Below, piece after piece: positions 1 through 64,000 of a stretch of 64,000 nucleotides of DNA. The notes under the pieces were generated by a model. It made no database searches, was not told the origin of the DNA, and saw nothing but the letters and a program-made list of their open reading frames with translations. Numbering within the stretch: position 1 is the stretch's first letter; each line of letters opens with the position of its first letter. Location of the stretch: positions 32,001 to 96,000 of the forward strand of contig JAVBPX010000001.1 in assembly GCA_031549365.1 (NCBI GenBank), read 5' to 3'. The stretch comes from Alphaproteobacteria bacterium. GTDB taxonomy: Bacteria; Pseudomonadota; Alphaproteobacteria; Rs-D84. The translations under genes and the position numbers were made by a program.

Positions 1-211
1 TAATAACAACGTTTGGCGCACCCTTTGGCGCAGTTGGACGATCCGGCCAATCTGGTTTTGAATTTAAAATACTGGTATTAATTTCGCCTTTAAACCCATC
101 ACTTGGTTTTGGCAATTGGGAATCTGCAAATACATTAAATGGAACGGCCGCCATCATTCCGGCGACCAAAGCAACAGTTTTACAAAAGCCGGATTTTTTG
201 TTTTTTTTCAT
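1..211 (-). CDS. Arylsulfatase (AtsA-like), N-terminal part, runs off window start
   Basis: Not in the ORF track; translated by hand from ATG 211: MKKNKKSGFCKTVALVAGMMAAVPFNVFADSQLPKPSDGFKGEINTSILNSKPDWPDRPTAPKGAPNVVI. Signal peptide followed by the F-x-G-x-I...SKPDWP...APKGAPNV sulfatase N-terminus; GGAGGG SD; directly downstream of a sulfatase maturase. Confidence 0.8.
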   Translation of the reverse strand, partial: MKKNKKSGFCKTVALVAGMMAAVPFNVFADSQLPKPSDGFKGEINTSILNSKPDWPDRPTAPKGAPNVVI

Positions 212-237
212 TTATCCCTCCTAAAATGAATTTCAAC

Positions 238-1392
238 TTATAATAGATTACCATATTTTTTACACAACTTCAACATCCTATTTTCAACTTCTTGAAAAAA
301 CATTGTATATCCTTCACATAAATAGTTCAGTCCGGCAGTTTCTTTGGGCAGAGGAACAAAACGTTTTTTTGGACATTCGCCACGGCATTTATCCAGCCAC
401 TTGCATTCAATACACTTGTTCGGCAAATTACTTTTTAATTTTGCAAATTCTTTTCTCTTATCAGAATCTGCTATCTCGGACAATTTTTGATTATTAACAT
501 TTCCATACTTGTATTCTGGATAAACAAAATGATCGCAAGCATAAACTGAACCATCCCTATCAATTGCCATTGCATGGGAACATTCTTTCTCGAAAAAACA
601 CATCTGAGGGCCACGTCCCAACCATTGCGATAAAAAGTTTTCGAATAAAAATACAAAAACTTTACCTTGATCATTTTCATACCAATGATTAAAAACTTGG
701 ATTAAAAATTTTCCCCAATCCTCGGGGGATACGGAAAATTCTTCCAGAATAATATCTTTGTCCCAAAATCCCGGAGCTGTACAACCATGATTTTTGACCT
801 CAACCGCTGGAATAAATTGCATATACTGCGATCCTAGTTTATTTTTCAGATATTCATATGTTTCAATTGGTCTCTTTGAATTTTTATTATTTATCACAGT
901 CAATGTATTATATGGAATATTATATTTCCTCAATAATCCAGAAACCTCGACAACTCTGTCTAAAACGGGTTTCCCGGAACCATCGACGCGATACGAATTT
1001 CCAATATCATCCCCATCGACCGACAACCCAACCAAAAAATGATTCGCTTGTAAAAATTCACACCACTCTTCATTTATTAATAAACCATTTGTCTGCAAAT
1101 CATTTTCAATTTGTTTTCCAACTGGACAATACTTTTTTTGCAATTCAATAACTCTTTTAAAAAAATCCAATCCTAATAATGTCGGCTCTCCACCATGCCA
1201 GGTAAAAAATATAGCATCTGAATTTTGCGCTTCTATGTACGAACTAATAAATTTATCCAGCGTTTCGTCATCCATTTCAGCATAACTGTTTAATGTCTTT
1301 GCCTTGCTTAAAAAATAGCAATATTTGCAATTCATATTGCACGCTGCGCCAATTGGTTTAATTGTCATATGAAAGTTTTTTGAAAAAGCCAT
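238..1392 (-). CDS. Anaerobic sulfatase-maturating enzyme (radical SAM/SPASM, anSME/AtsB family)
   Basis: CNMNCKYC radical SAM motif, WHGGEPTL, LQTNG, GLSVDG, YACDHFV and C-terminal CxxCxxxxxCxGECP SPASM cysteines. Confidence 0.93.
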   Translation of the reverse strand: MAFSKNFHMTIKPIGAACNMNCKYCYFLSKAKTLNSYAEMDDETLDKFISSYIEAQNSDAIFFTWHGGEPTLLGLDFFKRVIELQKKYCPVGKQIENDLQTNGLLINEEWCEFLQANHFLVGLSVDGDDIGNSYRVDGSGKPVLDRVVEVSGLLRKYNIPYNTLTVINNKNSKRPIETYEYLKNKLGSQYMQFIPAVEVKNHGCTAPGFWDKDIILEEFSVSPEDWGKFLIQVFNHWYENDQGKVFVFLFENFLSQWLGRGPQMCFFEKECSHAMAIDRDGSVYACDHFVYPEYKYGNVNNQKLSEIADSDKRKEFAKLKSNLPNKCIECKWLDKCRGECPKKRFVPLPKETAGLNYLCEGYTMFFQEVENRMLKLCKKYGNLL

Positions 1393-1547
1393 GTTAAAAA
1401 TCTCCTGTCAGAAACAGTATCTATAATTAACAAAAATATTTCAACTACATTCTTTAAAGATTTGATAAATTTGCCTTAATGCGATTTAAATCCCAGTGGC
1501 TCTATGCCTTGGGACACGATAAAATTATATTTATATAAACGCTAATT

Positions 1548-1576
1548 AAAATTGGCCCCGAACTGGGGCCAATTTT
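1548..1576. terminator. Intrinsic terminator downstream of lpoB-like gene
   Basis: AAAATTGGCCCC-gaact-GGGGCCAATTTT perfect inverted repeat with A/T tails. Confidence 0.8.
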
Positions 1577-1591
1577 GGTATAACATTTGTT

Positions 1592-2194
1592 TTACCAAGT
1601 TGGGGCTTTGGAACCCTCTTTGATAATTGGTTGTTCATGTTCCCAAACAGACAAACCCGTTTTGACTTCGGTCAAAGTTAATTGAAAATAATATTCAACA
1701 CGTTCACGGCGCGATAATTTAATGTTGCGCTGAATCATTTTACCCGTCAATGATAATTCAGGGGCAACCAATGTGCCTTTGCCCGCAATTGTATCTTGTT
1801 TATATTCGTCGTTGGCGCGTTGATCACGAACTGTGTTTGTCATAGTGTCTTCGCCTGTAATCGCAGTTTGAATTGCAACCTTGCCAGATGCCGTTAACTG
1901 TGAACGAATTTTTTTGATTAATAAATCCGTATCAATCCTTTGCATAGTATCATTTGTAATGCGGCCAATAACAATCGCATATTTTCCACCATTCGGTTTA
2001 TTCAAAGCATTCGATGCTAACAAATTGTCGGTGGCCTTGGTTGCAGCCTTTTCCCAATCACGATATTCCAATACCATCACGTGTTCCATGTCCGCAACTT
2101 CGTCTGGATTATCGGTATCCACAACATGAACGGGACTACATGCAGACATGGCGCCAACTGACAACAATGCTGCTATTAATGTTAATTTTTTCAT
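1592..2194 (-). CDS. LpoB-like lipoprotein (penicillin-binding protein activator family)
   Basis: Lipobox (MSAC), N-D-T-x-Q-R-I-D-T-D-L-L motif, YYFQLTLTEVKTGLSVW C-terminus typical of the LpoB/COG3417 family; follows a COG3014-like gene. Confidence 0.75.
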   Translation of the reverse strand: MKKLTLIAALLSVGAMSACSPVHVVDTDNPDEVADMEHVMVLEYRDWEKAATKATDNLLASNALNKPNGGKYAIVIGRITNDTMQRIDTDLLIKKIRSQLTASGKVAIQTAITGEDTMTNTVRDQRANDEYKQDTIAGKGTLVAPELSLTGKMIQRNIKLSRRERVEYYFQLTLTEVKTGLSVWEHEQPIIKEGSKAPTW

Positions 2195-2207
2195 TTTCTA
2201 CTCCTTT

Positions 2208-3608
2208 CTATAGTTCAATGATCTTTGGTTTAATTTTATGCCCGCGAATTGGTTGTCGAACATAAATCAAAGTATTTCCGTTGGCGTTTGTTTCCGCTGT
2301 GCCGATAATGGTACCATCTTGGATTATATTTATCAACCCGGAATTATTTTTTTCAATCCTAATTAAACGAACTCGATTCGGCAAACTGCTCCATGAACGC
2401 ACATCCGCACTGGTTGCACCAACACTGTATAATGCAGCAAATAATTGCCCGAAATCGCTACCATGTTCGGACGCCATATATTGAATTGATGCTTTGGTTA
2501 CCATGCTGGTTACTGCGCGCAATATACGATTGATATTGTATTCTTTAAATTCTGTCACAAACATTGTATCAACATCCGCCAATAATTGAGCCGCTTCGGT
2601 CTTATTCCCAGACTTAGCAATTATATTTAACCCAGCATCTGGATTAAATTTCGGAACAGGAATTGCGATTGATAAAAATTGAACCTTGTCCGACACCAAA
2701 AACGACGGCAAATCCAACCGACGCTCTTCCAAATTCGGGGCAAAACCAGATTCTATGATAACCCAAGCCGTTTTTGTCGGCCGAAATCCACGACCATTTG
2801 CCATTGCGGTCGCAACGGATAAATCACGCTGAATATGCGTATTTCCAATCGCCATACCAGACGCACGTTTTAAATATGTTACGGCATCCTCGTGGTCATT
2901 TCCGCCCGCGCCATAAATCATGAAATACAGCCCAGATAAATAAGTCAGTTCCGGAGATGTGATATCTGAAAACACGGCCCATTTATTTACTTGGTCATAT
3001 TCCGCATTAATTTCATGCATATATGATGATACTGCGCCACGTTCTGTTGGTGATAATTTTTCATCACTATCATACGCTTTATCTTTGCGCGATGAAATCA
3101 ATTTCCGAAATGTATCGGCGGCAACCTGTTGTTTTTCATAACCACGATTTACCATAATACGCGCCAAATCGGGATTTCCCATGGCCAAGGCATTCATAAT
3201 TTCATATTGCGATACAAATAACGCATCCATTCCATACGCAACATATTCATTAACATTATTGTTTATAATTGCGGCGGCGGATTCCTTCCATATGGCGCCA
3301 ATAATAGATCGCTCTTTTTTCATATCACGATCGGCCAATGAAAACACTTGGTCGGCCCCAGAATACAATCCATATTGAAACAATACATCGCCAGCATATA
3401 ATTTTTCCAATAAATTTAAATCTTTTAATTGTTTATAATCGTAATCACATACTTTTTTATCATCAACAAATTTATCCAACGCTGCACAATATTCACCATC
3501 ACCATACGTATCACGGAACGCGGACATACGCGAATAAACTGATGCCGAACATGCAGCCAGCAACATGATTAATAAAATACCACAGAACTGTTTCAACATA
3601 CGCGGCAT
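2208..3608 (-). CDS. COG3014-family TPR-like lipoprotein
   Basis: Lipobox LLAAC, helical N-terminal half, IIESGFAP and ADVRSWSSLP motifs characteristic of COG3014. Confidence 0.7.
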   Translation of the reverse strand: MPRMLKQFCGILLIMLLAACSASVYSRMSAFRDTYGDGEYCAALDKFVDDKKVCDYDYKQLKDLNLLEKLYAGDVLFQYGLYSGADQVFSLADRDMKKERSIIGAIWKESAAAIINNNVNEYVAYGMDALFVSQYEIMNALAMGNPDLARIMVNRGYEKQQVAADTFRKLISSRKDKAYDSDEKLSPTERGAVSSYMHEINAEYDQVNKWAVFSDITSPELTYLSGLYFMIYGAGGNDHEDAVTYLKRASGMAIGNTHIQRDLSVATAMANGRGFRPTKTAWVIIESGFAPNLEERRLDLPSFLVSDKVQFLSIAIPVPKFNPDAGLNIIAKSGNKTEAAQLLADVDTMFVTEFKEYNINRILRAVTSMVTKASIQYMASEHGSDFGQLFAALYSVGATSADVRSWSSLPNRVRLIRIEKNNSGLINIIQDGTIIGTAETNANGNTLIYVRQPIRGHKIKPKIIEL

Positions 3609-3710
3609 TTTAATTTATAAACACACAAAAAGCAAATTTATAAAAAAGTTGAAAGAATGATATTGATTCTGCTATGCTGTATCAGCACACAATAGCAAGA
3701 GGTATTTATC

Positions 3711-4487
3711 ATGCGAATAAAAAAACCAAACATAAACACAAATCATCCATTATTTTGGCCCGCATTATTTCTGGCAATCGGAATACTGATTGCTGGCGCA
3801 TCTGTTGGATACGGCGTATATCGCAGTCGCGCCATGCGCACCGTTACTGTCAAGGGGCTTGCCGAAACCGAGGTAGTCGCAGATTTTGCAATCTGGAATA
3901 TTTCTATGAACAAGGTTGGCGGGGATTTAACTGTCGTTCAAAAGCAAGTTGATATGGATTTGGAAAAAATGCGTACGTTTTTACAAAACCGAGGATTTAA
4001 TGAATCCGAAATTAAAACTCAAAGAATCAAAGTTCGCGATAAATTTACAGGATATTCCGAAATGCAAATTCGCGAAATGCAAAAAGCATCCATGAACAAA
4101 GAAAATTCTGATCGTTATGTGATTGAAACAGGATTAACTGTGCGATCATTGAACGTTGATTTAATTGATCGCGTATCTCGTGAATTGGGCGAATTGGTAA
4201 AACAAGGAATTACAATTGCCGAAGATTATTTTGGACCAATATTCATATTCAACGGATTAAATGACATCAAGGTTTCAATGATTGAATCCGCAACCAAAAA
4301 TGCACGCGCATCCGCAGAACAATTTGCACGCGATGCTGATGCAAAATTGGGCGACATTCAAACCGCGAATCAGGGTGTATTTACAATCGAAGCACGTGAT
4401 TCCTCTGACCCATGGGGCAACAACGAAAAACAATCAATTAATAAAAAAGTTCGCGTTGTATCCACGATCACATATTATTTAAAATAA
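3711..4487 (+). CDS. SIMPL domain (DUF541) protein
   Basis: RTVTVKGLAETEVVAD, NARASAEQFARD, ANQGVF and KKVRVVSTITYYL motifs; N-terminal TM helix; AGAGG SD. Confidence 0.88.
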   Translation: MRIKKPNINTNHPLFWPALFLAIGILIAGASVGYGVYRSRAMRTVTVKGLAETEVVADFAIWNISMNKVGGDLTVVQKQVDMDLEKMRTFLQNRGFNESEIKTQRIKVRDKFTGYSEMQIREMQKASMNKENSDRYVIETGLTVRSLNVDLIDRVSRELGELVKQGITIAEDYFGPIFIFNGLNDIKVSMIESATKNARASAEQFARDADAKLGDIQTANQGVFTIEARDSSDPWGNNEKQSINKKVRVVSTITYYLK

Positions 4488-4499
4488 CGGAGGTGTATT

Positions 4500-5294
4500 A
4501 TGAAAAAAATATTATTACCGATTGCCGCAATATCATTGTTTGCAATATCAGGTCCCGCCATGGCGGTATCTTTAACCGGTTTGGAAATTGGCGCTGGGGT
4601 ATCCCCAACATCCGGCGTTGGCGGATTTGTCGGGTACCATAATCCCGAATTAAAAAATTGGTTTTGGAAACGCATCGGTGTTCGCGCAGATTTTGCAACT
4701 ACATCCCCAATAAAATCATTATATGAAATAAACGATTATGAAATCGATGATGAAAATTATGATTTTGTTGCCGAATCACGACACATGGGCGCAATGTTGG
4801 ATATATATCCATTTGGCAATACATATTTTTTGGGCGGCATCCGTGTATCCGGCGGATATGTTGATGGCAAAATGAATGCAACTGCCGAAACAAATCCAAT
4901 GATTAACGAAAGTCCCATTTTTGAAATCGGTGATGAATATTATTTATATAACGGATCCGGTGTAATATCTGCGAATGGTGATTGGAAATTTTCTGGGCCA
5001 TACCTCGGGATGGGATTTAACGTTGGTTTATTTGCTGGTTTAAAAATTTATATGGATGCCGGCGTTGTATTTACCGACAAACCAGATATTGGATACAATG
5101 TTCCGCTGGATGGTTTGAATCAATGTACGGATTCAACATGTTCGGTTACGACCCCTGTTACTGGCGATCCAGCCGCAATCGCATTATTGAACACAGAAAT
5201 CAATAATCAAATCGAACAAATCAAAGACGATATTAATTTCGATAAAATGAAATATTATCCAATGCTAAAACTTGGTCTGATGTACCGGTTTTAA
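4500..5294 (+). CDS. Outer-membrane beta-barrel protein
   Basis: Signal peptide, alternating beta-strand pattern, PYLGMGF strand, C-terminal LGLMYRF Bam signal; GGAGG SD. Confidence 0.75.
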   Translation: MKKILLPIAAISLFAISGPAMAVSLTGLEIGAGVSPTSGVGGFVGYHNPELKNWFWKRIGVRADFATTSPIKSLYEINDYEIDDENYDFVAESRHMGAMLDIYPFGNTYFLGGIRVSGGYVDGKMNATAETNPMINESPIFEIGDEYYLYNGSGVISANGDWKFSGPYLGMGFNVGLFAGLKIYMDAGVVFTDKPDIGYNVPLDGLNQCTDSTCSVTTPVTGDPAAIALLNTEINNQIEQIKDDINFDKMKYYPMLKLGLMYRF

Positions 5295-5311
5295 AAAAAT
5301 TAATACCGTTA

Positions 5312-5338
5312 AAAAACCGCCATTTAATGGCGGTTTTT
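5312..5338. terminator. Bidirectional terminator between convergent OMP genes
   Basis: AAAAACCGCCAT-tta-ATGGCGGTTTTT. Confidence 0.85.
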
Positions 5339-5340
5339 CT

Positions 5341-6063
5341 TTAAAACATTAAACGCATGCCGGCGCGAACTTGATGGAACATTGGACGAAAATCTTTGAT
5401 TGTAACTGTGCCGACACCAATTGGATCTGTGGTGTCGATTGTAATATCAACTTTGTCCATCATAACCAAACGATATCCCAAATCCAACATCATGTATTTA
5501 TTTAACGATACTCCGAATCCAGCCATTGCATTAAATGCAAATGATTGATCATCCGATAATCCGCTGTTAACTGTAACTCCACCAACGCCATCCAATTTAT
5601 TCCAAGCATACCCTGCCCCAATTCCAATATATGGAACAAGTATTTGGTCTTCGAAACTTTGGTAATATTCACGAAATAATCCGTCCAAATAAATGTTTGC
5701 AAACAATATATCCGATTCGAATTTACCAACATATGTTTCATTCGACAATGGTTCATAAATTGATAAATTTTTACCACCCGAACTGACGTACGACAATTCC
5801 AAGCGCAAATTATTGATCACCGAAACACCCATGGATACATCGAAATTACTGGTGCCTTGGTTTGAAATGCGAACACCGGAATTTCCAGCAAATTCAGATT
5901 CAGTATACAAACTGTCGCCTGACAACATTGAATAAACATAACTGGCCCCAACGTAAAATGTATAATCATAACGATCACGCGCGGTTTGGGCCTGAACCCG
6001 AGGCACAGCAATGGCTGGGGTCGCAACGATGGATAAAATAACTGGTAATAATATTTTTTTCAT
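5341..6063 (-). CDS. Outer-membrane beta-barrel protein (8-stranded, opacity/OmpA-like)
   Basis: Signal peptide MKKILLP, PYIGIGAGYA, LDLGYR, C-terminal AGMRLMF; start moved to ATG 6063 with GGGG SD. Confidence 0.8.
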   Translation of the reverse strand: MKKILLPVILSIVATPAIAVPRVQAQTARDRYDYTFYVGASYVYSMLSGDSLYTESEFAGNSGVRISNQGTSNFDVSMGVSVINNLRLELSYVSSGGKNLSIYEPLSNETYVGKFESDILFANIYLDGLFREYYQSFEDQILVPYIGIGAGYAWNKLDGVGGVTVNSGLSDDQSFAFNAMAGFGVSLNKYMMLDLGYRLVMMDKVDITIDTTDPIGVGTVTIKDFRPMFHQVRAGMRLMF

Positions 6064-6075
6064 AATTGCCCCCAA

Positions 6076-6951
6076 TTAAAAATTTGAACGAATCGAAATC
6101 ATAAAATCATTCGATTGTAATGATTTACTGGAATCACCATCATACATAATGTCGGTTCCATTGTCCGTTAATACTTGCTGACGCCCAAAATTCACATAAT
6201 GATACGCCAAATCCAACATCAAAGTATCTGTGATATTAAATGAAATTCCAGCACCCAATTTAAATGATACATAACTTTCATCACCATCCATAACCCAATC
6301 ACCATTTGGCATTTCAATTGATGGGTAATCCATCAAACCAATTCCCGCACCAATTGTTAAATAAGGCACAATTGCCGTACGTTCAACAACATCACCCATA
6401 TAATGATAACGACGAACCAAATCAAAATTTGCATTAATCATTGCGCCGGTTGCGGATCGATTTAAATCTTTGGAATTAAATTTAATGGTTGAATTATCGG
6501 TTGTATCCATATTGAATTGATGATGCTCTAATCCCAAATCAAACCGCAACCAAGAAGTTGCATTCCAACCAACAGCCAATTGTCCAACCAAACCAAAACC
6601 CTGTTCAACATGCACAGATTCAGATGGCAAAGTACCATCATCCAACAAATCAATATTTCCCATCCCATGATCCGCACCAACACCAAATGTTAAATAAAAC
6701 GGAGTTTCAATGTACATCTTATAAACTTGATTATCTTTTACATCACCACGATATGCGGAACTACCAACCTCGCCCACGCGCTCTTCGACTACAATAACTT
6801 TTTCTTCGCGAATTGTTTCTTGCTTTGGGGCCAAGCCTGTTGCAATTTCATCCTTTAATTCACCCCAACGCTGACGCGGAACATCTGCGAACGCATTCAC
6901 AGTAATACTGGATAAAATCACAGTGGAAATAATGCCAACAAATTTATTCAT
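6076..6951 (-). CDS. Outer-membrane beta-barrel protein (opacity/OmpA-like)
   Basis: Signal peptide from ATG 6951 (AAGGTG SD), PYLTIGAGIG, LDLAYHYVNFG, terminal Phe. Confidence 0.78.
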   Translation of the reverse strand: MNKFVGIISTVILSSITVNAFADVPRQRWGELKDEIATGLAPKQETIREEKVIVVEERVGEVGSSAYRGDVKDNQVYKMYIETPFYLTFGVGADHGMGNIDLLDDGTLPSESVHVEQGFGLVGQLAVGWNATSWLRFDLGLEHHQFNMDTTDNSTIKFNSKDLNRSATGAMINANFDLVRRYHYMGDVVERTAIVPYLTIGAGIGLMDYPSIEMPNGDWVMDGDESYVSFKLGAGISFNITDTLMLDLAYHYVNFGRQQVLTDNGTDIMYDGDSSKSLQSNDFMISIRSNF

Positions 6952-7010
6952 ATTACACCTTAGTTTTTTATTCGCCTCTATTTTATCAAATATCCCGATT
7001 CCGGGCAAGC

Positions 7011-7036
7011 AAAAACCCCGCATAACGCGGGGTTTT
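7011..7036 (-). terminator. Terminator of the alpha operon (after rplQ)
   Basis: AAAACCCCGC-ataac-GCGGGGTTTT. Confidence 0.85.
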
Positions 7037-7053
7037 ATATTGTTGGTCAAATA

Positions 7054-7608
7054 TTAACCACCTGACACTGTGCGACGACGTGGTGCTGCCGCTTTGGTGC
7101 CTGATGCTTTGGCTGCCTTTGGTGCTGGTTTGTTTTCTTTTTCAACTTTTACTTTTTTTGTTTCTGCTTTTGGCATGGCTGCTTTGGCGGCTTCTTTCTT
7201 TTCGGCCATTTCAGCATGAACTTTTTTTGTTTTTGCGCCCTTGGCTGCAACATCACGATCAACCAATTCAATAATTGCCATTGGGGCCATGTCGCCATAA
7301 CGGAAACCAGCTTTTAAAACGCGAGTATATCCGCCCGGACGTTTTGCATAACGTGGTGCCAAAACAGTGAACAATTTTTTCACAGCTTCTTCGTCATTCA
7401 ATTGGGCCATCGCCAAACGACGATTCGCAACATTATCAACGCGAGCCATAGTAATTAATTTTTCAGCCACAGAACGCAAATCTTTTGCTTTGGGCAATGT
7501 GGTTTTGATTTGTTCGTGTTCAAACAAAGCAATTGTTAAATTTGAAAACAAAGCCTTTCTGTGGTTTGTTGTTCGGTTAAATTTTCTTCCGGACATTCCG
7601 TGTCTCAT
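7054..7608 (-). CDS. rplQ: 50S ribosomal protein L17 with Lys/Ala-rich C-terminal extension
   Basis: [20 protein letters not shown]...[10 protein letters not shown]...[12 protein letters not shown]. Confidence 0.98.
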
Positions 7609-7700
7609 TTTACACTCCTGTGGTTATTCCCCATAATGGGATTGATTGAACAACGGGCCCAGAGATTTTTCTCTCCAGCACCCGTCGTGGTTTTAATGGC

Positions 7701-8729
7701 TTATTTATACGGATCTTCGTATTTTTTAGCCAATTCTTGAATGTTTTCTGGTGGCCACCCTGGTACAGTCATACCCAATGACAATCCCATGTTTTCCAAT
7801 TGCTCTTTGATTTCGTTCAAAGATTTGCGTCCAAAGTTTGGTGTTTTCAACATGTCCGCTTCGGTCTTTTGAACCAATTCACCCAAATAATTGATCTTGT
7901 CGTTTTTCAAACAGTTGTTTGCACGAACAGATAATTCCAATTCATCAACATGTTTCAACAATTTTGGATCAAATGGCAATACATCAACTTTTTTGTTTTC
8001 GCCATTGCCCAAACTTAATGTTGGATCTTCGAAATTAATGAACACGTTTAATTGATCTGTCAAAATGCGGGCAGCCAATGCAATTGCATCTTCCGGAGAT
8101 ACGCTACCGTTTGTTTTGATTGTCATATCCAATTTATCATAGTCTGTTTTTTGGCCAACACGTGCATTCGACACATCTACCGACACATTTAAAATCGGTG
8201 AATAAATCGAATCAACAGGAACAACACCCAGAGGCATGTTTTGTGCACGATTTTGATCTGCTGGGATATATCCTTTGCCTGTGTTCAAGAAAATTTCCAT
8301 ATCCAATGTTGCTCCTTCGCCCAAATGGCAAATAACAACGTCTTTGTTCATAACGGAAACGTTTGCAGGTGTTTCAATCATTGCTGATGTAACAACAGCA
8401 GGTCCCTTAACTTTCAATGTTGCTTTTCTGGAACCTTCGTCTTCTGCTTTGAAATAAACAGTTTTCAAATTCAATACGATATCAGTAACGTCTTCGCGAA
8501 CACCTGGAATTGTTGTAAATTCATGTTGAACACCATCAATTTTAATTGATGTCATTGCACAACCTTGTAATGACGACAATAAAACACGGCGCAATGCTGT
8601 GCCCAATGTCATTCCAAAGCCCTTTTCCAAAGGTTCCGCAGTCAAAGTTGCAATATTAGCGTTATCTTCGTTGACTTTCACAACGATTTTTTTTGGTTTA
8701 GACAGAGTCATCCAATTTTTTTCAATCAT
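7701..8729 (-). CDS. rpoA: RNA polymerase alpha subunit
   Basis: [23 protein letters not shown]; [11 protein letters not shown]; [13 protein letters not shown]. Confidence 0.99.
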
Positions 8730-8769
8730 TTTAATTCCCTTGGGCTTTGGTATTTATACAAATATTTAA

Positions 8770-9156
8770 TTATACGCGGCGACGTTTTTTTGCACGGCAA
8801 CCATTGTGTGGAACGCGCGTTGTGTCTGTGATCGAATTAACAACCAAACCAGCAACTTGCAATCCACGCACGGCGGCTTCGCGTCCGCCCCCTGGGCCTC
8901 GCATTAAAACATCAACTGTTTTCATACCATTTTCAGCTGCTTTTTTTGCAACGTTTTCCGCAACAACTGATGCAGCATAAGGCGTGGATTTTTTTGCACC
9001 CTTAAAGCTGTTTGCTCCGGCTGTTGCCCAACACAATACGGCACCTGTTGGATCGGTAATTGTAATTCTGGTGTTATTAAATGTTGCCAAAACGTGTGCC
9101 ACACCGTGACTAACTTTTTTAACAACTTTCTTTTTGTTTGCAGTTTTTAATGCCAT
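8770..9156 (-). CDS. rpsK: 30S ribosomal protein S11
   Basis: [20 protein letters not shown]. Confidence 0.98.
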
Positions 9157-9170
9157 TATTACAACTCCTA

Positions 9171-9548
9171 TTATTTACCCTTGGACGACGCACCGGCGAT
9201 TGCGATACGTTTACCTTTGCGTGTTCTGGCGTTTGTCTGAGTTCTCTGACCGCGAACTGGCAAACGGTTACGATGACGAATACCACGATATGCTTTCAAA
9301 TCTTGCAAACGTTTGATATTCATAGCAACATCACGACGAACATCACCTTCTACTTTGAAGTTTTCTTCGATATAGTTACGAATATTAATTACGTCTTGGT
9401 CTGTTAAATCCTTGGTGCGCATAGAATCTTTGAAACCCAAAGCTTTACAAATTTGTTTTGCGCGAACAGGACCAATCCCATAGATATAGGTCAAGCTGAT
9501 GACCAATCTTTTTTCTGTTGGAATATTTACCCCAGCGATACGAGCCAA
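9171..9548 (-). CDS. rpsM: 30S ribosomal protein S13 (TTG start)
   Basis: [26 protein letters not shown]; AAGGAG SD. Confidence 0.98.
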
Positions 9549-9583
9549 TGTTATCTCCTTTTTTATTAACGTTTCAGGGCGCT

Positions 9584-9611
9584 ATTTTACAGCAGTTTCG
9601 TAAAAAGTCAA
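9584..9611 (-). promoter_or_regulatory. Putative sigma70 promoter of the alpha operon
   Basis: TTGACT-16 nt-TAAAAT on minus strand just upstream of rpsM. Confidence 0.55.
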
Positions 9612-9626
9612 CCCGTTTTTGATGCC

Positions 9627-10937
9627 TCAGACGCGAAAGCGACCATGTTTGTTTGCTTTTTTAATCACTCCGGCATACTGTCTGGCAATCAAGTGGGATT
9701 GGATCTGGGTCACGGTGTCCAAAATAACACCTGCAACGATCAAAACACTGGTCCCGCCGACTACGATTGGCATCCCGAATTGTGTATTCAATAAAATTGG
9801 TAATACACAGACGGCCACCAAGTATGTAACCCCGATAACGGTGATGTTTGTCACAACGCCATCCAGGTATTTAACGGTTTGTTCCCCTGGGCGAACCCCT
9901 GGAATGTAACCGCCATGATTCTTTAAATTATTTGCAGTTTCTTCGGAATTGAAAACAATTGCCGTTTGAAAAAATGCAAAGAATATAATTAAAACTGTGA
10001 ACAACAACATATATGACCAAGTACCGTATGTAAATACAGCCATAACGTGCTGAAACCATAATGCGTCGGATTGAATAAAACGGCCGACGAATGCAGGCAA
10101 CATCAAAATTGACGATGCAAACACAGGACCCATAACACCCGACATGTTCATTTTTAATGGCAAATATGATGAATTATTGTTTGCGCCTGGCGTTGTTTGT
10201 CGTGGGTATAAAATTTGAATACGACGTTGGGCTTGCTCCATGAATGCAATTAATGCAACGATTCCAACAACAAATCCAATGATTAATAAAATCATCATTG
10301 GCGATATTTGACCAACTGATCCCAATTGAATCATATTTGATAAACCACTGGGCAATCCTGCGATAATTCCTGCGAAAATCAATAATGATGCGCCCTGACC
10401 AATTCCGCGGGCTGTGATTTGTTCCGCCAACCACATAATAAATGTTGTTCCACCAACCAAGCAAACAATTGTTGAAAAGCGAAAGAACCAACCTGGATTA
10501 ATAACTGCAAATTGTCCGTTCACAGGCGCCATCGATTCCAAACCAACAGCAACAGCGTATGCCTGGACTGCGCACAATATCACCGCTAAATAACGAGTAT
10601 ACTGATTGATTTTGATGCGGCCTGCTTCGCCTTCTTTGCGTAATTCGCCCAATCCTTTTGATGTGGCGGACAACAATTGAATAACGATTGATGCGGAAAT
10701 GTATGGAAAAATGTTCAATGCCAATACAGACATACGTGATAACGCACCACCTGTAAATAAATCAAACATACCCATCATACCATTATCACCTTGGAATAAA
10801 TGCAACACCGCGGATGCATTTACGCCAGGTAACGGAATGAAAGAACCAATACGGTATACAATCAATGCAATCAAAGTGAACATTATCCGCTTTTTTAAAT
10901 CGGACATTCCAGAAAACATATCTTTGACTGACGCCAT
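9627..10937 (-). CDS. secY: Preprotein translocase SecY
   Basis: PYISASIVIQLL, GIGQGASLLIFAGII, IPGVRPG, GGTSVLI; about 10 TM helices. Confidence 0.98.
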   Translation of the reverse strand: MASVKDMFSGMSDLKKRIMFTLIALIVYRIGSFIPLPGVNASAVLHLFQGDNGMMGMFDLFTGGALSRMSVLALNIFPYISASIVIQLLSATSKGLGELRKEGEAGRIKINQYTRYLAVILCAVQAYAVAVGLESMAPVNGQFAVINPGWFFRFSTIVCLVGGTTFIMWLAEQITARGIGQGASLLIFAGIIAGLPSGLSNMIQLGSVGQISPMMILLIIGFVVGIVALIAFMEQAQRRIQILYPRQTTPGANNNSSYLPLKMNMSGVMGPVFASSILMLPAFVGRFIQSDALWFQHVMAVFTYGTWSYMLLFTVLIIFFAFFQTAIVFNSEETANNLKNHGGYIPGVRPGEQTVKYLDGVVTNITVIGVTYLVAVCVLPILLNTQFGMPIVVGGTSVLIVAGVILDTVTQIQSHLIARQYAGVIKKANKHGRFRV

Positions 10938-10967
10938 GGATTAACCCCCCGGTTCGTTAATTCAATC

Positions 10968-11576
10968 TTATTTTTTTGCGGCTGCTTTTTTGGCGGCTGG
11001 TTTTGCCACGGCTTTTTTAGCCGGAGCTTTAACAGCTTTTTCAGCCTTTGGTGCTTTTTCAGCCTTTTCTGTTTTTACAGTTTTTTCAGCTTTATCAGCT
11101 TTGGCAACAACTTGTTTTGTAACCAATTTAACTGAACCACCTGCTTTTTCAATTGCAGCTTTGGCTGTTTCAGAAATTTTTACAACTTCTACATTAATTG
11201 CTGTAACAACTGTTCCAACACCCAAAATTTTAACACCATCTTTTACACGACGGATTAAACCGGCGGATTTCAAAGATTCTGCATCAATAACTTTTTTTGC
11301 ATCCAATTTATTATTTTTGATTGCTTTTTCGATTTCCAAAACATTTACTGTTGCGTATTCTTTTGAAAATGGATTTTTAAATCCAACCATTGGCAAACGT
11401 TTGAAAATTGGTGTTTGACCACCTTCGAATGTAGCTGAACCAGATGCGCCCGCACGTGCTTTTTGACCCTTGTGTCCACGACCAGATGTTTTACCCAATC
11501 CTGATCCAATTCCGCGTCCAACGCGTTTTTTGCTTGGTCTTGCGCCAGCGTTATCCATCAAAGCATTTAATTTCAT
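10968..11576 (-). CDS. rplO: 50S ribosomal protein L15 with Lys/Ala/Pro-rich tail
   Basis: [31 protein letters not shown]. Confidence 0.98.
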
Positions 11577-11591
11577 AACCTACTCCCTGTA

Positions 11592-11774
11592 TTAATCTTG
11601 GATCGAAACCAAGTGTTTAACTTTTTCGATCATGCCACGTGTTTCAGGGCAATCTTTCAAAGTTTTTGTTTTTCCAATGCGCCCCAATCCCATACCTTTT
11701 AAAACTTTTACTTGTTTTTCAGATCTTGCAATGGTGCTTTTTGTTTGTTTAACTGTTACGGTTTTTTGTGCCAT
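11592..11774 (-). CDS. rpmD: 50S ribosomal protein L30
   Basis: Position and [11 protein letters not shown] motif. Confidence 0.95.
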
Positions 11775-11789
11775 ATCTATCCCCTTTAA

Positions 11790-12341
11790 TTATTCCGCCG
11801 CAGCGTCTTTTTTATCTTTGCCATCACGGGCAGCGATAATATCAGTAACTGATTTTCCACGACGCGCCGCAATAGATTTCGGAGAATTCATATTTTTCAA
11901 TGCTTCGAAAGTTGCACGAACCATGTTGTGTGGGTTGTTTGAACCTTGGGATTTTGCGACAACGTCTGCAACGCCCAAACATTCAAATACTGCACGCAAT
12001 GGTCCACCTGCGATCACACCTGTACCGGCGGATGCGGAACGTAAAACTACTTTGCCAGCACCGTATTTTGCAGTCATATCGTGATGCAATGTACGGCCTT
12101 CTTTTAATGGAACGCGAATCATATTGCGTTTCGCAGCTTTGTTTGCTTTTTGAACAGCAGATTGAATTTCCAATGCTTTGCCTGTTCCAAATCCAACGCG
12201 CCCTGCTTTGTCGCCAACAACAACGATTGCCGAGAACGAAAAGTTTTTTCCGCCCTTAACCGTTTTAGCAACACGATTAATATGCACCAAACGATCGACC
12301 AAGTTGTCTGTTTGTAAATTGCTTTGATTTACTTTAGCCAT
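11790..12341 (-). CDS. rpsE: 30S ribosomal protein S5
   Basis: [22 protein letters not shown]. Confidence 0.98.
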
Positions 12342-12358
12342 TTTACCTATCCTCTCTA

Positions 12359-12709
12359 TTAAAATTTCATGCCAGCGGCACGGGCGCCATCAGCCAATGC
12401 TTTCACACGGCCATGGAATTTATATCCACCGCGATCAAAATAAACATCTTTCAATTTCATTTTGACAGCGCGTTCACCCAATGCTTTACCAACCAATGTG
12501 GCACCTTCTACTGACCAGCCTTTGCCTTTGAAATCTTTTTCCATAGACGAAGCGGAAGCCAATGTTTTTCCAGCAACATCATCAATGATTTGTGCTGAAA
12601 TATGGCGGCCTGAACGGTTTACGGATAAACGTAATTTACCATAGTTATTTTTTTTCAACGCATAACGATTGCGTGTAATTCTGCGTTGTTCTGTATCCAA
12701 GTGTACCAT
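12359..12709 (-). CDS. rplR: 50S ribosomal protein L18
   Basis: [35 protein letters not shown]. Confidence 0.97.
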
Positions 12710-12720
12710 CGTTTTATCCT

Positions 12721-13269
12721 TTATTTCTTCTTGCCTTCTTTGCGGCGGATCTTTTCTGATTTATAGAATATACCCTTGCCTTTATATGGTTCCGGCGGAC
12801 GAATCGCGCGAACTTCTGCTGCAAATTGTCCAACGGCCTGTTTGTCGATTCCGCTGATTTTGAATTCAGTTGGCGCTGTTGATTCAACAGTTATGCCATT
12901 TGGAATGTCCAATTTAACGTCGTGTGAAAATCCGGCAATCAATACCAATTTGTTTCCAGAAACTGACGCTTTGAATCCAACACCCTTCATTCCCATTTCT
13001 TTGGAAAATCCAGCTGTAACGCCCATAACAGCCGATTTAATCAATCGTGTCATGGCGCCCCACATTGCGCGTGATTCTTTGTCATCTGCGTTTGTTGGTG
13101 TAACAAAGATTTCATTTTCTTTGATTTCAATGTTAACCAAATTTGCGTTTTTATGTTCCAAACTTACTTTCAGCTCGCCTTTTGGTCCGCGTACGATTAA
13201 CGCTTTGTCCGCTTTTGTTACGGATACGCCATCTTTCAGTTGAACAGGATATTTCCCAGCTCTTGACAT
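12721..13269 (-). CDS. rplF: 50S ribosomal protein L6
   Basis: [11 protein letters not shown]. Confidence 0.98.
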
Positions 13270-13287
13270 ATTATTTGCTCCTTTACC

Positions 13288-13686
13288 TTAAACAACGCGA
13301 CACAAAATTTCGCCGCCCAAATTTTCAAGTCTGGCTTGGTAATCGGCCATAACACCTTTTGGTGTTGACACGATAGCAATACCCAACCCGTTCAAAACGC
13401 GTGGCATTTTTGCACTCTTTGAATATACTCGACGTCCAGGTTTGGACACACATTGGATTTCTTGGATTGCTCCGCGACCTTCAACATATTTCAAGTCAAT
13501 TTCAAAATTTTCTTTGTTATCTTCTGTTTTTGTACGGCGAAAGTCTTTAATAAAACCTTCTGCTTTTAAAACGTTCAAAACGTTTCCGCGCAAATTGGAT
13601 GTTGGACAAACAACTTTATCTTTGCCCGCAGCCTGAGCATTGCGAATTCGTGTGATCATATCTCCGATTGGATGTGTAAATGTCAT
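13288..13686 (-). CDS. rpsH: 30S ribosomal protein S8
   Basis: PIGDMITRIRNA, SKPGRRVY, GLGIAIVSTPKG. Confidence 0.98.
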   Translation of the reverse strand: MTFTHPIGDMITRIRNAQAAGKDKVVCPTSNLRGNVLNVLKAEGFIKDFRRTKTEDNKENFEIDLKYVEGRGAIQEIQCVSKPGRRVYSKSAKMPRVLNGLGIAIVSTPKGVMADYQARLENLGGEILCRVV

Positions 13687-13715
13687 TCTTGATCCTCTTC
13701 GTTATATCTTTACAA

Positions 13716-14018
13716 TTACCAGCTGGACTTACGCAAGCCTGGCAATTTGCCTTCGTGCGCTTGTTTGCGGACTTGTTGTCTGCACAAACCGAACTGACCC
13801 ATATACCCACGGGCACGTCCTGTAATTGCACAGCGTTTATGAACGCGAGTGGCCGATGAATTGCGTGGCAATTTTGCCAATTTTTTCATCGCTTCGAAAC
13901 GTTCTTCTGGGGTCGCCTCTGGCGTCATTTTTTCTTTCAGCAATTCGCGTTTTTTGGCATATTTTTTAACCAATTTTTCGCGATGTGCGTTTTTTTCCAT
14001 TAATGCTAATTTTGCCAT
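13716..14018 (-). CDS. rpsN: 30S ribosomal protein S14 (long form)
   Basis: LPRNSS, RCAITGR, LPGLRKSSW. Confidence 0.97.
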   Translation of the reverse strand: MAKLALMEKNAHREKLVKKYAKKRELLKEKMTPEATPEERFEAMKKLAKLPRNSSATRVHKRCAITGRARGYMGQFGLCRQQVRKQAHEGKLPGLRKSSW

Positions 14019-14033
14019 CTGTTATCCCCTTTA

Positions 14034-14579
14034 TTATTTCAAAACCAAAGGCAGGTTCATCTTGGTCAACAAAGCGCGTGCTTCGTCATCCGATTTTGCA
14101 GTGGTGCCGATAACAATATCCATTCCTTTGATCGAATCAATTTTATCGAAATCGATTTCTGGGAATATCAAATGTTCTTTGATTCCGAATGCATAGTTTC
14201 CATTACCATCAAATTTTGATTTTGACAATCCGCGGAAGTCTTTGATTCGTGGCAAAGCAATTGTAACCAAACGGTCCAAGAAATCATACATACGTTTTCC
14301 ACGCAATGTAACTTTCACACCGATTGGTTGACCTTGGCGTAAACGATATGTTGCGATCGATTTACGTGCTTTGGTCATCACTGGTTTTTGAGCTGCGATT
14401 GCCATCATATCAGCAAAAGCCGCATCTACTTTCTTTTTATCGCTGACGCCTGCGCCAACGCCCATGTTCAAGACGATTTTAGTCAGTCTTGGAACAGCTA
14501 TGTCATTTGAATACCCGAATTCTTTTTTTAATTCTGGGACAACGACTTTCTCGTAATGAGTTCTTAAACGGCTTTGCAT
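14034..14579 (-). CDS. rplE: 50S ribosomal protein L5
   Basis: [25 protein letters not shown]. Confidence 0.98.
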
Positions 14580-14591
14580 TTAACTTGCTCC

Positions 14592-14909
14592 TTATTTCTT
14601 GTCCGACAACACAGTGCCACTTTTTTTGGCAACGCGTACTTTTGCGCCTTTATCCGATTTCGAATAGCCGACACGTGTTGGTTTTTTTGTCTTTGGATCC
14701 AACAATGCAACGTTTGAAACGTGGATTGGAGTTTCCGTTTCTTGGATGTGTCCTGGTTTTTCTTGGGTCGGTTTAATGTGTTTTTTTACACGATTAACAC
14801 CTTCTACCAATACTTTGCATTTTTCTGGGTATGCAGCCAAGACTTTACCCTTAACCCCTTTGTATTTACCAGAAATCACAATGACTTCGTCGTTTTTCTT
14901 GATTTTCAT
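14592..14909 (-). CDS. rplX: 50S ribosomal protein L24
   Basis: KOW motif, PIHVSNV. Confidence 0.97.
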
Positions 14910-14923
14910 TTTTGACTCCTTGA

Positions 14924-15298
14924 TTACAATACTTCTGGTGCCAAAGATACGATTTTTTGGAAATCGTATTTTCTACGTACTTCACGGGCCACAGGTCCGA
15001 AAATACGTGTGCCCAGGGGCTCGCGGTTATTTTTATTAATCAATACTGCTGCATTTTCGTCAAAGCGAATAACGGAACCGTCTGCGCGTTTAACATCGTA
15101 TTTTGTACGAACGATAACAGCGCGTTGAACTGTACCTTTTTGCACTTTGCCGCGTGGCAGAGCATCTTTCACGGCAACAACGATAATGTCACCAATTGAA
15201 GCATAACGAGCATGCGATCCGCCCAATACTTTAATGCATTGAACTTTTTTCGCACCACTGTTATCAGCAACATTCAAAACTGTTTCGACTTGGATCAT
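14924..15298 (-). CDS. rplN: 50S ribosomal protein L14
   Basis: [26 protein letters not shown]. Confidence 0.99.
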
Positions 15299-15310
15299 CG
15301 TATTGCCTCT

Positions 15311-15592
15311 TTATTTTGTTGGTTCATCGGATGTTTCAACAGTTGTATCTTTGGCTTTACCAACCAACCCTGTAACAACCCATGCTTTGGTTTTGGAAAT
15401 TGGACGATGTTCTTCGATCGCAACAATATCCCCTACTTTGAATTCGTTATTTTCGTCATGTGCTTTGTACTTTTTGTTTTGTTTAACAAACTTTTTGTAC
15501 AATGGGTGACGGAAACGGCGTTCGACGTTAACCACAACGGTTTTATCGTTTTTGGTACTAATCACTTCACCTTGTAATACGCGTTTTGGCAT
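15311..15592 (-). CDS. rpsQ: 30S ribosomal protein S17
   Basis: DKTVVV, HPLYKK, RPISKTK. Confidence 0.98.
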
Positions 15593-15595
15593 GAC

Positions 15596-15811
15596 TTACG
15601 CCCCTTTTTTTGTTTTCGCTTCGTTATTCAAGGCTGAAATTTGTGTTTTAACCCTTGCAACTTCACGACGTGTTTTACGGACAACATGTGTTTTTGGCAA
15701 TTGACCTGTTGTCAATTGGAAACGCATGTTCATTTGTTCTTTTTTCAAACCTGCCAGTTTGGTCATCAATTCGTCCATACCAGCTTTTTGATCAACTACT
15801 TTTTTTGCCAT
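15596..15811 (-). CDS. rpmC: 50S ribosomal protein L29
   Basis: [18 protein letters not shown]; position. Confidence 0.96.
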
Positions 15812-15825
15812 TTCACTTTCCTCGC

Positions 15826-16239
15826 TTAATTTGGACGACGTTGAACGATTTTCGTTTTAACGGGCAATTTGTGTGCAGCCAATGTCAATGCTTCGGTTGC
15901 AACGTCTTCTTTGACTCCGTCGATTTCGAACATGATACGGCCTGGTTTTACTCGGCATGCCCAGTAATCCACAGCACCTTTACCTTTACCCATACGAACT
16001 TCGGCTGGTTTTGATGTAACAGGTAAATCTGGGAAAATACGGATCCATACACGGCCCACACGTTTCATGTGACGTGTAACTGCACGACGCGCGGCTTCGA
16101 TTTGACGGGCTGTAACACGTTCTGGGCTCATCGCTTTCAATCCGAAAGTTCCGAATGATAATTCAGCACCACCCTTGGCGTTACCGTGAATACGGCCTTT
16201 GTGCTGTTTACGATATTTCGTACGTTTAGGCATTAACAT
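15826..16239 (-). CDS. rplP: 50S ribosomal protein L16
   Basis: [23 protein letters not shown]. Confidence 0.99.
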
Positions 16240-16242
16240 GTC

Positions 16243-16956
16243 TTAGTCCTCTTTTTTTGCAACGCGTTTTTCAGAAGATGCTGCGATTTCACGAGGTGCG
16301 GACAATTCGCGCGCCATCTTTTCTTCGTTAACAACATCGCCTGTGTAAATCCAAACTTTAACTCCGATTACACCATAAGTTGTTCTTGCTTGAATTGATG
16401 CATAATCAATATCAGCACGCAATGTGTGTAGTGGGATACGACCTTCTCTCATGGCTTCGGACCTGGCAATTTCGGCACCGTTTAAACGTCCGCCGCATTG
16501 AACTTTGATTCCTTTGGCCCCTGCGCGCATTGCATTTTGAACTGCTTTTTTCATGGCGCGTTTAAAAGAAACACGGCCTTCGATTTGCTGAGCAATTGAT
16601 TTTGCAACCAAAACAGCAGACAAATCCGCGCGACGAACTTCAACGATGTTAACAACAACGTTGTCGTTTTTGGTCAATTTTTTAATATCATTGCGCAATG
16701 CCTCGATATCAGCACCGGCTTTGCCAATGATAACTCCTGGACGTGAAGTATGAACAGTTACAACCAATTTTTTGGCCAAACGTTCGATAACAACTTTCGA
16801 TAATCCGGCTTTTTTCAGCTTTTTTTCCAAGAATTCACGAATTTTATGATCTTCGATCAACAAAGTCGAATAATCTTTTTTGCTGGCCATCCAACGGGAA
16901 TCAGGTGTCCTGTTGATCATAATTCTCTGAATAATTGGTGATATTTTGTGACCCAT
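16243..16956 (-). CDS. rpsC: 30S ribosomal protein S3
   Basis: RPGVIIGKAG, GRLNGAEIARSE, PLHTLRADIDY. Confidence 0.98.
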   Translation of the reverse strand: MGHKISPIIQRIMINRTPDSRWMASKKDYSTLLIEDHKIREFLEKKLKKAGLSKVVIERLAKKLVVTVHTSRPGVIIGKAGADIEALRNDIKKLTKNDNVVVNIVEVRRADLSAVLVAKSIAQQIEGRVSFKRAMKKAVQNAMRAGAKGIKVQCGGRLNGAEIARSEAMREGRIPLHTLRADIDYASIQARTTYGVIGVKVWIYTGDVVNEEKMARELSAPREIAASSEKRVAKKED

Positions 16957-17420
16957 TATTTATCCCCTTTGTTGGCTTTTTTAGCAGCAGGTTTCGCAAC
17001 AGCTTTTTTTTCAACTGTTTCTTTTTTTGCTGCTGACTTTGCTGGTTTTTCAGCTTTTGCTGTTGGAACAACCGATTCCAGAATGATAGTCAAGCTTGAA
17101 AATGGTTTCAAGATTGGACCCGCACGACCTTTGGAACGTGGGTTCATTCTTTTCATTGTGATTGATTTGCCAACGAATGATTCTTTAACAATCAAGCTGT
17201 CTGCTTTCATGCCTTTGTTGTTTTCTGCGTTTGCAATAGCAGATAACAAAGTTTTTTTCGCATCATTTGCAGAGCGTTTTTTCGAGAAAGTCAGAGCGTC
17301 AACCGCCTTGTTCACAGGCAATCCACGAATTGATTCAGCCACCAAGTTTAATTTTTGCGAGCTTGCACGAATTAATCGATTGAAAGCACGTACTTGATTA
17401 TCTTTTAATTTATTTGTCAT
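16956..17420 (-). CDS. rplV: 50S ribosomal protein L22 with Lys/Ala-rich tail
   Basis: SAIANAENN, PRSKGRA. Confidence 0.97.
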   Translation of the reverse strand: MTNKLKDNQVRAFNRLIRASSQKLNLVAESIRGLPVNKAVDALTFSKKRSANDAKKTLLSAIANAENNKGMKADSLIVKESFVGKSITMKRMNPRSKGRAGPILKPFSSLTIILESVVPTAKAEKPAKSAAKKETVEKKAVAKPAAKKANKGDK

Positions 17421-17431
17421 TCTGCTTTCCC

Positions 17432-17743
17432 TTATTTCTTAGCCGCTGGTTTCGGTGCTGGTTTTTTGGCAGCAGCCGCTTTTTTATTGGCAGCGTGTCC
17501 ACGGAATGTTCTGGTCGGTGCAAATTCACCCAATTTGTGTCCAATCATATCTTCTACGATTGAAACTGGGATAAATTTTTGACCGTTGTGAACATTAAAT
17601 GTTAACCCAACCATCGGAGGAATAATAGTCGATGCGCGAGACCAAGTTTGAACTGGTTTGCGATCGTTTGTTTCGTTTGCCTTTTGAACTTTTTTCAAAA
17701 TTGAAGGGTGGACAAAAGGACCTTTCCATACTGAACGAGCCAT
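17432..17743 (-). CDS. rpsS: 30S ribosomal protein S19 with Lys/Ala/Pro tail
   Basis: [20 protein letters not shown]. Confidence 0.98.
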
Positions 17744-17755
17744 AACAATCTCCTA

Positions 17756-18589
17756 TTATTTCTTTTTGGCCACATGGCGTGAACGGATAATATATTTATC
17801 TGTTCTTTTGTTAACACGGGTTCTGTAACCTTTGGCAATGATACCAGATGGGGACATAGCTGGATGTCCTTTGGATTTACCATTACCACCACCATTTGGA
17901 TGGTCCACAGGGTTCATCGCAATACCGCGAACAGATGGACGGATACCCAACCAACGTTTACGGCCTGCTTTACCATAATTAATATTACGTTGATCTGGAT
18001 TTGAAACAACACCAACTGTTGCAACACATTCAGAAAAAATCTTGCGCAACTCGCCTGATCCCATTTTAATTTGGGCATATGGGCCGTCTTTACCCATCAA
18101 TTGGGCATAGCAACCAGCAGATCTCGCCAACTGGCCACCGGCACCTGGTTTCATTTCAACGTTGTGAACGATTGTACCGATTGGCATGTTTTTCAATGGC
18201 AATGCGTTACCCGGTTTAATATCAACATTGTTACCTGCGATAACAGTGTCGCCAACCGCTAATTTTTGTGGTGCCAAAATGTATGCTTTTTCTTTGTCTG
18301 CATATTCAATCAATGCAATAAAAGCTGTACGATTTGGATCGTATTCCAAACGCAAAACTGTTGCTGGCACGTCTTTTCTCATACGTTTGAAATCAATCAT
18401 ACGATATTTACGTTTATGCCCACCACCTTGGTGACGTACAGTAATACGTCCCATGTTGTTGCGTCCACCTTTGGATGTTAATCCGCGGGTCAAAGTTTTT
18501 TCTGGATCCCCTTTGTATAAATCGGAACGGTCAACCATAACCAGGCCGCGCATTCCAGGGGTAATCGGTTTATATTTTTTAAGTGCCAT
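17756..18589 (-). CDS. rplB: 50S ribosomal protein L2
   Basis: [25 protein letters not shown]. Confidence 0.99.
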
Positions 18590-18616
18590 GTCTATTATCC
18601 TTTTACCGTTTGCACC

Positions 18617-18925
18617 TTACATCCCAGCCATAACGTCAATTTTTTGATTATCGGCCAGGGTCACGTACGCTTTTTTTACCAAGCGTTGTTGTCCAGAACG
18701 TCCTTTGAAAATTTTTACTTTTCCTTTGGTGTTCACGACATTAATTTTTTTCACTTTTACGCCATAGATTGCTTCAACAGCACGTTGAATATCACCTTTG
18801 GTCGCATCAGTTGCAACTTCGAAAACGACAGCGTTTTTTTCCGCAGCATTCGCAGCTTTTTCTGTGATGATTGGGCGAACCAAAACATCATACATAACTG
18901 GTGTTATTACTTTTTTATCAGCCAT
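18617..18925 (-). CDS. rplW: 50S ribosomal protein L23
   Basis: PIITEKA, KKAYVTL. Confidence 0.97.
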   Translation of the reverse strand: MADKKVITPVMYDVLVRPIITEKAANAAEKNAVVFEVATDATKGDIQRAVEAIYGVKVKKINVVNTKGKVKIFKGRSGQQRLVKKAYVTLADNQKIDVMAGM

Positions 18926-18927
18926 CG

Positions 18928-19551
18928 TTATGCTCCTAATCTTTCTTCGATTTTTTGAATCGCATCTTGGGTCAACACCAAGTTGTCATGTTTCAAAATA
19001 TCATATACATTCAATCCGATTGTTGGCAAAACATCAACGTGTGGAATGTTTGCAACAGATTTTTTGAAATTTGTATCAACGGCTTCGCCACCAACAAACA
19101 AAACATTTTTAACATTCATTTTTTCCAAAACTTTTGTCATTTCAGATGTTTTTGGCGCTTTCATTGCTTCGGAATCCAAGATAACGATTTTACCTTCTTT
19201 AATTTTCGAAGACAATGCCATTTTCAAGCCCAATGCACGGATTTTCTTTGGCAAATCGATTTCGTGTGAACGAACGACTGGTCCGAAAATAACCGCACCA
19301 CCGCGCATGTGTGGGGAACGAGTAGATCCCTGACGGGCGTGTCCTGTGCCTTTTTGTTTAAATGGCTTTTTTGTTGATCCGGAAATATCGCTGATTGATT
19401 TTGCTTTATGTGTTCCGGCACGACGATTGGCCAATTGGTATTGAACAACACGGTGCAAAATATCAGAACGTGGTTCAATTCCGAAAATCGCATCATTTAA
19501 TGTTGCTTTGCCGACGGATTTTCCATCAAAATTGATAACATTTAATTGCAT
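18928..19551 (-). CDS. rplD: 50S ribosomal protein L4
   Basis: QKGTGHARQGS, RGGAVIFGP; start set at ATG 19551 next to the rplC stop. Confidence 0.97.
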   Translation of the reverse strand: MQLNVINFDGKSVGKATLNDAIFGIEPRSDILHRVVQYQLANRRAGTHKAKSISDISGSTKKPFKQKGTGHARQGSTRSPHMRGGAVIFGPVVRSHEIDLPKKIRALGLKMALSSKIKEGKIVILDSEAMKAPKTSEMTKVLEKMNVKNVLFVGGEAVDTNFKKSVANIPHVDVLPTIGLNVYDILKHDNLVLTQDAIQKIEERLGA

Positions 19552-19552
19552 A

Positions 19553-20269
19553 TTATTCCTCCGTCGAAACTGTTTGTTCGGCAACTACTTCTTCTTTTTT
19601 GCCGGCTGTTGGAACTGGCAATTCAGATGGCAATGTTTTTTTTGTAGCATCGCGAACTGTTACAAATGATCCTTTACCACCTGGTACAGCACCAATTACG
19701 AATAACAATCCGTTTTCTGAATCTGTTCCGAAAACTTCAATATTTTGAACCGTTACGGTTTCATTACCCATTTGTCCTGGCATTTTACGGCCTTTGAAAA
19801 CACGACCTGGCAATTCACGGTTACCTGTGGATCCCAAAGAACGGTGGGCTTTTAAAACACCGTGCGATGCTTCCAGTCCGGCAAAGTTATGACGTTTAAT
19901 GCCGCCTTGGAAACCTTTACCTTTGGATGTCGATGTCACATCAACAAATTGTCCACGAATAAAGTGTTCAACAGTCAATGCTTGACCAACTGGCATCATA
20001 CAATCATCCGATACACGGAATTCCACAACTTTGCGGAATGGCTTGACGCCTTCTTTTTTGTAATGTCCCAATTGTGGTTTAGCCACGTGTTTTTCTTTAG
20101 CTTCGTTCAATCCAACTTGGACCGCAACGTAACCATGTTTATCCATTGTGCGTTGACCTACAACTGTACAGTCTTTGGCTTGCAAAACAGTTACTGGAAC
20201 GCTGTTGCCGTTTTCATCAAACAAGCGTGTCATTCCAACTTTCGTAGTGATAATTCCCGAACGTTTCAT
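19553..20269 (-). CDS. rplC: 50S ribosomal protein L3
   Basis: KVGMTR, KGKGFQGGIKRHNF, GRKMPGQMG. Confidence 0.98.
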   Translation of the reverse strand: MKRSGIITTKVGMTRLFDENGNSVPVTVLQAKDCTVVGQRTMDKHGYVAVQVGLNEAKEKHVAKPQLGHYKKEGVKPFRKVVEFRVSDDCMMPVGQALTVEHFIRGQFVDVTSTSKGKGFQGGIKRHNFAGLEASHGVLKAHRSLGSTGNRELPGRVFKGRKMPGQMGNETVTVQNIEVFGTDSENGLLFVIGAVPGGKGSFVTVRDATKKTLPSELPVPTAGKKEEVVAEQTVSTEE

Positions 20270-20286
20270 ATTTGATACTCTTCCTT

Positions 20287-20598
20287 TTACAATTGAATCT
20301 TCACGTCAACACCGGCCGCCAAATCCAACTTCATCAGAGCATCTACGGTTTGAGGGGTTGGATTAACAATATCGATCACGCGTTTGTGGTTGCGGATTTC
20401 GAACTGCTCACGGGCTTTTTTATCCACATGAGGCGAGCTGTTGACAGTAAACTTTTGAACCAGAGTTGGAAGAGAAACAGGCCCCTTGACCTCTGCCCCT
20501 GTTCTCTTGGCTGTTTTTACAATTTCATCAACCGAATTAATCAAAACGCGGTGATCAAATGCAGCCAATTTAATACGAATTTTTTGAGTAGCAATCAT
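20287..20598 (-). CDS. rpsJ: 30S ribosomal protein S10
   Basis: [23 protein letters not shown]. Confidence 0.98.
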
Positions 20599-20628
20599 AG
20601 TCTATTCCTCTTTCCAACTTGATTTATA

Positions 20629-21819
20629 TTATTGAATGATCTTTGAAACCACTCCGGCGCCAACAGTGCGTCCGCCTTCACGAATAGCGAAGCGCAAACC
20701 TTCTTCCATAGCGATTGGAGAGATCAAAGTTACAGTCATTTTTACGTTATCGCCTGGCAGAACCATTTCTTTGTCCGCTGGCAATTCGATTGTTCCGGTA
20801 ACGTCAGTTGTACGGAAATAGAATTGTGGGCGATAGTTCGAGAAGAACGCTGTATGACGTCCACCTTCTTCTTTTGTCAGAATATAGCATTCTGTTTCGA
20901 ATTTGGTGTGTGGTGTGATTGATCCTGGTTTAGCCAAAACTTGACCACGTTCAACATCTTCTTTCTTGGTTCCACGTAACAATAAACCTACGTTGTCCCC
21001 TGCTTGACCTTGGTCTAACAATTTGCGGAACATTTCAACGCCAGTGATTGTTGTTTTTTGTGTTGGACGAATTCCGATGATTTCAACTTCTTCACCAACT
21101 TTGATAATACCTTGTTCAACACGACCTGTTACAACAGTACCACGGCCTGTGATTGAAAATACGTCTTCAACTGGCATCAAGAATGTTTTATCCAATGGAC
21201 GTTCTGGTGTTGGGATAAATGTATCAACAGCATTCATCAAGTTCATAATAGCTTCTTCGCCCAATTCTGGTTCACGACCTTCCAAGGCACACAAAGCAGA
21301 TCCACGAATAATTGGTGTTGTATCACCTGGGAAGTTGTACGAAGACAACAATTCACGAATTTCCATTTCAACCAATTCCAACAATTCAGCGTCTTTAACC
21401 ATATCAGCTTTGTTCATGAAAACAACGATTGAAGGAACGCCAACCTGACGAGCCAACAAGATGTGTTCACGAGTTTGTGGCATTGGACCGTCTGACGCTG
21501 CAACAACCAAGATTGCTCCGTCCATTTGGGCAGCACCAGTGATCATGTTTTTAACATAATCGGCGTGTCCTGGACAGTCAACGTGTGCATAGTGACGGTT
21601 TGCAGTTGAATATTCAACGTGTGATGTATTAATAGTAATTCCACGTGCTTTTTCTTCTGGGGCGTTATCGATCGCAGCATATCCTTTTGCTTCGGCTCCG
21701 CCTTTTTTTGCCAAAACAGTTGTAATCGCGGCTGTCAAAGTTGTTTTACCGTGATCAACGTGTCCGATTGTACCAATATTAACGTGAGGCAGGCCTCTGT
21801 TAAATTTTTCTTTTGCCAT
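20629..21819 (-). CDS. tuf: Elongation factor Tu
   Basis: [37 protein letters not shown]. Confidence 0.99.
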
Positions 21820-21840
21820 AGTCGTCTCCTTTTGATTTAA

Positions 21841-23922
21841 CTATTGGTTGTGTTTTTTAATAACTTCGTCCGCCACATTCTGTGGAACATCCGCATAATG
21901 TGACAATTCCATAGAGAACGTTGCGCGGCCCTGGGACAGGGAACGCAATGTTTTCACATAGCCGAACATAGACGCCAATGGAACATATGCATCAACGACT
22001 TGGGCACCGAAACGTGCTTCCATTCCGTTAATTTGTCCACGACGAGAATTCAGATCTCCGATGATATCCCCCATGTATTCCTCAGGAGTAACAACCTCGG
22101 CTCTCATAATTGGCTCGAGCATTTTTGGTGAAGCTTCTTTAACGGCTTCACGAAAGGCTGCACGCGCCGCAATTTCAAAGCACAATACGTTCGAGTCAAC
22201 TTCATGGTATTTTCCGTCAACCAGAGTCGCTTTGAAATCAATAGTTGGATAGCCTGCCAATACACCTGATTGTTGGGCCATCTTTAAACCTTTTTCTACA
22301 CCTGGGATATATTCTTTTGGAACAGATCCACCGACAATCTTGTTTTCGAACTGGTAACCAGAACCTGGTTCCAATGGCTCGAATATAATTTTAACTTGGG
22401 CATATTGACCCGATCCACCAGATTGCTTTTTATGAGTATAATCTTTTGTAACAGTTTTTCTGAATGTTTCACGGTATGCAATACGTGGTTCGCCAATATT
22501 TGCTTCTACTTTGAATTCACGGAACAAACGGTCAACCAAAATATCCAAATGCAATTCGCCAACACCAGCCAAAATTGTTTGACCTGATTCTTGGTCCACA
22601 GAAACATGGAACGAAGGATCTTCTTTGGCCAAAGCTTGTAATCCCAAAGACATTTTTTCAATATCCGCTTTGGTTTTTGGCTCAATTGCGATTTCAATAA
22701 CTGGATCTGGAATGTGAATTTTTGCCAAAATGATTGGTTTTGCATCATCACACAATGTATCCCCTGTAAATGTATCTTTCAATCCGACCAAAACAACGAT
22801 GTCGCCAGCATTTGCTTCTTTGATTTCTTCGCGATTGTTCGAATGCATCAATAACATACGTCCAATACGTTCGCGTTTATCACGGCTGGAATTCAACACG
22901 TATGATCCAGATGTCAATTTACCAGAATAAACACGCACATACATCAAAGAACCAACATATGGATCGTTTGCAACTTTGAACGCCAATGCTGAAAATGGTT
23001 CGGATGCGTCCGGATGACGTTCGTCTTTGGTTTCGCCGTCCATTTTTACGCCTTCGATGGCTGGAATATCAACTGGGGATGGCAAATAGTCAACAACAGC
23101 ATCCAACAATGGTTGCACACCTTTGTTTTTAAATGCAGTACCACACAAAATTGGGTTGAATGATTGGTTAATTGTTCCTTTGCGGATCAATTTTTTCAAT
23201 GTTTCAACATCCGGAGTCTTGCCCTCCAAGTATGCTTCCATGATGGCGTCGTCTTGTTCTACGGCCATTTCAACCAATTTCGAATGCAATTCTTCTGCTT
23301 TGGCTTTTAAATCAGCTGGAATTTCAGTTTCAACTGGGTTTGATCCCATTTCGTCTTCCCAAATAATTCCTTTCATTGCAACAACGTCAACAACACCCTT
23401 GAAATCAGATTCAGCACCAATTGGGAAATTGATAACCAATGGATTTGCGCCCAAACGTTGACGGATCATTTCTACACAACGGAAAAAGTCCCCACCAATA
23501 CGATCCATTTTATTAATAAAGCAAATTCTTGGGACGTTGTATTTGTCTGCTTGGCGCCATACAGTTTCAGTTTGTGGCTGAACACCAGACACAGATTCAA
23601 ACACAGCAACAGCACCGTCCAATACGCGCAAAGAGCGCTCAACTTCCATTGTAAAGTCTACGTGCCCTGGGGTATCGATCAAATTAATACGGTGATCTTT
23701 CCAGAAACAAGTTGTAGCCGCAGATGTAATTGTAATACCGCGTTCTTGTTCTTGAACCATCCAATCCATAGTGGCGGCGCCTTCGTGAACTTCGCCAATT
23801 TTGTATGACTTACCAGTGTAATACAAAATACGTTCCGAAGTCGTAGTTTTACCAGCGTCAATATGGGCCATAATCCCGATATTGCGATACATATGTAATG
23901 GTGCAGTTTTTCCAGCGGCCAT
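21841..23922 (-). CDS. fusA: Elongation factor G
   Basis: [32 protein letters not shown]. Confidence 0.99.
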
Positions 23923-23939
23923 TGTGGTTCCCCTCTATA

Positions 23940-24796
<857 letters not shown>

Positions 24797-24943
24797 GAAT
24801 AACCCTTTGTTTTTTGTACATAATTTCTGCGTAAAACAATCGTTTTGGATTTATTTTCCGTGATATCACGAAATTTATAAATCCAGCTAACCCATTGTTT
24901 TATCGATGTTTTTTCTTTGGCATATTTCATCCAAATCAGACCC

Positions 24944-24972
24944 ATATTAAAGTCAAACCACCCAATTGTCAA
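24944..24972 (-). promoter_or_regulatory. Putative sigma70 promoter of the str operon
   Basis: TTGACA-17 nt-TAATAT on minus strand about 150 nt upstream of rpsL. Confidence 0.6.
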
Positions 24973-25173
24973 GCAAAAATACCAAAAATTTCAATGTTTT
25001 TCGCGACCACGCCATACCCGCCCGACCAAATAAATTTCTATGTTTGACACTCGAATCTTTTTTGATAAACCCTTGGTTGAAAAATCATCAAACATAATAT
25101 TGTTGAACAAATCTTTAATTCAGGGGTTGATTTTTATTTTTTAATGAATATATTGTTGTCAAAGGAAAAAATT

Positions 25174-26322
25174 ATGCAAAATCATAAAAACAAACGTCTT
25201 AAAAAATTATATAAATGGCTGTTGGGATCCATCGCATTTGGCTTGTTTTATTCGGGTCATAACGGCCCAGAATTTGACAAAGTCCCCATGTACGCGATAT
25301 ACAATCCCAAAAATATAAAATCGGATTTATTTTTTGCTCATTTATCACGCACCAACGACACTGCAGACTGGGTATATATTCACGATAGGGATACTATAAA
25401 TTTGACACAAAACATAAACTCTCGAATTGAATATTCGAAACAAAAACCTATTAAACTCGATACGCTAACATCAGTTATTGATACTTGCTACATCAATGCC
25501 TGGCCCCCACTATGCTTGGGATATTACGATAATCGCCTAAGGACAACGCATGCCATACACTTTTTAGCAGACACAAATATGCCCGATTACAAACAAACAC
25601 AATTTCAACGCCGATTGGATTTGGTAAACAACCGCCACTTTATAAACACAGCGCATGAACGACATCATGACCACAACCAATATGAATACCCTTATAAAAA
25701 AGGCATAAAAAAATTGGACGTCTCAGACAAAGTATTGGCCGAATATCACAATGAAATCAGCGCAACAATCCGCAGTTATTTTGCCGTACGTAAAAAATTT
25801 ACAAGCGGAATAAACATCGATTATTCCGATGCCGATAAATATCAAAGATATATTTCATTTTTGAAATCAAATTATAAATCCGTTTCAAAAATTCCCGATT
25901 CGAACGAAATTATTTTTATATTTAAAAATATCTTAACTGCCGATTGGATCGATGCATACACAAACAAAAATTCCGCGGGAAAACGCTGTCGTAACAACAT
26001 CTTGACCATGAGTCCAGACATGAAGAACACACGAAAAATTTTAAATAATATGATTAAACACTATTATACATACGATTGTTTTACTGATGGCGAATTATGC
26101 TTGCTGGATATAATCGGGCCAGATTATATAAACGATAACATAAATTCAATCTTGCTTAATAATGCTGAAATTTCAAAATTAATTGTTGATATCCAAGAGA
26201 TTCGAAAAAACGGAGAAACTGCCGAAAACAAATTATTCAAAATCCAGCGCGATTATGGATACAACAAAATGAACCAATTAATTCAAATTTGGACTCGTGC
26301 GGCCAAACAAAAACCCAGATAA
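25174..26322 (+). CDS. Hypothetical membrane-anchored protein with HExxH motif (putative zincin metallopeptidase)
   Basis: Basic N-terminus plus short hydrophobic segment; AHERHH followed by EYHNEISA; AAGGA SD before ATG 25174. Confidence 0.55.
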   Translation: MQNHKNKRLKKLYKWLLGSIAFGLFYSGHNGPEFDKVPMYAIYNPKNIKSDLFFAHLSRTNDTADWVYIHDRDTINLTQNINSRIEYSKQKPIKLDTLTSVIDTCYINAWPPLCLGYYDNRLRTTHAIHFLADTNMPDYKQTQFQRRLDLVNNRHFINTAHERHHDHNQYEYPYKKGIKKLDVSDKVLAEYHNEISATIRSYFAVRKKFTSGINIDYSDADKYQRYISFLKSNYKSVSKIPDSNEIIFIFKNILTADWIDAYTNKNSAGKRCRNNILTMSPDMKNTRKILNNMIKHYYTYDCFTDGELCLLDIIGPDYINDNINSILLNNAEISKLIVDIQEIRKNGETAENKLFKIQRDYGYNKMNQLIQIWTRAAKQKPR

Positions 26323-27423
26323 TTATTTTGAATCGCCGTTTTTCTGCCATACCGTTTTTGCACGGATTTCACGCCATTTGGCATGATTACTGTTGTGCTC
26401 TTCCAATGTTTTTGAAAACACATGTCCGCCAGAACCATCGGCCACAAAATATAAATAATCTGTGTTTGCCGGCTGTAATACAGCCTGGATTGCTGCGGCG
26501 CCCGGATTTGCAATTGGCCCTGGGGGCAATCCCTTGTTACGATATGTGTTATACGGGCTGTTAACTTCCATCAAATGTTTTTGATATAATTTTTTGCCCT
26601 CCATATGACCCAGCTTGTTCGTCAAAATATAAACAACCGTTGGATCAGCCTGTAATTTCATACCAATTTTTAAACGATTATAATAAACGGACGCAACACG
26701 CGGCATTTCGTCCGAAATCATAGTTTCGCGCTGAACAATTGACGCCAGGGTTAAAACTTCGTTCCAATTTTTTAATGGAATGTTCCATGAACCACGTTCG
26801 TAACTATTTTTCCAACCATCCATTTCGCGGGTCATAATTTTAATTACATTGTCCCTGCTCTCGCCCTTTGGCACGACATAGGTTGATGGAAATAAATCGC
26901 CTTCGGCCACATCGACTGTAATGCTGCCACGCAAATCTGGATTATTTTCAATAACGCGACGCGCCTGAATTATGGTGAATCCTTCGGGAATTGTAATGCT
27001 CGTCTGCGCAACGCGCCCTGTGGACATTTGCGAAGCTATGCGATACACACTCTCTCCTGCTGAAATATCGTAAACTCCGGCCTTGATCATACCACCAGAC
27101 ATACGAACCAATGCTTTGAAAACAATCGGATGAATTATCATATTTTTTTCATTTAATTTCTTCGCAACCGAATTAACCGCATCACCACGAACAACTTCAA
27201 TCGAAGAATCTTCGCGAATCGGAGAATACAAAAACACCGTCGCGAACCCAATCAATCCGACCACCATTAAAATGAAAAACAAAATATAATGCAGGCTGAA
27301 AAATTTTTGACGACGTGGTTTTGTTGCGTGCTTGGCAACATGTTTTACAGCAACCACTGACGGTGATTTTTTATGTGTCGCAACACGCGCATTATGTTTC
27401 TTGGACTTGTTCTTTTTTACCAT
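26323..27423 (-). CDS. mltG: Endolytic peptidoglycan transglycosylase MltG
   Basis: TIPEGF, EGDLFPSTY, LASIVQRET, LQADPTV, SPYNTY, GLPPGPIANPG; follows fabF as usual. Confidence 0.95.
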   Translation of the reverse strand: MVKKNKSKKHNARVATHKKSPSVVAVKHVAKHATKPRRQKFFSLHYILFFILMVVGLIGFATVFLYSPIREDSSIEVVRGDAVNSVAKKLNEKNMIIHPIVFKALVRMSGGMIKAGVYDISAGESVYRIASQMSTGRVAQTSITIPEGFTIIQARRVIENNPDLRGSITVDVAEGDLFPSTYVVPKGESRDNVIKIMTREMDGWKNSYERGSWNIPLKNWNEVLTLASIVQRETMISDEMPRVASVYYNRLKIGMKLQADPTVVYILTNKLGHMEGKKLYQKHLMEVNSPYNTYRNKGLPPGPIANPGAAAIQAVLQPANTDYLYFVADGSGGHVFSKTLEEHNSNHAKWREIRAKTVWQKNGDSK

Positions 27424-27508
27424 TTTAAATCTTTTTGTTTCACGCACTATTTATAGCAAAAGCCCCAGCATGACACAAGGGCTTTCTGCTGTGATTACAA
27501 TCCCAACA

Positions 27509-28777
27509 CTATTGACATTTTTTCAATAAAATGGATGCGTTGGTTCCGCCAAATCCAAAAGAATTGGATAATGCGTAATTAACAGTTTTCTCCTTCGCAA
27601 CATTTGGCACCAAATCGAATCCAACTGTAACTTCTTCTGGATCTTCCAAATTAATTGTTGGCGGACAAATATTGTCGCGAATCGCCAATGCTGAAAAAAT
27701 TGTTTCAACAGCACCCGCAGCACCCAACAAATGACCTGTCATCGACTTGGTCGAAGACATTGAAACATTTGTGCCTGTGAACATTTTTTTAACCGCGGAA
27801 AATTCTGCCAAATCGCCCAACGGGGTCGATGTTCCGTGTGCATTAATATAATCAATATCTGACGCAGAAATACCGGCATCTTTGATTGCGGCCTCCATTG
27901 CACGGTATCCACCGTTACCATCTTCGGCTGGCGCAGTAATATGATTCGAATCACCAGACATTCCGTACCCAACAACTTCGGCATAAATTTTTGCACCACG
28001 CGCAACCGCATGCTCGTATTCTTCCAATACAAGAACACCTGCACCCTCGCCAATGACAAAACCATCGCGCCCCTTGTCCCATGGACGCGACGCACGTGTC
28101 GGCTCATCATTTCTGGTTGATAATGCGCGCATTGCACAAAAGCCACCCATACCAATTGGACAAATCGCTGCTTCGGCACCGCCGGCAACCATAACGTCTG
28201 CCGCACCATACGCAATTAAACGCGACGCATCGCCAATTGCATGTGTCCCTGTTGCACAAGCGGTCACAACAGAACTGTTTGGCCCGCGGAAACCATAATT
28301 AATTGATACGTGTCCAGACAACATATTAATAATTGATTTTGTGATAAAGAACGGGGAAATTCGACGCGGCCCCTTTTCATGCAATTCAACACATGTTTCA
28401 TAAATCGATTGCATACCGCCAATACCGGATCCGATTAAAACACCGGTTCTGTCTTTGTCTTGCTCTTCTGTTGGCGTCCAACCAGAATCTTTGATTGCTT
28501 CGTCTGCAGCAACCAGACCGTATACCATAAATTTATCCATACGGCGTTGTTCACGTGGATCAACGATTGCATCGGGATTATATTGACCCGGTTCTGTCCC
28601 ATTTATTGGGTATCCACCAATTTTTGATGAATATTCTGTTACATCCATTAATCCTGGATCAATTGCGCGTACTCCAGATTTGCCCGCTTTGATTGCGGCC
28701 CATGCGTGGTCCACACCACACCCAACTGGGGAAACAATTCCCATTCCTGTAATAACGACACGTCGTTTACTTTGCAT
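27509..28777 (-). CDS. fabF: Beta-ketoacyl-ACP synthase II
   Basis: TACATG, INAHGTST, KSMTGHLLGAAG, SNSFGFGGTN. Confidence 0.98.
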   Translation of the reverse strand: MQSKRRVVITGMGIVSPVGCGVDHAWAAIKAGKSGVRAIDPGLMDVTEYSSKIGGYPINGTEPGQYNPDAIVDPREQRRMDKFMVYGLVAADEAIKDSGWTPTEEQDKDRTGVLIGSGIGGMQSIYETCVELHEKGPRRISPFFITKSIINMLSGHVSINYGFRGPNSSVVTACATGTHAIGDASRLIAYGAADVMVAGGAEAAICPIGMGGFCAMRALSTRNDEPTRASRPWDKGRDGFVIGEGAGVLVLEEYEHAVARGAKIYAEVVGYGMSGDSNHITAPAEDGNGGYRAMEAAIKDAGISASDIDYINAHGTSTPLGDLAEFSAVKKMFTGTNVSMSSTKSMTGHLLGAAGAVETIFSALAIRDNICPPTINLEDPEEVTVGFDLVPNVAKEKTVNYALSNSFGFGGTNASILLKKCQ

Positions 28778-28856
28778 AATATATCCTTTGTTAAAATAAA
28801 CTGTTTGGCTTTTGCCTGGTGCCTATTTTACTACATAAATACCCCATATTGTCAAA

Positions 28857-28893
28857 TAAAAAACCCCATTTGGAATAATCCGCATGGGGTTTT
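28857..28893 (-). terminator. Terminator/hairpin after acpP
   Basis: AAAACCCCAT...ATGGGGTTTT inverted repeat with T-run on minus strand. Confidence 0.7.
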
Positions 28894-28912
28894 AATTTTG
28901 AAACCAAATGGC

Positions 28913-29161
28913 TTATTTTTTTTCAGCCAATTTTGCTTCTACAAATTTGGCAGCATCGCCAACTGTTTGTAATTTTTGAGCCATATCGTCTGGAATAGTG
29001 ATTTCATATTTTGATTCCAATTCCATAACTAATTCAACGATATCCAAGCTGTCTGCTCCCAAGTCATTCGCAAAAGAAGCTTCCATTTTAACATCTTCTG
29101 GTTTAACTCCTAATTTATCAACGATAACTTGTTTCATTTCGTTAAAATCAAATTTTGCCAT
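28913..29161 (-). CDS. acpP: Acyl carrier protein
   Basis: DLGADSLD phosphopantetheine site. Confidence 0.98.
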
Positions 29162-29478
29162 TTTTTTTCCTTTGTTTTAATTAACTGTAAAACCTGTTCT
29201 TCATTGTTTCAGGTCTGTTGGTGAACAGTAAACAGTAATTTTACAATAATGTCAAGCACAACGTTAAAAATTATCAAAAAATCTAACCAACTATAACGGG
29301 ATAAATGCTGAAAAATCAATACATTATTCCATCGGACCCTAACATGATTAAAAACCCAACAAAAATACAAATCATCGGTCAAATTTCAAACATTTTACGA
29401 ATCAAACAAAAGCGCACCACTCATTAAGTATAAATGGATTTTTGCATATCGCTCCAACACGGCACGCCAGTAAATTGT

Positions 29479-29517
29479 TTGTCATTGCGAGCAGAACGCG
29501 GCAATCTTTGCGATATA
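29479..29517 (+). repeat. Palindromic intergenic repeat (GTCATTGC...GGCAATC family), copy 1
   Basis: TTGTCATTGCGAGCAGAACGCGGCAATCTTTGCGATATA; shares both arms with copies at 30355 and 32371. Confidence 0.75.
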
Positions 29518-29548
29518 AAAATCATCAAAATACATTTATAATCCAAAC

Positions 29549-29578
29549 AAAAAATCCCGAACGCACGGTTCGGGATTT
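29549..29578 (-). terminator. Terminator after fabG
   Basis: AAATCCCGAAC-gcacg-GTTCGGGATTT with T-run on minus strand. Confidence 0.8.
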
Positions 29579-29591
29579 AAATTGGCTGGTT

Positions 29592-30329
29592 TTAAAACCT
29601 GGCCATGCCGCCATTTACATGAATCGTTTGACCCGTAATATATGACGCATCATCAGATGCCAAAAATAATACAGCATTCGCAATGTCGTCCGGGTTACCG
29701 AATCGATCCATTGGAATTTGATTCAACATCATGGTTTTGATTTCTTCGGGCAACACATCGGTCATTGGTGTCTGAATAAAGCCCGGCGCAACACAATTTG
29801 CTGTGATGCCACGTTTTGCAACCTCGGCCGATAATGTTTTTGTCATTGATGTCAATGCGCCTTTGGATGCTGTATAATTTGCCTGACCCGCATTACCTAA
29901 ATGCCCGACAATCGATGTAATATTAATAATGCGCCCATAACGATTTTTAATCATTGGCATAATTGAAGCACGGCACAATTTGAACACAGCGGTTAAATTA
30001 ACGCGAATCACTTCTTCGAAATCTTGGTCCGACATGCGCATCATTAAACCGTCTTTGGTCATACCAGCATTGTTAACCAAAATATCCAAACGTCCGGCCG
30101 ATTCGATTGTTTCACGAACCAAACGTTCACAATCTTCGGTCTTGGATAAATCCGCAGCAATTACAATCACTCGATCCTTTAATTCCGAACGCAGAGCATT
30201 TAATTTTTCAGTATTACGCCCTGTTAATACAACTGTTGCACCTGACGCGTGAATTTTTTTCGCAATCGCGTCACCAATACCACCAGTTGCGCCTGTTACC
30301 AAAGCCACTTTACCATCCATTTTATACAT
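29592..30329 (-). CDS. fabG: 3-oxoacyl-ACP reductase
   Basis: TGATGGIG, NNAG, YTASK catalytic motif; start set at ATG 30329 (AAAGGA SD). Confidence 0.96.
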   Translation of the reverse strand: MYKMDGKVALVTGATGGIGDAIAKKIHASGATVVLTGRNTEKLNALRSELKDRVIVIAADLSKTEDCERLVRETIESAGRLDILVNNAGMTKDGLMMRMSDQDFEEVIRVNLTAVFKLCRASIMPMIKNRYGRIINITSIVGHLGNAGQANYTASKGALTSMTKTLSAEVAKRGITANCVAPGFIQTPMTDVLPEEIKTMMLNQIPMDRFGNPDDIANAVLFLASDDASYITGQTIHVNGGMARF

Positions 30330-30354
30330 TTTCTTTCCTTTTTGTTTTTCATAA

Positions 30355-30400
30355 TTGTCATTGCTAGGCGTCATAACGCCGTGGCAATCTTTGCAATATA
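30355..30400 (+). repeat. Palindromic intergenic repeat, copy 2
   Basis: TTGTCATTGCTA-GGCGT-cata-ACGCC-GTGGCAATCTTTGCAATATA. Confidence 0.75.
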
Positions 30401-30437
30401 TTGTCGCCAAAGGCTCATTCACAGCCTTTGACACTAT

Positions 30438-31385
30438 TTATTTCAAACTCTCTACAAATGCACGGACATCATCAACATTGTTGATTGCGATTGCGGTTAT
30501 ACCCTCGGCAATGCGCGGAGTCAATCCAGTTAATACTTTGCCCGGCCCAACTTCGATTGTTTGTTCAATTCCCAATGCCGGCAATGATAAAACAGTTTCA
30601 CGCCAACGAACACCATTTGTAATTTGTTGAACCAACAAATCTTTGATTTCAATCGGATCCGATACCGGCACGGTTGTGCGGTTTGAAATCAATGGAACCA
30701 CCGGCGCTTTCAAATCAACTGATTCGAATGCATCCCTCATTTCATTTTGTGCAGGCACCATTAATCCCGAATGAGGAGGCACGGATAACGGCAATAACAT
30801 CGCACGTTTTGCACCCGTTTCTTTGGCCAATTCCATTGCACGCTCAATTGCTGGTTTTGATCCAGAAATAACAACCTGGCCCGGACCATTATCATTTGCG
30901 ACATCACAACAACCCAGCGCGGACGCAGTTTTGCAAACATCACTCACTTGTTCGATTGTTAAGCCCATAATCACAGCCATTGCACCCAAACCCTCGGGCA
31001 CAGCACGTTGCATCGCATCGCCACGCAAACGTAATAATTTTGCGGTGTCATGTAATGATAATGAACCCGCCGCACATAACGCGGAATATTCACCCAACGA
31101 ATGCCCTGCAACATATGGCGATAATTCGGATAATTTTTTACCAGACAATTCCAAAATCACACGCATTGTTGCGATTGACACAGACATAATTGCCGGCTGA
31201 ACATTTGATGTCAATGTCAAAGTTTCAATTGGTCCGTTAAAAATTAAATCTGATAATTTTTGGTTTAATGCGTCATCCACTTCCATAAATACTTGTTTTG
31301 CGACATCAAAATTGTCATATAAATCGCGTCCCATACCAACGACCTGGGATCCTTGACCTGGAAATACAAACATTGATTTTACCAT
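30438..31385 (-). CDS. fabD: Malonyl-CoA:ACP transacylase
   Basis: FPGQGSQ, GHSLGEYSAL, EVGPGKVL. Confidence 0.97.
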   Translation of the reverse strand: MVKSMFVFPGQGSQVVGMGRDLYDNFDVAKQVFMEVDDALNQKLSDLIFNGPIETLTLTSNVQPAIMSVSIATMRVILELSGKKLSELSPYVAGHSLGEYSALCAAGSLSLHDTAKLLRLRGDAMQRAVPEGLGAMAVIMGLTIEQVSDVCKTASALGCCDVANDNGPGQVVISGSKPAIERAMELAKETGAKRAMLLPLSVPPHSGLMVPAQNEMRDAFESVDLKAPVVPLISNRTTVPVSDPIEIKDLLVQQITNGVRWRETVLSLPALGIEQTIEVGPGKVLTGLTPRIAEGITAIAINNVDDVRAFVESLK

Positions 31386-31449
31386 TTTGCGTCCTCTTGG
31401 CTACGTTGAATAACCATAGCAAACTTTTTTTTAAATGTCTATAAAATCT

Positions 31450-31878
31450 CTATCTTCCTGCAAAACCCAATTCACGCATTAACATTGCCTTTTCTTTCGG
31501 ACCATATAAATTTGATTTATATTTATCGGCAATTTCATGCCTTGGCGACCATTCCATTTTAAAACATTTATTAGGTTCCATGATTTTTAAATTTTCTGTA
31601 TTTTTTACATTTGCAACAAAATAATATCCCAACCAAACCATTCCTTTGGTCACAGAACGATCACACAACAATAAATGTAATTGTTTTTTATCAATCGTTA
31701 AATTGCATTCTTCCAAAACTTCACGAATGGCGGCTTCAATTGGTGTTTGATTTTGTTCAACCCGACCGCCTGGAAAATTACATCGGTCGCGGCCGCAATC
31801 AAAGGGATCTTTTTCATACATCAATAAATACTGATTGGATTGGTTTTTAATTAAAACTCGGACGTAACGATTTTGCAT
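31450..31878 (-). CDS. NUDIX hydrolase
   Basis: FPGGRVEQNQTPIEAAIREVLEEC Nudix box. Confidence 0.88.
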   Translation of the reverse strand: MQNRYVRVLIKNQSNQYLLMYEKDPFDCGRDRCNFPGGRVEQNQTPIEAAIREVLEECNLTIDKKQLHLLLCDRSVTKGMVWLGYYFVANVKNTENLKIMEPNKCFKMEWSPRHEIADKYKSNLYGPKEKAMLMRELGFAGR

Positions 31879-31986
31879 TGAACAACCCTCTGTTGTTGCC
31901 CTACACCCTCTTAACGAATATGCTATATGGTCGCCGCGAAAAAGTCCAGCTCAATTTTTTCCGCAGAATACCGCCGCTATACAAAC

Positions 31987-32074
31987 GTATATACAACTGT
32001 ATATACACAACGGACTTTCGCCAAATCTTTGTATATACAAATGTGTTGACAGCTGTATTGTCTTTGATTATAGT
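31987..32074 (+). promoter_or_regulatory. Sigma70 promoter with three upstream GTATATAC palindromes
   Basis: GTATATAC at 31987, 31999 and 32031; TTGACA (32046)-17 nt-TATAGT (32069). Confidence 0.65.
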
Positions 32075-32102
32075 GTGCTTCTGTTCGGAAATAATTGGAA
32101 TC

Positions 32103-32321
32103 ATGCAAAATATATTAAAACAAATCTTTATGATGAATATCAAAACGGTTTTAACCGATTACGCAGCGATGCGCGCCTTTCAAAAAAATGATACTGTTGT
32201 AAATATGCGTATGAATTCAAAATTGGTGGATAAAATCAAAGCCCTGGCCGCAGAACAAGGCGTGCCATACCAAACATTAATTGCCGCCACATTAAATAAA
32301 ATCACCGAAGAAGACAAATAA
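32103..32321 (+). CDS. CopG/BrnA-like ribbon-helix-helix protein (antitoxin-like)
   Basis: VVNMRMNSKLVDKIKALAAEQGVPYQTLI matches the R...IK..A...G.PYQTLI signature; start could also be 32130 or 32133. Confidence 0.75.
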   Translation: MQNILKQIFMMNIKTVLTDYAAMRAFQKNDTVVNMRMNSKLVDKIKALAAEQGVPYQTLIAATLNKITEEDK

Positions 32322-32370
32322 AAATATCCCCCTCCGCCCGCGTCGTATAAAAGCGCAATCTTTTTTAAAG

Positions 32371-32415
32371 TTGTCATTGCGAGGAGCTATGGCTCCGCGG
32401 CAATCATTGCAATTG
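32371..32415 (+). repeat. Palindromic intergenic repeat, copy 3
   Basis: TTGTCATTGCGA-GGAGC-tatg-GCTCC-GCGGCAATCATTGCAAT. Confidence 0.75.
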
Positions 32416-32528
32416 AAATCTCATCCGGGAAAATCAAAGATTTTCTCCGGATGTAACATCAATCAAAATTTACTTTGTCTTCGCTTGCTCGCCAGAATGG
32501 ACACGCTATTTCGCGAAAAACAACATTA

Positions 32529-33023
32529 TTAATCTTGTTTTTCGCTACACCACGGTTGCCGTTTACCACCATTATACGAACGGGCGTGACCTTCGCGCAC
32601 CATAACATCACCGATATCAATATCACCATCATAAACGTATGCGTCAATCCGACCCAAATATTTATCATCTTTGATTTTTTGCAATCTTATGATTTTGCCC
32701 TTGGGCAATAATTCTTTTAAACGATTTTTTGATGCCAATGCTGCAACCGCCTCGGCATCACAACGTGCATCCATTTCCGGGGCATCAATTTGCATAATAC
32801 GAACACGAACTGAAATTTCTGTACCGCTGGCCAATAAAACCTCGGCCGCAAATGTATCACCATCCACAACATATCCAACACGCGCTTGTTCCGGGGTTGA
32901 AATTTCGTTCTTTTTTTGTTTTATTGGTTTTTCGGACGCCGCCAAAACGGTTCCGATAACAATTGATACCAGAATCACGATTGTTTTTATTAATTTCTTT
33001 TCTATGGCAATCTTGGTGACCAT
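32529..33023 (-). CDS. Thermonuclease (SNase-like) family protein
   Basis: VVDGDTF, VRIMQIDAPE, DKYLGRIDAY, MVREGHA; N-terminal signal/TM segment; start uncertain. Confidence 0.9.
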   Translation of the reverse strand: MVTKIAIEKKLIKTIVILVSIVIGTVLAASEKPIKQKKNEISTPEQARVGYVVDGDTFAAEVLLASGTEISVRVRIMQIDAPEMDARCDAEAVAALASKNRLKELLPKGKIIRLQKIKDDKYLGRIDAYVYDGDIDIGDVMVREGHARSYNGGKRQPWCSEKQD

Positions 33024-34315
33024 GCTGGATCCGTTGCATACCCTGGCGTTTTTAATTCATATGAATTTTGACCTGTAATATCGACCGACATTAATTTTGA
33101 AATACGCTCTTTGTCGTCGACACCTTTCTCGGTTTCAGTATAAATAACGCGACGGCCATTTGGCGCCCATGATGGCGATTCCATAAACCAACCGGTTGAT
33201 AAAATACGTTCGCCCTTACCCTCTGGCGTCATAATCCCAATTGAAAAAGTATCATTTGCGATTTTGGTAAAGGCTATAAAATCCCCACGTGGCGACCAAG
33301 CAGGCGTTGCATAACGACCATTACCAAATGTTAATCTGTGTTCTTTTAATGTATCCAAATCCATAATGTGTAATTGTTGCGATCCAGAACGATTTGAATT
33401 AAAAGCCATTTGTTTACCATCCGGAGAATATGCAGGCGAAGTATTAATACCATCCCCAAACGTCAATTGACGCAAAGCGCGGGACGATAAATCCAATTCA
33501 TATAAATTGGTTGCGCCATTATCAACCATTGAAAAAGCAACTTTTTTCCCGTCTGGCGAAAAACGTGGAGAAAATGTCATTTCTGCAAATTTACCCAAAC
33601 GCGATTGCGCCCCGTTCACCATATCCAACGTCCAAACATGTGGATCGTCACCCCGGAATGACAAAAAAGTTATCGCATGCATACTGGGCGACCAATGCGG
33701 CGACATCACAAATACTTCGGGTCCGGACATATAACGAAAACCATAACCATCACTGTCCATAATTGCCAAACGTTTTATACGTTTATCCATTGGACCAGAT
33801 TCTGAAATAAATACGATTTGGGTATCGAAATAACCGGCCTCGCCCGTTAACCTTTCATATACGGCATCGGCCATAATATGCGCCAACCGACGCACTGTTT
33901 TTTTGGAAGCAACCAACGATTGAGCCTCGATTTGTTCCCCCGACGTAACATCCCAAACATAAAATTGCAATCTAACTTTGTCTTTACCAACGGCTGAAAC
34001 CTGGCCCTGAATCAAAGCATTAGCATTCAGCGCCCGCCAATCAACAAAGGTTGGCATGGTTCCGAATGGAACCTTTTCTGGAAATGCTTCCTTATCAATT
34101 AAATGAAATAATCCTGTTGATTTTAAATCATTTTCAATCACAGACGTTAATTCTGCCGCCGTTTTCTTCAAAGATGAATCTTTTGCCTCGAACGGCAATA
34201 TAGCAATCGGCAATGGCTTGGCATTCCCCGCTACAATATCCACATTCAATTCAGCGCGCGCCCCGGCCACAAAAACCAAGGACAAAAATATAAATAAATA
34301 TCGTTTTATCATCAT
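33002..34315 (-). CDS. tolB: Tol-Pal beta-propeller protein TolB
   Basis: Signal peptide, RRLAHIMADAVYERLTGEAGYFDT, repeated SPxWSP/FSPDG blades. Confidence 0.96.
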   Translation of the reverse strand: MMIKRYLFIFLSLVFVAGARAELNVDIVAGNAKPLPIAILPFEAKDSSLKKTAAELTSVIENDLKSTGLFHLIDKEAFPEKVPFGTMPTFVDWRALNANALIQGQVSAVGKDKVRLQFYVWDVTSGEQIEAQSLVASKKTVRRLAHIMADAVYERLTGEAGYFDTQIVFISESGPMDKRIKRLAIMDSDGYGFRYMSGPEVFVMSPHWSPSMHAITFLSFRGDDPHVWTLDMVNGAQSRLGKFAEMTFSPRFSPDGKKVAFSMVDNGATNLYELDLSSRALRQLTFGDGINTSPAYSPDGKQMAFNSNRSGSQQLHIMDLDTLKEHRLTFGNGRYATPAWSPRGDFIAFTKIANDTFSIGIMTPEGKGERILSTGWFMESPSWAPNGRRVIYTETEKGVDDKERISKLMSVDITGQNSYELKTPGYATDPAWSPRLP

Positions 34316-34393
34316 GACCGAAATAATAACCGAATCGGCACAAAAAAGCAAAATATTTCTTTATTTCTGGATTTATTTACATATAATATAGGT

Positions 34394-35383
34394 ATGACAA
34401 AAATAACAGAACCTTTAATCGTATCATCCAACGACGATGGCATTCGTTTGAACCGTTGGATTCATCGTAATTTTCCGACATTGCCAACACCAATGTTCCA
34501 TAAATTGTGCCGCACTGGACAAATCCGCGTAAACGGCAAACGCGTCAGCGGAAATGAAAAACTATCAACAAATGATGCTGTGCGCATTCCGCCACAATTG
34601 TCCCACTTGCCGGACAAACCATTATCGACCGAGGATGGAACCCGTTTTTCCCTGACCGATTTGGAAATGTTACGCAAATGCATTGTTCATAATGATGCCG
34701 ATTTGGTTATCTTTGACAAACCTGCGGGACTGGCTGTCCAGGGAGGATCTGGGATCAAAAAATCTTTGGATAAAATGGCCGCGGCATTGTTCCCACACGA
34801 TTCCATATTAATGGTACACCGCTTGGATCGTGAAACATCCGGCTTAATAATGTGCGCTAAAAATTTAAAAACAGCCCAGGCATTGGCCAAAACATTTCAT
34901 GACCGCGAAACGCACAAGGAATATTTGGCATTGTTATTGGGCGATGTAAAACCATCAGCCGGCACAATAAAAACCATGATGGCCCGCGGACGCGTAATTG
35001 CCAATGCGGATGCAAAAAAATACGAACGCGAAACTGGCCAAACACCAAAGGCTGCAATCACAAATTACCAAGTATTGGATAAATTGCCAAACATGTTGTC
35101 ATTTGTATCGTTTGAACCAGAAACCGGACGCACACATCAATTGCGTTTGCATTCGGCATATTCGTTACGCGCCCCAATTATTGGCGATAATTTATACCGA
35201 GGGGATAAAAAAACAACCCTGCCCGAAACTTTAATTCCTCTGCTAAATTCAAAAAATCTATTTTTGTTATCGTATCGTTTAACATTTAAACACCCGACGA
35301 CTGGCAAAACAACCACCGCTACTGCGTCCATTCCCGATTTTATGAAACCAGTATTGGAATTTTTGGAATTCAAACAACCATAA
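34394..35383 (+). CDS. rluC: RluA-family pseudouridine synthase with S4 domain (RluC-like)
   Basis: N-terminal S4 domain (RTGQIRVNG), KPAGLAVQGG, HRLDRETSG, TGRTHQLR. Confidence 0.85.
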   Translation: MTKITEPLIVSSNDDGIRLNRWIHRNFPTLPTPMFHKLCRTGQIRVNGKRVSGNEKLSTNDAVRIPPQLSHLPDKPLSTEDGTRFSLTDLEMLRKCIVHNDADLVIFDKPAGLAVQGGSGIKKSLDKMAAALFPHDSILMVHRLDRETSGLIMCAKNLKTAQALAKTFHDRETHKEYLALLLGDVKPSAGTIKTMMARGRVIANADAKKYERETGQTPKAAITNYQVLDKLPNMLSFVSFEPETGRTHQLRLHSAYSLRAPIIGDNLYRGDKKTTLPETLIPLLNSKNLFLLSYRLTFKHPTTGKTTTATASIPDFMKPVLEFLEFKQP

Positions 35384-35393
35384 TGGAAAACAA

Positions 35394-37550
35394 ATGCCAG
35401 AAAAACTGAGCACTATTCGTCGCAGACTTCGAATACTCCGATATACGTTACGCTTTTTCTTTCTGGCGTTGAGCATTATTTTAATATCAATTGTTATTGC
35501 TCTGTCGCAATTGGATTTGGAAAATTTTCGCGATGAACTTGTAGCTCAAACAAAAAATCAAACAGGATTAAATGTTCAAATTGACGGCACAGTATCATGG
35601 CGATTATCATTGCGTCCGAAAATTATTTTAAATGATATTAAAATTGCAAACGCAGATTGGGCAAAAAATAAAAACGGGTTAACTGCTGATCAATTGATTG
35701 TTACATTAAATTTGTTTTCATTGTTTACTTCCAGTCCATCTGTCGAAGAATTACAATTAATTTCTACAAAACTATTTCTAGAAATGGATAAATCTGGAAA
35801 ATATTCCATGGAAATCACAACCCAAAAAGATTCAAAAACCGAAGAAAAAATTGAACATCCACGCTATCCTTTGGATCCATTATCTGAAATCCGTTATTTA
35901 TATTTGGACCGTCCCGAAATTACATATATAACGCCGGATAAAAAGTGGTCATTCAAACCAACGACTGTACGAATCAGTCATGCTGAAAATCGATCCAACA
36001 TGGAATACAAGGGTTACTTGATGTACAACCAAGAATTATACCCATTCCACATTGTTATGGAAAAACTGGATCGCGACCGTGGTGTTTATCCGTTACGTAT
36101 CCAGCTTGATAATTCCGACATAAATTTCGTCGCACATTTGGCGTTGGAAAAAACCAGCTTGATGCCTATTGATTTTAATATTACTGGGGAATTGGATCGC
36201 ATTGAAATACATTTGGGCTATTTGGGGATAAACGGAATACCGGATATAACACCATTAAAATTCAGCATGAATGCCGGATTGGATCATAATAAATTAACAA
36301 TAAATAAATTAAAAATTACCGGTTATAAAAACGATGTTAATGCAAAATTAATTTATGACTGGTCGAAAAAGAAACCAACGCTATCTGGATCAATAACTTC
36401 TAATTCTATTGATTTGGGATTATTATTTCCAAAATTATACGGACATCCGGATCCTGAAAAACCATCGCCAGACCGCCCATTAAACGTATTTATGGATACG
36501 CCGATATATCCTGAATTATTGGCATTGATGGATGCAAATATTTCTGCGGATGTAAAAAATTTACGCATATACCGTTTAATGGATGTAAAAAACATAAAAA
36601 CAAACATATCGCTGGAAAATAATAATTTAAAATTAATCGCACAGTCCGATTTTGCTTCCGGATCATTAATGGCCGCGGTTAACGGATCATTAAACCGTGA
36701 TGGCAAAAGTTTATCTGCATCGGCATCCGGAATTGGCACACATATAATGGCCGGCGAAATTTTGGCATCAATCCATCATGCTGATGTTTTATCTGGAATG
36801 CCTGGTGATTTTCAATTTTATTTCACCGCCAACGGTCACGATTTATCATCATTAATGTCATCCGTTACTGGATCGATTCGAATTTATTCAACTGATCGTG
36901 GCATCGCGCATGACGCATCATTTTTATTCATGGGTCAGGATTTTTTAACATCCGTCCAAAAAAACGTCAAAGATATATTTGTTGATTCAAAAAATAAAAA
37001 TGATGTTCGCGTCCAATGTAGTGCGATTAATTTAAAAATTCGAAATGGATATGTTGAAACAAAACGCGGTATTGCGGTCGAAAGTAATTTGGTTAATATC
37101 CTGGGCGAAGGATATGTTGATTTGGGTCGTGAAAAATTACAGGCCGCTATGGTTACCACCCCCAGCAAGGGCTTAAAACTCAGCCTGTCTGGTCAAATCG
37201 TTGATATGATGGAGGTCAAAGGCAGCATCGCCGAACCAACAATATCCGTAAATCAATCCGGCATATTAAACAAAACATTAACATCAACTGCGGCTGGATT
37301 GGCACTGGTGCCATTGACTGGTGGGATCAGTATTGCTGCCACTGCGGGATTGGGATTGGTTGCTGGGACATTTTTATCATCGTGGTTAACGGACGAACAT
37401 CCATGCCAAACGGCATTGCAATCCGGCGCACCATCGCATGACGATGATCCGGAATTTATGTATCGTCCGGTTGATGATTTGGCCCATGAATTTTTCATCA
37501 ATACCCAAAACCAAATCAAAGACAGATTTTCCAAAAACAAAAAAATCTAA
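35394..37550 (+). CDS. AsmA-family protein
   Basis: N-terminal TM helix plus AsmA N-domain (TGLNVQIDG...LRPKIILNDIKIANADW), beta-rich body, C-terminal hydrophobic helices. Confidence 0.8.
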   Translation: MPEKLSTIRRRLRILRYTLRFFFLALSIILISIVIALSQLDLENFRDELVAQTKNQTGLNVQIDGTVSWRLSLRPKIILNDIKIANADWAKNKNGLTADQLIVTLNLFSLFTSSPSVEELQLISTKLFLEMDKSGKYSMEITTQKDSKTEEKIEHPRYPLDPLSEIRYLYLDRPEITYITPDKKWSFKPTTVRISHAENRSNMEYKGYLMYNQELYPFHIVMEKLDRDRGVYPLRIQLDNSDINFVAHLALEKTSLMPIDFNITGELDRIEIHLGYLGINGIPDITPLKFSMNAGLDHNKLTINKLKITGYKNDVNAKLIYDWSKKKPTLSGSITSNSIDLGLLFPKLYGHPDPEKPSPDRPLNVFMDTPIYPELLALMDANISADVKNLRIYRLMDVKNIKTNISLENNNLKLIAQSDFASGSLMAAVNGSLNRDGKSLSASASGIGTHIMAGEILASIHHADVLSGMPGDFQFYFTANGHDLSSLMSSVTGSIRIYSTDRGIAHDASFLFMGQDFLTSVQKNVKDIFVDSKNKNDVRVQCSAINLKIRNGYVETKRGIAVESNLVNILGEGYVDLGREKLQAAMVTTPSKGLKLSLSGQIVDMMEVKGSIAEPTISVNQSGILNKTLTSTAAGLALVPLTGGISIAATAGLGLVAGTFLSSWLTDEHPCQTALQSGAPSHDDDPEFMYRPVDDLAHEFFINTQNQIKDRFSKNKKI

Positions 37551-37567
37551 AAATAAAATCGTATTCA

Positions 37568-37612
37568 TTGTTAATTCATGGGAAATTATAAATTTTCTCC
37601 TGAATTAACAAA
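37568..37612. repeat. AT-rich hairpin element, copy A (may also terminate asmA)
   Basis: TTGTTAATTCA-TGGGAAATT-ATA-AATTTTCTCC-TGAATTAACAAA; homologous to 39684-39729. Confidence 0.6.
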
Positions 37613-37843
37613 TACAATAATAAACAAACAATATTTAAAATCTAAAACGAATCTTAATATTTGGCCATCCTGATCGTAGCGAGATAATCCAATAAAACAA
37701 ACCACATTGTAACGCAATGTAAATAAAATAATGTCATTACTCGGGATGGATCCAGAAAACAATTAATAATTGTTTTACCATCCGAACAGCAACAGCAATC
37801 TTTGATTGCGTGGTTGCGTCGTAGCAATCTTTGCACTTAAATT

Positions 37844-37870
37844 AAAACCTCCCCATTTGGGGAGGTTTTT
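37844..37870 (-). terminator. Terminator after aspS
   Basis: AAAACCTCCCC-attt-GGGGAGGTTTT. Confidence 0.85.
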
Positions 37871-37885
37871 TAATTCAAAATCACA

Positions 37886-39658
37886 CTATCCCTTCTTGCG
37901 AATTTGGATGTGCAATTCACGCAATTGTTGTTCGGAAACTTCAACTGGAGCGCCCAACATTAAATCTTGGCCACGTTGGTTGGTTGGAAATAAAACAACT
38001 TCACGTAAATTTGGTTCACGACATGCCATGCAAACCAAACGATCAATTCCAAATGCACATCCGGCATGTTGCGGCGCACCATATTGGAACGCAGTCCACA
38101 TACCGCCGAATTTTTTGCGAACAACTTCGGCATCGTATCCGGCAATTTCGAATGCTTTGACCATAATTTCTGGTTTATAATTACGCAATCCGCCCGAACA
38201 AATTTCCGCACCGTTTAAAACCATGTCATATTGGAATGCTTTTATTTCCAGTGGGTTTTGGTTTAACAATGCATCCAATCCGCCCTGGGGCATTGAAAAT
38301 GGATTGTGCGAAAATGCGACCTTGCCTGTTTCTTCGTCCAATTCATAGAATGGAAAATCAACAATCCAGCAAAATTTATAATCGTTTTCATCAATCAATT
38401 TTAAATCTTCGCCCAATCTGATTCGGATTTTACCAGCTGCCTTGGCGGCAATGTCTTTTTTCTCGCATACGAAAAATACAGCATCGCCCTTGGCAACTCC
38501 GGTTGTTTTCATAATTGATTCAATTTCTGATTCCGATAATGATTTTGCGATTGGTCCTTTGACCTCGTCCGCGAATGCCAAATATCCCAATCCACGCAAT
38601 CCGATTTCTTTGGCAAATTCGCCCATTTTATCGAACCACGAACGCGCCATACCTCCCGCAGTTGGTGCTGGGATTGCACGAACAACCGAGCCTTCTTTCA
38701 CTGCGTCTGCAAATAATGAAAATGCGGATTTTGCAAACACATCTGATACATCCGAAATGATAATTGGGTTACGCAAATCTGGTTTATCAATACCGTATTT
38801 TTCAATTGCTTCCATATATGGAATGCGTGGAATGTTTGAATCAACCGTACATTTGCCATCTGTGAATATTTTCATCATTTCTGGGATTAATGCTTCACCA
38901 ACTGCAAAAACATCTTCTTGTTCCACAAAAGACATTTCCATATCCAATTGATAAAATTCCAATAAACGATCCGCACGCAAATCTTCGTCACGAAAACAAG
39001 GCGCAATTTGGAAATAACGATCAAATCCAGAAATTTGAATCAATTGTTTATATTGTTGAGGCGCCTGAGGCAAAGCATAAAACATCCCATGATGTAAACG
39101 ACTTGGTACCAAGAAATCGCGAGCACCTTCGGGACTGGATGTTGTTAAAATCGGGGTTTGAAATTCTTGGAATCCCAAATCCCACATTTTATCACGCATC
39201 CATTTAATCATGTGATTGCGTTTTGTAATATTTTTTTGTAGTTTTTCACGACGTAAATCAATGTATCGATATTGAATACGTAAATCTTCTGGAAATTTTT
39301 CGTCGCCAGCAACCTGAATTGGCAAAACCTCTGCCATTGATTGAACGCGGTATTCGCTGACGGAAACTTCAATCTCACCAGTTTTTAATTTTGGATTTAT
39401 AACGGACACATCACGCGCAACAACGTTACCAATAACTGTAATCACAGATTCGTTATGAATTTTTTCCAAATCGCGTAATGCTTCATTTGATAAATCAACA
39501 ACACACTGAGTCATTCCATAATGGTCGCGTAAATCAATAAACAATAATGATCCGTGATCCCGTTTTTTATGCACCCAACCGGATAACGTTACAACCGTTC
39601 CGACCTGCGCCTTGGTCAATTCTCCACAAGTATGGGTTCTGAACTGATTTGCTCTCAT
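37886..39658 (-). CDS. aspS: Aspartyl-tRNA synthetase, probably non-discriminating (Asp/Asn)
   Basis: RTHTCGEL, RDHG (His at the non-discriminating determinant position), PEGARDF, LPQAPQQYKQL, FRDEDLRADR, FGIDRL; start ATG 39658 with AAGGTG SD. Confidence 0.97.
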   Translation of the reverse strand: MRANQFRTHTCGELTKAQVGTVVTLSGWVHKKRDHGSLLFIDLRDHYGMTQCVVDLSNEALRDLEKIHNESVITVIGNVVARDVSVINPKLKTGEIEVSVSEYRVQSMAEVLPIQVAGDEKFPEDLRIQYRYIDLRREKLQKNITKRNHMIKWMRDKMWDLGFQEFQTPILTTSSPEGARDFLVPSRLHHGMFYALPQAPQQYKQLIQISGFDRYFQIAPCFRDEDLRADRLLEFYQLDMEMSFVEQEDVFAVGEALIPEMMKIFTDGKCTVDSNIPRIPYMEAIEKYGIDKPDLRNPIIISDVSDVFAKSAFSLFADAVKEGSVVRAIPAPTAGGMARSWFDKMGEFAKEIGLRGLGYLAFADEVKGPIAKSLSESEIESIMKTTGVAKGDAVFFVCEKKDIAAKAAGKIRIRLGEDLKLIDENDYKFCWIVDFPFYELDEETGKVAFSHNPFSMPQGGLDALLNQNPLEIKAFQYDMVLNGAEICSGGLRNYKPEIMVKAFEIAGYDAEVVRKKFGGMWTAFQYGAPQHAGCAFGIDRLVCMACREPNLREVVLFPTNQRGQDLMLGAPVEVSEQQLRELHIQIRKKG

Positions 39659-39683
39659 ATTTTTCACCTTTTTGCTTTTGATA

Positions 39684-39729
39684 TTTGTTAAAACAAGAAT
39701 AATTATAAATTATTTCCTGTTTTAACAAA
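39684..39729. repeat. AT-rich hairpin element, copy B, inside the aspS leader
   Basis: TTTGTTAAAACA-AG-AATAATT-ATA-AATTATT-TCC-TGTTTTAACAAA. Confidence 0.65.
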
Positions 39730-39793
39730 AACAGAAACAATCACAATGCTTTCAAATTTTGATTTTATGCACCGAATCATTTCTGATTGTTAA

Positions 39794-39945
39794 ATCCTCT
39801 GCAAGGACGTCTTTCAAACGCGGTGCCACCTTGCTTCGTGCTGGAATACCAACACCTTGATCAAACGTATCGTGTTCAAACGGCGGGTTCTAATCGGATT
39901 AACCTTTCTTCCCGCATGCTCACCGGTGTTTGCCGGGTCAATGCA
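39794..39945 (-). ncRNA. T-box riboswitch, ultra-short Stem I (actinobacterial ileS-type) architecture, Asn specifier
   Basis: Minus-strand RNA: Stem I UGC-AUU-GA-CCCGG-CA[AAC]A-CCGG-UGA-GCA; Stem II GCGGG-AAGAA...AGAA-CCCGC; IIA/B pseudoknot CGU-UUGAAC-ACG / GUUUGA; Stem III GUGUUGG-UAUU-CCAGCAC; antiterminator GCAAGG-UGGCACC-GCGUUU-GAA-AGACGU-CCUUGC; upstream of an aminoacyl-tRNA synthetase. Confidence 0.9.
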
Positions 39946-39954
39946 ACTGATCCT

Positions 39955-39983
39955 ATTCTGTTACCAATATTAAAAAAAATCAA
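39955..39983 (-). promoter_or_regulatory. Putative promoter of the T-box-aspS transcript
   Basis: TTGATT-17 nt-CAGAAT; the implied start at about 39948 is just 5' of Stem I. Confidence 0.55.
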
Positions 39984-40002
39984 GAAAAATATTTTTATTC
40001 CA

Positions 40003-40033
40003 CAAATAAACCCCGGTTTCCCAGGGTTATTTG
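40003..40033 (-). terminator. Terminator after gyrB
   Basis: Minus strand CCCTGG-GAAA-CCGGGG-TTTATTT. Confidence 0.75.
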
Positions 40034-40040
40034 ACTTGAA

Positions 40041-42482
<2,442 letters not shown>

Positions 42483-42564
42483 TTAAATCATAGCAAAAAA
42501 ATGCCCCGCGGGGCAAGCAAAAAATTATAAAAAAGTTATAAAAAAATGGCGAATTTCCGAGGGT

Positions 42565-42897
42565 TTAAAAAGTCATTATTAAATCCATAACTATCTTTTT
42601 TTGATCCACCGATAATTTAGTAAATTTTTGTACCATTTTTTGAAATTCTATGTCTTTTGAAGTAACGCTGTGTTTTATAAAATAATCCGTTCCAACCTTT
42701 AAAACATCGCATATTTCCAACAGCCTCTGAACAGACAATTGATTAACTGCGGTTTCGTATTTTTGAATTTGTTGGAACGATAATCCTAATTCCTTGGCTA
42801 ATTGCTCCATGCTCATACCGCGTTCCATGCGCAATGCCCGTAATTTCCCCCCAATTTCCGCATTTACATCCAAATTTTCTCTCTTTTTATTGGCCAT
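42565..42897 (-). CDS. XRE-family HTH transcriptional regulator
   Basis: LAKELGLSFQQIQKYE helix-turn-helix, a subfamily common in Alphaproteobacteria. Confidence 0.9.
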   Translation of the reverse strand: MANKKRENLDVNAEIGGKLRALRMERGMSMEQLAKELGLSFQQIQKYETAVNQLSVQRLLEICDVLKVGTDYFIKHSVTSKDIEFQKMVQKFTKLSVDQKKIVMDLIMTF

Positions 42898-42933
42898 AAC
42901 CCCTTCCCTTTGGTTTTATTTGCTTGCTCTTGT

Positions 42934-43023
42934 AAAAAGAATTTTATATAGTTTTCTACGTACACTAGAACACATTTATATATAACATAGTTTTATATGT
43001 TGTGTCAACATAAAATTCTATGC
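42934..43023. promoter_or_regulatory. Repeated 16-bp operator-like palindromes between divergent XRE genes
   Basis: ATATAGTTTTCTACGT (42946), ACATAGTTTTATATGT (42985), ACATAAAATTCTATGC (43008), weaker copy at 42934; they flank or overlap a minus-strand TTGACA (43008-43003). Confidence 0.55.
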
Positions 43024-43035
43024 GTGGGGTAAATT

Positions 43036-43485
43036 ATGAAAAACATATCAAAATCACCGGAATCAATTGCAGATCGTTTACGTACAATCCGTCGAGATTT
43101 GGGAATGAATCAAAAGGAAATGTCGCTACATTTGGGATTGGGCGAATCAACCTGGCAAAACTACGAGCGCGAATTGAATATTCCCGGTGGCGAGGTTTTA
43201 TCAAAAATCGCAGCATTGGGATATAACACAGATTGGATTATAACTGGCATGGGCCCGATTCGTGGAAACATGATCCGCGAGGGTTCAGTTCAAAACAATT
43301 TCGATTTAAAATGGGTTGAAAAAACCTTTGATGAAATTTTATCCAATAAATTTCCAAATTCCGCGTTGCCAACATCATTAAAACCATTTGTTCAAAATCA
43401 TTCTGTAAAAATCATGAAACTGGCAACGAACCCGGACGAAGCAATCGGTATGATTAAAATGATTATTGATGATTTTAAATTTTAA
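43036..43485 (+). CDS. XRE/cI-like HTH repressor
   Basis: RLRTIR...NQKEMSLHLGLGESTWQNYE...P...DWIITGMG phage-repressor-like N-domain; no S24 peptidase domain visible. Confidence 0.85.
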   Translation: MKNISKSPESIADRLRTIRRDLGMNQKEMSLHLGLGESTWQNYERELNIPGGEVLSKIAALGYNTDWIITGMGPIRGNMIREGSVQNNFDLKWVEKTFDEILSNKFPNSALPTSLKPFVQNHSVKIMKLATNPDEAIGMIKMIIDDFKF

Positions 43486-43498
43486 TAATCCCGTAAAT

Positions 43499-43527
43499 AA
43501 AAAACTCTCGGATCCGAGAGTTTTTTT
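43499..43527. terminator. Bidirectional terminator between the XRE gene and the pilus operon
   Basis: AAAAAACTCTCG-gatc-CGAGAGTTTTTTT. Confidence 0.85.
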
Positions 43528-43529
43528 AT

Positions 43530-44624
43530 TTACGAAAAATTCGCTGTAATCTGATCTTGCATATCAAACGTTCCGAATACAACCCATGCAATCACAACTG
43601 ATACCGCCAAAATACCAACCGCATTTAAAATATTTGAAATAGCTTCAATTTCACGAACCGAATTTTCCAAATAATCATCGGCTATTCGTTCCAAACTTTT
43701 ATCAAACCCGTCCATATCAGCATATATAATTAAATCACCAACCAATTCTGTACTCGGGAACTCGCGCTCTGTTTTTTCCAATGCTTTACCTAAATTATCA
43801 CCGTTTGCAATAAAATGTAATGATTCATCAATTACAACCGATAAATAGCGCGAAGCATTTTCAGATAACAATTTTAATGCTTGGGGTAAACTACTACCTG
43901 CTTTGACCATGGCCGATAATGATAATAAAAATCCAACACCAACGAACACCTTGTACAATGACCATGGCGGGAATCTATCAAACTGAACTCGACCAAATTT
44001 GGTCCACAACGGCATTGAAAACCCAATTAATGCTATTAATCCGATAAATCCGCCCATCATATACGGCCAATAATCCGCAGCAATATACGATAACGATACC
44101 AATGTACGCGCAGTACCACGCCAAACGATATCTTTGCCGGCCGCTTCCATCAATGGCGGCACCAAATATAATCCAACCAAAATAATAACAATGAAAGTCA
44201 TTAAAAATAAAAACGCAGGATATGCCAGAGCACTAATTAATGAACTCTTAATTTTTTTGGAACCCTCTGAAACTTTTAAAACATTCATTAATGCAATTTG
44301 CAACTTTGAAATATCGCCAACTGTTAACATCAAAGTTTCGGATTTTGGAACCCAACCTTTGGATGCTTCGGCAAATGTTTGCCCCTTTTCCAAATTCGAT
44401 TGCCATTCACGGTAAACTATGGCAAAAGGTTCATTTGGTTTTTTCCCATCATGACTTTCGATTTGCCACAAACGATCCAGCGCATCCATTAATGTAAAAT
44501 TATTTTTTAACAATGACGATAATTTGCGACAAGCATTCAAACGCTTTTCATCGTCAAATTTGAACATAAATTTTGCATACATACGATCCAAGTTTGATGC
44601 GCGTGCATGTGTTCTTGTTGCCAT
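43530..44624 (-). CDS. Type IVb pilus inner-membrane platform protein (PilR/TcpE/BfpE, T2SS-F family)
   Basis: Two T2SSF-like cytoplasmic domains, LAYP before TM1, PPWSLYK...GFLLSLS motif, 3 TM helices. Confidence 0.85.
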   Translation of the reverse strand: MATRTHARASNLDRMYAKFMFKFDDEKRLNACRKLSSLLKNNFTLMDALDRLWQIESHDGKKPNEPFAIVYREWQSNLEKGQTFAEASKGWVPKSETLMLTVGDISKLQIALMNVLKVSEGSKKIKSSLISALAYPAFLFLMTFIVIILVGLYLVPPLMEAAGKDIVWRGTARTLVSLSYIAADYWPYMMGGFIGLIALIGFSMPLWTKFGRVQFDRFPPWSLYKVFVGVGFLLSLSAMVKAGSSLPQALKLLSENASRYLSVVIDESLHFIANGDNLGKALEKTEREFPSTELVGDLIIYADMDGFDKSLERIADDYLENSVREIEAISNILNAVGILAVSVVIAWVVFGTFDMQDQITANFS

Positions 44625-44636
44625 TGTAAACCCCTG

Positions 44637-46283
44637 TTAATATATTGTAGGCTGATCCAACAAACCCACCCAACGTTCCAATTCGTTTGCGGAAATAATT
44701 CCTTTTAGCATTAATTCCCCTGCGGCCTCTTTTAATGTTCGGCCATTTAATTCTTCCAACCAATAACGAACGGCCTCTTTGGTATCGCCTTCTAATACTC
44801 GGTTTAAAAAATACCCATCGGTCATAATTAATTCGCCAGCCTTGATTCGCCCTGTTGTTCCCTTGAAATCACATTTATCACATCCTGGCCCTTTGATATA
44901 AACTTGATGTAATCCGATTTCGCCAAAGGCCTCTTTTACACGATTATACACTGCATTTTCAGGATGTTTGTGTAACGCTTCTTTGCAATTTGGGCAAACT
45001 TTTCTGAATAAACGCATTGATATCAGCCCACGCATCATGGTTTCGTCTTTCAACTTAAATGCTTCAACACCCATATCCAATAATCGTGTCATCGCAGCCA
45101 ATGCCGAATTGGCGTGAATTGTTGTCCAAACATTATGTCCTGACAGCGCACCCTTGACAGTCAGCAATGCAGCCGACAATGTTCGGATTTCCCCAACCAT
45201 TAATGCATCAGGGTCGGATCGCAAAGCGGCTGCCAATGCTTCGGTAAATTTTTCATCCTTTTCTTCTTCGGACGATGCATTTGTAACAGGCATCTGACGC
45301 GATCCGAAAATTGGAGATTCCGGCGGATCTTCCACTGTCAATAAATTGATTTCATAATTTTGTTCTTTTAACATCATAGTCATATTTTGACGCAATGTCG
45401 TCGATTTACCCGAAGATGTTGGCCCAGCCACAACAACCAATCCTGTTGGGAACGCTCGCATACGATATAAAAATCTTTGTTCATATGGTGTAAATTCTTG
45501 CTCAACTTTAATGCCCTCGGATGGATTGTCATACAACAATCGCATAACCAAATATTGGGACCCGAAAGCGATCGGGTTAAATTGCATACGAATACCCAAT
45601 ATATTTTGTGGCAAATATAAATCTTTGGTCCCGCGTAATGGTGTGCGCCCATCTTTCTGAGCACCCTGATATTCATTCTGGGCATAGTTACTGTCCGAAA
45701 TATCAGCACTGGCGAATGCAGCACGAACAAAACTTTCACCCCATTGTGAATTATATTCCAAAACGGTTTGCATGCTTCCATCAATTCGGAAATAAATTGT
45801 CGTTTGATCGGCAACAACGATATGAATATCCGACACTCGCATTGATGCGGCACGCGCAACAATGTCAACAAAATCCTTTTGCATTTGGTTGTCGTAATCA
45901 GCACGATGCGATGTTAATCCCCCACCTGCTTTGGCTTCGTTAAATTTATATATGTTTGATAATAAACCCAAATCGCTGTAATAAGGCTCTTTTGCCAAGC
46001 GTTGTTCTTTTTGCAACAATGATAAAAAAGCCAAAACTCGTCCATCATAACGATGCGTCCGAGATATGATAATTTCGCCTTGGGAAAAATACGCAATTAA
46101 ATTTTGTGTATCTTTTGCCAATTCCAGCAAAGCACCGAATCCGGTCATCAAACGATTGTTTTCAGAAAACAAATATTCGATAATTTCTTTCTGTTCCACA
46201 TCGCCCAAATGCGGAGGAACTGAAAATCGTCTATCCTTGTTCGATTCGACGACAGTATTATCTGTTAATTTGTTATCGACCAT
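44637..46283 (-). CDS. Type IVb pilus assembly ATPase (PilQ/TcpT/BfpD, GspE family)
   Basis: SDIHI, Walker A GPTSSGKST, TVEDPPE Asp box, LRSDPDALMVGEIR Walker B, GHNVWTTIHAN His box, CPNC/CDKC; start ATG 46283 with GGAGAG SD. Confidence 0.92.
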   Translation of the reverse strand: MVDNKLTDNTVVESNKDRRFSVPPHLGDVEQKEIIEYLFSENNRLMTGFGALLELAKDTQNLIAYFSQGEIIISRTHRYDGRVLAFLSLLQKEQRLAKEPYYSDLGLLSNIYKFNEAKAGGGLTSHRADYDNQMQKDFVDIVARAASMRVSDIHIVVADQTTIYFRIDGSMQTVLEYNSQWGESFVRAAFASADISDSNYAQNEYQGAQKDGRTPLRGTKDLYLPQNILGIRMQFNPIAFGSQYLVMRLLYDNPSEGIKVEQEFTPYEQRFLYRMRAFPTGLVVVAGPTSSGKSTTLRQNMTMMLKEQNYEINLLTVEDPPESPIFGSRQMPVTNASSEEEKDEKFTEALAAALRSDPDALMVGEIRTLSAALLTVKGALSGHNVWTTIHANSALAAMTRLLDMGVEAFKLKDETMMRGLISMRLFRKVCPNCKEALHKHPENAVYNRVKEAFGEIGLHQVYIKGPGCDKCDFKGTTGRIKAGELIMTDGYFLNRVLEGDTKEAVRYWLEELNGRTLKEAAGELMLKGIISANELERWVGLLDQPTIY

Positions 46284-46304
46284 GCTCTCTCCCAAATGAT
46301 CTGT

Positions 46305-46988
46305 TTATTGCTGAACGCCCAAAGTTTGGCTATCATTTCCTTTTTTGAATGTAACACCATCGTCCAAAGAAATACTTTTTACTTCATACCCGTTTGGCAA
46401 TTGTTTTCCAACTTGTAATTTTCTTTTTTGGGTATTTTTCATATTTTCAATCGTTACAAACAATTCGTTTCCGGCGCCATAAATATCCAATACACGATAC
46501 GTATCTGATAGTTTTTCGCCTTCGTTAACTTCTTCTTGCACCTGTTGTTGTGTTGACGTGGATACAGCAACTTCGGACAAGGATCTATTTATCTGATTTC
46601 TTTTTTCTTCTTCGAATGCTTGACGCTCTTGTTCCAATCTTGCTTTTTCCTGTTCTATTTTTTTCTTCTCGGCTTCGGCTTTTCTGGTTTCTTCTTCGGT
46701 GTCTTTTTGCATTTGTTCCATTTCACGCTGTAATCGAATTTTTTCAGACATTAACTTATCCATATCCAATTCCATTCTGGCCTGTTCCATTTCCAATTTC
46801 ATTAATACTTTTTCTTGTTCCATATCTGAAATACGTTGAAATAACGAAGAGCCTTCATCAAATTCATTTAAATTTAATGTTTGTTCCGGCACATTTGTAT
46901 TTGCGACAGCTGGCGCTACATCCTCGGCATATACAGCTGTACAAAAACCAGATAATACGATACCTAGTAATATTTTTTTATTTAACAT
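46305..46988 (-). CDS. PilP-like periplasmic pilus biogenesis protein
   Basis: Signal peptide, coiled coil, C-terminal RVLDIYG...VGKQLPNGYEVKSISLDDGV beta domain; position in operon. Confidence 0.65.
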   Translation of the reverse strand: MLNKKILLGIVLSGFCTAVYAEDVAPAVANTNVPEQTLNLNEFDEGSSLFQRISDMEQEKVLMKLEMEQARMELDMDKLMSEKIRLQREMEQMQKDTEEETRKAEAEKKKIEQEKARLEQERQAFEEEKRNQINRSLSEVAVSTSTQQQVQEEVNEGEKLSDTYRVLDIYGAGNELFVTIENMKNTQKRKLQVGKQLPNGYEVKSISLDDGVTFKKGNDSQTLGVQQ

Positions 46989-48246
46989 AAATTTTCTCCT
47001 CGTAAATCCAAGACTGTTTCTTGTTATCCCATTTTATCACAGAAAACTCTACCGATGCAAATGGTTCAAATATTTTTACAAATTCCATTGGCGACAATTT
47101 TGATTCAGCAGATACCAAAATAAATTGCACCTGCTTGGTCAGGTTTTGATTTTTTGGGTGAATAATTGTTTCCTGCTTTACGGACATAGACACTGCCATA
47201 TTCATTTTTTGAAACAACGCGGTAATTTCACGACGAGTCTGCTCTGAATTTTCAACCGGAGTTGTTTTTTTCGTTGATACTTTTTCCAATGTTGCAAATA
47301 AATTAACATCCGTATCAGACGTTTGCTTTACTTGAATCCCAGGCATAACATTTTCAACTTCGTTATATAAATCTGTAATGGTTCCATAATCACGGCGAAT
47401 ACGCGCAATAATCTGCCCGCGTGTACATTCTGTTTCTAAAACGACCCAGCCTGGTAATGTTTGCATGATATATGCTGTTGCTCTGAAACACTGATTTGCA
47501 CGTTCTGTTATATCTGGCAATTGCTCATACGGCAAAACCAGAGGCATAACATCAGCAATTGAAATAACTTCTTTTTCTTGTTTTTGTTGCGCTATGATTT
47601 TTTGCCTATACTCTTCCAACAATGTCGGATTTACTTGGGCCAACTGCGGGGCCGGCGCAACTACTTCCATAATTTGTTTTTGAAACGTAATAAAAACCAT
47701 TATTAATAACATTCCAATAAATAAACCAGATATTATAAATTGCTTTAACCTATCCAATGTTTTTAATGAACGTTTGGCAGTTCCAAAAATAACTTCGTCA
47801 ATATGTTTTTCTGTCGCATGATCAATATTCCAATGCGACGGAGCAATACGCAAACCCCAATCTGGCAATTCCAACAAACGCATATATGCAGCACGCGCCG
47901 ATTCATCATCCGAATATAACATATCTTGGTCGGATAAAATTTGACCATTTCTAACAGCCAAAATCCAAACGCCTTCTTTTACCAAAAATGCAGCAACAAA
48001 AGATGTTCTATCTGATAATGAATCACAAACTTCGGGAGCCGCGGCGAACATACCCGTTGAATGCTTGGATGCCGAAAAACCCAAACCATACATTCCACGA
48101 TAATCAGTATAAAGCTGGGCGCCACCGACAATTGATTTTGCAGTTCGACGCGCAGAATCACCCGCAGACTGACCATCAATCAACGGCTGCCAAAATAAAC
48201 CTGTGGCATATTTTTTACGACCAACAGTAATAACCTGAGCGGTCAT
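46978..48246 (-). CDS. Type IVb pilus accessory protein PilO2/BfpC-like
   Basis: YATGLFWQPL N-terminus, AVRNGQILSDQD, central TM helix, PGWV periplasmic motif. Confidence 0.75.
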   Translation of the reverse strand: MTAQVITVGRKKYATGLFWQPLIDGQSAGDSARRTAKSIVGGAQLYTDYRGMYGLGFSASKHSTGMFAAAPEVCDSLSDRTSFVAAFLVKEGVWILAVRNGQILSDQDMLYSDDESARAAYMRLLELPDWGLRIAPSHWNIDHATEKHIDEVIFGTAKRSLKTLDRLKQFIISGLFIGMLLIMVFITFQKQIMEVVAPAPQLAQVNPTLLEEYRQKIIAQQKQEKEVISIADVMPLVLPYEQLPDITERANQCFRATAYIMQTLPGWVVLETECTRGQIIARIRRDYGTITDLYNEVENVMPGIQVKQTSDTDVNLFATLEKVSTKKTTPVENSEQTRREITALFQKMNMAVSMSVKQETIIHPKNQNLTKQVQFILVSAESKLSPMEFVKIFEPFASVEFSVIKWDNKKQSWIYEEKIYVK

Positions 48247-48279
48247 CGCAAAACTCTCCTTCCCCTATTCCACCGAATA

Positions 48280-49908
48280 TTAATTCAGCGGAGCTCCCCA
48301 ATTCTGCATCATTGCACGTTCAGGATCCAATGGTGATACCAAAACCTGTGGCGTGATGATAACAACCAACACGTCGCGTTGCGATGTTGTTTCACGGCTT
48401 CCGCCCAACGCCATAAATTCAGGATCTCCGATTCCGAATCGAGTGTCGTTATTTGTGATTCGTTCAAACCCTGACAGCACCAACGTCTGACCCGATTCCA
48501 TAACAACTTCTTGCATGAAAGATCTTTCTTCGGTTTCTGGCAACTGCAATGTAACAGATCCAATCGTAGTCGTTGACATTTTCAACAATCCTTTGATTGA
48601 CATTTTGAATAACAACAATATACGACCGTTATCCAAAACATTTGGCATTAATTGCATGCTGAACCCTGTATCCAATTCAGCCTGATCCACCGTGGCGGCT
48701 TCAACTGCTGAAAAATTTCTGGTTTCAAACTGTTTAATGTATCCTGTTGTTTTCATATTGCTGACTGGGGCAATACGATTATTTCTGGTTGTAACAACAG
48801 CACTGGTTACCAATGAAATTTTTCCTTGTTTTGCCAACGCTTGGATAAACGCATCTGTCCCGGCCAAATTACCCAATCCGGATGCAGCAATCTGATCCGC
48901 GGTAAATCCACCAGTAACAACACCTGACGAATCAACGGCTGCCAACCCAGCTTTTGCCAATACATTATTATTTAACACCGCAATATTCATACCCTGGGCT
49001 TCAGTAGTGGTTAAATTGTTGACAGGATTTGAAACCAATTGCAGTCCCGCAGCCGATTGAATCGCTGCGCCCAAATTCAAACCCAGAGCATTTGAATTAT
49101 CGATTGAAACTTGCAATACTTTTACGTTAATTGCGATCAGCTGAGACAAACGTTGATTTTGTTTATTTATGTAATCGCCAACGCGTTGCAAAATTGATGG
49201 GGGCGCTGTCACAGTAATTGAACCCATTGATCTGGACACTGTGAATTTCGCATTTTGGGTCCCTTCTAAAATTCCACCAATTGTTTTTTCAACCTCTTCC
49301 CATTCACGCAAGTTTGATTCCAATGACACATGATTGGCGTCATCGGCGGCAATTCTGGAACGATAATTAATGTCTGTTCCCAATGCAAACAAAGTAAATG
49401 TTTTTGTTTCTGTTTCATAAAAGACAATTTCTTCACGATCATAATACCACAACAAATCCAAATCTGTTGCGATTTGGGTCAACAATGTCGATAATTTTCC
49501 AGTATATGCAATATTCATTGCCTTACTTAATTTATCAGCACTTATTTTGCTGTCGATTTTAACTGGAATATCAGTCATCGCATGAATGTTATTTGATAAA
49601 ACTTGTAATGTAACAGGTTCGTTTAATAATAACGTAACCCCGTTTTCACCTTCGAATTCAGATGGCAAATTATTTTTATGAGGCAAAACTACCGAAGCAG
49701 ATCCCAACCAAACACCTTCGGACATTGAAATAGTATCATTCGTTGCCTTGGAACGTGGATTTTTTGCGTCTTCCAGCGCACTGTTTGCATTCAAAAAGTC
49801 GTTATCAACTTGCGTTGCAACCTGTGCAGATTCTTTTTTTGCACATCCGGTTAAAATTGACCCAATTACAGCCAATATCAACCCATAACGTTTAATATCC
49901 ATTCCCAT
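48280..49908 (-). CDS. Type IVb pilus lipoprotein secretin (PilN/BfpB/TcpC)
   Basis: Lipobox ILTGC, ETKTF, QLPE...QEVVMESGQTLVLSGFE, LGGS...RDVLVVIITP secretin C-terminus. Confidence 0.9.
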   Translation of the reverse strand: MGMDIKRYGLILAVIGSILTGCAKKESAQVATQVDNDFLNANSALEDAKNPRSKATNDTISMSEGVWLGSASVVLPHKNNLPSEFEGENGVTLLLNEPVTLQVLSNNIHAMTDIPVKIDSKISADKLSKAMNIAYTGKLSTLLTQIATDLDLLWYYDREEIVFYETETKTFTLFALGTDINYRSRIAADDANHVSLESNLREWEEVEKTIGGILEGTQNAKFTVSRSMGSITVTAPPSILQRVGDYINKQNQRLSQLIAINVKVLQVSIDNSNALGLNLGAAIQSAAGLQLVSNPVNNLTTTEAQGMNIAVLNNNVLAKAGLAAVDSSGVVTGGFTADQIAASGLGNLAGTDAFIQALAKQGKISLVTSAVVTTRNNRIAPVSNMKTTGYIKQFETRNFSAVEAATVDQAELDTGFSMQLMPNVLDNGRILLLFKMSIKGLLKMSTTTIGSVTLQLPETEERSFMQEVVMESGQTLVLSGFERITNNDTRFGIGDPEFMALGGSRETTSQRDVLVVIITPQVLVSPLDPERAMMQNWGAPLN

Positions 49909-50809
49909 CCTCCAAAGTCTGAATAACTAATACTCGGTTACCCTTGTAAAATCTTGCGTATGGCACAGGGTTTGCCCGCCCAAAATTACGAACCAAGGCC
50001 GATGACACGTCTACAAATCTGCCTTTGAATACTGCCGATGCTTGGATTGGATATTCGCGCGATGTGTTCCAAACAACATCCCAGCCTTCTTTCTTTGCCC
50101 AATTTTCCAATACCGAACGCAATGTTTGCCCCTGAGTTACGACCCATGATCTGACCTGATCGGAACCTTTTAATTCGACCTGATCCCCAGGCAATACTTC
50201 TTGCTCTGAATTCATTGAAGCCGAGCTATCAGCCAAAGATTCAGAAATAAAATCCTGTTGAATCCCGTAATTTTCTGGACGCACAGCGTCAACAGACTTT
50301 CTTTTGGAATTGCGAGATGCTGCCAAAACAACTGTCCCATCGTCCATCATCATTTCTTGGTGCATTAATGGCATTTCAGACTGATGCTCGTAAATATTAA
50401 AACCTGCTGGGGCTTGGTATGCATGATCCATATTTGCCCCCCCAGAAAATCCGAATGCTTCGGCCCCTGCATTATTCGACATATTAATATTGTTTTCAAT
50501 TCGGATATCAGACTGAGTCCCCGAAACAGGCCACGAAGTTTCTTTTTCAACTGGCACATATGGTTTATATTTTTTTTCAACGGCTGGTGCTGGCTCAACC
50601 GATGCGACCTCCACTTCATAAGAAACAGGTGCTGACGCTTCTTCATATTCCACCTGGGCAATTGGCGTCGGGGATTCCGGCACATAAATATTATTTTCAA
50701 TCATTAAACCTGATTGATTGTCCGAATACGATGCGTCGCCATCAGCAAACGCAGGAAAAACCAACATAAATGCTGATCCCAACAATACGGCAAACCCTTT
50801 ACGAAACAT
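49892..50809 (-). CDS. TcpQ-domain (PilL-like) pilus biogenesis protein
   Basis: Signal peptide, low-complexity middle, C-terminal W...GQTLRSVLENWAKKEGWDVVW...YPIQASAVFKGRF TcpQ domain. Confidence 0.82.
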   Translation of the reverse strand: MFRKGFAVLLGSAFMLVFPAFADGDASYSDNQSGLMIENNIYVPESPTPIAQVEYEEASAPVSYEVEVASVEPAPAVEKKYKPYVPVEKETSWPVSGTQSDIRIENNINMSNNAGAEAFGFSGGANMDHAYQAPAGFNIYEHQSEMPLMHQEMMMDDGTVVLAASRNSKRKSVDAVRPENYGIQQDFISESLADSSASMNSEQEVLPGDQVELKGSDQVRSWVVTQGQTLRSVLENWAKKEGWDVVWNTSREYPIQASAVFKGRFVDVSSALVRNFGRANPVPYARFYKGNRVLVIQTLEDGNGY

Positions 50810-50844
50810 GATGTTTATCCTTTTTTCCTTGATCCTTTACACCT

Positions 50845-50873
50845 ATGATAACGATATTCGCAATTTCTTACAA
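50845..50873 (-). promoter_or_regulatory. Putative promoter of the pilus operon
   Basis: TTGTAA-17 nt-TATCAT on minus strand. Confidence 0.45.
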
Positions 50874-50908
50874 GTCTTTTTTACACTTGGTTCTATAAAT
50901 AATTCAAT

Positions 50909-50942
50909 AAAAAATCCCACATCTTTCGATATGGGATTTTTT
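50909..50942 (-). terminator. Terminator after rpsD
   Basis: AAAAAATCCCA-c-ATC-tttc-GAT-a-TGGGATTTTTT. Confidence 0.8.
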
Positions 50943-50959
50943 CGATTTTAAAAACCCGA

Positions 50960-51583
50960 TTATCGTGAGTAATACTCAACAACCAAACCTGGTTCCATCG
51001 CAACAGCGTATGGCACATCTTCAAACAAAGGCACGCGCACAAATGTCGCTTCGAATTTGTCTGGATTTACACGTACATAATCACAGAATTCACGATCGCC
51101 TGCTTCCAACGAATTCACGACTAACGCCATGTTTTGCGTCTTTTCTTTCAGAGTGATAACATCATTTGGTTTTACTTGGTACGATGGAATCTTAACGCGT
51201 TTTCCGTTAACCAAAACATGCCCGTGATTTACCAATTGGCGCGCAGAAAACACCGTTGGCGCAAATTTTGCACGATACACAACCGCATCCAATCTTGATT
51301 CCAACAAACCAATCATATTTTGCGAAGTATCGCCCTTGGCATTATTTGCAGTTTGATAATAGCTGCGGAATTTCTTTTCCCCGATATTTCCATAAAAACC
51401 TTTCAAAACTTGTTTTGCTTTCAACTGCTTGCCGTAATCAGATGCATTTCCTGTACGTTTTGTTGGGCCGTGTTGACCAGGCGTATATTTACGTTTGTTT
51501 AATGGTGATTTTGCGCGTCCCCAGATATTTAATCCCCAGCGACGATCAATTTTTAATTTTGTATTTTGGCGTTTTCCTGCCAT
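50960..51583 (-). CDS. rpsD: 30S ribosomal protein S4
   Basis: [32 protein letters not shown]; stand-alone location as in Alphaproteobacteria; start ATG 51583 (AGGA SD). Confidence 0.98.
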
Positions 51584-51718
51584 TTTCATATCCTATGGTT
51601 TATGTTATTCGGTCCAGATTTCCGATATCGGATTGGGGCACCTTATCCCCCGACATAATGACCATAGCCAATATATACGGTTACTCAGGCCTCCATCTTT
51701 CCAGACAGTTCGGGCCCG

Positions 51719-51747
51719 ATTATCATGCAAAAGTATCCAAAAGTCAA
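51719..51747 (-). promoter_or_regulatory. Putative rpsD promoter
   Basis: TTGACT-17 nt-GATAAT, implying a structured 5' UTR of about 130 nt. Confidence 0.6.
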
Positions 51748-51853
51748 GCATTTTTCCAAAAACCTCTCTACTCTATAAATTTGGGCTTTTGTTACCATCA
51801 TAAATTGTGCTATTATATATAGTGTGAAAGATTAGGTATACGGAGGATTAAAA

Positions 51854-52645
51854 ATGTCACGTTTCTTGAAATCATTATTTTTTATAATTTTAATTGCTGG
51901 CGGGTTTGCATTGGGCTTTTATCTAACGCACCCAGATTCTGAATTTGTGTCAAATATGGAAAAACAGCCGATTATAATGCCAGCCGATGAATCTGCAAAA
52001 CATCTGGATGATGCACGATTTGCATTGATAGAATCAAAAATCAAGCATTTGTCAGAAAAAACTGATTCATTAAATGATCGTGTCGAAACATTGGAATCAA
52101 CCACAAAACCAGCCCAACAAAAGGCGATCGCCAGATTGGTTTTATTATTCGATTTGCGTCTACGAATAACTAATGGACAATCATTTGCTGATTTGCTGGA
52201 TTTAATGGATCCCGCTGTTCGAAATAATTTTGCATTTTTGGATGACTATTCCGAATCTGGAATCCCAACAATGGATCAATTACGCATATCATTTGATGGC
52301 TTAATCCGCCCAGCGATTATTGCTGATAATTCCGCGAACAATGAAACTCGGGCAATATCTTCCTTTGAACGCTGGGCAAATAACTGGGTGTCTGTTCGTA
52401 AAAATATTGTTGATGAAAAAAATCCAGAATCTGTATCCAGCATGCTGACCGCCGCAAATATTTATTTAAAATCGAACCAGCCCAAATTGGCTCTCCAACA
52501 ATTAAATTTGGTTTCTGAAAAATCCGCTGCTGCCGGGAACATAATAAATCCTTTTGTTGAAAAATTAACAATTGTTTTGATGGCTTATGATACTTTGGAT
52601 TCAGAATTAAACTCAATTTTTTCAACCATGAACTCAGGTAAATAA
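51854..52645 (+). CDS. Mitofilin-domain/COG4223-like membrane protein (alphaMic60-like)
   Basis: N-terminal TM helix, coiled coil, GQSFADLL...GIPTMDQLRISF...VSVRK...LTAANIYL...LALQQL pattern; upstream of a hemY-N-like ORF. Confidence 0.65.
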   Translation: MSRFLKSLFFIILIAGGFALGFYLTHPDSEFVSNMEKQPIIMPADESAKHLDDARFALIESKIKHLSEKTDSLNDRVETLESTTKPAQQKAIARLVLLFDLRLRITNGQSFADLLDLMDPAVRNNFAFLDDYSESGIPTMDQLRISFDGLIRPAIIADNSANNETRAISSFERWANNWVSVRKNIVDEKNPESVSSMLTAANIYLKSNQPKLALQQLNLVSEKSAAAGNIINPFVEKLTIVLMAYDTLDSELNSIFSTMNSGK

Positions 52646-52646
52646 T

Positions 52647-52895
52647 ATGTGGAATTTTTTAAAAACAATATTCTATACATTAATAATTGCATCCATAGGC
52701 GGATTGTTTTATGTATTAAATTCAATGGATTTACCGATTACAATTATTACAAAAAGCTACACTATTGAAACAACCGGCGTAGTAATCGCAACCATACTGT
52801 TATTCGCATACACTCTGATATATTTCATTCACAGATTTTTTGTATGGATGGCCGTTTGGCGCGATCGTAAAATTCAAAAAAAATTGGATAAATAA
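52647..52895 (+). CDS. Small two-TM protein resembling the HemY N-terminal domain (truncated)
   Basis: TM-(ITIITKSYTIET)-TM-basic tail; starts 1 nt after the mitofilin-like stop. Confidence 0.5.
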   Translation: MWNFLKTIFYTLIIASIGGLFYVLNSMDLPITIITKSYTIETTGVVIATILLFAYTLIYFIHRFFVWMAVWRDRKIQKKLDK

Positions 52896-53627
52896 CTACC
52901 GACTTGGTACTTTGATTGTCTTTTGAAACGTTTTGTTTTCAATTGGGAACAACGCTGTTTGACCGTTTTTTTCCACATTAATAACCAACTCTGCCTCTGG
53001 CTTTTTATTCAATTCCACATATCTATCAATTAATCCCTGACGCGTTGCCTTGTGATCAAAATCAAATGTGTTTATTTTACAAATATTTTTCAACAAATCA
53101 CGCAGAGCAATTATATAATCCAAACTTTTGCTGACTTTGGCCTCGTTTGTAATTGTAACCGTTCCATCAAACTTATTTGGCCCCGGTAAAAGCCTTGTGA
53201 AATCGTACATTTTTGTAACAACTTCTTTGTGCAAAAACCCAGCTGGAATAAAATCAAAGCCACCCTCATCTTCTTTGTCATAAGTTTTTGACGGAAACAA
53301 ATCTGGATTTATGTATGCATTTGAATCCAACCCATGTTCCTTTATGTATACTTTAATGTCCTTGAAGCCGTAACCTTTTACAACCCTGTTATTATCAAAA
53401 CGCGGATTTTTATCCAACTCTTGCAAAATAATCGAAACAACCTGATCTGCATTTAAATTCGTGACTTTGATGGTTGCCGCCTGACAGAATTTGTGCGCTT
53501 TGTATATGTGCTGTTTTGTTTGAATTTCTTTGATCGCATCATTATTAAAGTACTGACATAAAATACGATTATTGTACCCCAGGCTATTCCTGACTTCTTT
53601 TTCAAAAATATCTTTTTTATCTGTCAT
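52896..53627 (-). CDS. Hypothetical protein
   Basis: Open frame of about 243 codons with GAGAGGG SD before ATG 53627; no recognisable motif. Confidence 0.65.
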   Translation of the reverse strand: MTDKKDIFEKEVRNSLGYNNRILCQYFNNDAIKEIQTKQHIYKAHKFCQAATIKVTNLNADQVVSIILQELDKNPRFDNNRVVKGYGFKDIKVYIKEHGLDSNAYINPDLFPSKTYDKEDEGGFDFIPAGFLHKEVVTKMYDFTRLLPGPNKFDGTVTITNEAKVSKSLDYIIALRDLLKNICKINTFDFDHKATRQGLIDRYVELNKKPEAELVINVEKNGQTALFPIENKTFQKTIKVPSR

Positions 53628-53720
53628 GATAACCCTCTCTCGGCTGGTCAATTACAGTTGCCCTATAAATGTAACACACGACTGGCTTTTTGTCAAGTAT
53701 CTTGGGAATAAATACCAATA

Positions 53721-55727
53721 TTATTCCAAAACCAATAAATCTGATTGCAAACGTTTTATTTCGTCACGCAGCGCCGTTGCCTGTTCGAATTCCAGATTTT
53801 CTGCATGTTTTTTCATATCACGAGTCATTTTTTTAATCATTTGTTTAATATCGTCGGTTGACATAATTCCGTCTTTGCCATAAACGAATTTACGAGCAAC
53901 ATCGGTTTTTGGACCTGCATCTTCGGAAACTTGATCAAACACACTCTTTTTAACGGATGTTGGTGTAATATTATTCTCTAAATTATATGCTCGTTGTTTT
54001 TCTCGCCTACGAGATGTCTCGGACATCGCAGCATCCATGCTGGCAGTAATTTTATCAGCATACAAAATAACGCGTCCATTAACATTACGCGCCGCACGAC
54101 CAATTGTTTGAATTAACGATCTGGTTGAACGCAAAAAACCTTCTTTATCTGCATCCAAAATTGCAACTAATTCGCATTCTGGGATATCCAATCCTTCGCG
54201 CAATAAATTGATACCAACCAAGACATCAAAATCCCCCAAACGCAGTCCTCGGATCAATTCAATACGCTCTAACGTTTCAACATCGGAATGTAAATATTTT
54301 GCGCGAATACCATGCTCAACCAAATATTCAGTTAATTGTTCGGCCATTTTTTTGGTTAATGTTGTACATAAAACTCGTCCGCCACGCTCTATGACCAATT
54401 TACATTCATGCATTAAATCATCCACCTGATTCGTGGTTGGACGAACAATACATTCTGGATCAATCAATCCTGTTGGGCGAATCAATTGTTCAACCACAAT
54501 ACCGCGCGATTGTTCAATCTCCCATTGTTCGGGCGTTGCCGATACAAACACAGATAATGGGCGCATATGATCCCATTCTTCGAACATTAATGGGCGATTG
54601 TCGCGGCATGATGGCAAACGGAATCCGTAGTGAACCAAAGTATCTTTGCGCGCACGATCTCCACGAAACATTCCGCGGATTTGAGGAACAGACACGTGCG
54701 ATTCATCAACAAATAATAACGCATCTTTTGGCAAATATTCAAATAATGTTGGCGGCGCTTCGCCTGGTTTTCGCCCCGATAAAAATCTGGAATAATTTTC
54801 AATTCCACGGCAAGTCCCTGTTGCATTTAACATTTCCAAATCAAATTTTGTGCGCTCGGACAATCTCTGCTCTTCTAAAAACTTTTTGTTTTCACGAAAA
54901 TAATCTAAACGTTCTTTTAATTCTGCCTCTATATCCAATACGGCCTGATTGAATGTTGGGCGCGGCATAATATAATGCGAATTCGGATAAATCGTTACAG
55001 TATCCAGCACAACTTTTTTTTGCCCAGTTAAAATATCAAATTCATTAATCTCTTCGATTTCATTTCCAAAGAATGAAATCTTCCAACCACGATCCTCGGA
55101 ATGGGATGGAAATATATCCAAGGTATCGCCACGAACACGAAATTCCCCGCGGGAAAAACCAATGTCATTTCTTTTGTATTGTAATGAAACTAAAATATCG
55201 CAAACATCACGCACGCTTAAATTTTGTCCCACCGAAATTCCAACACGTGATTCAGCATATGTTTCCGGCGCCCCCAAACCGTACAAACATGAAACCGATG
55301 AAACAATAATAACATCGCGATATTCCAATAATGAACGCGTTGCGCTGTGGCGCATACGATCCAATTGATCATTGATTGAAGCATCCTTATCAATATATGT
55401 ATCGGTTGTTGGAACGTATGCTTCTGGCTGATAATAATCATAATATGACACAAAATACTCCACATGATTTTGTGGAAAAAATTGTTTCATTTCTGTATAT
55501 AATTGCGCTGCTAAAATTTTATTCGGCGCCATAATCAACGTCGGCCTTCCAGATTTGGCAATTATGTTCGCCATTGTAAAAGTTTTCCCAGAACCAGTAA
55601 CACCCATTAAAACCTGGCTCTGCTTGTTTTGGTCAATGCCTTCCAATAATTGGCGAATTGCCTCGGGCTGATCACCCGATGGCATATAATTGGAATCCAG
55701 AATAAATGGACTTTTATTCTTCTGCAT
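53721..55727 (-). CDS. uvrB: Excinuclease ABC subunit B
   Basis: [32 protein letters not shown]-terminal UVR domain; start 55727 or 55754. Confidence 0.98.
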
Positions 55728-55798
55728 TGGTATTTTTTCCTTGTTTTCAAGCATACATAGGTATTATACTCCAATTATCAAGAGAGAGAATATAAAAA

Positions 55799-58780
55799 AT
55801 GGAAAAAACATCAAAGTCTTGGGTGTCTATGGCCCTCTGGGGCGGTTTGACTTTATTTGTCATGCTGGTGCTGGGGCTGGTAATGGTTCCACAATTTATT
55901 CGACTGGATCCTATGCGTCCTTCACTGGAAGCAGCCATGTCCCAGAGATTTGGCATGAGCGTTATGATCGATGGCAATTTACGTTTATCTCTGGTTCCAA
56001 AACCAACATTAATTGTTGAAAATGTACGTTTCGACGGTCCAATATATCGTGGATCAATTGGTTCTATGACATTTTCAATTCCAATATCCGAAGTCGTCCA
56101 TTATTCCCAAGTATCAATTCCAGAACGCTTAACGATAAACCGTGCAAATTTAATTTTCAAAGGGCCTATGTCTGACGCAGGAATGGCTTTTTTATCTTCT
56201 CCTCAAAAGATTGCAAACACTTTGGTTTTTCGCGGCGCAACATTTTCAGACGGCAAATATACACTGTCAAATATTTATGGAATACTGCGCCCGGCAGATC
56301 GCGCGAACATCTTCAACGGATCGTTTGTATTTAATCGAGAATCGTACAAAGCATCATTATTGCGCAACCAATCCAGATTTCACCTGGATCTTGATAACAC
56401 ACATCAAGTTTTGGATTTATCCATGGATTTTTCAATTCGTGATGATCAAATCCTGGGGGATGGGGAAATAAAATTGACATCACCTCAATTCGGAAAATTC
56501 ATGCAAACGTTGGGCTATGATTATTTCAAACATCAAATGTACCAAAATACATTCGCAATCAAAACCCGATTTTCATTAAATCGACATAATATTGATTTGT
56601 CCCCTTTATCATTTGCATCGCCTAAACTAACGGGGAACGGGATGATTCGAATCCCGCGAAATTCATCAACCGATATGGAAATAATTGAACTATCTCTTAA
56701 AACTGGTGATTTATCACAATTAATACCGAATGAAAAATCATTTGATTCTGAATTATTAAAACTGTTATCCAACCGCCAAATAATGTTGGATGGCAACGGA
56801 TTATTTACTTACAAAAATATGAATTTTAAAAAGTTTGTATTAAAATCCAAAACCGAAGAAAACAATATAATTCGAATCGATCAATTGTTAATCGAAGGTG
56901 ACACCATGAACATTGGCATGGCGGGCCGCATATCTTCCATTGATAACCAATTAAATATGGATCGTATGAATTTGGCATTTCGCATATTTTATCCATCCGA
57001 AGTAATAACATTACCAAAAACTGTATCCGGCATAAAATTGCCTCGCGAAATGTCTGGACAATGCCTATTGAACGGAACATATAAAAATTGGATATGTGAT
57101 CCAATGTTGATTGTTTTGCCAAATGTAAATGCAACTGGATCGCTATCATACACAACAACTGATAATGTTCCAAAATATTCATTGTTCATAGAATCTCCTA
57201 AATTGGATGTGTCCGACTTTGTAACTGCAGATGTATCTGGATTGCGCGACACACTTACATATCTACCATCCGTGTTTACTTTTAATTGGTCGTTAGGCTT
57301 TAAAACACCTGAATTTACATACGACGGCACTACGTTATTATCACTATCGGGCATGCTTGATATAACTCCAAAATCGGTTAAAATATCCAATGATTTACCA
57401 ATTACATATAAATCACAGGACCAAACAACAACCATATCTGGCGCAATTGAAAAAGATAAAAACTCTTGGAATTTTGTTGATTTTCAAATGAACAAAACAC
57501 AAATGAAATTATCAAACCAAGTTTGGACAACTGTAAAAATGCCATTGTCCGGGTCGTATTTCATGGATAAAATCGGAACATTAATCGCTTCTTTTAATGG
57601 ACCAATGTCATACCCTTCAATTAATGCTTCGTTTATAAATCCAGATTTTACTTTCGGATTTGAAAGGAATACTAACGCAAAAAATATGACATTTACAATT
57701 ACTTTGGCGGATGCTGCGGTCGCCGCAAAAATATTGTATCCTGATTTTTCAACAACATTTTTGCCAAACAATTTGAACGTATCACTATCTGGCGAATTTT
57801 ATAATGCTGGGAACACAGCATATATATCGAATGCTATATTGAAAATTGGGAAAACAACATTTAATGGAACAATCGAACATTTGATGGATTCAAATGGTCC
57901 AATTGTTGCGAATTTAAAAACAGAAACTGTGGATTTGGACTCTATGATTGATTTAAAATACAGGGACGATTACCAATCATTGCAATTTGTATCTCAAAAT
58001 CCATTTATATCCGCATTGCATATCCCAAATATATCGTTGTCCATCTCGGCAGGGAATTTGATTTACCACGGCATTTCATATGATTCGTTTTCATATGCAT
58101 TAAACACAAACAAATCATCAGCATCGCAAAAACTGTCTATTACAGATGCGGCTCTTGGATCTGTAATTTTGGATATAAATCGTAAAAATGGTGGATATGA
58201 TATCTCGGTCCAGGCAAACCGCTTTAAAGTAACCGACCCAATATTACCAATTAAAACGCCATTAAATGTACGCGAATCAGAATTAACAATGGATGCTAAA
58301 TTATATACATTCGGCATGACCGCGTATGATATTAATCGAAATATGAATGGAACTATATCATTTGATTTTTCAGACGGGATTATAATGGGACTTGGGTATG
58401 ATCAATTCTATCAAAAAACATCTTCTTTTTCCCGGGCGAACTTGGAAAATGCCCTGACAACCGCATTGACAACCGGCGCGTCTCGCTTTCAGTCTTTATC
58501 AATACGCGGAACATTAATTGATGGAAAATTCCAAACTGACCGCCCTTTTGTTTTAAAATCTAAATTTGTAACGATTACCGGGAATATGCAATACGATTCA
58601 GAATCATTAACATTACAATCAAGCATGTTGATGTTGGGCACTTCGGCCAATCCAAAACCAATATCGGTTGATATTATAAAAAATGGGATGCGCCAATTCA
58701 GCATAATGGAAATTCAACAAAACATCGACCCAGATTACACAAATTATTATTTTATGAATATGGGGAACGCACAAAATTAA
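55799..58780 (+). CDS. Large AsmA-like protein
   Basis: N-terminal TM helix plus AsmA-type N-domain (GMSVMIDGNLRLSLVPKPTLIVENV), long beta-rich body, C-terminal GTISFDFSDGIIMG motif. Confidence 0.72.
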   Translation: MEKTSKSWVSMALWGGLTLFVMLVLGLVMVPQFIRLDPMRPSLEAAMSQRFGMSVMIDGNLRLSLVPKPTLIVENVRFDGPIYRGSIGSMTFSIPISEVVHYSQVSIPERLTINRANLIFKGPMSDAGMAFLSSPQKIANTLVFRGATFSDGKYTLSNIYGILRPADRANIFNGSFVFNRESYKASLLRNQSRFHLDLDNTHQVLDLSMDFSIRDDQILGDGEIKLTSPQFGKFMQTLGYDYFKHQMYQNTFAIKTRFSLNRHNIDLSPLSFASPKLTGNGMIRIPRNSSTDMEIIELSLKTGDLSQLIPNEKSFDSELLKLLSNRQIMLDGNGLFTYKNMNFKKFVLKSKTEENNIIRIDQLLIEGDTMNIGMAGRISSIDNQLNMDRMNLAFRIFYPSEVITLPKTVSGIKLPREMSGQCLLNGTYKNWICDPMLIVLPNVNATGSLSYTTTDNVPKYSLFIESPKLDVSDFVTADVSGLRDTLTYLPSVFTFNWSLGFKTPEFTYDGTTLLSLSGMLDITPKSVKISNDLPITYKSQDQTTTISGAIEKDKNSWNFVDFQMNKTQMKLSNQVWTTVKMPLSGSYFMDKIGTLIASFNGPMSYPSINASFINPDFTFGFERNTNAKNMTFTITLADAAVAAKILYPDFSTTFLPNNLNVSLSGEFYNAGNTAYISNAILKIGKTTFNGTIEHLMDSNGPIVANLKTETVDLDSMIDLKYRDDYQSLQFVSQNPFISALHIPNISLSISAGNLIYHGISYDSFSYALNTNKSSASQKLSITDAALGSVILDINRKNGGYDISVQANRFKVTDPILPIKTPLNVRESELTMDAKLYTFGMTAYDINRNMNGTISFDFSDGIIMGLGYDQFYQKTSSFSRANLENALTTALTTGASRFQSLSIRGTLIDGKFQTDRPFVLKSKFVTITGNMQYDSESLTLQSSMLMLGTSANPKPISVDIIKNGMRQFSIMEIQQNIDPDYTNYYFMNMGNAQN

Positions 58781-58992
58781 TTATTCGATTGTAATCGTTT
58801 TAAAACATATATGCGAATGTATCCAGATAAATTTTTATTAACCGAAATATCTCTGTCTTGATCAATTTTTTGAATTAATTTTGCCACAGATATATTATCA
58901 TCATCCGCCCATTTTTGGATCAAATCAAAAAATTCTTTTTCTAGAGTAATACTGGTTTTATGACCTTGGATTGATATTGAATATTTTGACAT
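58777..58992 (-). CDS. Ribbon-helix-helix protein (RHH_4 family)
   Basis: SISIQGHKTSITLEKEFF...LIQKID...NLSGYIRIYVL signature. Confidence 0.88.
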   Translation of the reverse strand: MSKYSISIQGHKTSITLEKEFFDLIQKWADDDNISVAKLIQKIDQDRDISVNKNLSGYIRIYVLKRLQSNN

Positions 58993-58993
58993 T

Positions 58994-59437
58994 TTATATC
59001 AGCCCCACCAATAAGCATTCATACATAGCCCGATAAATAGAGGCGTATTTTTTAACAGGGGACAACGTCATTACATCCAACATCCAAACAACGCCCGATG
59101 AATCAACCGCGAACCAAAATAAACCATTACGTCCAATTACCGTTTTTCCGCGTAATACCTTGTATGCCATTAATTCTTTGTTTACTGTAATTATACTGGG
59201 CAATATATACATCCGGCCATCGCGATTATATTCAGTAACACCAAATATCTGTGCATCCCCACAAATAATTCCATCATGCCGCATATAAAAGCGCATTAAA
59301 TCCATTGGCAACATTGCACACTGCATTTGCATTAACGAACCCTGGGCAATCTCAATTGCGCGTTCTGATGCCGCCGGCAACATGATCGCAACATCTTTTT
59401 TATTTTGTAATTCTTTTAAAAATTCTTCATGGTTCAT
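58994..59437 (-). CDS. SMI1/KNR4 (SUKH, YrhA-like) family protein
   Basis: PAASERAIE...LPMDLMRFYMRHDG...IFG pattern of SUKH immunity proteins. Confidence 0.65.
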   Translation of the reverse strand: MNHEEFLKELQNKKDVAIMLPAASERAIEIAQGSLMQMQCAMLPMDLMRFYMRHDGIICGDAQIFGVTEYNRDGRMYILPSIITVNKELMAYKVLRGKTVIGRNGLFWFAVDSSGVVWMLDVMTLSPVKKYASIYRAMYECLLVGLI

Positions 59438-59438
59438 T

Positions 59439-59996
59439 TTAATTTTTTCCCTGGGTCATTTGTTGCGCAACTATTGCTGACGCAATTTCTGACATTCTGT
59501 CGGATGTAGTGTTACCACCTGCCCCATTATTCATTGAACGCAATGTTGGGACATAAACTTTTTTGGCCGGATTTGGAACAAATAATTCAGGCGCATAATC
59601 ATAACCCGCCGTTGGCGTTTTACCCATTTTTGCCATATAATCCATCGCCTGATCAATTAAAAAACGGTCCAATAATTGGCCATACGGATGCATAGCAACC
59701 AAATACATATTATCAACACTGATTTCACCGCCATACATCAAAGGACGCTTAAATTTTATTGATAGATTTTCTGGCAATTCCATATTTTGTAATAACCCCA
59801 TTAACATTGGCATTGATAAATTCATCAACATTAATTCTTCAACAGAATCGCTCAAAGACTGTAAAAATTCCCGCCGTATTTTTTTAAATTTTACATACCA
59901 ATCAGAATCTAATGTTACTGGGCGAAACGACACATGTTGGACTGGCAAATCATCCATCCCAAAATCTTTCAATTTCTGTTCCCAAATACTTTGCAT
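59439..59996 (-). CDS. Hypothetical protein resembling an inactivated HNH toxin nuclease
   Basis: RREFLQSL...LPENLSIKFKRPLMYGGEISVDNMYLVAMHPYG parallels toxin HNH VHHK.PL..GGTN...NL.LI...PYH with the catalytic residues replaced. Confidence 0.5.
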   Translation of the reverse strand: MQSIWEQKLKDFGMDDLPVQHVSFRPVTLDSDWYVKFKKIRREFLQSLSDSVEELMLMNLSMPMLMGLLQNMELPENLSIKFKRPLMYGGEISVDNMYLVAMHPYGQLLDRFLIDQAMDYMAKMGKTPTAGYDYAPELFVPNPAKKVYVPTLRSMNNGAGGNTTSDRMSEIASAIVAQQMTQGKN

Positions 59997-61204
59997 TATA
60001 CTTCACTCGATTCTTGGTTAAAATATGAATATATCGCATCAACAAATTCATCAAATGCTTCGTCTGGCCCTTCGGAATTTTTGTGGGCGCTGACAAATGA
60101 TTCCAACGTTGGCATATCACTTTGGTTTATGTTTGAAATAACAGAAACATCCAAAGCATTCCAAACAGATTTAATTTGATCCAGGTTTGTAATTGTGGCA
60201 TTTTCTAATAATAACCAGGGCGTTATTTTTATACCATCTTCATCTTCTAATGCTTCGATCGCCAGCGCACGAACCTTTTCAACCACATCAACCAGAGCCC
60301 AAACAGGCGACTTAATTTCGTCCCCAGATGATGATTTCCACAACAACGGCTCTCCGTTTTTCTCACCTTCGAATGCACTGATGTCACCAGAATTCGAACA
60401 AATTAACCCTATCATTAATTCTTGACCTCGGGTTGCCCAAACACTCGGTTTAATTCCTGAAATACTTGGGGAATTCTTGATAATAAATCCAGCATTCTCA
60501 AAAACATTTTTAACTTTTTCCATCGTATCAGAACGCGGATTAAATTTCGGACTCTTAGAAAATGGTTCAAACGGATCAGACATAACAACAGAATTTGAAT
60601 CTTGTTCCAACGTCGGTCCAGACATAACGATTGGCGCTGGCGGAATTAAACCATTTGATGGGTTAATCACAGGCATGCTGACTGAATCAGATTGAATGGT
60701 TGATAATGCTGCCATATTAATATTTGGCGCAGACAACATCGGAGGTCGAACCAATTGCACAGACACAGCTTCTGGCTCTACTTTTTTTTCAGAAATATTT
60801 TCTGATATATTTTTAACCTCGGCAACATTAACCGCTATTCTGGGCATACCAAAATCAATAGAACGTTCCGGAGTTGCAGTTTGATTCGGCATACGAATAC
60901 TGCCCCCTATGGAATTTTTCATTAATAATTTTTCGTCTTCCTCTTCTTCTGGTGTGAATAATTTGCGACAACACCAGGCAGTTCCGTATAAACCAACCAA
61001 CCAAATGATTGAAACAAAGGTTAACGTGAAATAAAAACCCATTGAAATATTCGCGCCATGAATTTGCTGATCAATAAAATATGACCAATGCGACAAAGAC
61101 AATAAATTAAAGGCATAGGTATGATTAACAAACAAAACCGTCCCCAATAATATAATACTGGTCCACAAGAACATCATTAAAAATGTATCTATTGTTTGCT
61201 TCAT
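59996..61204 (-). CDS. Two-TM membrane protein with Pro-rich linker and degenerate NERD/PD-(D/E)XK-like C-domain
   Basis: Two TM segments, low-complexity linker, then SNSGDISAFE...W...SPVWAL...ITPWLLL; GAGGGG SD before ATG 61204. Confidence 0.5.
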   Translation of the reverse strand: MKQTIDTFLMMFLWTSIILLGTVLFVNHTYAFNLLSLSHWSYFIDQQIHGANISMGFYFTLTFVSIIWLVGLYGTAWCCRKLFTPEEEEDEKLLMKNSIGGSIRMPNQTATPERSIDFGMPRIAVNVAEVKNISENISEKKVEPEAVSVQLVRPPMLSAPNINMAALSTIQSDSVSMPVINPSNGLIPPAPIVMSGPTLEQDSNSVVMSDPFEPFSKSPKFNPRSDTMEKVKNVFENAGFIIKNSPSISGIKPSVWATRGQELMIGLICSNSGDISAFEGEKNGEPLLWKSSSGDEIKSPVWALVDVVEKVRALAIEALEDEDGIKITPWLLLENATITNLDQIKSVWNALDVSVISNINQSDMPTLESFVSAHKNSEGPDEAFDEFVDAIYSYFNQESSEV

Positions 61205-61256
61205 TAAAATCCCCCTCATCGTGGTATTATAACATACCACGTGGGGGTAATCCAAG

Positions 61257-62996
61257 TTATTCTTGGTTGTCGCGTGTCATTTGTAAAAATTTATCTCGGC
61301 GTTGCTTTAACAATTCTTCGCCAGACATTTTTCCCAAAACTTTTAATTCAGAAACAATTGCGTCTTTCATTTGATCCATTGTTGTCGCCCAATCCAAATG
61401 CGCACCACCGGCCGGCTCCATAACAATTTTATCAATTACGCCCTGTTCTTTTAATTCGGACGCAGTCAATTTCATGGCTGCCGCAGCCTGCATTTTATAT
61501 TGATTGTCCCTCCATAAAATAGAAGCACAAGATTCAGGCGCAATAACTGAATAAATCGCATTTTCCAGCATCATAACTGTATTTCCGGTTGCAACAGCAA
61601 TCGCACCACCAGATCCCCCCTCGCCCACAATCATTGAAATATATGGCGTTTTAATTGATAAACCCTGATGAATTGATGATGCCACCGCTTCGGATTGTCC
61701 TCGTTCTTCGGCTTCTAATCCGGCAAACGCGCCCGTTGTATCAACCAATGTGATTACTGGCAAATTGCATTTTTCAGCCAACCTCATCAAACGGGCGGCT
61801 TTTCTATATCCTTCGGGATTTGGCATACCAAAACGGTGTTTTTGGCGGGTTTCAATTGTACGCCCCTTTTCTTGGCCCATAATCATAACAGGAATTCCTT
61901 GAATATATCCCAACCCTCCAATTAATGCAGGATCCTCGGCATATAATCTATCGCCTGCCAATGGGGTAAAACGATCGACCATTCCATTTATATAATCCAA
62001 AAAATGCGGTCTGTTTTCATTTCTGGCCAATAATACTTTGGTGTATGCTTCGGTCTTTTCTTCTTTCGATTTTGATTTTGTGCTTGTCTTTTGTTGTACA
62101 ACTTCTGTCTTTGGCGTAACCACAGCCTTGATTTCTGGCACGTGCTCTTTGCGCATTAATACAGCTAAAACATCTGATAAAGTATCTTTTAAATGCGCAC
62201 GCGTTGTAACAATATCAATCATGCCATGCTCATATAAATATTCGGATGTTTGGAAATCATTTGGTAATTTTTCACGAATATTTTGCTCGATAACGCGACG
62301 CCCTGCAAATCCGATACGAGCACCAGATTCTGCGATATGAACATCGCCCAACATTGCAAATGATGCTGTAACACCACCAAATGTTGGATCCGTTAAAATA
62401 ACAATATATGGTAATTTTGCATCTTTTAATTTATCAATCGCGGATGTAGTGCGTGCCATCTGCATCAATGCTAAAACGTTTTCCTGCATACGCGCACCAC
62501 CAGATGATGTAACAATAACAAATGGTTCACGATTTTTAATGGCATGATCAACACCGGCAATTATCCCTTCACCAACAGCGCGTCCCATTGATCCGCCATT
62601 GAATTCAATATTCATAACAGCCATGGTTGTTTTGACACCACCAACGGCACCAGAAGCAACCGCAATTGCATCATCATAACCCGTTTCTTTGCGGGCTTCG
62701 GCTAATCTGGTTGTATATGGCTTTAAATCAACAAAGCCCAACGGATCATCAGACACATGTGGTAAATTAATTTTTTCATAATCCACGGAATCAAATAATA
62801 AATCAAACCTTTGCTTTGGAGTCATTCCAAACAAATGGTTACATTCTGGGCATACACGTAAATTATCCTTGTAATCTTTGTAATAAACCAACTTTCCACA
62901 ATGCGCACACTTTAACCACATCAATCGACGAACGGAATCATATCGTTCCAAATTTTTATTTTTTATTCCTGGCTTTTTCTTTTTCAATAACCACAT
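61257..62996 (-). CDS. Fused acetyl-CoA carboxylase carboxyltransferase beta-alpha (AccD-AccA)
   Basis: N-half: CAHC/CPEC zinc finger, GGSMG, SSGGARMQE, GFAGRRVIEQ. C-half: GDRLYAED, FGMPNPEGYRKA, GEGGSGGA, YSVIAPESCASILW. One continuous frame. Confidence 0.93.
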   Translation of the reverse strand: MWLLKKKKPGIKNKNLERYDSVRRLMWLKCAHCGKLVYYKDYKDNLRVCPECNHLFGMTPKQRFDLLFDSVDYEKINLPHVSDDPLGFVDLKPYTTRLAEARKETGYDDAIAVASGAVGGVKTTMAVMNIEFNGGSMGRAVGEGIIAGVDHAIKNREPFVIVTSSGGARMQENVLALMQMARTTSAIDKLKDAKLPYIVILTDPTFGGVTASFAMLGDVHIAESGARIGFAGRRVIEQNIREKLPNDFQTSEYLYEHGMIDIVTTRAHLKDTLSDVLAVLMRKEHVPEIKAVVTPKTEVVQQKTSTKSKSKEEKTEAYTKVLLARNENRPHFLDYINGMVDRFTPLAGDRLYAEDPALIGGLGYIQGIPVMIMGQEKGRTIETRQKHRFGMPNPEGYRKAARLMRLAEKCNLPVITLVDTTGAFAGLEAEERGQSEAVASSIHQGLSIKTPYISMIVGEGGSGGAIAVATGNTVMMLENAIYSVIAPESCASILWRDNQYKMQAAAAMKLTASELKEQGVIDKIVMEPAGGAHLDWATTMDQMKDAIVSELKVLGKMSGEELLKQRRDKFLQMTRDNQE

Positions 62997-63017
62997 TTTA
63001 AATCCTTTGGGATAAAA

Positions 63018-63302
63018 TTAATCTTCGTTATTCATTTTTTTTGCTAAATCCGTTCCCATTTTGAAATGCACAGATTTTTTGGCAGGCACAGCAATCATTT
63101 CCCCAGTTTTTGGATTATACCCAATCCTGGTTGCCAATTTACGAGGGGAAAAAGAACCAAATCTTCTTATCTCAACCCTGTGGCCTTCGGAAATTTTTTG
63201 CATAACTTCGGATAACACAGTATCAACAATTGCTGTTGCTTCGGTTAATTCCATTCTTGGGTACCTTACCTGAACGGATCTGATCAAATCTGATCTCTTC
63301 AT
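63018..63302 (-). CDS. ihfB: Integration host factor beta / HU-family DNA-binding protein
   Basis: RVEIRRFGSF, GYNPKTGE, VHFKMG. Confidence 0.75.
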   Translation of the reverse strand: MKRSDLIRSVQVRYPRMELTEATAIVDTVLSEVMQKISEGHRVEIRRFGSFSPRKLATRIGYNPKTGEMIAVPAKKSVHFKMGTDLAKKMNNED

Positions 63303-63365
63303 AATATCTTACTCCTTGTAACTTGGGATGATATAATGGCCTAAAACTTCTAAAAATTCAAGTTG

Positions 63366-64000
63366 TTATTTGGAAACATCGCCTGATTTTTTGTTTACTG
63401 TTTTTGACATGTCCCTGGCATCTAAATCATCAAAATCAAAATCATATGACACAGATGTTGCCTGACTTTCGCCCTCTTCATGTAATGACATAGCAGACAT
63501 AGGCAACCCATCAACATCGGCATATTCGGATAATCTAGTATATCTGATAATTGCCGAATATGGGTCCAGTGTAACATTTTTAACATCTTCCAAATATTCC
63601 AAATTATCAGCATAAAATACAAATATACTGGCCCCGTAATAAACCCAATATATTGTTCTATTACCATTTGTTGCTGCCGGCACAATGAAATACATCGGAT
63701 CTAAAAATATATCGCCGATCATGCCAATACCGTGGCGAATGCTCATTGGGTATAAAAAAGGCACTGTTATAATTGGGCCTTCGGCAACACCCCATGTTGT
63801 CAATGTTTTTGAAAAATTCTCTTTATCGCGTGTTACGCCCCAATCAGTTGCGACATCAAAAAGCCCGGCAACTCCAACTGTTGAATTAATTGCAAATCGA
63901 CCTGTTGTTACACCTGCATTTTCAAATTTTGCCTGTAACAAACTGTTTATAACAGTACCCATTTCACCAATGTTTGAAAAGAATCTGTAAACACGCGTCC
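63366..64000 (-). CDS. mlaA: MlaA/VacJ-family lipoprotein, 5' end outside the window
   Basis: Frame stays open to the window edge (FFSNIGE...NSLLQ); RFAINSTVGVAGLFDVA, ENFSKTLTTWGV, DPYS motifs. Confidence 0.88.
   Translation of the reverse strand, partial: TRVYRFFSNIGEMGTVINSLLQAKFENAGVTTGRFAINSTVGVAGLFDVATDWGVTRDKENFSKTLTTWGVAEGPIITVPFLYPMSIRHGIGMIGDIFLDPMYFIVPAATNGNRTIYWVYYGASIFVFYADNLEYLEDVKNVTLDPYSAIIRYTRLSEYADVDGLPMSAMSLHEEGESQATSVSYDFDFDDLDARDMSKTVNKKSGDVSK

What the first reader, a model, noticed from the sequence alone, without database searches (positions are those of the whole stretch)
39794..39945. Complete ultra-short-Stem-I T-box riboswitch in an apparent alphaproteobacterium
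Seen directly on the minus strand, in canonical order: (1) K-turn-based mini Stem I, UGC-AUU-GA-CCCGG-CAAACA-CCGG-UGA-GCA (39945-39917); (2) Stem II, GCGGG/CCCGC, with AAGAA...AGAA S-turn strands (39915-39883); (3) Stem IIA/B pseudoknot, CGU/ACG with loop UUGAAC pairing to GUUUGA (39882-39861); (4) Stem III, GUGUUGG/CCAGCAC (39855-39838); (5) antiterminator GCAAGG/CCUUGC with the 7-nt bulge UGGCACC and GCG (39834-39801). A promoter lies just upstream, the gyrB terminator insulates it, and the downstream gene is an aminoacyl-tRNA synthetase. T-boxes are mainly known from Firmicutes and other Gram-positive lineages. The ultra-short Stem I class, with the specifier in the apical loop, is described from actinobacterial ileS. 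From my recollection of those leaders (GCAUCGAUCCGGCGAUCACCGGGGAGC...GGAAGAA...UAGAACC), this RNA matches nearly position by position, with covarying Stem II pairs. I know of no description of this class in Alphaproteobacteria or on a gene other than ileS, so this may be an undescribed tRNA-sensing regulatory system.
Basis: partly seen in the sequence, partly recalled or inferred. Interest (0 to 1): 0.95.

Follow-up and report, generated by a model that had tools for sequence, protein, structure and literature searches.

The report
tRNA-sensing T-box before alphaproteobacterial aspS
A real T-box RNA switch of the short-stem type known from actinobacteria sits before the aspartyl-tRNA synthetase gene of a tiny-genome alphaproteobacterium, apparently reads tRNA-Asn, and belongs to a lineage-wide set of such switches that seems not to have been described.

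Summary
Rfam's T-box model matches 39950-39800 end to end at 51.9 bits, E 1.4e-10. That is below Rfam's cut-off of 93 because 72 Stem I positions are missing.

Homologous leaders occur in 27 of 61 related genomes. In ten full-form leaders 94% of cells pair and 17 of 28 pairs show compensatory changes.

The downstream gene is bacterial-type aspS. The apical-loop triplet is AAC (Asn). Across 26 leaders this triplet is AAC or GAC and tracks the enzyme type.

The genome has no asnS or asnB but has gatA, gatB and tRNA-Asn with G73, matching the UGGC bulge. The switch therefore most likely senses uncharged tRNA-Asn to control a non-discriminating AspRS.

The host is a 0.9 Mb alphaproteobacterium with Rickettsiales-labelled kin.

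The output step is unresolved. A 141-nt spacer with two stable hairpins separates the T-box from the SD. Folding weakly favours SD pairing with the T-box core.

Seven literature searches found no description. Verdict: a new variant of a known kind, of moderate to high interest.

The parts
40041..42449 (-). gyrB, the upstream gene
   Evidence: NF011501, 1157 bits against a cut-off of 796
40009..40028 (-). Terminator-like hairpin after gyrB
   Evidence: 8 pairs, 5 G-C, loop of 4, T-rich tail
39967..39972 (-). -10-like hexamer. It is only a candidate: no -35 lies at proper spacing
   Evidence: Read. The promoter scan found no minus-strand site
39800..39950 (-). T-box leader core (whole RF00230 match)
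   Evidence: 51.9 bits, E 1.4e-10, model positions 1-219. It is the only match in the genome, and the 12-nt T-box core occurs once
39917..39945 (-). Ultrashort Stem I: GA (K-turn) motif and a 4-bp helix capped by a 6-nt loop
   Evidence: Both Stem I helices covary (helices 1 and 2: 6 of 7 pairs changed on both sides)
39928..39930 (-). Specifier AAC (Asn), followed by the invariant A
   Evidence: Alignment columns 21-23 of A1 read AAC or GAC in 10 of 10 leaders. A, C and A (window positions 22-24) are invariant
39883..39915 (-). Stem II with conserved purine-rich internal loop (S-turn strands)
   Evidence: Helix 3: 4 of 5 pairs changed on both sides. Loop columns G40, A41, A42, A45, A57, T59 and A60-A63 are invariant
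39861..39882 (-). IIA hairpin (3 bp, 6-nt loop) plus a downstream 6-nt partner for the loop; a variant IIA/B pseudoknot
   Evidence: Read. IIA was aligned by cmscan. In the relatives IIA is 4 bp (helix 5). The IIB pairing in the window is inferred and includes 2 G-U pairs
39838..39855 (-). Stem III, 7 bp, followed by a GAA linker
   Evidence: It forms in the minimum-free-energy fold
39801..39834 (-). Discriminator: helix A1, the 7-nt bulge UGGCACC (39828-39822), and helix A2
   Evidence: Helices 6 and 7 are 100% paired, with 3 pairs changed on both sides. The T-box core is invariant in 10 of 10 and 16 of 16 leaders
39732..39785 (-). Spacer hairpin H1 (-15.5 kcal/mol). Its 5' strand holds a 6-nt complement of the bulge region at 39774-39769, and it is followed by a U-run
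39684..39729 (-). Spacer hairpin H2 (-15.6 kcal/mol), a near-perfect palindrome
   Evidence: A 92% twin lies elsewhere in the genome, between convergent ORFs
39665..39670 (-). Shine-Dalgarno region (AAGGUG) of aspS
   Evidence: In the fold from the T-box to the ORF, GGUG pairs with CACC of the bulge
37886..39658 (-). aspS, bacterial type. The likely start is the ATG at 39658; the ORF list begins at a GTG at 39667
   Evidence: NF001750, 783.4 bits against a cut-off of 443. Relatives align from the residue after this ATG

Best explanation
This is a functional T-box riboswitch with the architecture of the translational ('class II', ultrashort Stem I) type, placed in the 5' leader of aspS.

Shown: the RNA has all the T-box modules, they covary across homologous leaders, and the gene is aspS.

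Inferred from comparison: the apical-loop triplet AAC is the specifier, so the ligand is tRNA-Asn(GUU). The discriminator G73 and CCA end of this tRNA fit the UGGC of the bulge.

Inferred from gene content: the genome has no AsnRS and no asparagine synthetase, but it has GatA and GatB. This AspRS must therefore also make Asp-tRNA-Asn, and the leader raises AspRS when tRNA-Asn is uncharged.

Inferred, weakest step: output is at translation initiation. Without uncharged tRNA, the T-box core (CACC of the bulge plus flanking bases) pairs with the SD region (GGUG plus upstream bases) across two stable spacer hairpins. Uncharged tRNA holds the discriminator helix and frees the SD.
For: Identity
- RF00230 match: 51.9 bits, E 1.4e-10, full model span. 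It is unique in the genome.
- The 311-nt leader folds with z = -3.26. Stem I, II, IIA, III and the discriminator all appear in the minimum-free-energy fold.

Homology and covariation
- 27 of 61 related genomes have a match.
- Of the 30 matches, 22 lie before aspS, 5 before an archaeal-type AspRS, and 3 before tyrS.
- In ten full-form leaders 94.2% of cells pair, against 81.3% in shuffles and 33-54% when partners are slid. 17 of 28 pairs are changed on both sides, and 0 of 500 shuffles reach that.

Specifier (26 leaders)
- On bacterial aspS the triplet is AAC in 12 leaders, all in genomes where no second AspRS/AsnRS-like gene was found.
- It is GAC in 9 aspS leaders, including 4 of 4 genomes that have the second gene.
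- Leaders of the tRNA(Asn)-type AspRS have AAC in 4 of 5.
- G017 and G026 each carry both kinds: GAC on aspS and AAC on the second gene.

tRNA fit and gene content
- tRNA-Asn(GTT) and tRNA-Asp(GTC) both have G73; tRNA-Thr(CGT) has A73.
- Best asnS-model hit is 99.5 bits against a cut-off of 414.
- gatB scores 533.9 and gatA 487.5, both over their cut-offs.
- asnB was not found in a genome that is 97.6% complete.

Output
- The fold from the T-box to the ORF (-48.5 kcal/mol) pairs the T-box core with the SD region across H1 and H2.
- In 15 of 27 leaders the SD window pairs with the T-box core in the minimum-free-energy fold, and in 22 of 27 that fold lacks the antiterminator.
- An exact 7-nt or 6-nt complement of the bulge lies downstream in 7 of 27 leaders. 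None of 539 gene starts in the window's own genome has one.
Against: - The score is below Rfam's gathering cut-off.
- No experiment was done. tRNA binding is inferred.
- The window's SD shares only 4 nt with the bulge. The SD-paired fold is only 1.2 kcal/mol better than the forced antiterminator state.
- In the full 311-nt fold the antiterminator forms without any ligand.
- The best bulge complement in the window's spacer is not unusual: 32.5% of 539 background regions pair as well.
- In the forced-ON folds of many relatives the SD window is still partly paired, so the computed ON/OFF contrast is not clean.
- Five aspS leaders, six counting G006 read by eye, have GAC although no second enzyme was found. 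Specifier choice is therefore not fully explained by gene content.
- Related genomes are not independent samples.
- No genome of the same genus was available to test conservation of the spacer. The best AspRS identities were 66% and 60%.
Confidence: 0.7

Rival explanations
1. The T-box still binds tRNA but no longer regulates. In this reading the 141-nt spacer with hairpins H1 and H2 is an insertion that uncoupled the sensor from the SD, so aspS is expressed constitutively.
For: - Most relatives have 25-47 nt between the T-box and the start codon; the window has 141.
- The closest full-form leaders, G018 and G001, have the SD directly after the T-box.
- The ON and OFF states are nearly equal in energy, at -44.2 against -45.4 kcal/mol.
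- In the full-length fold the SD is unpaired and the antiterminator is formed.
- H2 has a twin elsewhere in the genome.
Against: - The specifier loop, S-turn strands and T-box core are intact. The window carries the residue shared by all ten leaders at all 35 invariant columns, although it is itself one of the ten.
- H1 and H2 fold compactly, so the two ends of the spacer lie close together. The predicted SD-T-box pairing spans them.
- Long spacers also occur in five other leaders that keep the T-box: 66, 64, 83, 84 and 111 nt.
Confidence: 0.12
2. Output is by transcription attenuation. H1 with its U-run, or the terminator-like H2, stops transcription unless a T-box-controlled event prevents it. 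One such event would be translation of the 25-codon uORF at 39780-39703, whose AGAGGA lies next to the A1 3' strand.
For: - H1 is followed by a U-run.
- H2's twin lies between convergent ORFs, as a bidirectional terminator would.
- UCCUU of the A1 3' strand can pair with GAGGA.
- The uORF ends with two Asn codons.
Against: - Neither hairpin overlaps the antiterminator's 3' strand, so there is no direct switch.
- Blocking H1's 5' strand leaves H2 intact in the fold.
- Pairing of the free bulge with H1's 5' strand would give inverted logic.
- The UCCUU/GAGGA hairpin is far weaker than the antiterminator, which is -9.8 to -11.5 kcal/mol.
- The SD-to-AUG distance for the uORF is 14 nt, and no uORF conservation was seen.
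- The terminator scan did not call H1 or H2.
- A contig from an RNA library bridges 39503-39833 across both hairpins. This is a weak point, because DNA carry-over is possible.
Confidence: 0.1
3. The ligand is not tRNA-Asn. The specifier would be another triplet of the loop (CAA, AAA or ACA), or tRNA-Asp would be read through a mismatch.
For: The 6-nt loop contains four overlapping triplets. tRNA-Asp also has G73, and the enzyme's main substrate is tRNA-Asp.
Against: - Only the AAC/GAC position varies with enzyme type. ACA is invariant in all 10 full-form leaders, whichever enzyme follows.
- CAA and AAA are absent from most homologues.
- tRNA-Thr(CGT) has A73, which does not fit UGGC.
- The invariant A directly 3' of AAC/GAC matches the conserved purine that follows T-box specifiers. 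That rule is recalled, not taken from a call.
Confidence: 0.06
4. Chance resemblance. On this view it is not a T-box.
For: The score is below Rfam's gathering threshold.
Against: E is 1.4e-10. Homologues occur before the same gene in 22 places. Covariation is strong.
Confidence: 0.01

Closest known systems
Actinobacterial ileS translational T-boxes (Mycobacterium, Nocardia; 'class II', ultrashort Stem I). Source: passages of the review PMC7583486 and of PMC12647780.
   Same: - Stem I lacks the distal platform.
- The specifier is mounted at the top of a short K-turn-based hairpin.
- Stem II has an S-turn, followed by a IIA/B element, Stem III, a purine linker, and a discriminator with a 7-nt bulge.
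- The leader precedes an aminoacyl-tRNA synthetase gene.
   Different: - Host phylum: Pseudomonadota, class Alphaproteobacteria, rather than Actinobacteria.
- Gene: aspS rather than ileS.
- Specifier: Asn rather than Ile.
- IIA is 3 bp with a 6-nt loop.
- The SD lies 141 nt downstream, behind two hairpins.
- The predicted sequestrator uses the T-box 5' core rather than the 3' strand. What ileS uses is recalled, not checked.
Canonical T-box leader, Rfam RF00230 (Firmicutes, transcriptional)
   Same: K-turn, specifier, Stem II/IIA-B/III, the T-box sequence, and a UGGN bulge matched to the tRNA discriminator.
   Different: 72 Stem I positions are missing, including the distal tRNA-elbow platform, so the score is 51.9 against a cut-off of 93. 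No terminator overlaps the antiterminator.
Clostridium acetobutylicum Asn-responsive T-box controlling tRNA-dependent asparagine formation (Saad et al. 2012, 2013). Seen only as reference-list entries; the content is recalled.
   Same: An Asn specifier governs the enzyme that charges tRNA-Asn with aspartate in the transamidation route.
   Different: That one is a long-Stem-I transcriptional T-box in a Firmicute and regulates an operon. This one is an ultrashort-Stem-I leader of a single aspS in an alphaproteobacterium.
Geobacter/Pelobacter leuA T-box, the only T-boxes in Proteobacteria found by Wels et al. 2008 (PMC2494555; passages: 2 of 125 proteobacterial genomes)
   Same: A T-box in Proteobacteria in the older, broad sense.
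   Different: That one is described there as a typical T-box, lies before an amino-acid biosynthesis gene, and is in the delta group. This one has an ultrashort Stem I, lies before an aaRS gene, and is in the alpha class.
glyQS T-boxes (naturally lacking Stem II; review passages)
   Same: They bear on the ~90-nt 'mini' relatives of this leader, which also lack Stem II and IIA/B.
   Different: glyQS keeps the long Stem I with its elbow platform. The mini relatives lack both. The window's own leader keeps Stem II.

Membership tests
T-box leader as curated in Rfam (RF00230) | Score at or above the gathering cut-off (93 bits) | tested here: not met
   51.9 bits, E 1.4e-10. There is no hit at gathering. 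The deficit comes from deletion of 72 Stem I positions. None of the 61 related genomes reaches the cut-off either.
T-box riboswitch (general) | T-box sequence forming an antiterminator/antisequestrator helix with a 7-nt bulge that begins UGGN | tested here: met
   39834-39801, bulge UGGCACC. Helices A1 and A2 are 100% paired across 10 leaders.
T-box riboswitch (general) | N of UGGN complementary to the discriminator base of the cognate tRNA | tested here: met
   The bulge has UGGC. The genome's tRNA-Asn(GTT) has G73-CCA.
T-box riboswitch (general) | Specifier triplet in Stem I matching the amino acid or tRNA handled by the downstream gene | tested here: met
   The triplet is AAC in the window. 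AAC or GAC sits at the same column in 26 of 26 leaders and tracks the enzyme type. AspRS must charge tRNA-Asn here, because no asnS was found and gatA and gatB are present.
T-box riboswitch (general) | GA (K-turn) motif at the base of Stem I | tested here: met
   The UGA and GAG strands align to the model's motif. Columns G12, A13, A31 and G32 are invariant or nearly so. This is tested at sequence level only.
T-box riboswitch (general) | Binds uncharged cognate tRNA and discriminates it from charged tRNA | not testable with these tools
   Needs binding and functional assays.
Translational (class II, ultrashort Stem I) T-box | Stem I truncated, without distal platform; specifier in the terminal loop | tested here: met
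   A 4-bp helix with a 6-nt loop. 72 model positions are skipped.
Translational (class II, ultrashort Stem I) T-box | Stem II with S-turn, followed by a IIA/B pseudoknot | tested here: met
   Stem II covaries, and its purine-rich loop columns are invariant. IIA was aligned by cmscan. IIB in the window is a 6-nt pairing read from the sequence, including 2 G-U pairs, and is inferred. The three-dimensional motifs are not testable.
Translational (class II, ultrashort Stem I) T-box | A sequestrator helix that masks the SD and excludes the antisequestrator | tested here: inconclusive
   The minimum-free-energy fold from the T-box to the ORF pairs the T-box core with GGUG of the SD. It is only 1.2 kcal/mol below the forced ON state and does not appear in the 311-nt fold.
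Translational (class II, ultrashort Stem I) T-box | Match to the TBDB class II covariance model or alignment to ileS leaders | not tested

The most novel reading that the evidence does not exclude
A whole order of small-genome alphaproteobacteria runs an undescribed T-box system on its aspartyl-tRNA synthetases, with three unusual properties.

(a) The specifier is set to Asn or Asp according to which tRNA the enzyme must serve.

(b) The Shine-Dalgarno region (GGUGCCA in the clearest cases) is an internal mimic of the tRNA 3' end. It pairs directly with the 7-nt T-box bulge, so the mRNA's own SD and the tRNA's NCCA end compete for the same nucleotides. This would replace the classical strand swap.

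(c) Derivatives of about 90 nt have lost Stem II, IIA/B and Stem III as well as the Stem I platform, yet remain under selection. This would contradict the view that Stem II is indispensable once Stem I is truncated.

The window's leader would be the ancestral, full form of this system.
Probability: 0.3. Interest if true: 0.85.

Novelty: new variant of a known kind. Interest (0 to 1): 0.66.

Why it matters
T-boxes are treated as a Gram-positive device. Their translational, ultrashort-Stem-I form is described as 'mostly identified in Actinobacteria' (review passages).

This case puts that form in Alphaproteobacteria, on a different synthetase. The specifier reads the non-cognate tRNA (Asn) that a non-discriminating AspRS must also charge. 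That is a compact regulatory answer to the indirect asparagine pathway in a 0.9 Mb genome.

The related leaders offer natural experiments:
- Asn and Asp specifiers swap with enzyme type.
- Canonical and bulge-pairing sequestrators both occur.
- Some forms are about 90 nt and lack every known auxiliary tRNA contact.

These could make the minimal requirements for tRNA sensing directly testable.

The case also shows that the default Rfam threshold misses this class altogether.

Tried and rejected
- Default Rfam scan of the window: no hit at gathering. The element appears only with the E-value threshold.
- Promoter: no minus-strand sigma-70-like site was found.
- Three-hairpin attenuator relay (T-box bulge to H1 5' strand, H1 3' strand to H2 5' strand): rejected. 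With H1's 5' strand blocked, H2 still forms, and the logic would be inverted.
- uORF 39780-39703: no conservation in other long-spacer leaders. Kept only inside a rival explanation.
- Spacer as a repeated mobile element: only one convincing second copy, of H2 alone. Not a repeat family.
- Synteny check: gyrB and the AsmA-like neighbour gave no tblastn hit in the named aspS loci, so context adds nothing to taxonomy.
- Closer relatives: genome contigs and metagenome contigs gave at most 66% and 60% AspRS identity. Conservation of the spacer could not be tested. Only 1 of 80 metagenome aspS loci matched model R1.
- Sequencing runs: an RNA-library contig covers 39503-39833 and none covers 39834-40214. 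Lack of cover is no evidence. The library may hold DNA, and contigs show no transcript ends.
- Papers not held: Vitreschak 2008 and Sherwood 2015. What is said about them is recalled or taken from the review. Supplements of TBDB were not seen and may list proteobacterial entries.
- Row left out: G006 (L012) was dropped from alignment A3 and from the table, because my 102-nt cut missed its Stem I. By eye it has GAC, and no second enzyme was found in it.
Full report
**What is there.**

On the minus strand between gyrB (40041-42449) and aspS (37886-39658) lies a 383-nt intergenic region.
- a short hairpin on a GA motif (39945-39917) with a 6-nt loop (39932-39927);
- a longer helix with a purine-rich internal loop (39915-39883);
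- a 3-bp hairpin whose loop can pair with six bases just downstream (39882-39861);
- a 7-bp hairpin (39855-39838);
- a helix interrupted by the 7-nt bulge UGGCACC (39834-39801).

Rfam's default scan of the whole window reports nothing. With the E-value threshold, RF00230 (T-box) matches 39950-39800 over the whole model at 51.9 bits, E 1.4e-10. The gathering score is 93. The alignment shows why the score falls short: 72 model positions of Stem I are replaced by two bases.

This is the only such match in the 911,163-base, 97.6%-complete genome. The 12-nt T-box core occurs once in that genome. The 311-nt leader folds better than all 100 shuffles (z = -3.26), and its minimum-free-energy structure contains all five elements.

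The gyrB terminator-like hairpin is confirmed. A promoter is not: the scan found no minus-strand site, and only a -10-like hexamer can be read at 39972-39967.

**Is it more than chance? Homologues.**

The same Rfam model matches in 27 of 61 genomes of the same family and order, counting the window's own, at E <= 0.001. None exceeds the cut-off. By family the counts are f1 20/36, f2 1/4, f3 0/14, f4 0/1, f5 2/2 and f6 3/3.

The 30 matches divide by downstream gene as follows:
- 22 precede an ORF 56-100% identical to the window's AspRS.
- 5 precede a ~420-aa paralogue. NCBIfam names it aspartate--tRNA(Asn) ligase, the archaeal type (NF003483, 396-448 bits, cut-off 353; 5 of 5).
- 3 precede tyrS (NF006330, 391-396 bits; 3 of 3).

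Ten leaders share the window's full architecture (alignment A1). RNAalifold recovers Stem I, Stem II, IIA and the discriminator. On that structure:
- 94.2% of 276 cells pair. Shuffles give 81.3%, and slid partners give 33-54%.
- 17 of 28 pairs carry changes on both sides. Shuffles average 7.9, and 0 of 500 reach the observed value.

The structure was derived from the same alignment, which favours it somewhat, and the sequences are related. The slid controls argue that the signal is real.

**Which tRNA?**

In A1 the loop columns read N-N-[A/G]-A-C-A. The A, C and A are invariant. In the 16 shorter leaders (A3) the same triplet sits after three loop bases.

The tabulation covers 26 leaders; G006 was left out:

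| Leader | Triplet | Count | Second AspRS/AsnRS-like gene |
|---|---|---|---|
| bacterial aspS | AAC | 12 | found in none |
| bacterial aspS | GAC | 5 | not found |
| bacterial aspS | GAC | 4 | present |
| tRNA(Asn)-type AspRS | AAC | 4 | present |
| tRNA(Asn)-type AspRS | GAC | 1 | present |

So all 4 genomes that have the second gene and a detected aspS leader carry GAC on aspS. Two genomes, G017 and G026, carry both leaders: GAC on aspS and AAC on the second enzyme. This is the pattern expected if that triplet is the specifier.

The window has AAC at 39930-39928. Its genome encodes tRNA-Asn(GTT) with G73-CCA, which fits UGGC. tRNA-Asp also has G73. tRNA-Thr(CGT) has A73, which argues against the invariant ACA being the specifier.

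The genome has no AsnRS: the best hit is 99.5 bits against a cut-off of 414, and the hits are two LysRS-like genes and AspRS itself. Asparagine synthetase B was not found. gatB (533.9 bits) and gatA (487.5 bits) are present. By the established indirect pathway (non-discriminating AspRS plus GatCAB), this AspRS must charge tRNA-Asn. Sensing tRNA-Asn therefore makes physiological sense.

A precedent is the Asn-responsive T-box of Clostridium acetobutylicum. I saw it only as reference entries, and its content is recalled.

**Host.**

- The best AspRS relatives among named genomes are MAGs titled Alphaproteobacteria or Rickettsiales, at 57-66% identity.
- My model R1 of the short leaders finds the element before aspS in 5 of 80 named loci at E <= 0.001. 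All five are so titled: L031, L032, L036, L039 and L041.
- GyrB's nearest Atlas clusters are Pseudomonadota.
- Across the class, sampled at one genome per family, only 1 of 150 other genomes matched at E <= 1e-4. That one (G165) is again before aspS with an AAC loop. The stricter filters missed a known positive, G013.
- Among metagenome contigs, 1 of 80 aspS loci matched.

The system is therefore confined to a clade of 0.7-1.1 Mb alphaproteobacteria among the genomes searched.

**How the output may work.**

In most relatives the start codon lies 25-47 nt after the T-box. In the window it lies 141 nt after. The spacer folds into two stable hairpins: H1 (39785-39732, -15.5 kcal/mol) and H2 (39729-39684, -15.6 kcal/mol). 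No terminator overlaps the antiterminator's 3' strand.

Folding from the T-box to the ORF gives a minimum-free-energy structure of -48.5 kcal/mol. In it, CACC of the bulge, the next GC and UUUGA pair with UCAAA, GC and the SD's GGUG across H1 and H2.

Across 27 leaders:
- the unconstrained fold lacks the antiterminator in 22;
- the SD window pairs with the T-box 5' core in 15, including the window at 4 nt;
- the SD window pairs with the 3' strand in 7. This is the classical arrangement, and it is clearest in the three AspRS2 leaders L008, L015 and L019.

An exact 7-nt complement of the bulge precedes the start codon in 4 leaders. A 6-nt one lies downstream in 3 more. None of 539 gene starts in the window's own genome has either.

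For the window itself the evidence is weak:
- the SD-paired state is only 1.2 kcal/mol below the forced ON state;
- the 311-nt fold keeps the antiterminator;
- its best bulge complement (39774-39769, inside H1) is not unusual, at a background fraction of 0.325.

I therefore rank translational control through SD-T-box-core pairing first, but only as an inference. A decoupled, constitutive leader and an attenuation mechanism remain as rivals.

An RNA-library contig bridges 39503-39833, across both hairpins into the discriminator. That fits read-through, but it is weak evidence.

**Comparison with known systems and novelty.**

The architecture is that of the translational ileS T-boxes of Actinobacteria, as described in the review (passages). 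It differs in host phylum, gene, specifier, IIA/B details and expression platform.

- Wels et al. 2008 found T-boxes in 2 of 125 proteobacterial genomes, both leuA in the delta group (passages).
- TBDB ran its class II model only on Actinobacteria and on class I hits with a truncated Stem I (passages). Its supplements were not seen.
- Full-text searches for T-box with Alphaproteobacteria, Rickettsiales, ultrashort Stem I, Proteobacteria plus Stem II, and tRNAAsn/aspS/specifier returned no description of such an element.

I rate it a new variant of a known kind.

**Limits.**

- There is no experimental evidence.
- The related genomes are not independent.
- Taxonomy rests on record titles and one protein tree-less comparison.
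- The ileS alignment and the class II model were not available.
- Two key papers were not held.

Noticed in passing
L010, L013, L014, L016-L018, L020-L027, L029, L030 (for example L014:1501-1602, minus strand): Sixteen relatives carry T-boxes of about 90 nt: a K-turn hairpin with an AAC or GAC loop, a conserved A-rich linker and the discriminator. They have no Stem II, IIA/B or Stem III. 95.6% of cells pair, 9 of 17 pairs are changed on both sides, and 0 of 500 shuffles reach that. [quoted passage not shown]
   Followed up: partly
L003, L021, L027, L030 (25-35 nt after the T-box end), and weaker forms in most aspS leaders: The SD region is the exact 7-nt complement of the T-box bulge and ends 2-4 nt before the start codon. 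None of 539 gene starts in the window's own genome has the 6-mer or the 7-mer. This suggests the SD and the tRNA 3' end compete directly for the bulge.
   Followed up: partly
L008:1501-1720, L015:1501-1730, L019:1501-1721: Leaders of an archaeal-type aspartate--tRNA(Asn) ligase (NF003483) have an AAC specifier, a large Stem III region, and a classical sequestrator in which the antisequestrator's 3' strand pairs with the SD.
   Followed up: partly
L002:1501-1733, L006:1501-1670, L007:1501-1638: T-boxes before archaeal-type tyrS in three genomes of the same order, with a UGGUACC bulge and U-tract terminators. One scores 90.4 bits.
   Followed up: partly
window 39684-39729 (-) and L113:374-413: Spacer hairpin H2 has a 92%-identical 40-nt twin elsewhere in the genome, with compensatory stem changes. 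The twin lies between two convergent ORFs, as a bidirectional terminator-like element would.
   Followed up: partly
L112:1587-1656 (-), outside the window: A tRNA-like sequence lies directly upstream of a lysS gene. It scores 28.6 bits on RF00005, against a gathering score of 29. ARAGORN calls a 2-nt 'anticodon', which reflects a shortened anticodon loop. The lysS gene scores 560.6 bits on NF001756. The genome has two LysRS-like genes.
   Followed up: partly
L013:1628-1701, L022:1628-1701, L024:1609-1682: A tRNA-Thr(GGU) gene sits immediately upstream of the aspS T-box in three relatives.
   Followed up: no
window 39703-39780 (-): A 25-codon uORF starts inside H1 and ends in the H2 loop. It has two consecutive Asn codons near its end and an AGAGGA 14 nt upstream. 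No conservation was seen.
   Followed up: partly
window 39503-39833: A contig from a metatranscriptome library (run X2) covers the aspS 5' end and the spacer, up to the first base after the start of helix A1. Runs X1 and X2 are labelled invertebrate gut metagenome.
   Followed up: no
window 35394-37550 (+): A 718-aa ORF with only weak AsmA/YhdP-family similarity (45.8 bits against a cut-off of 412) lies convergent with aspS.
   Followed up: no

Follow-up and report, generated by a model that had tools for sequence, protein, structure and literature searches.

T-boxes are textbook regulators of Gram-positive bacteria, and the primary description of translational ileS T-boxes with a short stem I is said to be that of Sherwood, Grundy, and Henkin from 2015. 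In Actinobacteria, ileS elements of this translational type with an intermediate or "ultrashort" stem I are described in a review (PMC7583486). A 2008 survey of 125 Proteobacteria reported T-boxes in two of them, in each case upstream of leuA (PMC2494555). The class II model of TBDB was, according to the description given there, run only in Actinobacteria and on class I hits with a truncated stem I (PMC7778990). An Asn-specific T-box on the non-discriminating aspS-gatCAB pathway of Clostridium acetobutylicum is credited to Saad et al. (2012, 2013; cited in PMC4206432).

Here, the leader of aspS was analyzed in a bacterial genome of 911 kb that is 97.6% complete. Judged from its anatomy, conservation and covariation, its fit to the tRNAs, the gene content of the genome and the Asn/Asp alternation among relatives, the leader is probably a working short-stem-I T-box that senses tRNA-Asn and, most likely at the level of translation, raises the lone AspRS. 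Binding of the tRNA, sensing of its charge and the platform on the RNA are predicted features.

Locus and Structure of the aspS Leader

Coordinates refer to the whole 64,000-nt stretch that was analyzed (the window), in which the leader, aspS and gyrB are all read on the minus strand. The aspS gene (37886-39658, ATG at 39658) encodes a bacterial-type aspartate-tRNA ligase of 590 residues (NF001750, 783 bits versus a cut-off of 443). The upstream neighbor of the leader is gyrB (40041-42449), and a terminator-like hairpin closing gyrB at 40009-40028, found in a scan for terminators and promoters, sets the leader apart from it. By eye, a promoter-like -35 hexamer (39978-39983, 4/6 versus consensus) was seen 17 nt upstream of a -10-like hexamer (39955-39960, 4/6). 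The pair does not appear in the output of the consensus promoter scan, which demands 9/12; an identical -35-like hexamer precedes the T-boxes of relatives. If these hexamers are used, transcription would begin near position 39948, where the T-box match has its 5' edge. An RNA library (metatranscriptome of an invertebrate-gut sample) gave a contig that spans 39503-39833 without differences and joins the 3' part of the T-box, the spacer and aspS, at a low depth of 3.8 and with possible carry-over of DNA. RNA run X3 yielded no contig on the stretch and run X2 none over 39834-40214; nothing was concluded from either.

The leader matched the T-box family RF00230 over 39800-39950 with 51.9 bits and an E value of 1.4e-10 in a local search, or 6e-11 when the whole 911-kb genome was searched. 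Our own covariance model, R1, scored 49.8 bits (E 1.6e-7) and matched the genome only once, at this leader. Because 51.9 bits is below the gathering score of 93, the default Rfam scan of the window listed no match, and standard annotation misses the leader. The low score arises because 72 distal stem-I positions of the model are replaced by 2 nt. Thus, the distal stem-I platform that stacks on the tRNA elbow is missing, as in translational class II elements. Two weak RF00230 matches on another contig, C13 (E 0.03 and 0.93), were discarded as chance matches; R1 misses both, and one overlaps ORFs.

In the Rfam alignment, stem I is a hairpin only (39918-39944), consisting of a 2-bp base helix, a K-turn-like UGA/GA element, a 4-bp stem (39936-39933 with 39926-39923) and a 6-nt loop (39932-39927). 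Exactly as the sequence-only reading had claimed, the apical loop presents AAC, the codon for Asn (39930-39928), followed by the purine A39927. Stem II (39883-39915), aligned with the stem II positions of RF00230, carries purine-rich motifs of S-turn type that recur in those relatives that have a stem II. The stem IIA hairpin (39882-39871) together with the next strand forms a candidate IIA/B pseudoknot (39857-39882) on the RF00230 alignment, and stem III (39838-39855) appears in the Rfam alignment as well as in the centroid fold. The antisequestrator, or antiterminator (39801-39834), comprises helix A1 (39834-39829 with 39806-39801), an intact 7-nt bulge (39828-39822) and helix A2. The bulge holds UGGC at 39828-39825, again where it had been placed before; from this sequence and the tRNA 3' ends, UGGC is the predicted partner of the G73-C-C-A end of tRNA-Asn. 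With its short stem I, stem II and candidate IIA/B pseudoknot, the leader displays the structural trait of class II elements on the RF00230 alignment; in place of ileS and an Ile specifier, also described for that class, it has aspS and AAC.

The aspS leader is confirmed as a genuine T-box of the short-stem-I type. The T-box motif is invariant in all 24 leaders of the leader alignment (alignment A1). Helices A1 and A2 are paired to 99-100% in relatives, with changes on both sides at 3 pairs, and all three stem pairs of stem I show two-sided changes, in 9-13 relatives. Over the stem I hairpin, A1 and A2 taken together, 96.5% of cells were paired and two-sided changes occurred at 8 of 13 pairs, in an alignment that had been fitted to the model and among genomes that are kin rather than independent. 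None of 500 shuffles attained the score, and slid controls were paired in 35-49% of cells.

tRNA Specificity and the Asparagine Pathway

The tRNA-Asn(GUU) and tRNA-Asp(GUC) of the genome both have a G-CCA 3' end (G73), which bears out the discriminator assumed from the sequence alone, and tRNA-Ile(GAU) ends in A-CCA. The loop can be read as four overlapping triplets. The candidates tRNA-Lys(UUU), tRNA-Thr(UGU) and tRNA-Gln(UUG) all have A73, and since only tRNA-Asn(GUU) among the tRNAs of these triplets carries G73, AAC is the only triplet that agrees with UGGC. Among related leaders, the aligned triplet was AAC in 19 and GAC in 15 (34/34), with a purine next; the -1 register of the GAC leaders would be UGA, a stop codon. 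AAC and GAC are codons of the two tRNAs charged by a non-discriminating AspRS, and both of these tRNAs have G73. The fourth base of the bulge tracks the discriminator, being UGGC with G73 (Asn/Asp) and UGGU with A73 on the tyrS leaders of relatives. The tyrS elements of sister families thereby served as an internal control: they carry UGGU, and the tRNA-Tyr of this genome has A73. AAC followed by A matches the tRNA of the gene, given that AspRS must charge tRNA-Asn here. From these sequence comparisons, the Asn specificity of the leader appears well supported. As to the conservation of the specifier, the element is kept with covariation and its column holds only the two triplets; AAC as such alternates with GAC.

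The sole AspRS of the genome is bacterial-type. No asnS was found in the genome, where the top TIGR00457 matches (81-88 bits) were two lysS genes and aspS itself, and searches of the genome detected neither asnA nor asnB. The genes gatC-gatA-gatB lie on the same contig (C14:127799-131035), about 56 kb from the aspS leader. Because no AsnRS or asparagine synthetase was found, AspRS must make Asp-tRNA(Asn) for GatCAB. The setting is thus that of a non-discriminating enzyme, with a lone AspRS, no AsnRS, and GatCAB plus tRNA-Asn present; to judge by gene content, the enzyme must be non-discriminating, the role ascribed to it before the genome had been searched.

The RDHG motif, which had been put forward as a marker of that role, is present. 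Its His aligns with the His of the Asp/Asn ligases 4wj3 and 5gro and with Leu of E. coli AspRS (1c0a). A His in the anticodon-binding loop (RDHG) is reportedly the residue rule for non-discriminating AspRS of Bernard et al. from 2006, and a second signature is Gly in the following anticodon-binding loop. At the site of this second signature we found Ser, as against Gly in 4wj3 and 5gro and Lys in E. coli; this rule is given low weight. RDHG is kept by all relatives, those with GAC included. Since the motif occurs whatever the specifier, it does not explain the AAC/GAC difference, so that the residue resembles that of Asp/Asn ligases but does not separate the two groups.

Alternation of AAC and GAC among Relatives

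Leaders were collected from 41 related genomes, of which 25 gave RF00230 matches (none reaching the gathering score) and 26 gave R1 matches. The 34 leaders compared here are 29 distinct Asp/Asn-type leaders from these genomes and a further 5 taken from four named public contigs and from a genome that belongs to another family. The leader under study has the top RF00230 score within its family, f1. Many relatives lack stem II entirely. Outside this collection, 150 further genomes sampled from the phylum gave no leader of this kind with R1, and of 150 other families of the class searched with RF00230, one has a T-box, which is also an aspS leader with AAC. Public relatives bearing T-boxes are labeled Alphaproteobacteria or Rickettsiales.

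An archaeal-type AspRS (NF003483) scored above cut-off in 6 of the 41 genomes, and fragments of it were seen in G019 and probably in G010. AAC on the archaeal-type enzyme goes with GAC on the bacterial aspS in G002, G017 and G019; these are all three genomes in which both leaders were seen. In the 12 genomes whose bacterial aspS has AAC, the second enzyme never scored above cut-off. Where the bacterial aspS has GAC, 7 of 10 genomes are without an archaeal-type enzyme above cut-off, or 6 of 10 when the unclassified fragment in G010 is taken as such an enzyme. Two of them, G013 and G024, are 99-100% complete and combine GAC with no second enzyme, which ruled out a strict rule by which AAC would occur if and only if the enzyme is alone. 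As lone-enzyme genomes with GAC exist, either tRNA can govern a lone enzyme, and AAC is not required. The 800 nt upstream of the bacterial aspS of G012 contained no T-box, and none was found upstream of the archaeal-type gene of G027; the contig of G010 stops upstream of its gene. Across the order, a single one of the 41 genomes has an asnS above cut-off, and 38 have a gatB above it.

A quick maximum-likelihood tree, built from 28 AspRS linked to a T-box and 6 outgroup sequences, paired the genome with G003 (support 97), and both have AAC. The tree needs at least 6 changes between AAC and GAC, and its early-branching rows are AAC. From the tree, AAC looks inherited here rather than newly retargeted. 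The sequence-only reading had seen in the locus two coordinated specificity changes that retargeted an Ile-type element, and had argued from them for a functional riboswitch rather than a relic. What stands is the real, conserved T-box. The retargeting found no support: UGGC is common to Asp and Asn leaders, AAC and GAC are one base apart, and the closest homologues of the element are leaders of aspS that share its UGGC and carry either triplet. Neither this genome nor the set of matches from the 41 relatives yielded a T-box on ileS. The evolutionary account has been revised to what the compared leaders suggest, a one-base Asn/Asp toggle (a single transition) instead of a change of target.

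Predicted Output of the Switch

In the proposed mechanism, AAC in the apical loop would be read by the GUU anticodon of tRNA-Asn, and the UGGC bulge would pair with the free G73-CCA end of the uncharged tRNA. As AspRS must make Asp-tRNA(Asn), a shortage of charged tRNA-Asn would raise AspRS. When no tRNA is present, the CACC(GC) stretch of the bulge would mask the ribosome-binding GGUG, which would be freed once tRNA occupies the bulge. By an alternative relay, the bulge would pair with a decoy in the spacer, and the spacer strand thus freed would cover the ribosome-binding site. The ribosome-binding region (39665-39675, with GGUG at 39668-39665 and GC at 39675-39674) is predicted to pair with bulge and A2 bases 39825-39820 in the unconstrained ensemble. 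The decoy (39769-39774) consists of 6 nt complementary to the bulge and the first base of A2; such a match turns up in 12.5% of shuffled versions of this long leader and is weak evidence by itself.

Three states were compared by folding, with models that handle neither pseudoknots nor tRNA. The unconstrained fold (-48.5 kcal/mol) pairs 39825-39820 with 39675-39665 and leaves GGUG with a probability of being unpaired of 0.07-0.12. When the antisequestrator was forced and the bulge kept free, mimicking the tRNA-bound state, the fold was at -47.3 kcal/mol and this probability rose to 0.50-0.86. When the bulge was instead paired with the decoy (-43.5 kcal/mol), a spacer strand covered the ribosome-binding site, and the probability was 0.16-0.30.

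The ribosome-binding site of most short-spacer relatives is an unusual GGUG followed by two pyrimidines and is complementary to the bulge, over as many as 7 bp in the form GGUGCCA. A bulge complement of at least 6 nt precedes the start codon in 18 of 29 leaders; shuffling each leader produced such a site in 0.5-12.5% of cases. Partition-function modeling paired the ribosome-binding core with the bulge in 14 of 33 leaders at a probability of 0.67 or more. Of the 701 ORFs in this genome, 31 have GGTG in the ribosome-binding window and 8 have it with C or T as the next base; the latter form was counted in 17 of 33 leaders. Six long-spacer leaders, this one included, have a bulge-complementary element 15-27 nt past the T-box, and their true ribosome-binding site is 61-134 nt away. 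In the five long-spacer relatives among them, the element lies 15-21 nt past the T-box. The direct pairing of ribosome-binding site and bulge in this genome amounts to only 4+2 bp across a 5-nt bulge. Because the bulge is invariant, covariation cannot show this pairing, and the 160-nt spacer makes masking of the ribosome-binding site by the bulge uncertain here. On these folding models, we tentatively suggest, as a proposal more open to doubt than to confidence, that the ribosome-binding site may be a cis mimic of the tRNA acceptor end that sits on the bulge and is displaced by G73-CCA, in a competition for a single helix, in place of a swap between antisequestrator and sequestrator, that long-spacer leaders would pass on through a decoy. 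If this is true, a one-helix platform and an anticodon-loop-like specifier hairpin would have let relatives shrink the riboswitch to about 95-110 nt, without the stem I platform and stem II. A classical sequestrator, formed by the 3' strand of A1 and the ribosome-binding region, needs a 3-nt bulge at this locus and was ranked below the bulge pairing. By eye, it suits the archaeal-type leaders and the leader of G028.

The distance from the T-box motif to the start codon is 160 nt here versus 49 nt in the sister genome G003. Spacer hairpin 1 (39737-39790), present in the MFE and centroid folds and absent from G003, has the decoy within its 5' arm, and a U-rich run comes after the hairpin. Spacer hairpin 2 (39685-39728) is a predicted terminator-like palindrome of about 20 bp. 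A 40-nt copy of it with 92.5% identity and a compensatory stem change lies between convergent genes (C15:16673-16712), so hairpin 2 looks like a terminator-type palindrome, similar to a bidirectional terminator at another site of the genome.

The two hairpins raise the question of whether the aptamer, itself intact, has been decoupled from its gene, the insertion at 39790-39685 severing the ribosome-binding site and leaving aspS constitutive, perhaps from a promoter in the spacer. The 160-nt spacing against the 49 nt of the sister genome is what would be expected of such a relic, and so is the repeated, terminator-like nature of hairpin 2; all conserved features of the T-box are nevertheless intact, and its RF00230 score is the best of family f1. 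A perfect -10-like hexamer in the loop of hairpin 2 could serve a spacer promoter but has no -35 partner, and the promoter scan reports none there on the minus strand. Likewise, the complementarity of the ribosome-binding site to the bulge is short, yet a bulge complement is retained at the position that the ribosome-binding site occupies in short-spacer relatives, and the constrained folds still predict opening that depends on tRNA. The RNA-library contig, of low depth and possibly DNA carry-over, runs without a break from the 3' part of the T-box into aspS. Taken together, we regard a decoupled relic as unlikely.

It is also quite improbable, in our judgment, that the T-box acts by transcription attenuation, with spacer hairpin 1 or 2 as an intrinsic terminator overridden by the tRNA-bound T-box. 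The U-rich run 3' of hairpin 1 and the closeness of hairpin 2 to a hairpin between convergent genes are suggestive of termination, and classical terminators do occur on the tyrS T-boxes of sister families. Neither spacer hairpin, however, overlaps the 3' strand of the antisequestrator. Both hairpins formed in the free fold and in the fold mimicking the tRNA-bound state, which speaks against attenuation because no mutually exclusive alternative is predicted. Neither the terminator scan nor the constrained folds revealed a terminator overlapping the antisequestrator; the scan showed none in the leader, just the gyrB terminator and a plus-strand site. Moreover, sister leaders are too short to fit a terminator, and the RNA-library contig crosses both hairpins.

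Discussion

A translational T-box that responds to tRNA-Asn thus remains the preferred reading of the aspS leader. That the element instead senses tRNA-Asp, or both tRNAs, despite AAC is highly improbable: UGGC is compatible with either tRNA, AspRS is predicted to charge both, the same gene bears GAC in relatives and a two-codon T-box from Clostridium is cited in reference lists, but the first base of AAC would be mismatched (A-C) with the GUC anticodon, the 6-nt loop fits a single codon, and genomes with two enzymes separate AAC from GAC in 3 of 3 cases.

A short T-box scaffold and Asn specificity on aspS are combined at this locus. Literature searches, whose coverage was incomplete, returned no account of T-boxes in this lineage or of pairing between a T-box bulge and a ribosome-binding site. 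A whole order with genomes of 0.5-1.1 Mb uses T-boxes on aspS, on the gene of the archaeal-type AspRS and on tyrS, and all of them are missed by the Rfam threshold. The natural AAC/GAC toggle is a ready-made experiment on a regulator that tracks a dual-substrate synthetase, and the clean AAC/GAC split between two co-occurring enzymes is likewise a natural experiment. These very small tRNA-sensing modules would be usable for engineering.

The leader has in common with RF00230 and TBDB class I the T-box motif, the stem I K-turn, a codon followed by a purine, stem III and the antiterminator fold, and differs from them in the 72 missing distal stem-I positions. With the actinobacterial ileS T-boxes, as the review describes them, it shares the lack of a distal elbow platform together with the retention of stem II and IIA/B, and likewise the retained discriminator (stem III plus the antisequestrator with its UGGN bulge). 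Output at the ribosome-binding site and no terminator are described for the ileS elements and predicted here. In the same description, the actinobacterial elements have an Ile codon, UGGU and ileS, in contrast to AAC, UGGC and aspS at the present locus, and their hosts are Actinobacteria, whereas the host here is labeled Alphaproteobacteria/Rickettsiales. The ribosome-binding site appears to be complementary to the bulge in our case and is complementary to the 3' strand of the antisequestrator in the ileS elements, and many relatives of the present leader have lost stem II, unlike the actinobacterial ileS elements described.

The clostridial element of Saad et al. is reportedly a classical transcriptional T-box with a long stem I, in an operon with the amidotransferase. 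The present leader, by comparison, has only a hairpin for stem I and shows no evident regulated terminator, and gatCAB is some 56 kb off. What the present leader would have in common with C. acetobutylicum, as that system is cited, is tRNA-Asn as the effector for the enzyme that makes Asp-tRNA(Asn), and hence the same physiological logic.

Architecture of the aspS leaders

In the bacterial family to which the genome under study (G000, 911 kb) belongs, most aspS leaders lack stem II, stem IIA/B and stem III altogether. Examples without stem II are the extracted loci L021, L023, L026, L030, and L148-L162, with leaders of ~95-110 nt. These short leaders comprise a ~30-nt stem I hairpin that is joined to the antisequestrator by an A-rich linker of 25-30 nt. 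Their 7-nt loop resembles an anticodon loop and consists of a pyrimidine, a U, three bases, a purine, and one further base.

In five leaders with a long spacer (L019, L025, L037, L043, and L150), an element complementary to the bulge, the predicted pairing site for the tRNA 3' end, is found 3' of the T-box and is followed by a second strand. The latter can pair either with the flank of the element or with the true ribosome-binding site, and this alternative pairing suggests a three-strand relay. In L150 (from the related genome G022), three segments follow the bulge: first its complement, then a repeat of the bulge sequence, and last the ribosome-binding site.

In L019, L025, and L027 (genomes G024, G013, and G014, respectively) and also in L032 and L154, the aspS T-box is preceded by a tRNA gene whose 3' end lies a few tens of bases away, leaving little space for a separate promoter. 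Inspected by eye, the tRNA genes at these five loci carry the anticodon GGU (Thr) and A73. The aspS leader may be co-transcribed with the upstream tRNA gene in these cases.

The AT-rich palindrome of ~20 bp at positions 39685-39728 of the window, which forms the second spacer hairpin between T-box and aspS start codon, recurs in G000 on contig C15 (C15:16673-16712) with 92.5% identity and a compensatory change in the stem. Because the second copy is flanked by convergent genes, the pair probably represents a family of bidirectional terminators.

Related synthetase genes

Contig C26 of G017 (L173/L020) carries a bacterial-type aspS with a GAC leader and a gene for an archaeal-type AspRS with an AAC leader in head-to-head orientation; ~100 nt separate the two T-boxes. 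A second bacterial aspS, likewise with a GAC leader, resides on a different contig of the same bin, which is 78% complete with 2% contamination.

G000 also contains two full-length class II lysS genes (C5:19875-21185 and C14:154279-155574; 655 and 596 bits to NF001756, respectively). Outside the window, 24 nt upstream of the second gene, lies a tRNA-like element (C14:155784-155856(-), equivalent to L003:3006-3078(-)), which scored 28.6 bits with the Rfam tRNA model versus a gathering score of 29 and to which ARAGORN assigned a two-base "anticodon," tt. The element may mimic tRNA-Lys as part of a synthetase leader.

In sister families, genes for archaeal-type TyrRS (NF006330, ~391 bits) are preceded by UGGU T-boxes (L010, L014, and L015 from G032, G033, and G029, respectively). 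The tyrS leader of G032 (90.4 bits) has a full-length stem I and, as judged by eye, an apparent classical terminator with a U-run. Long and short T-box classes thus coexist within the order.
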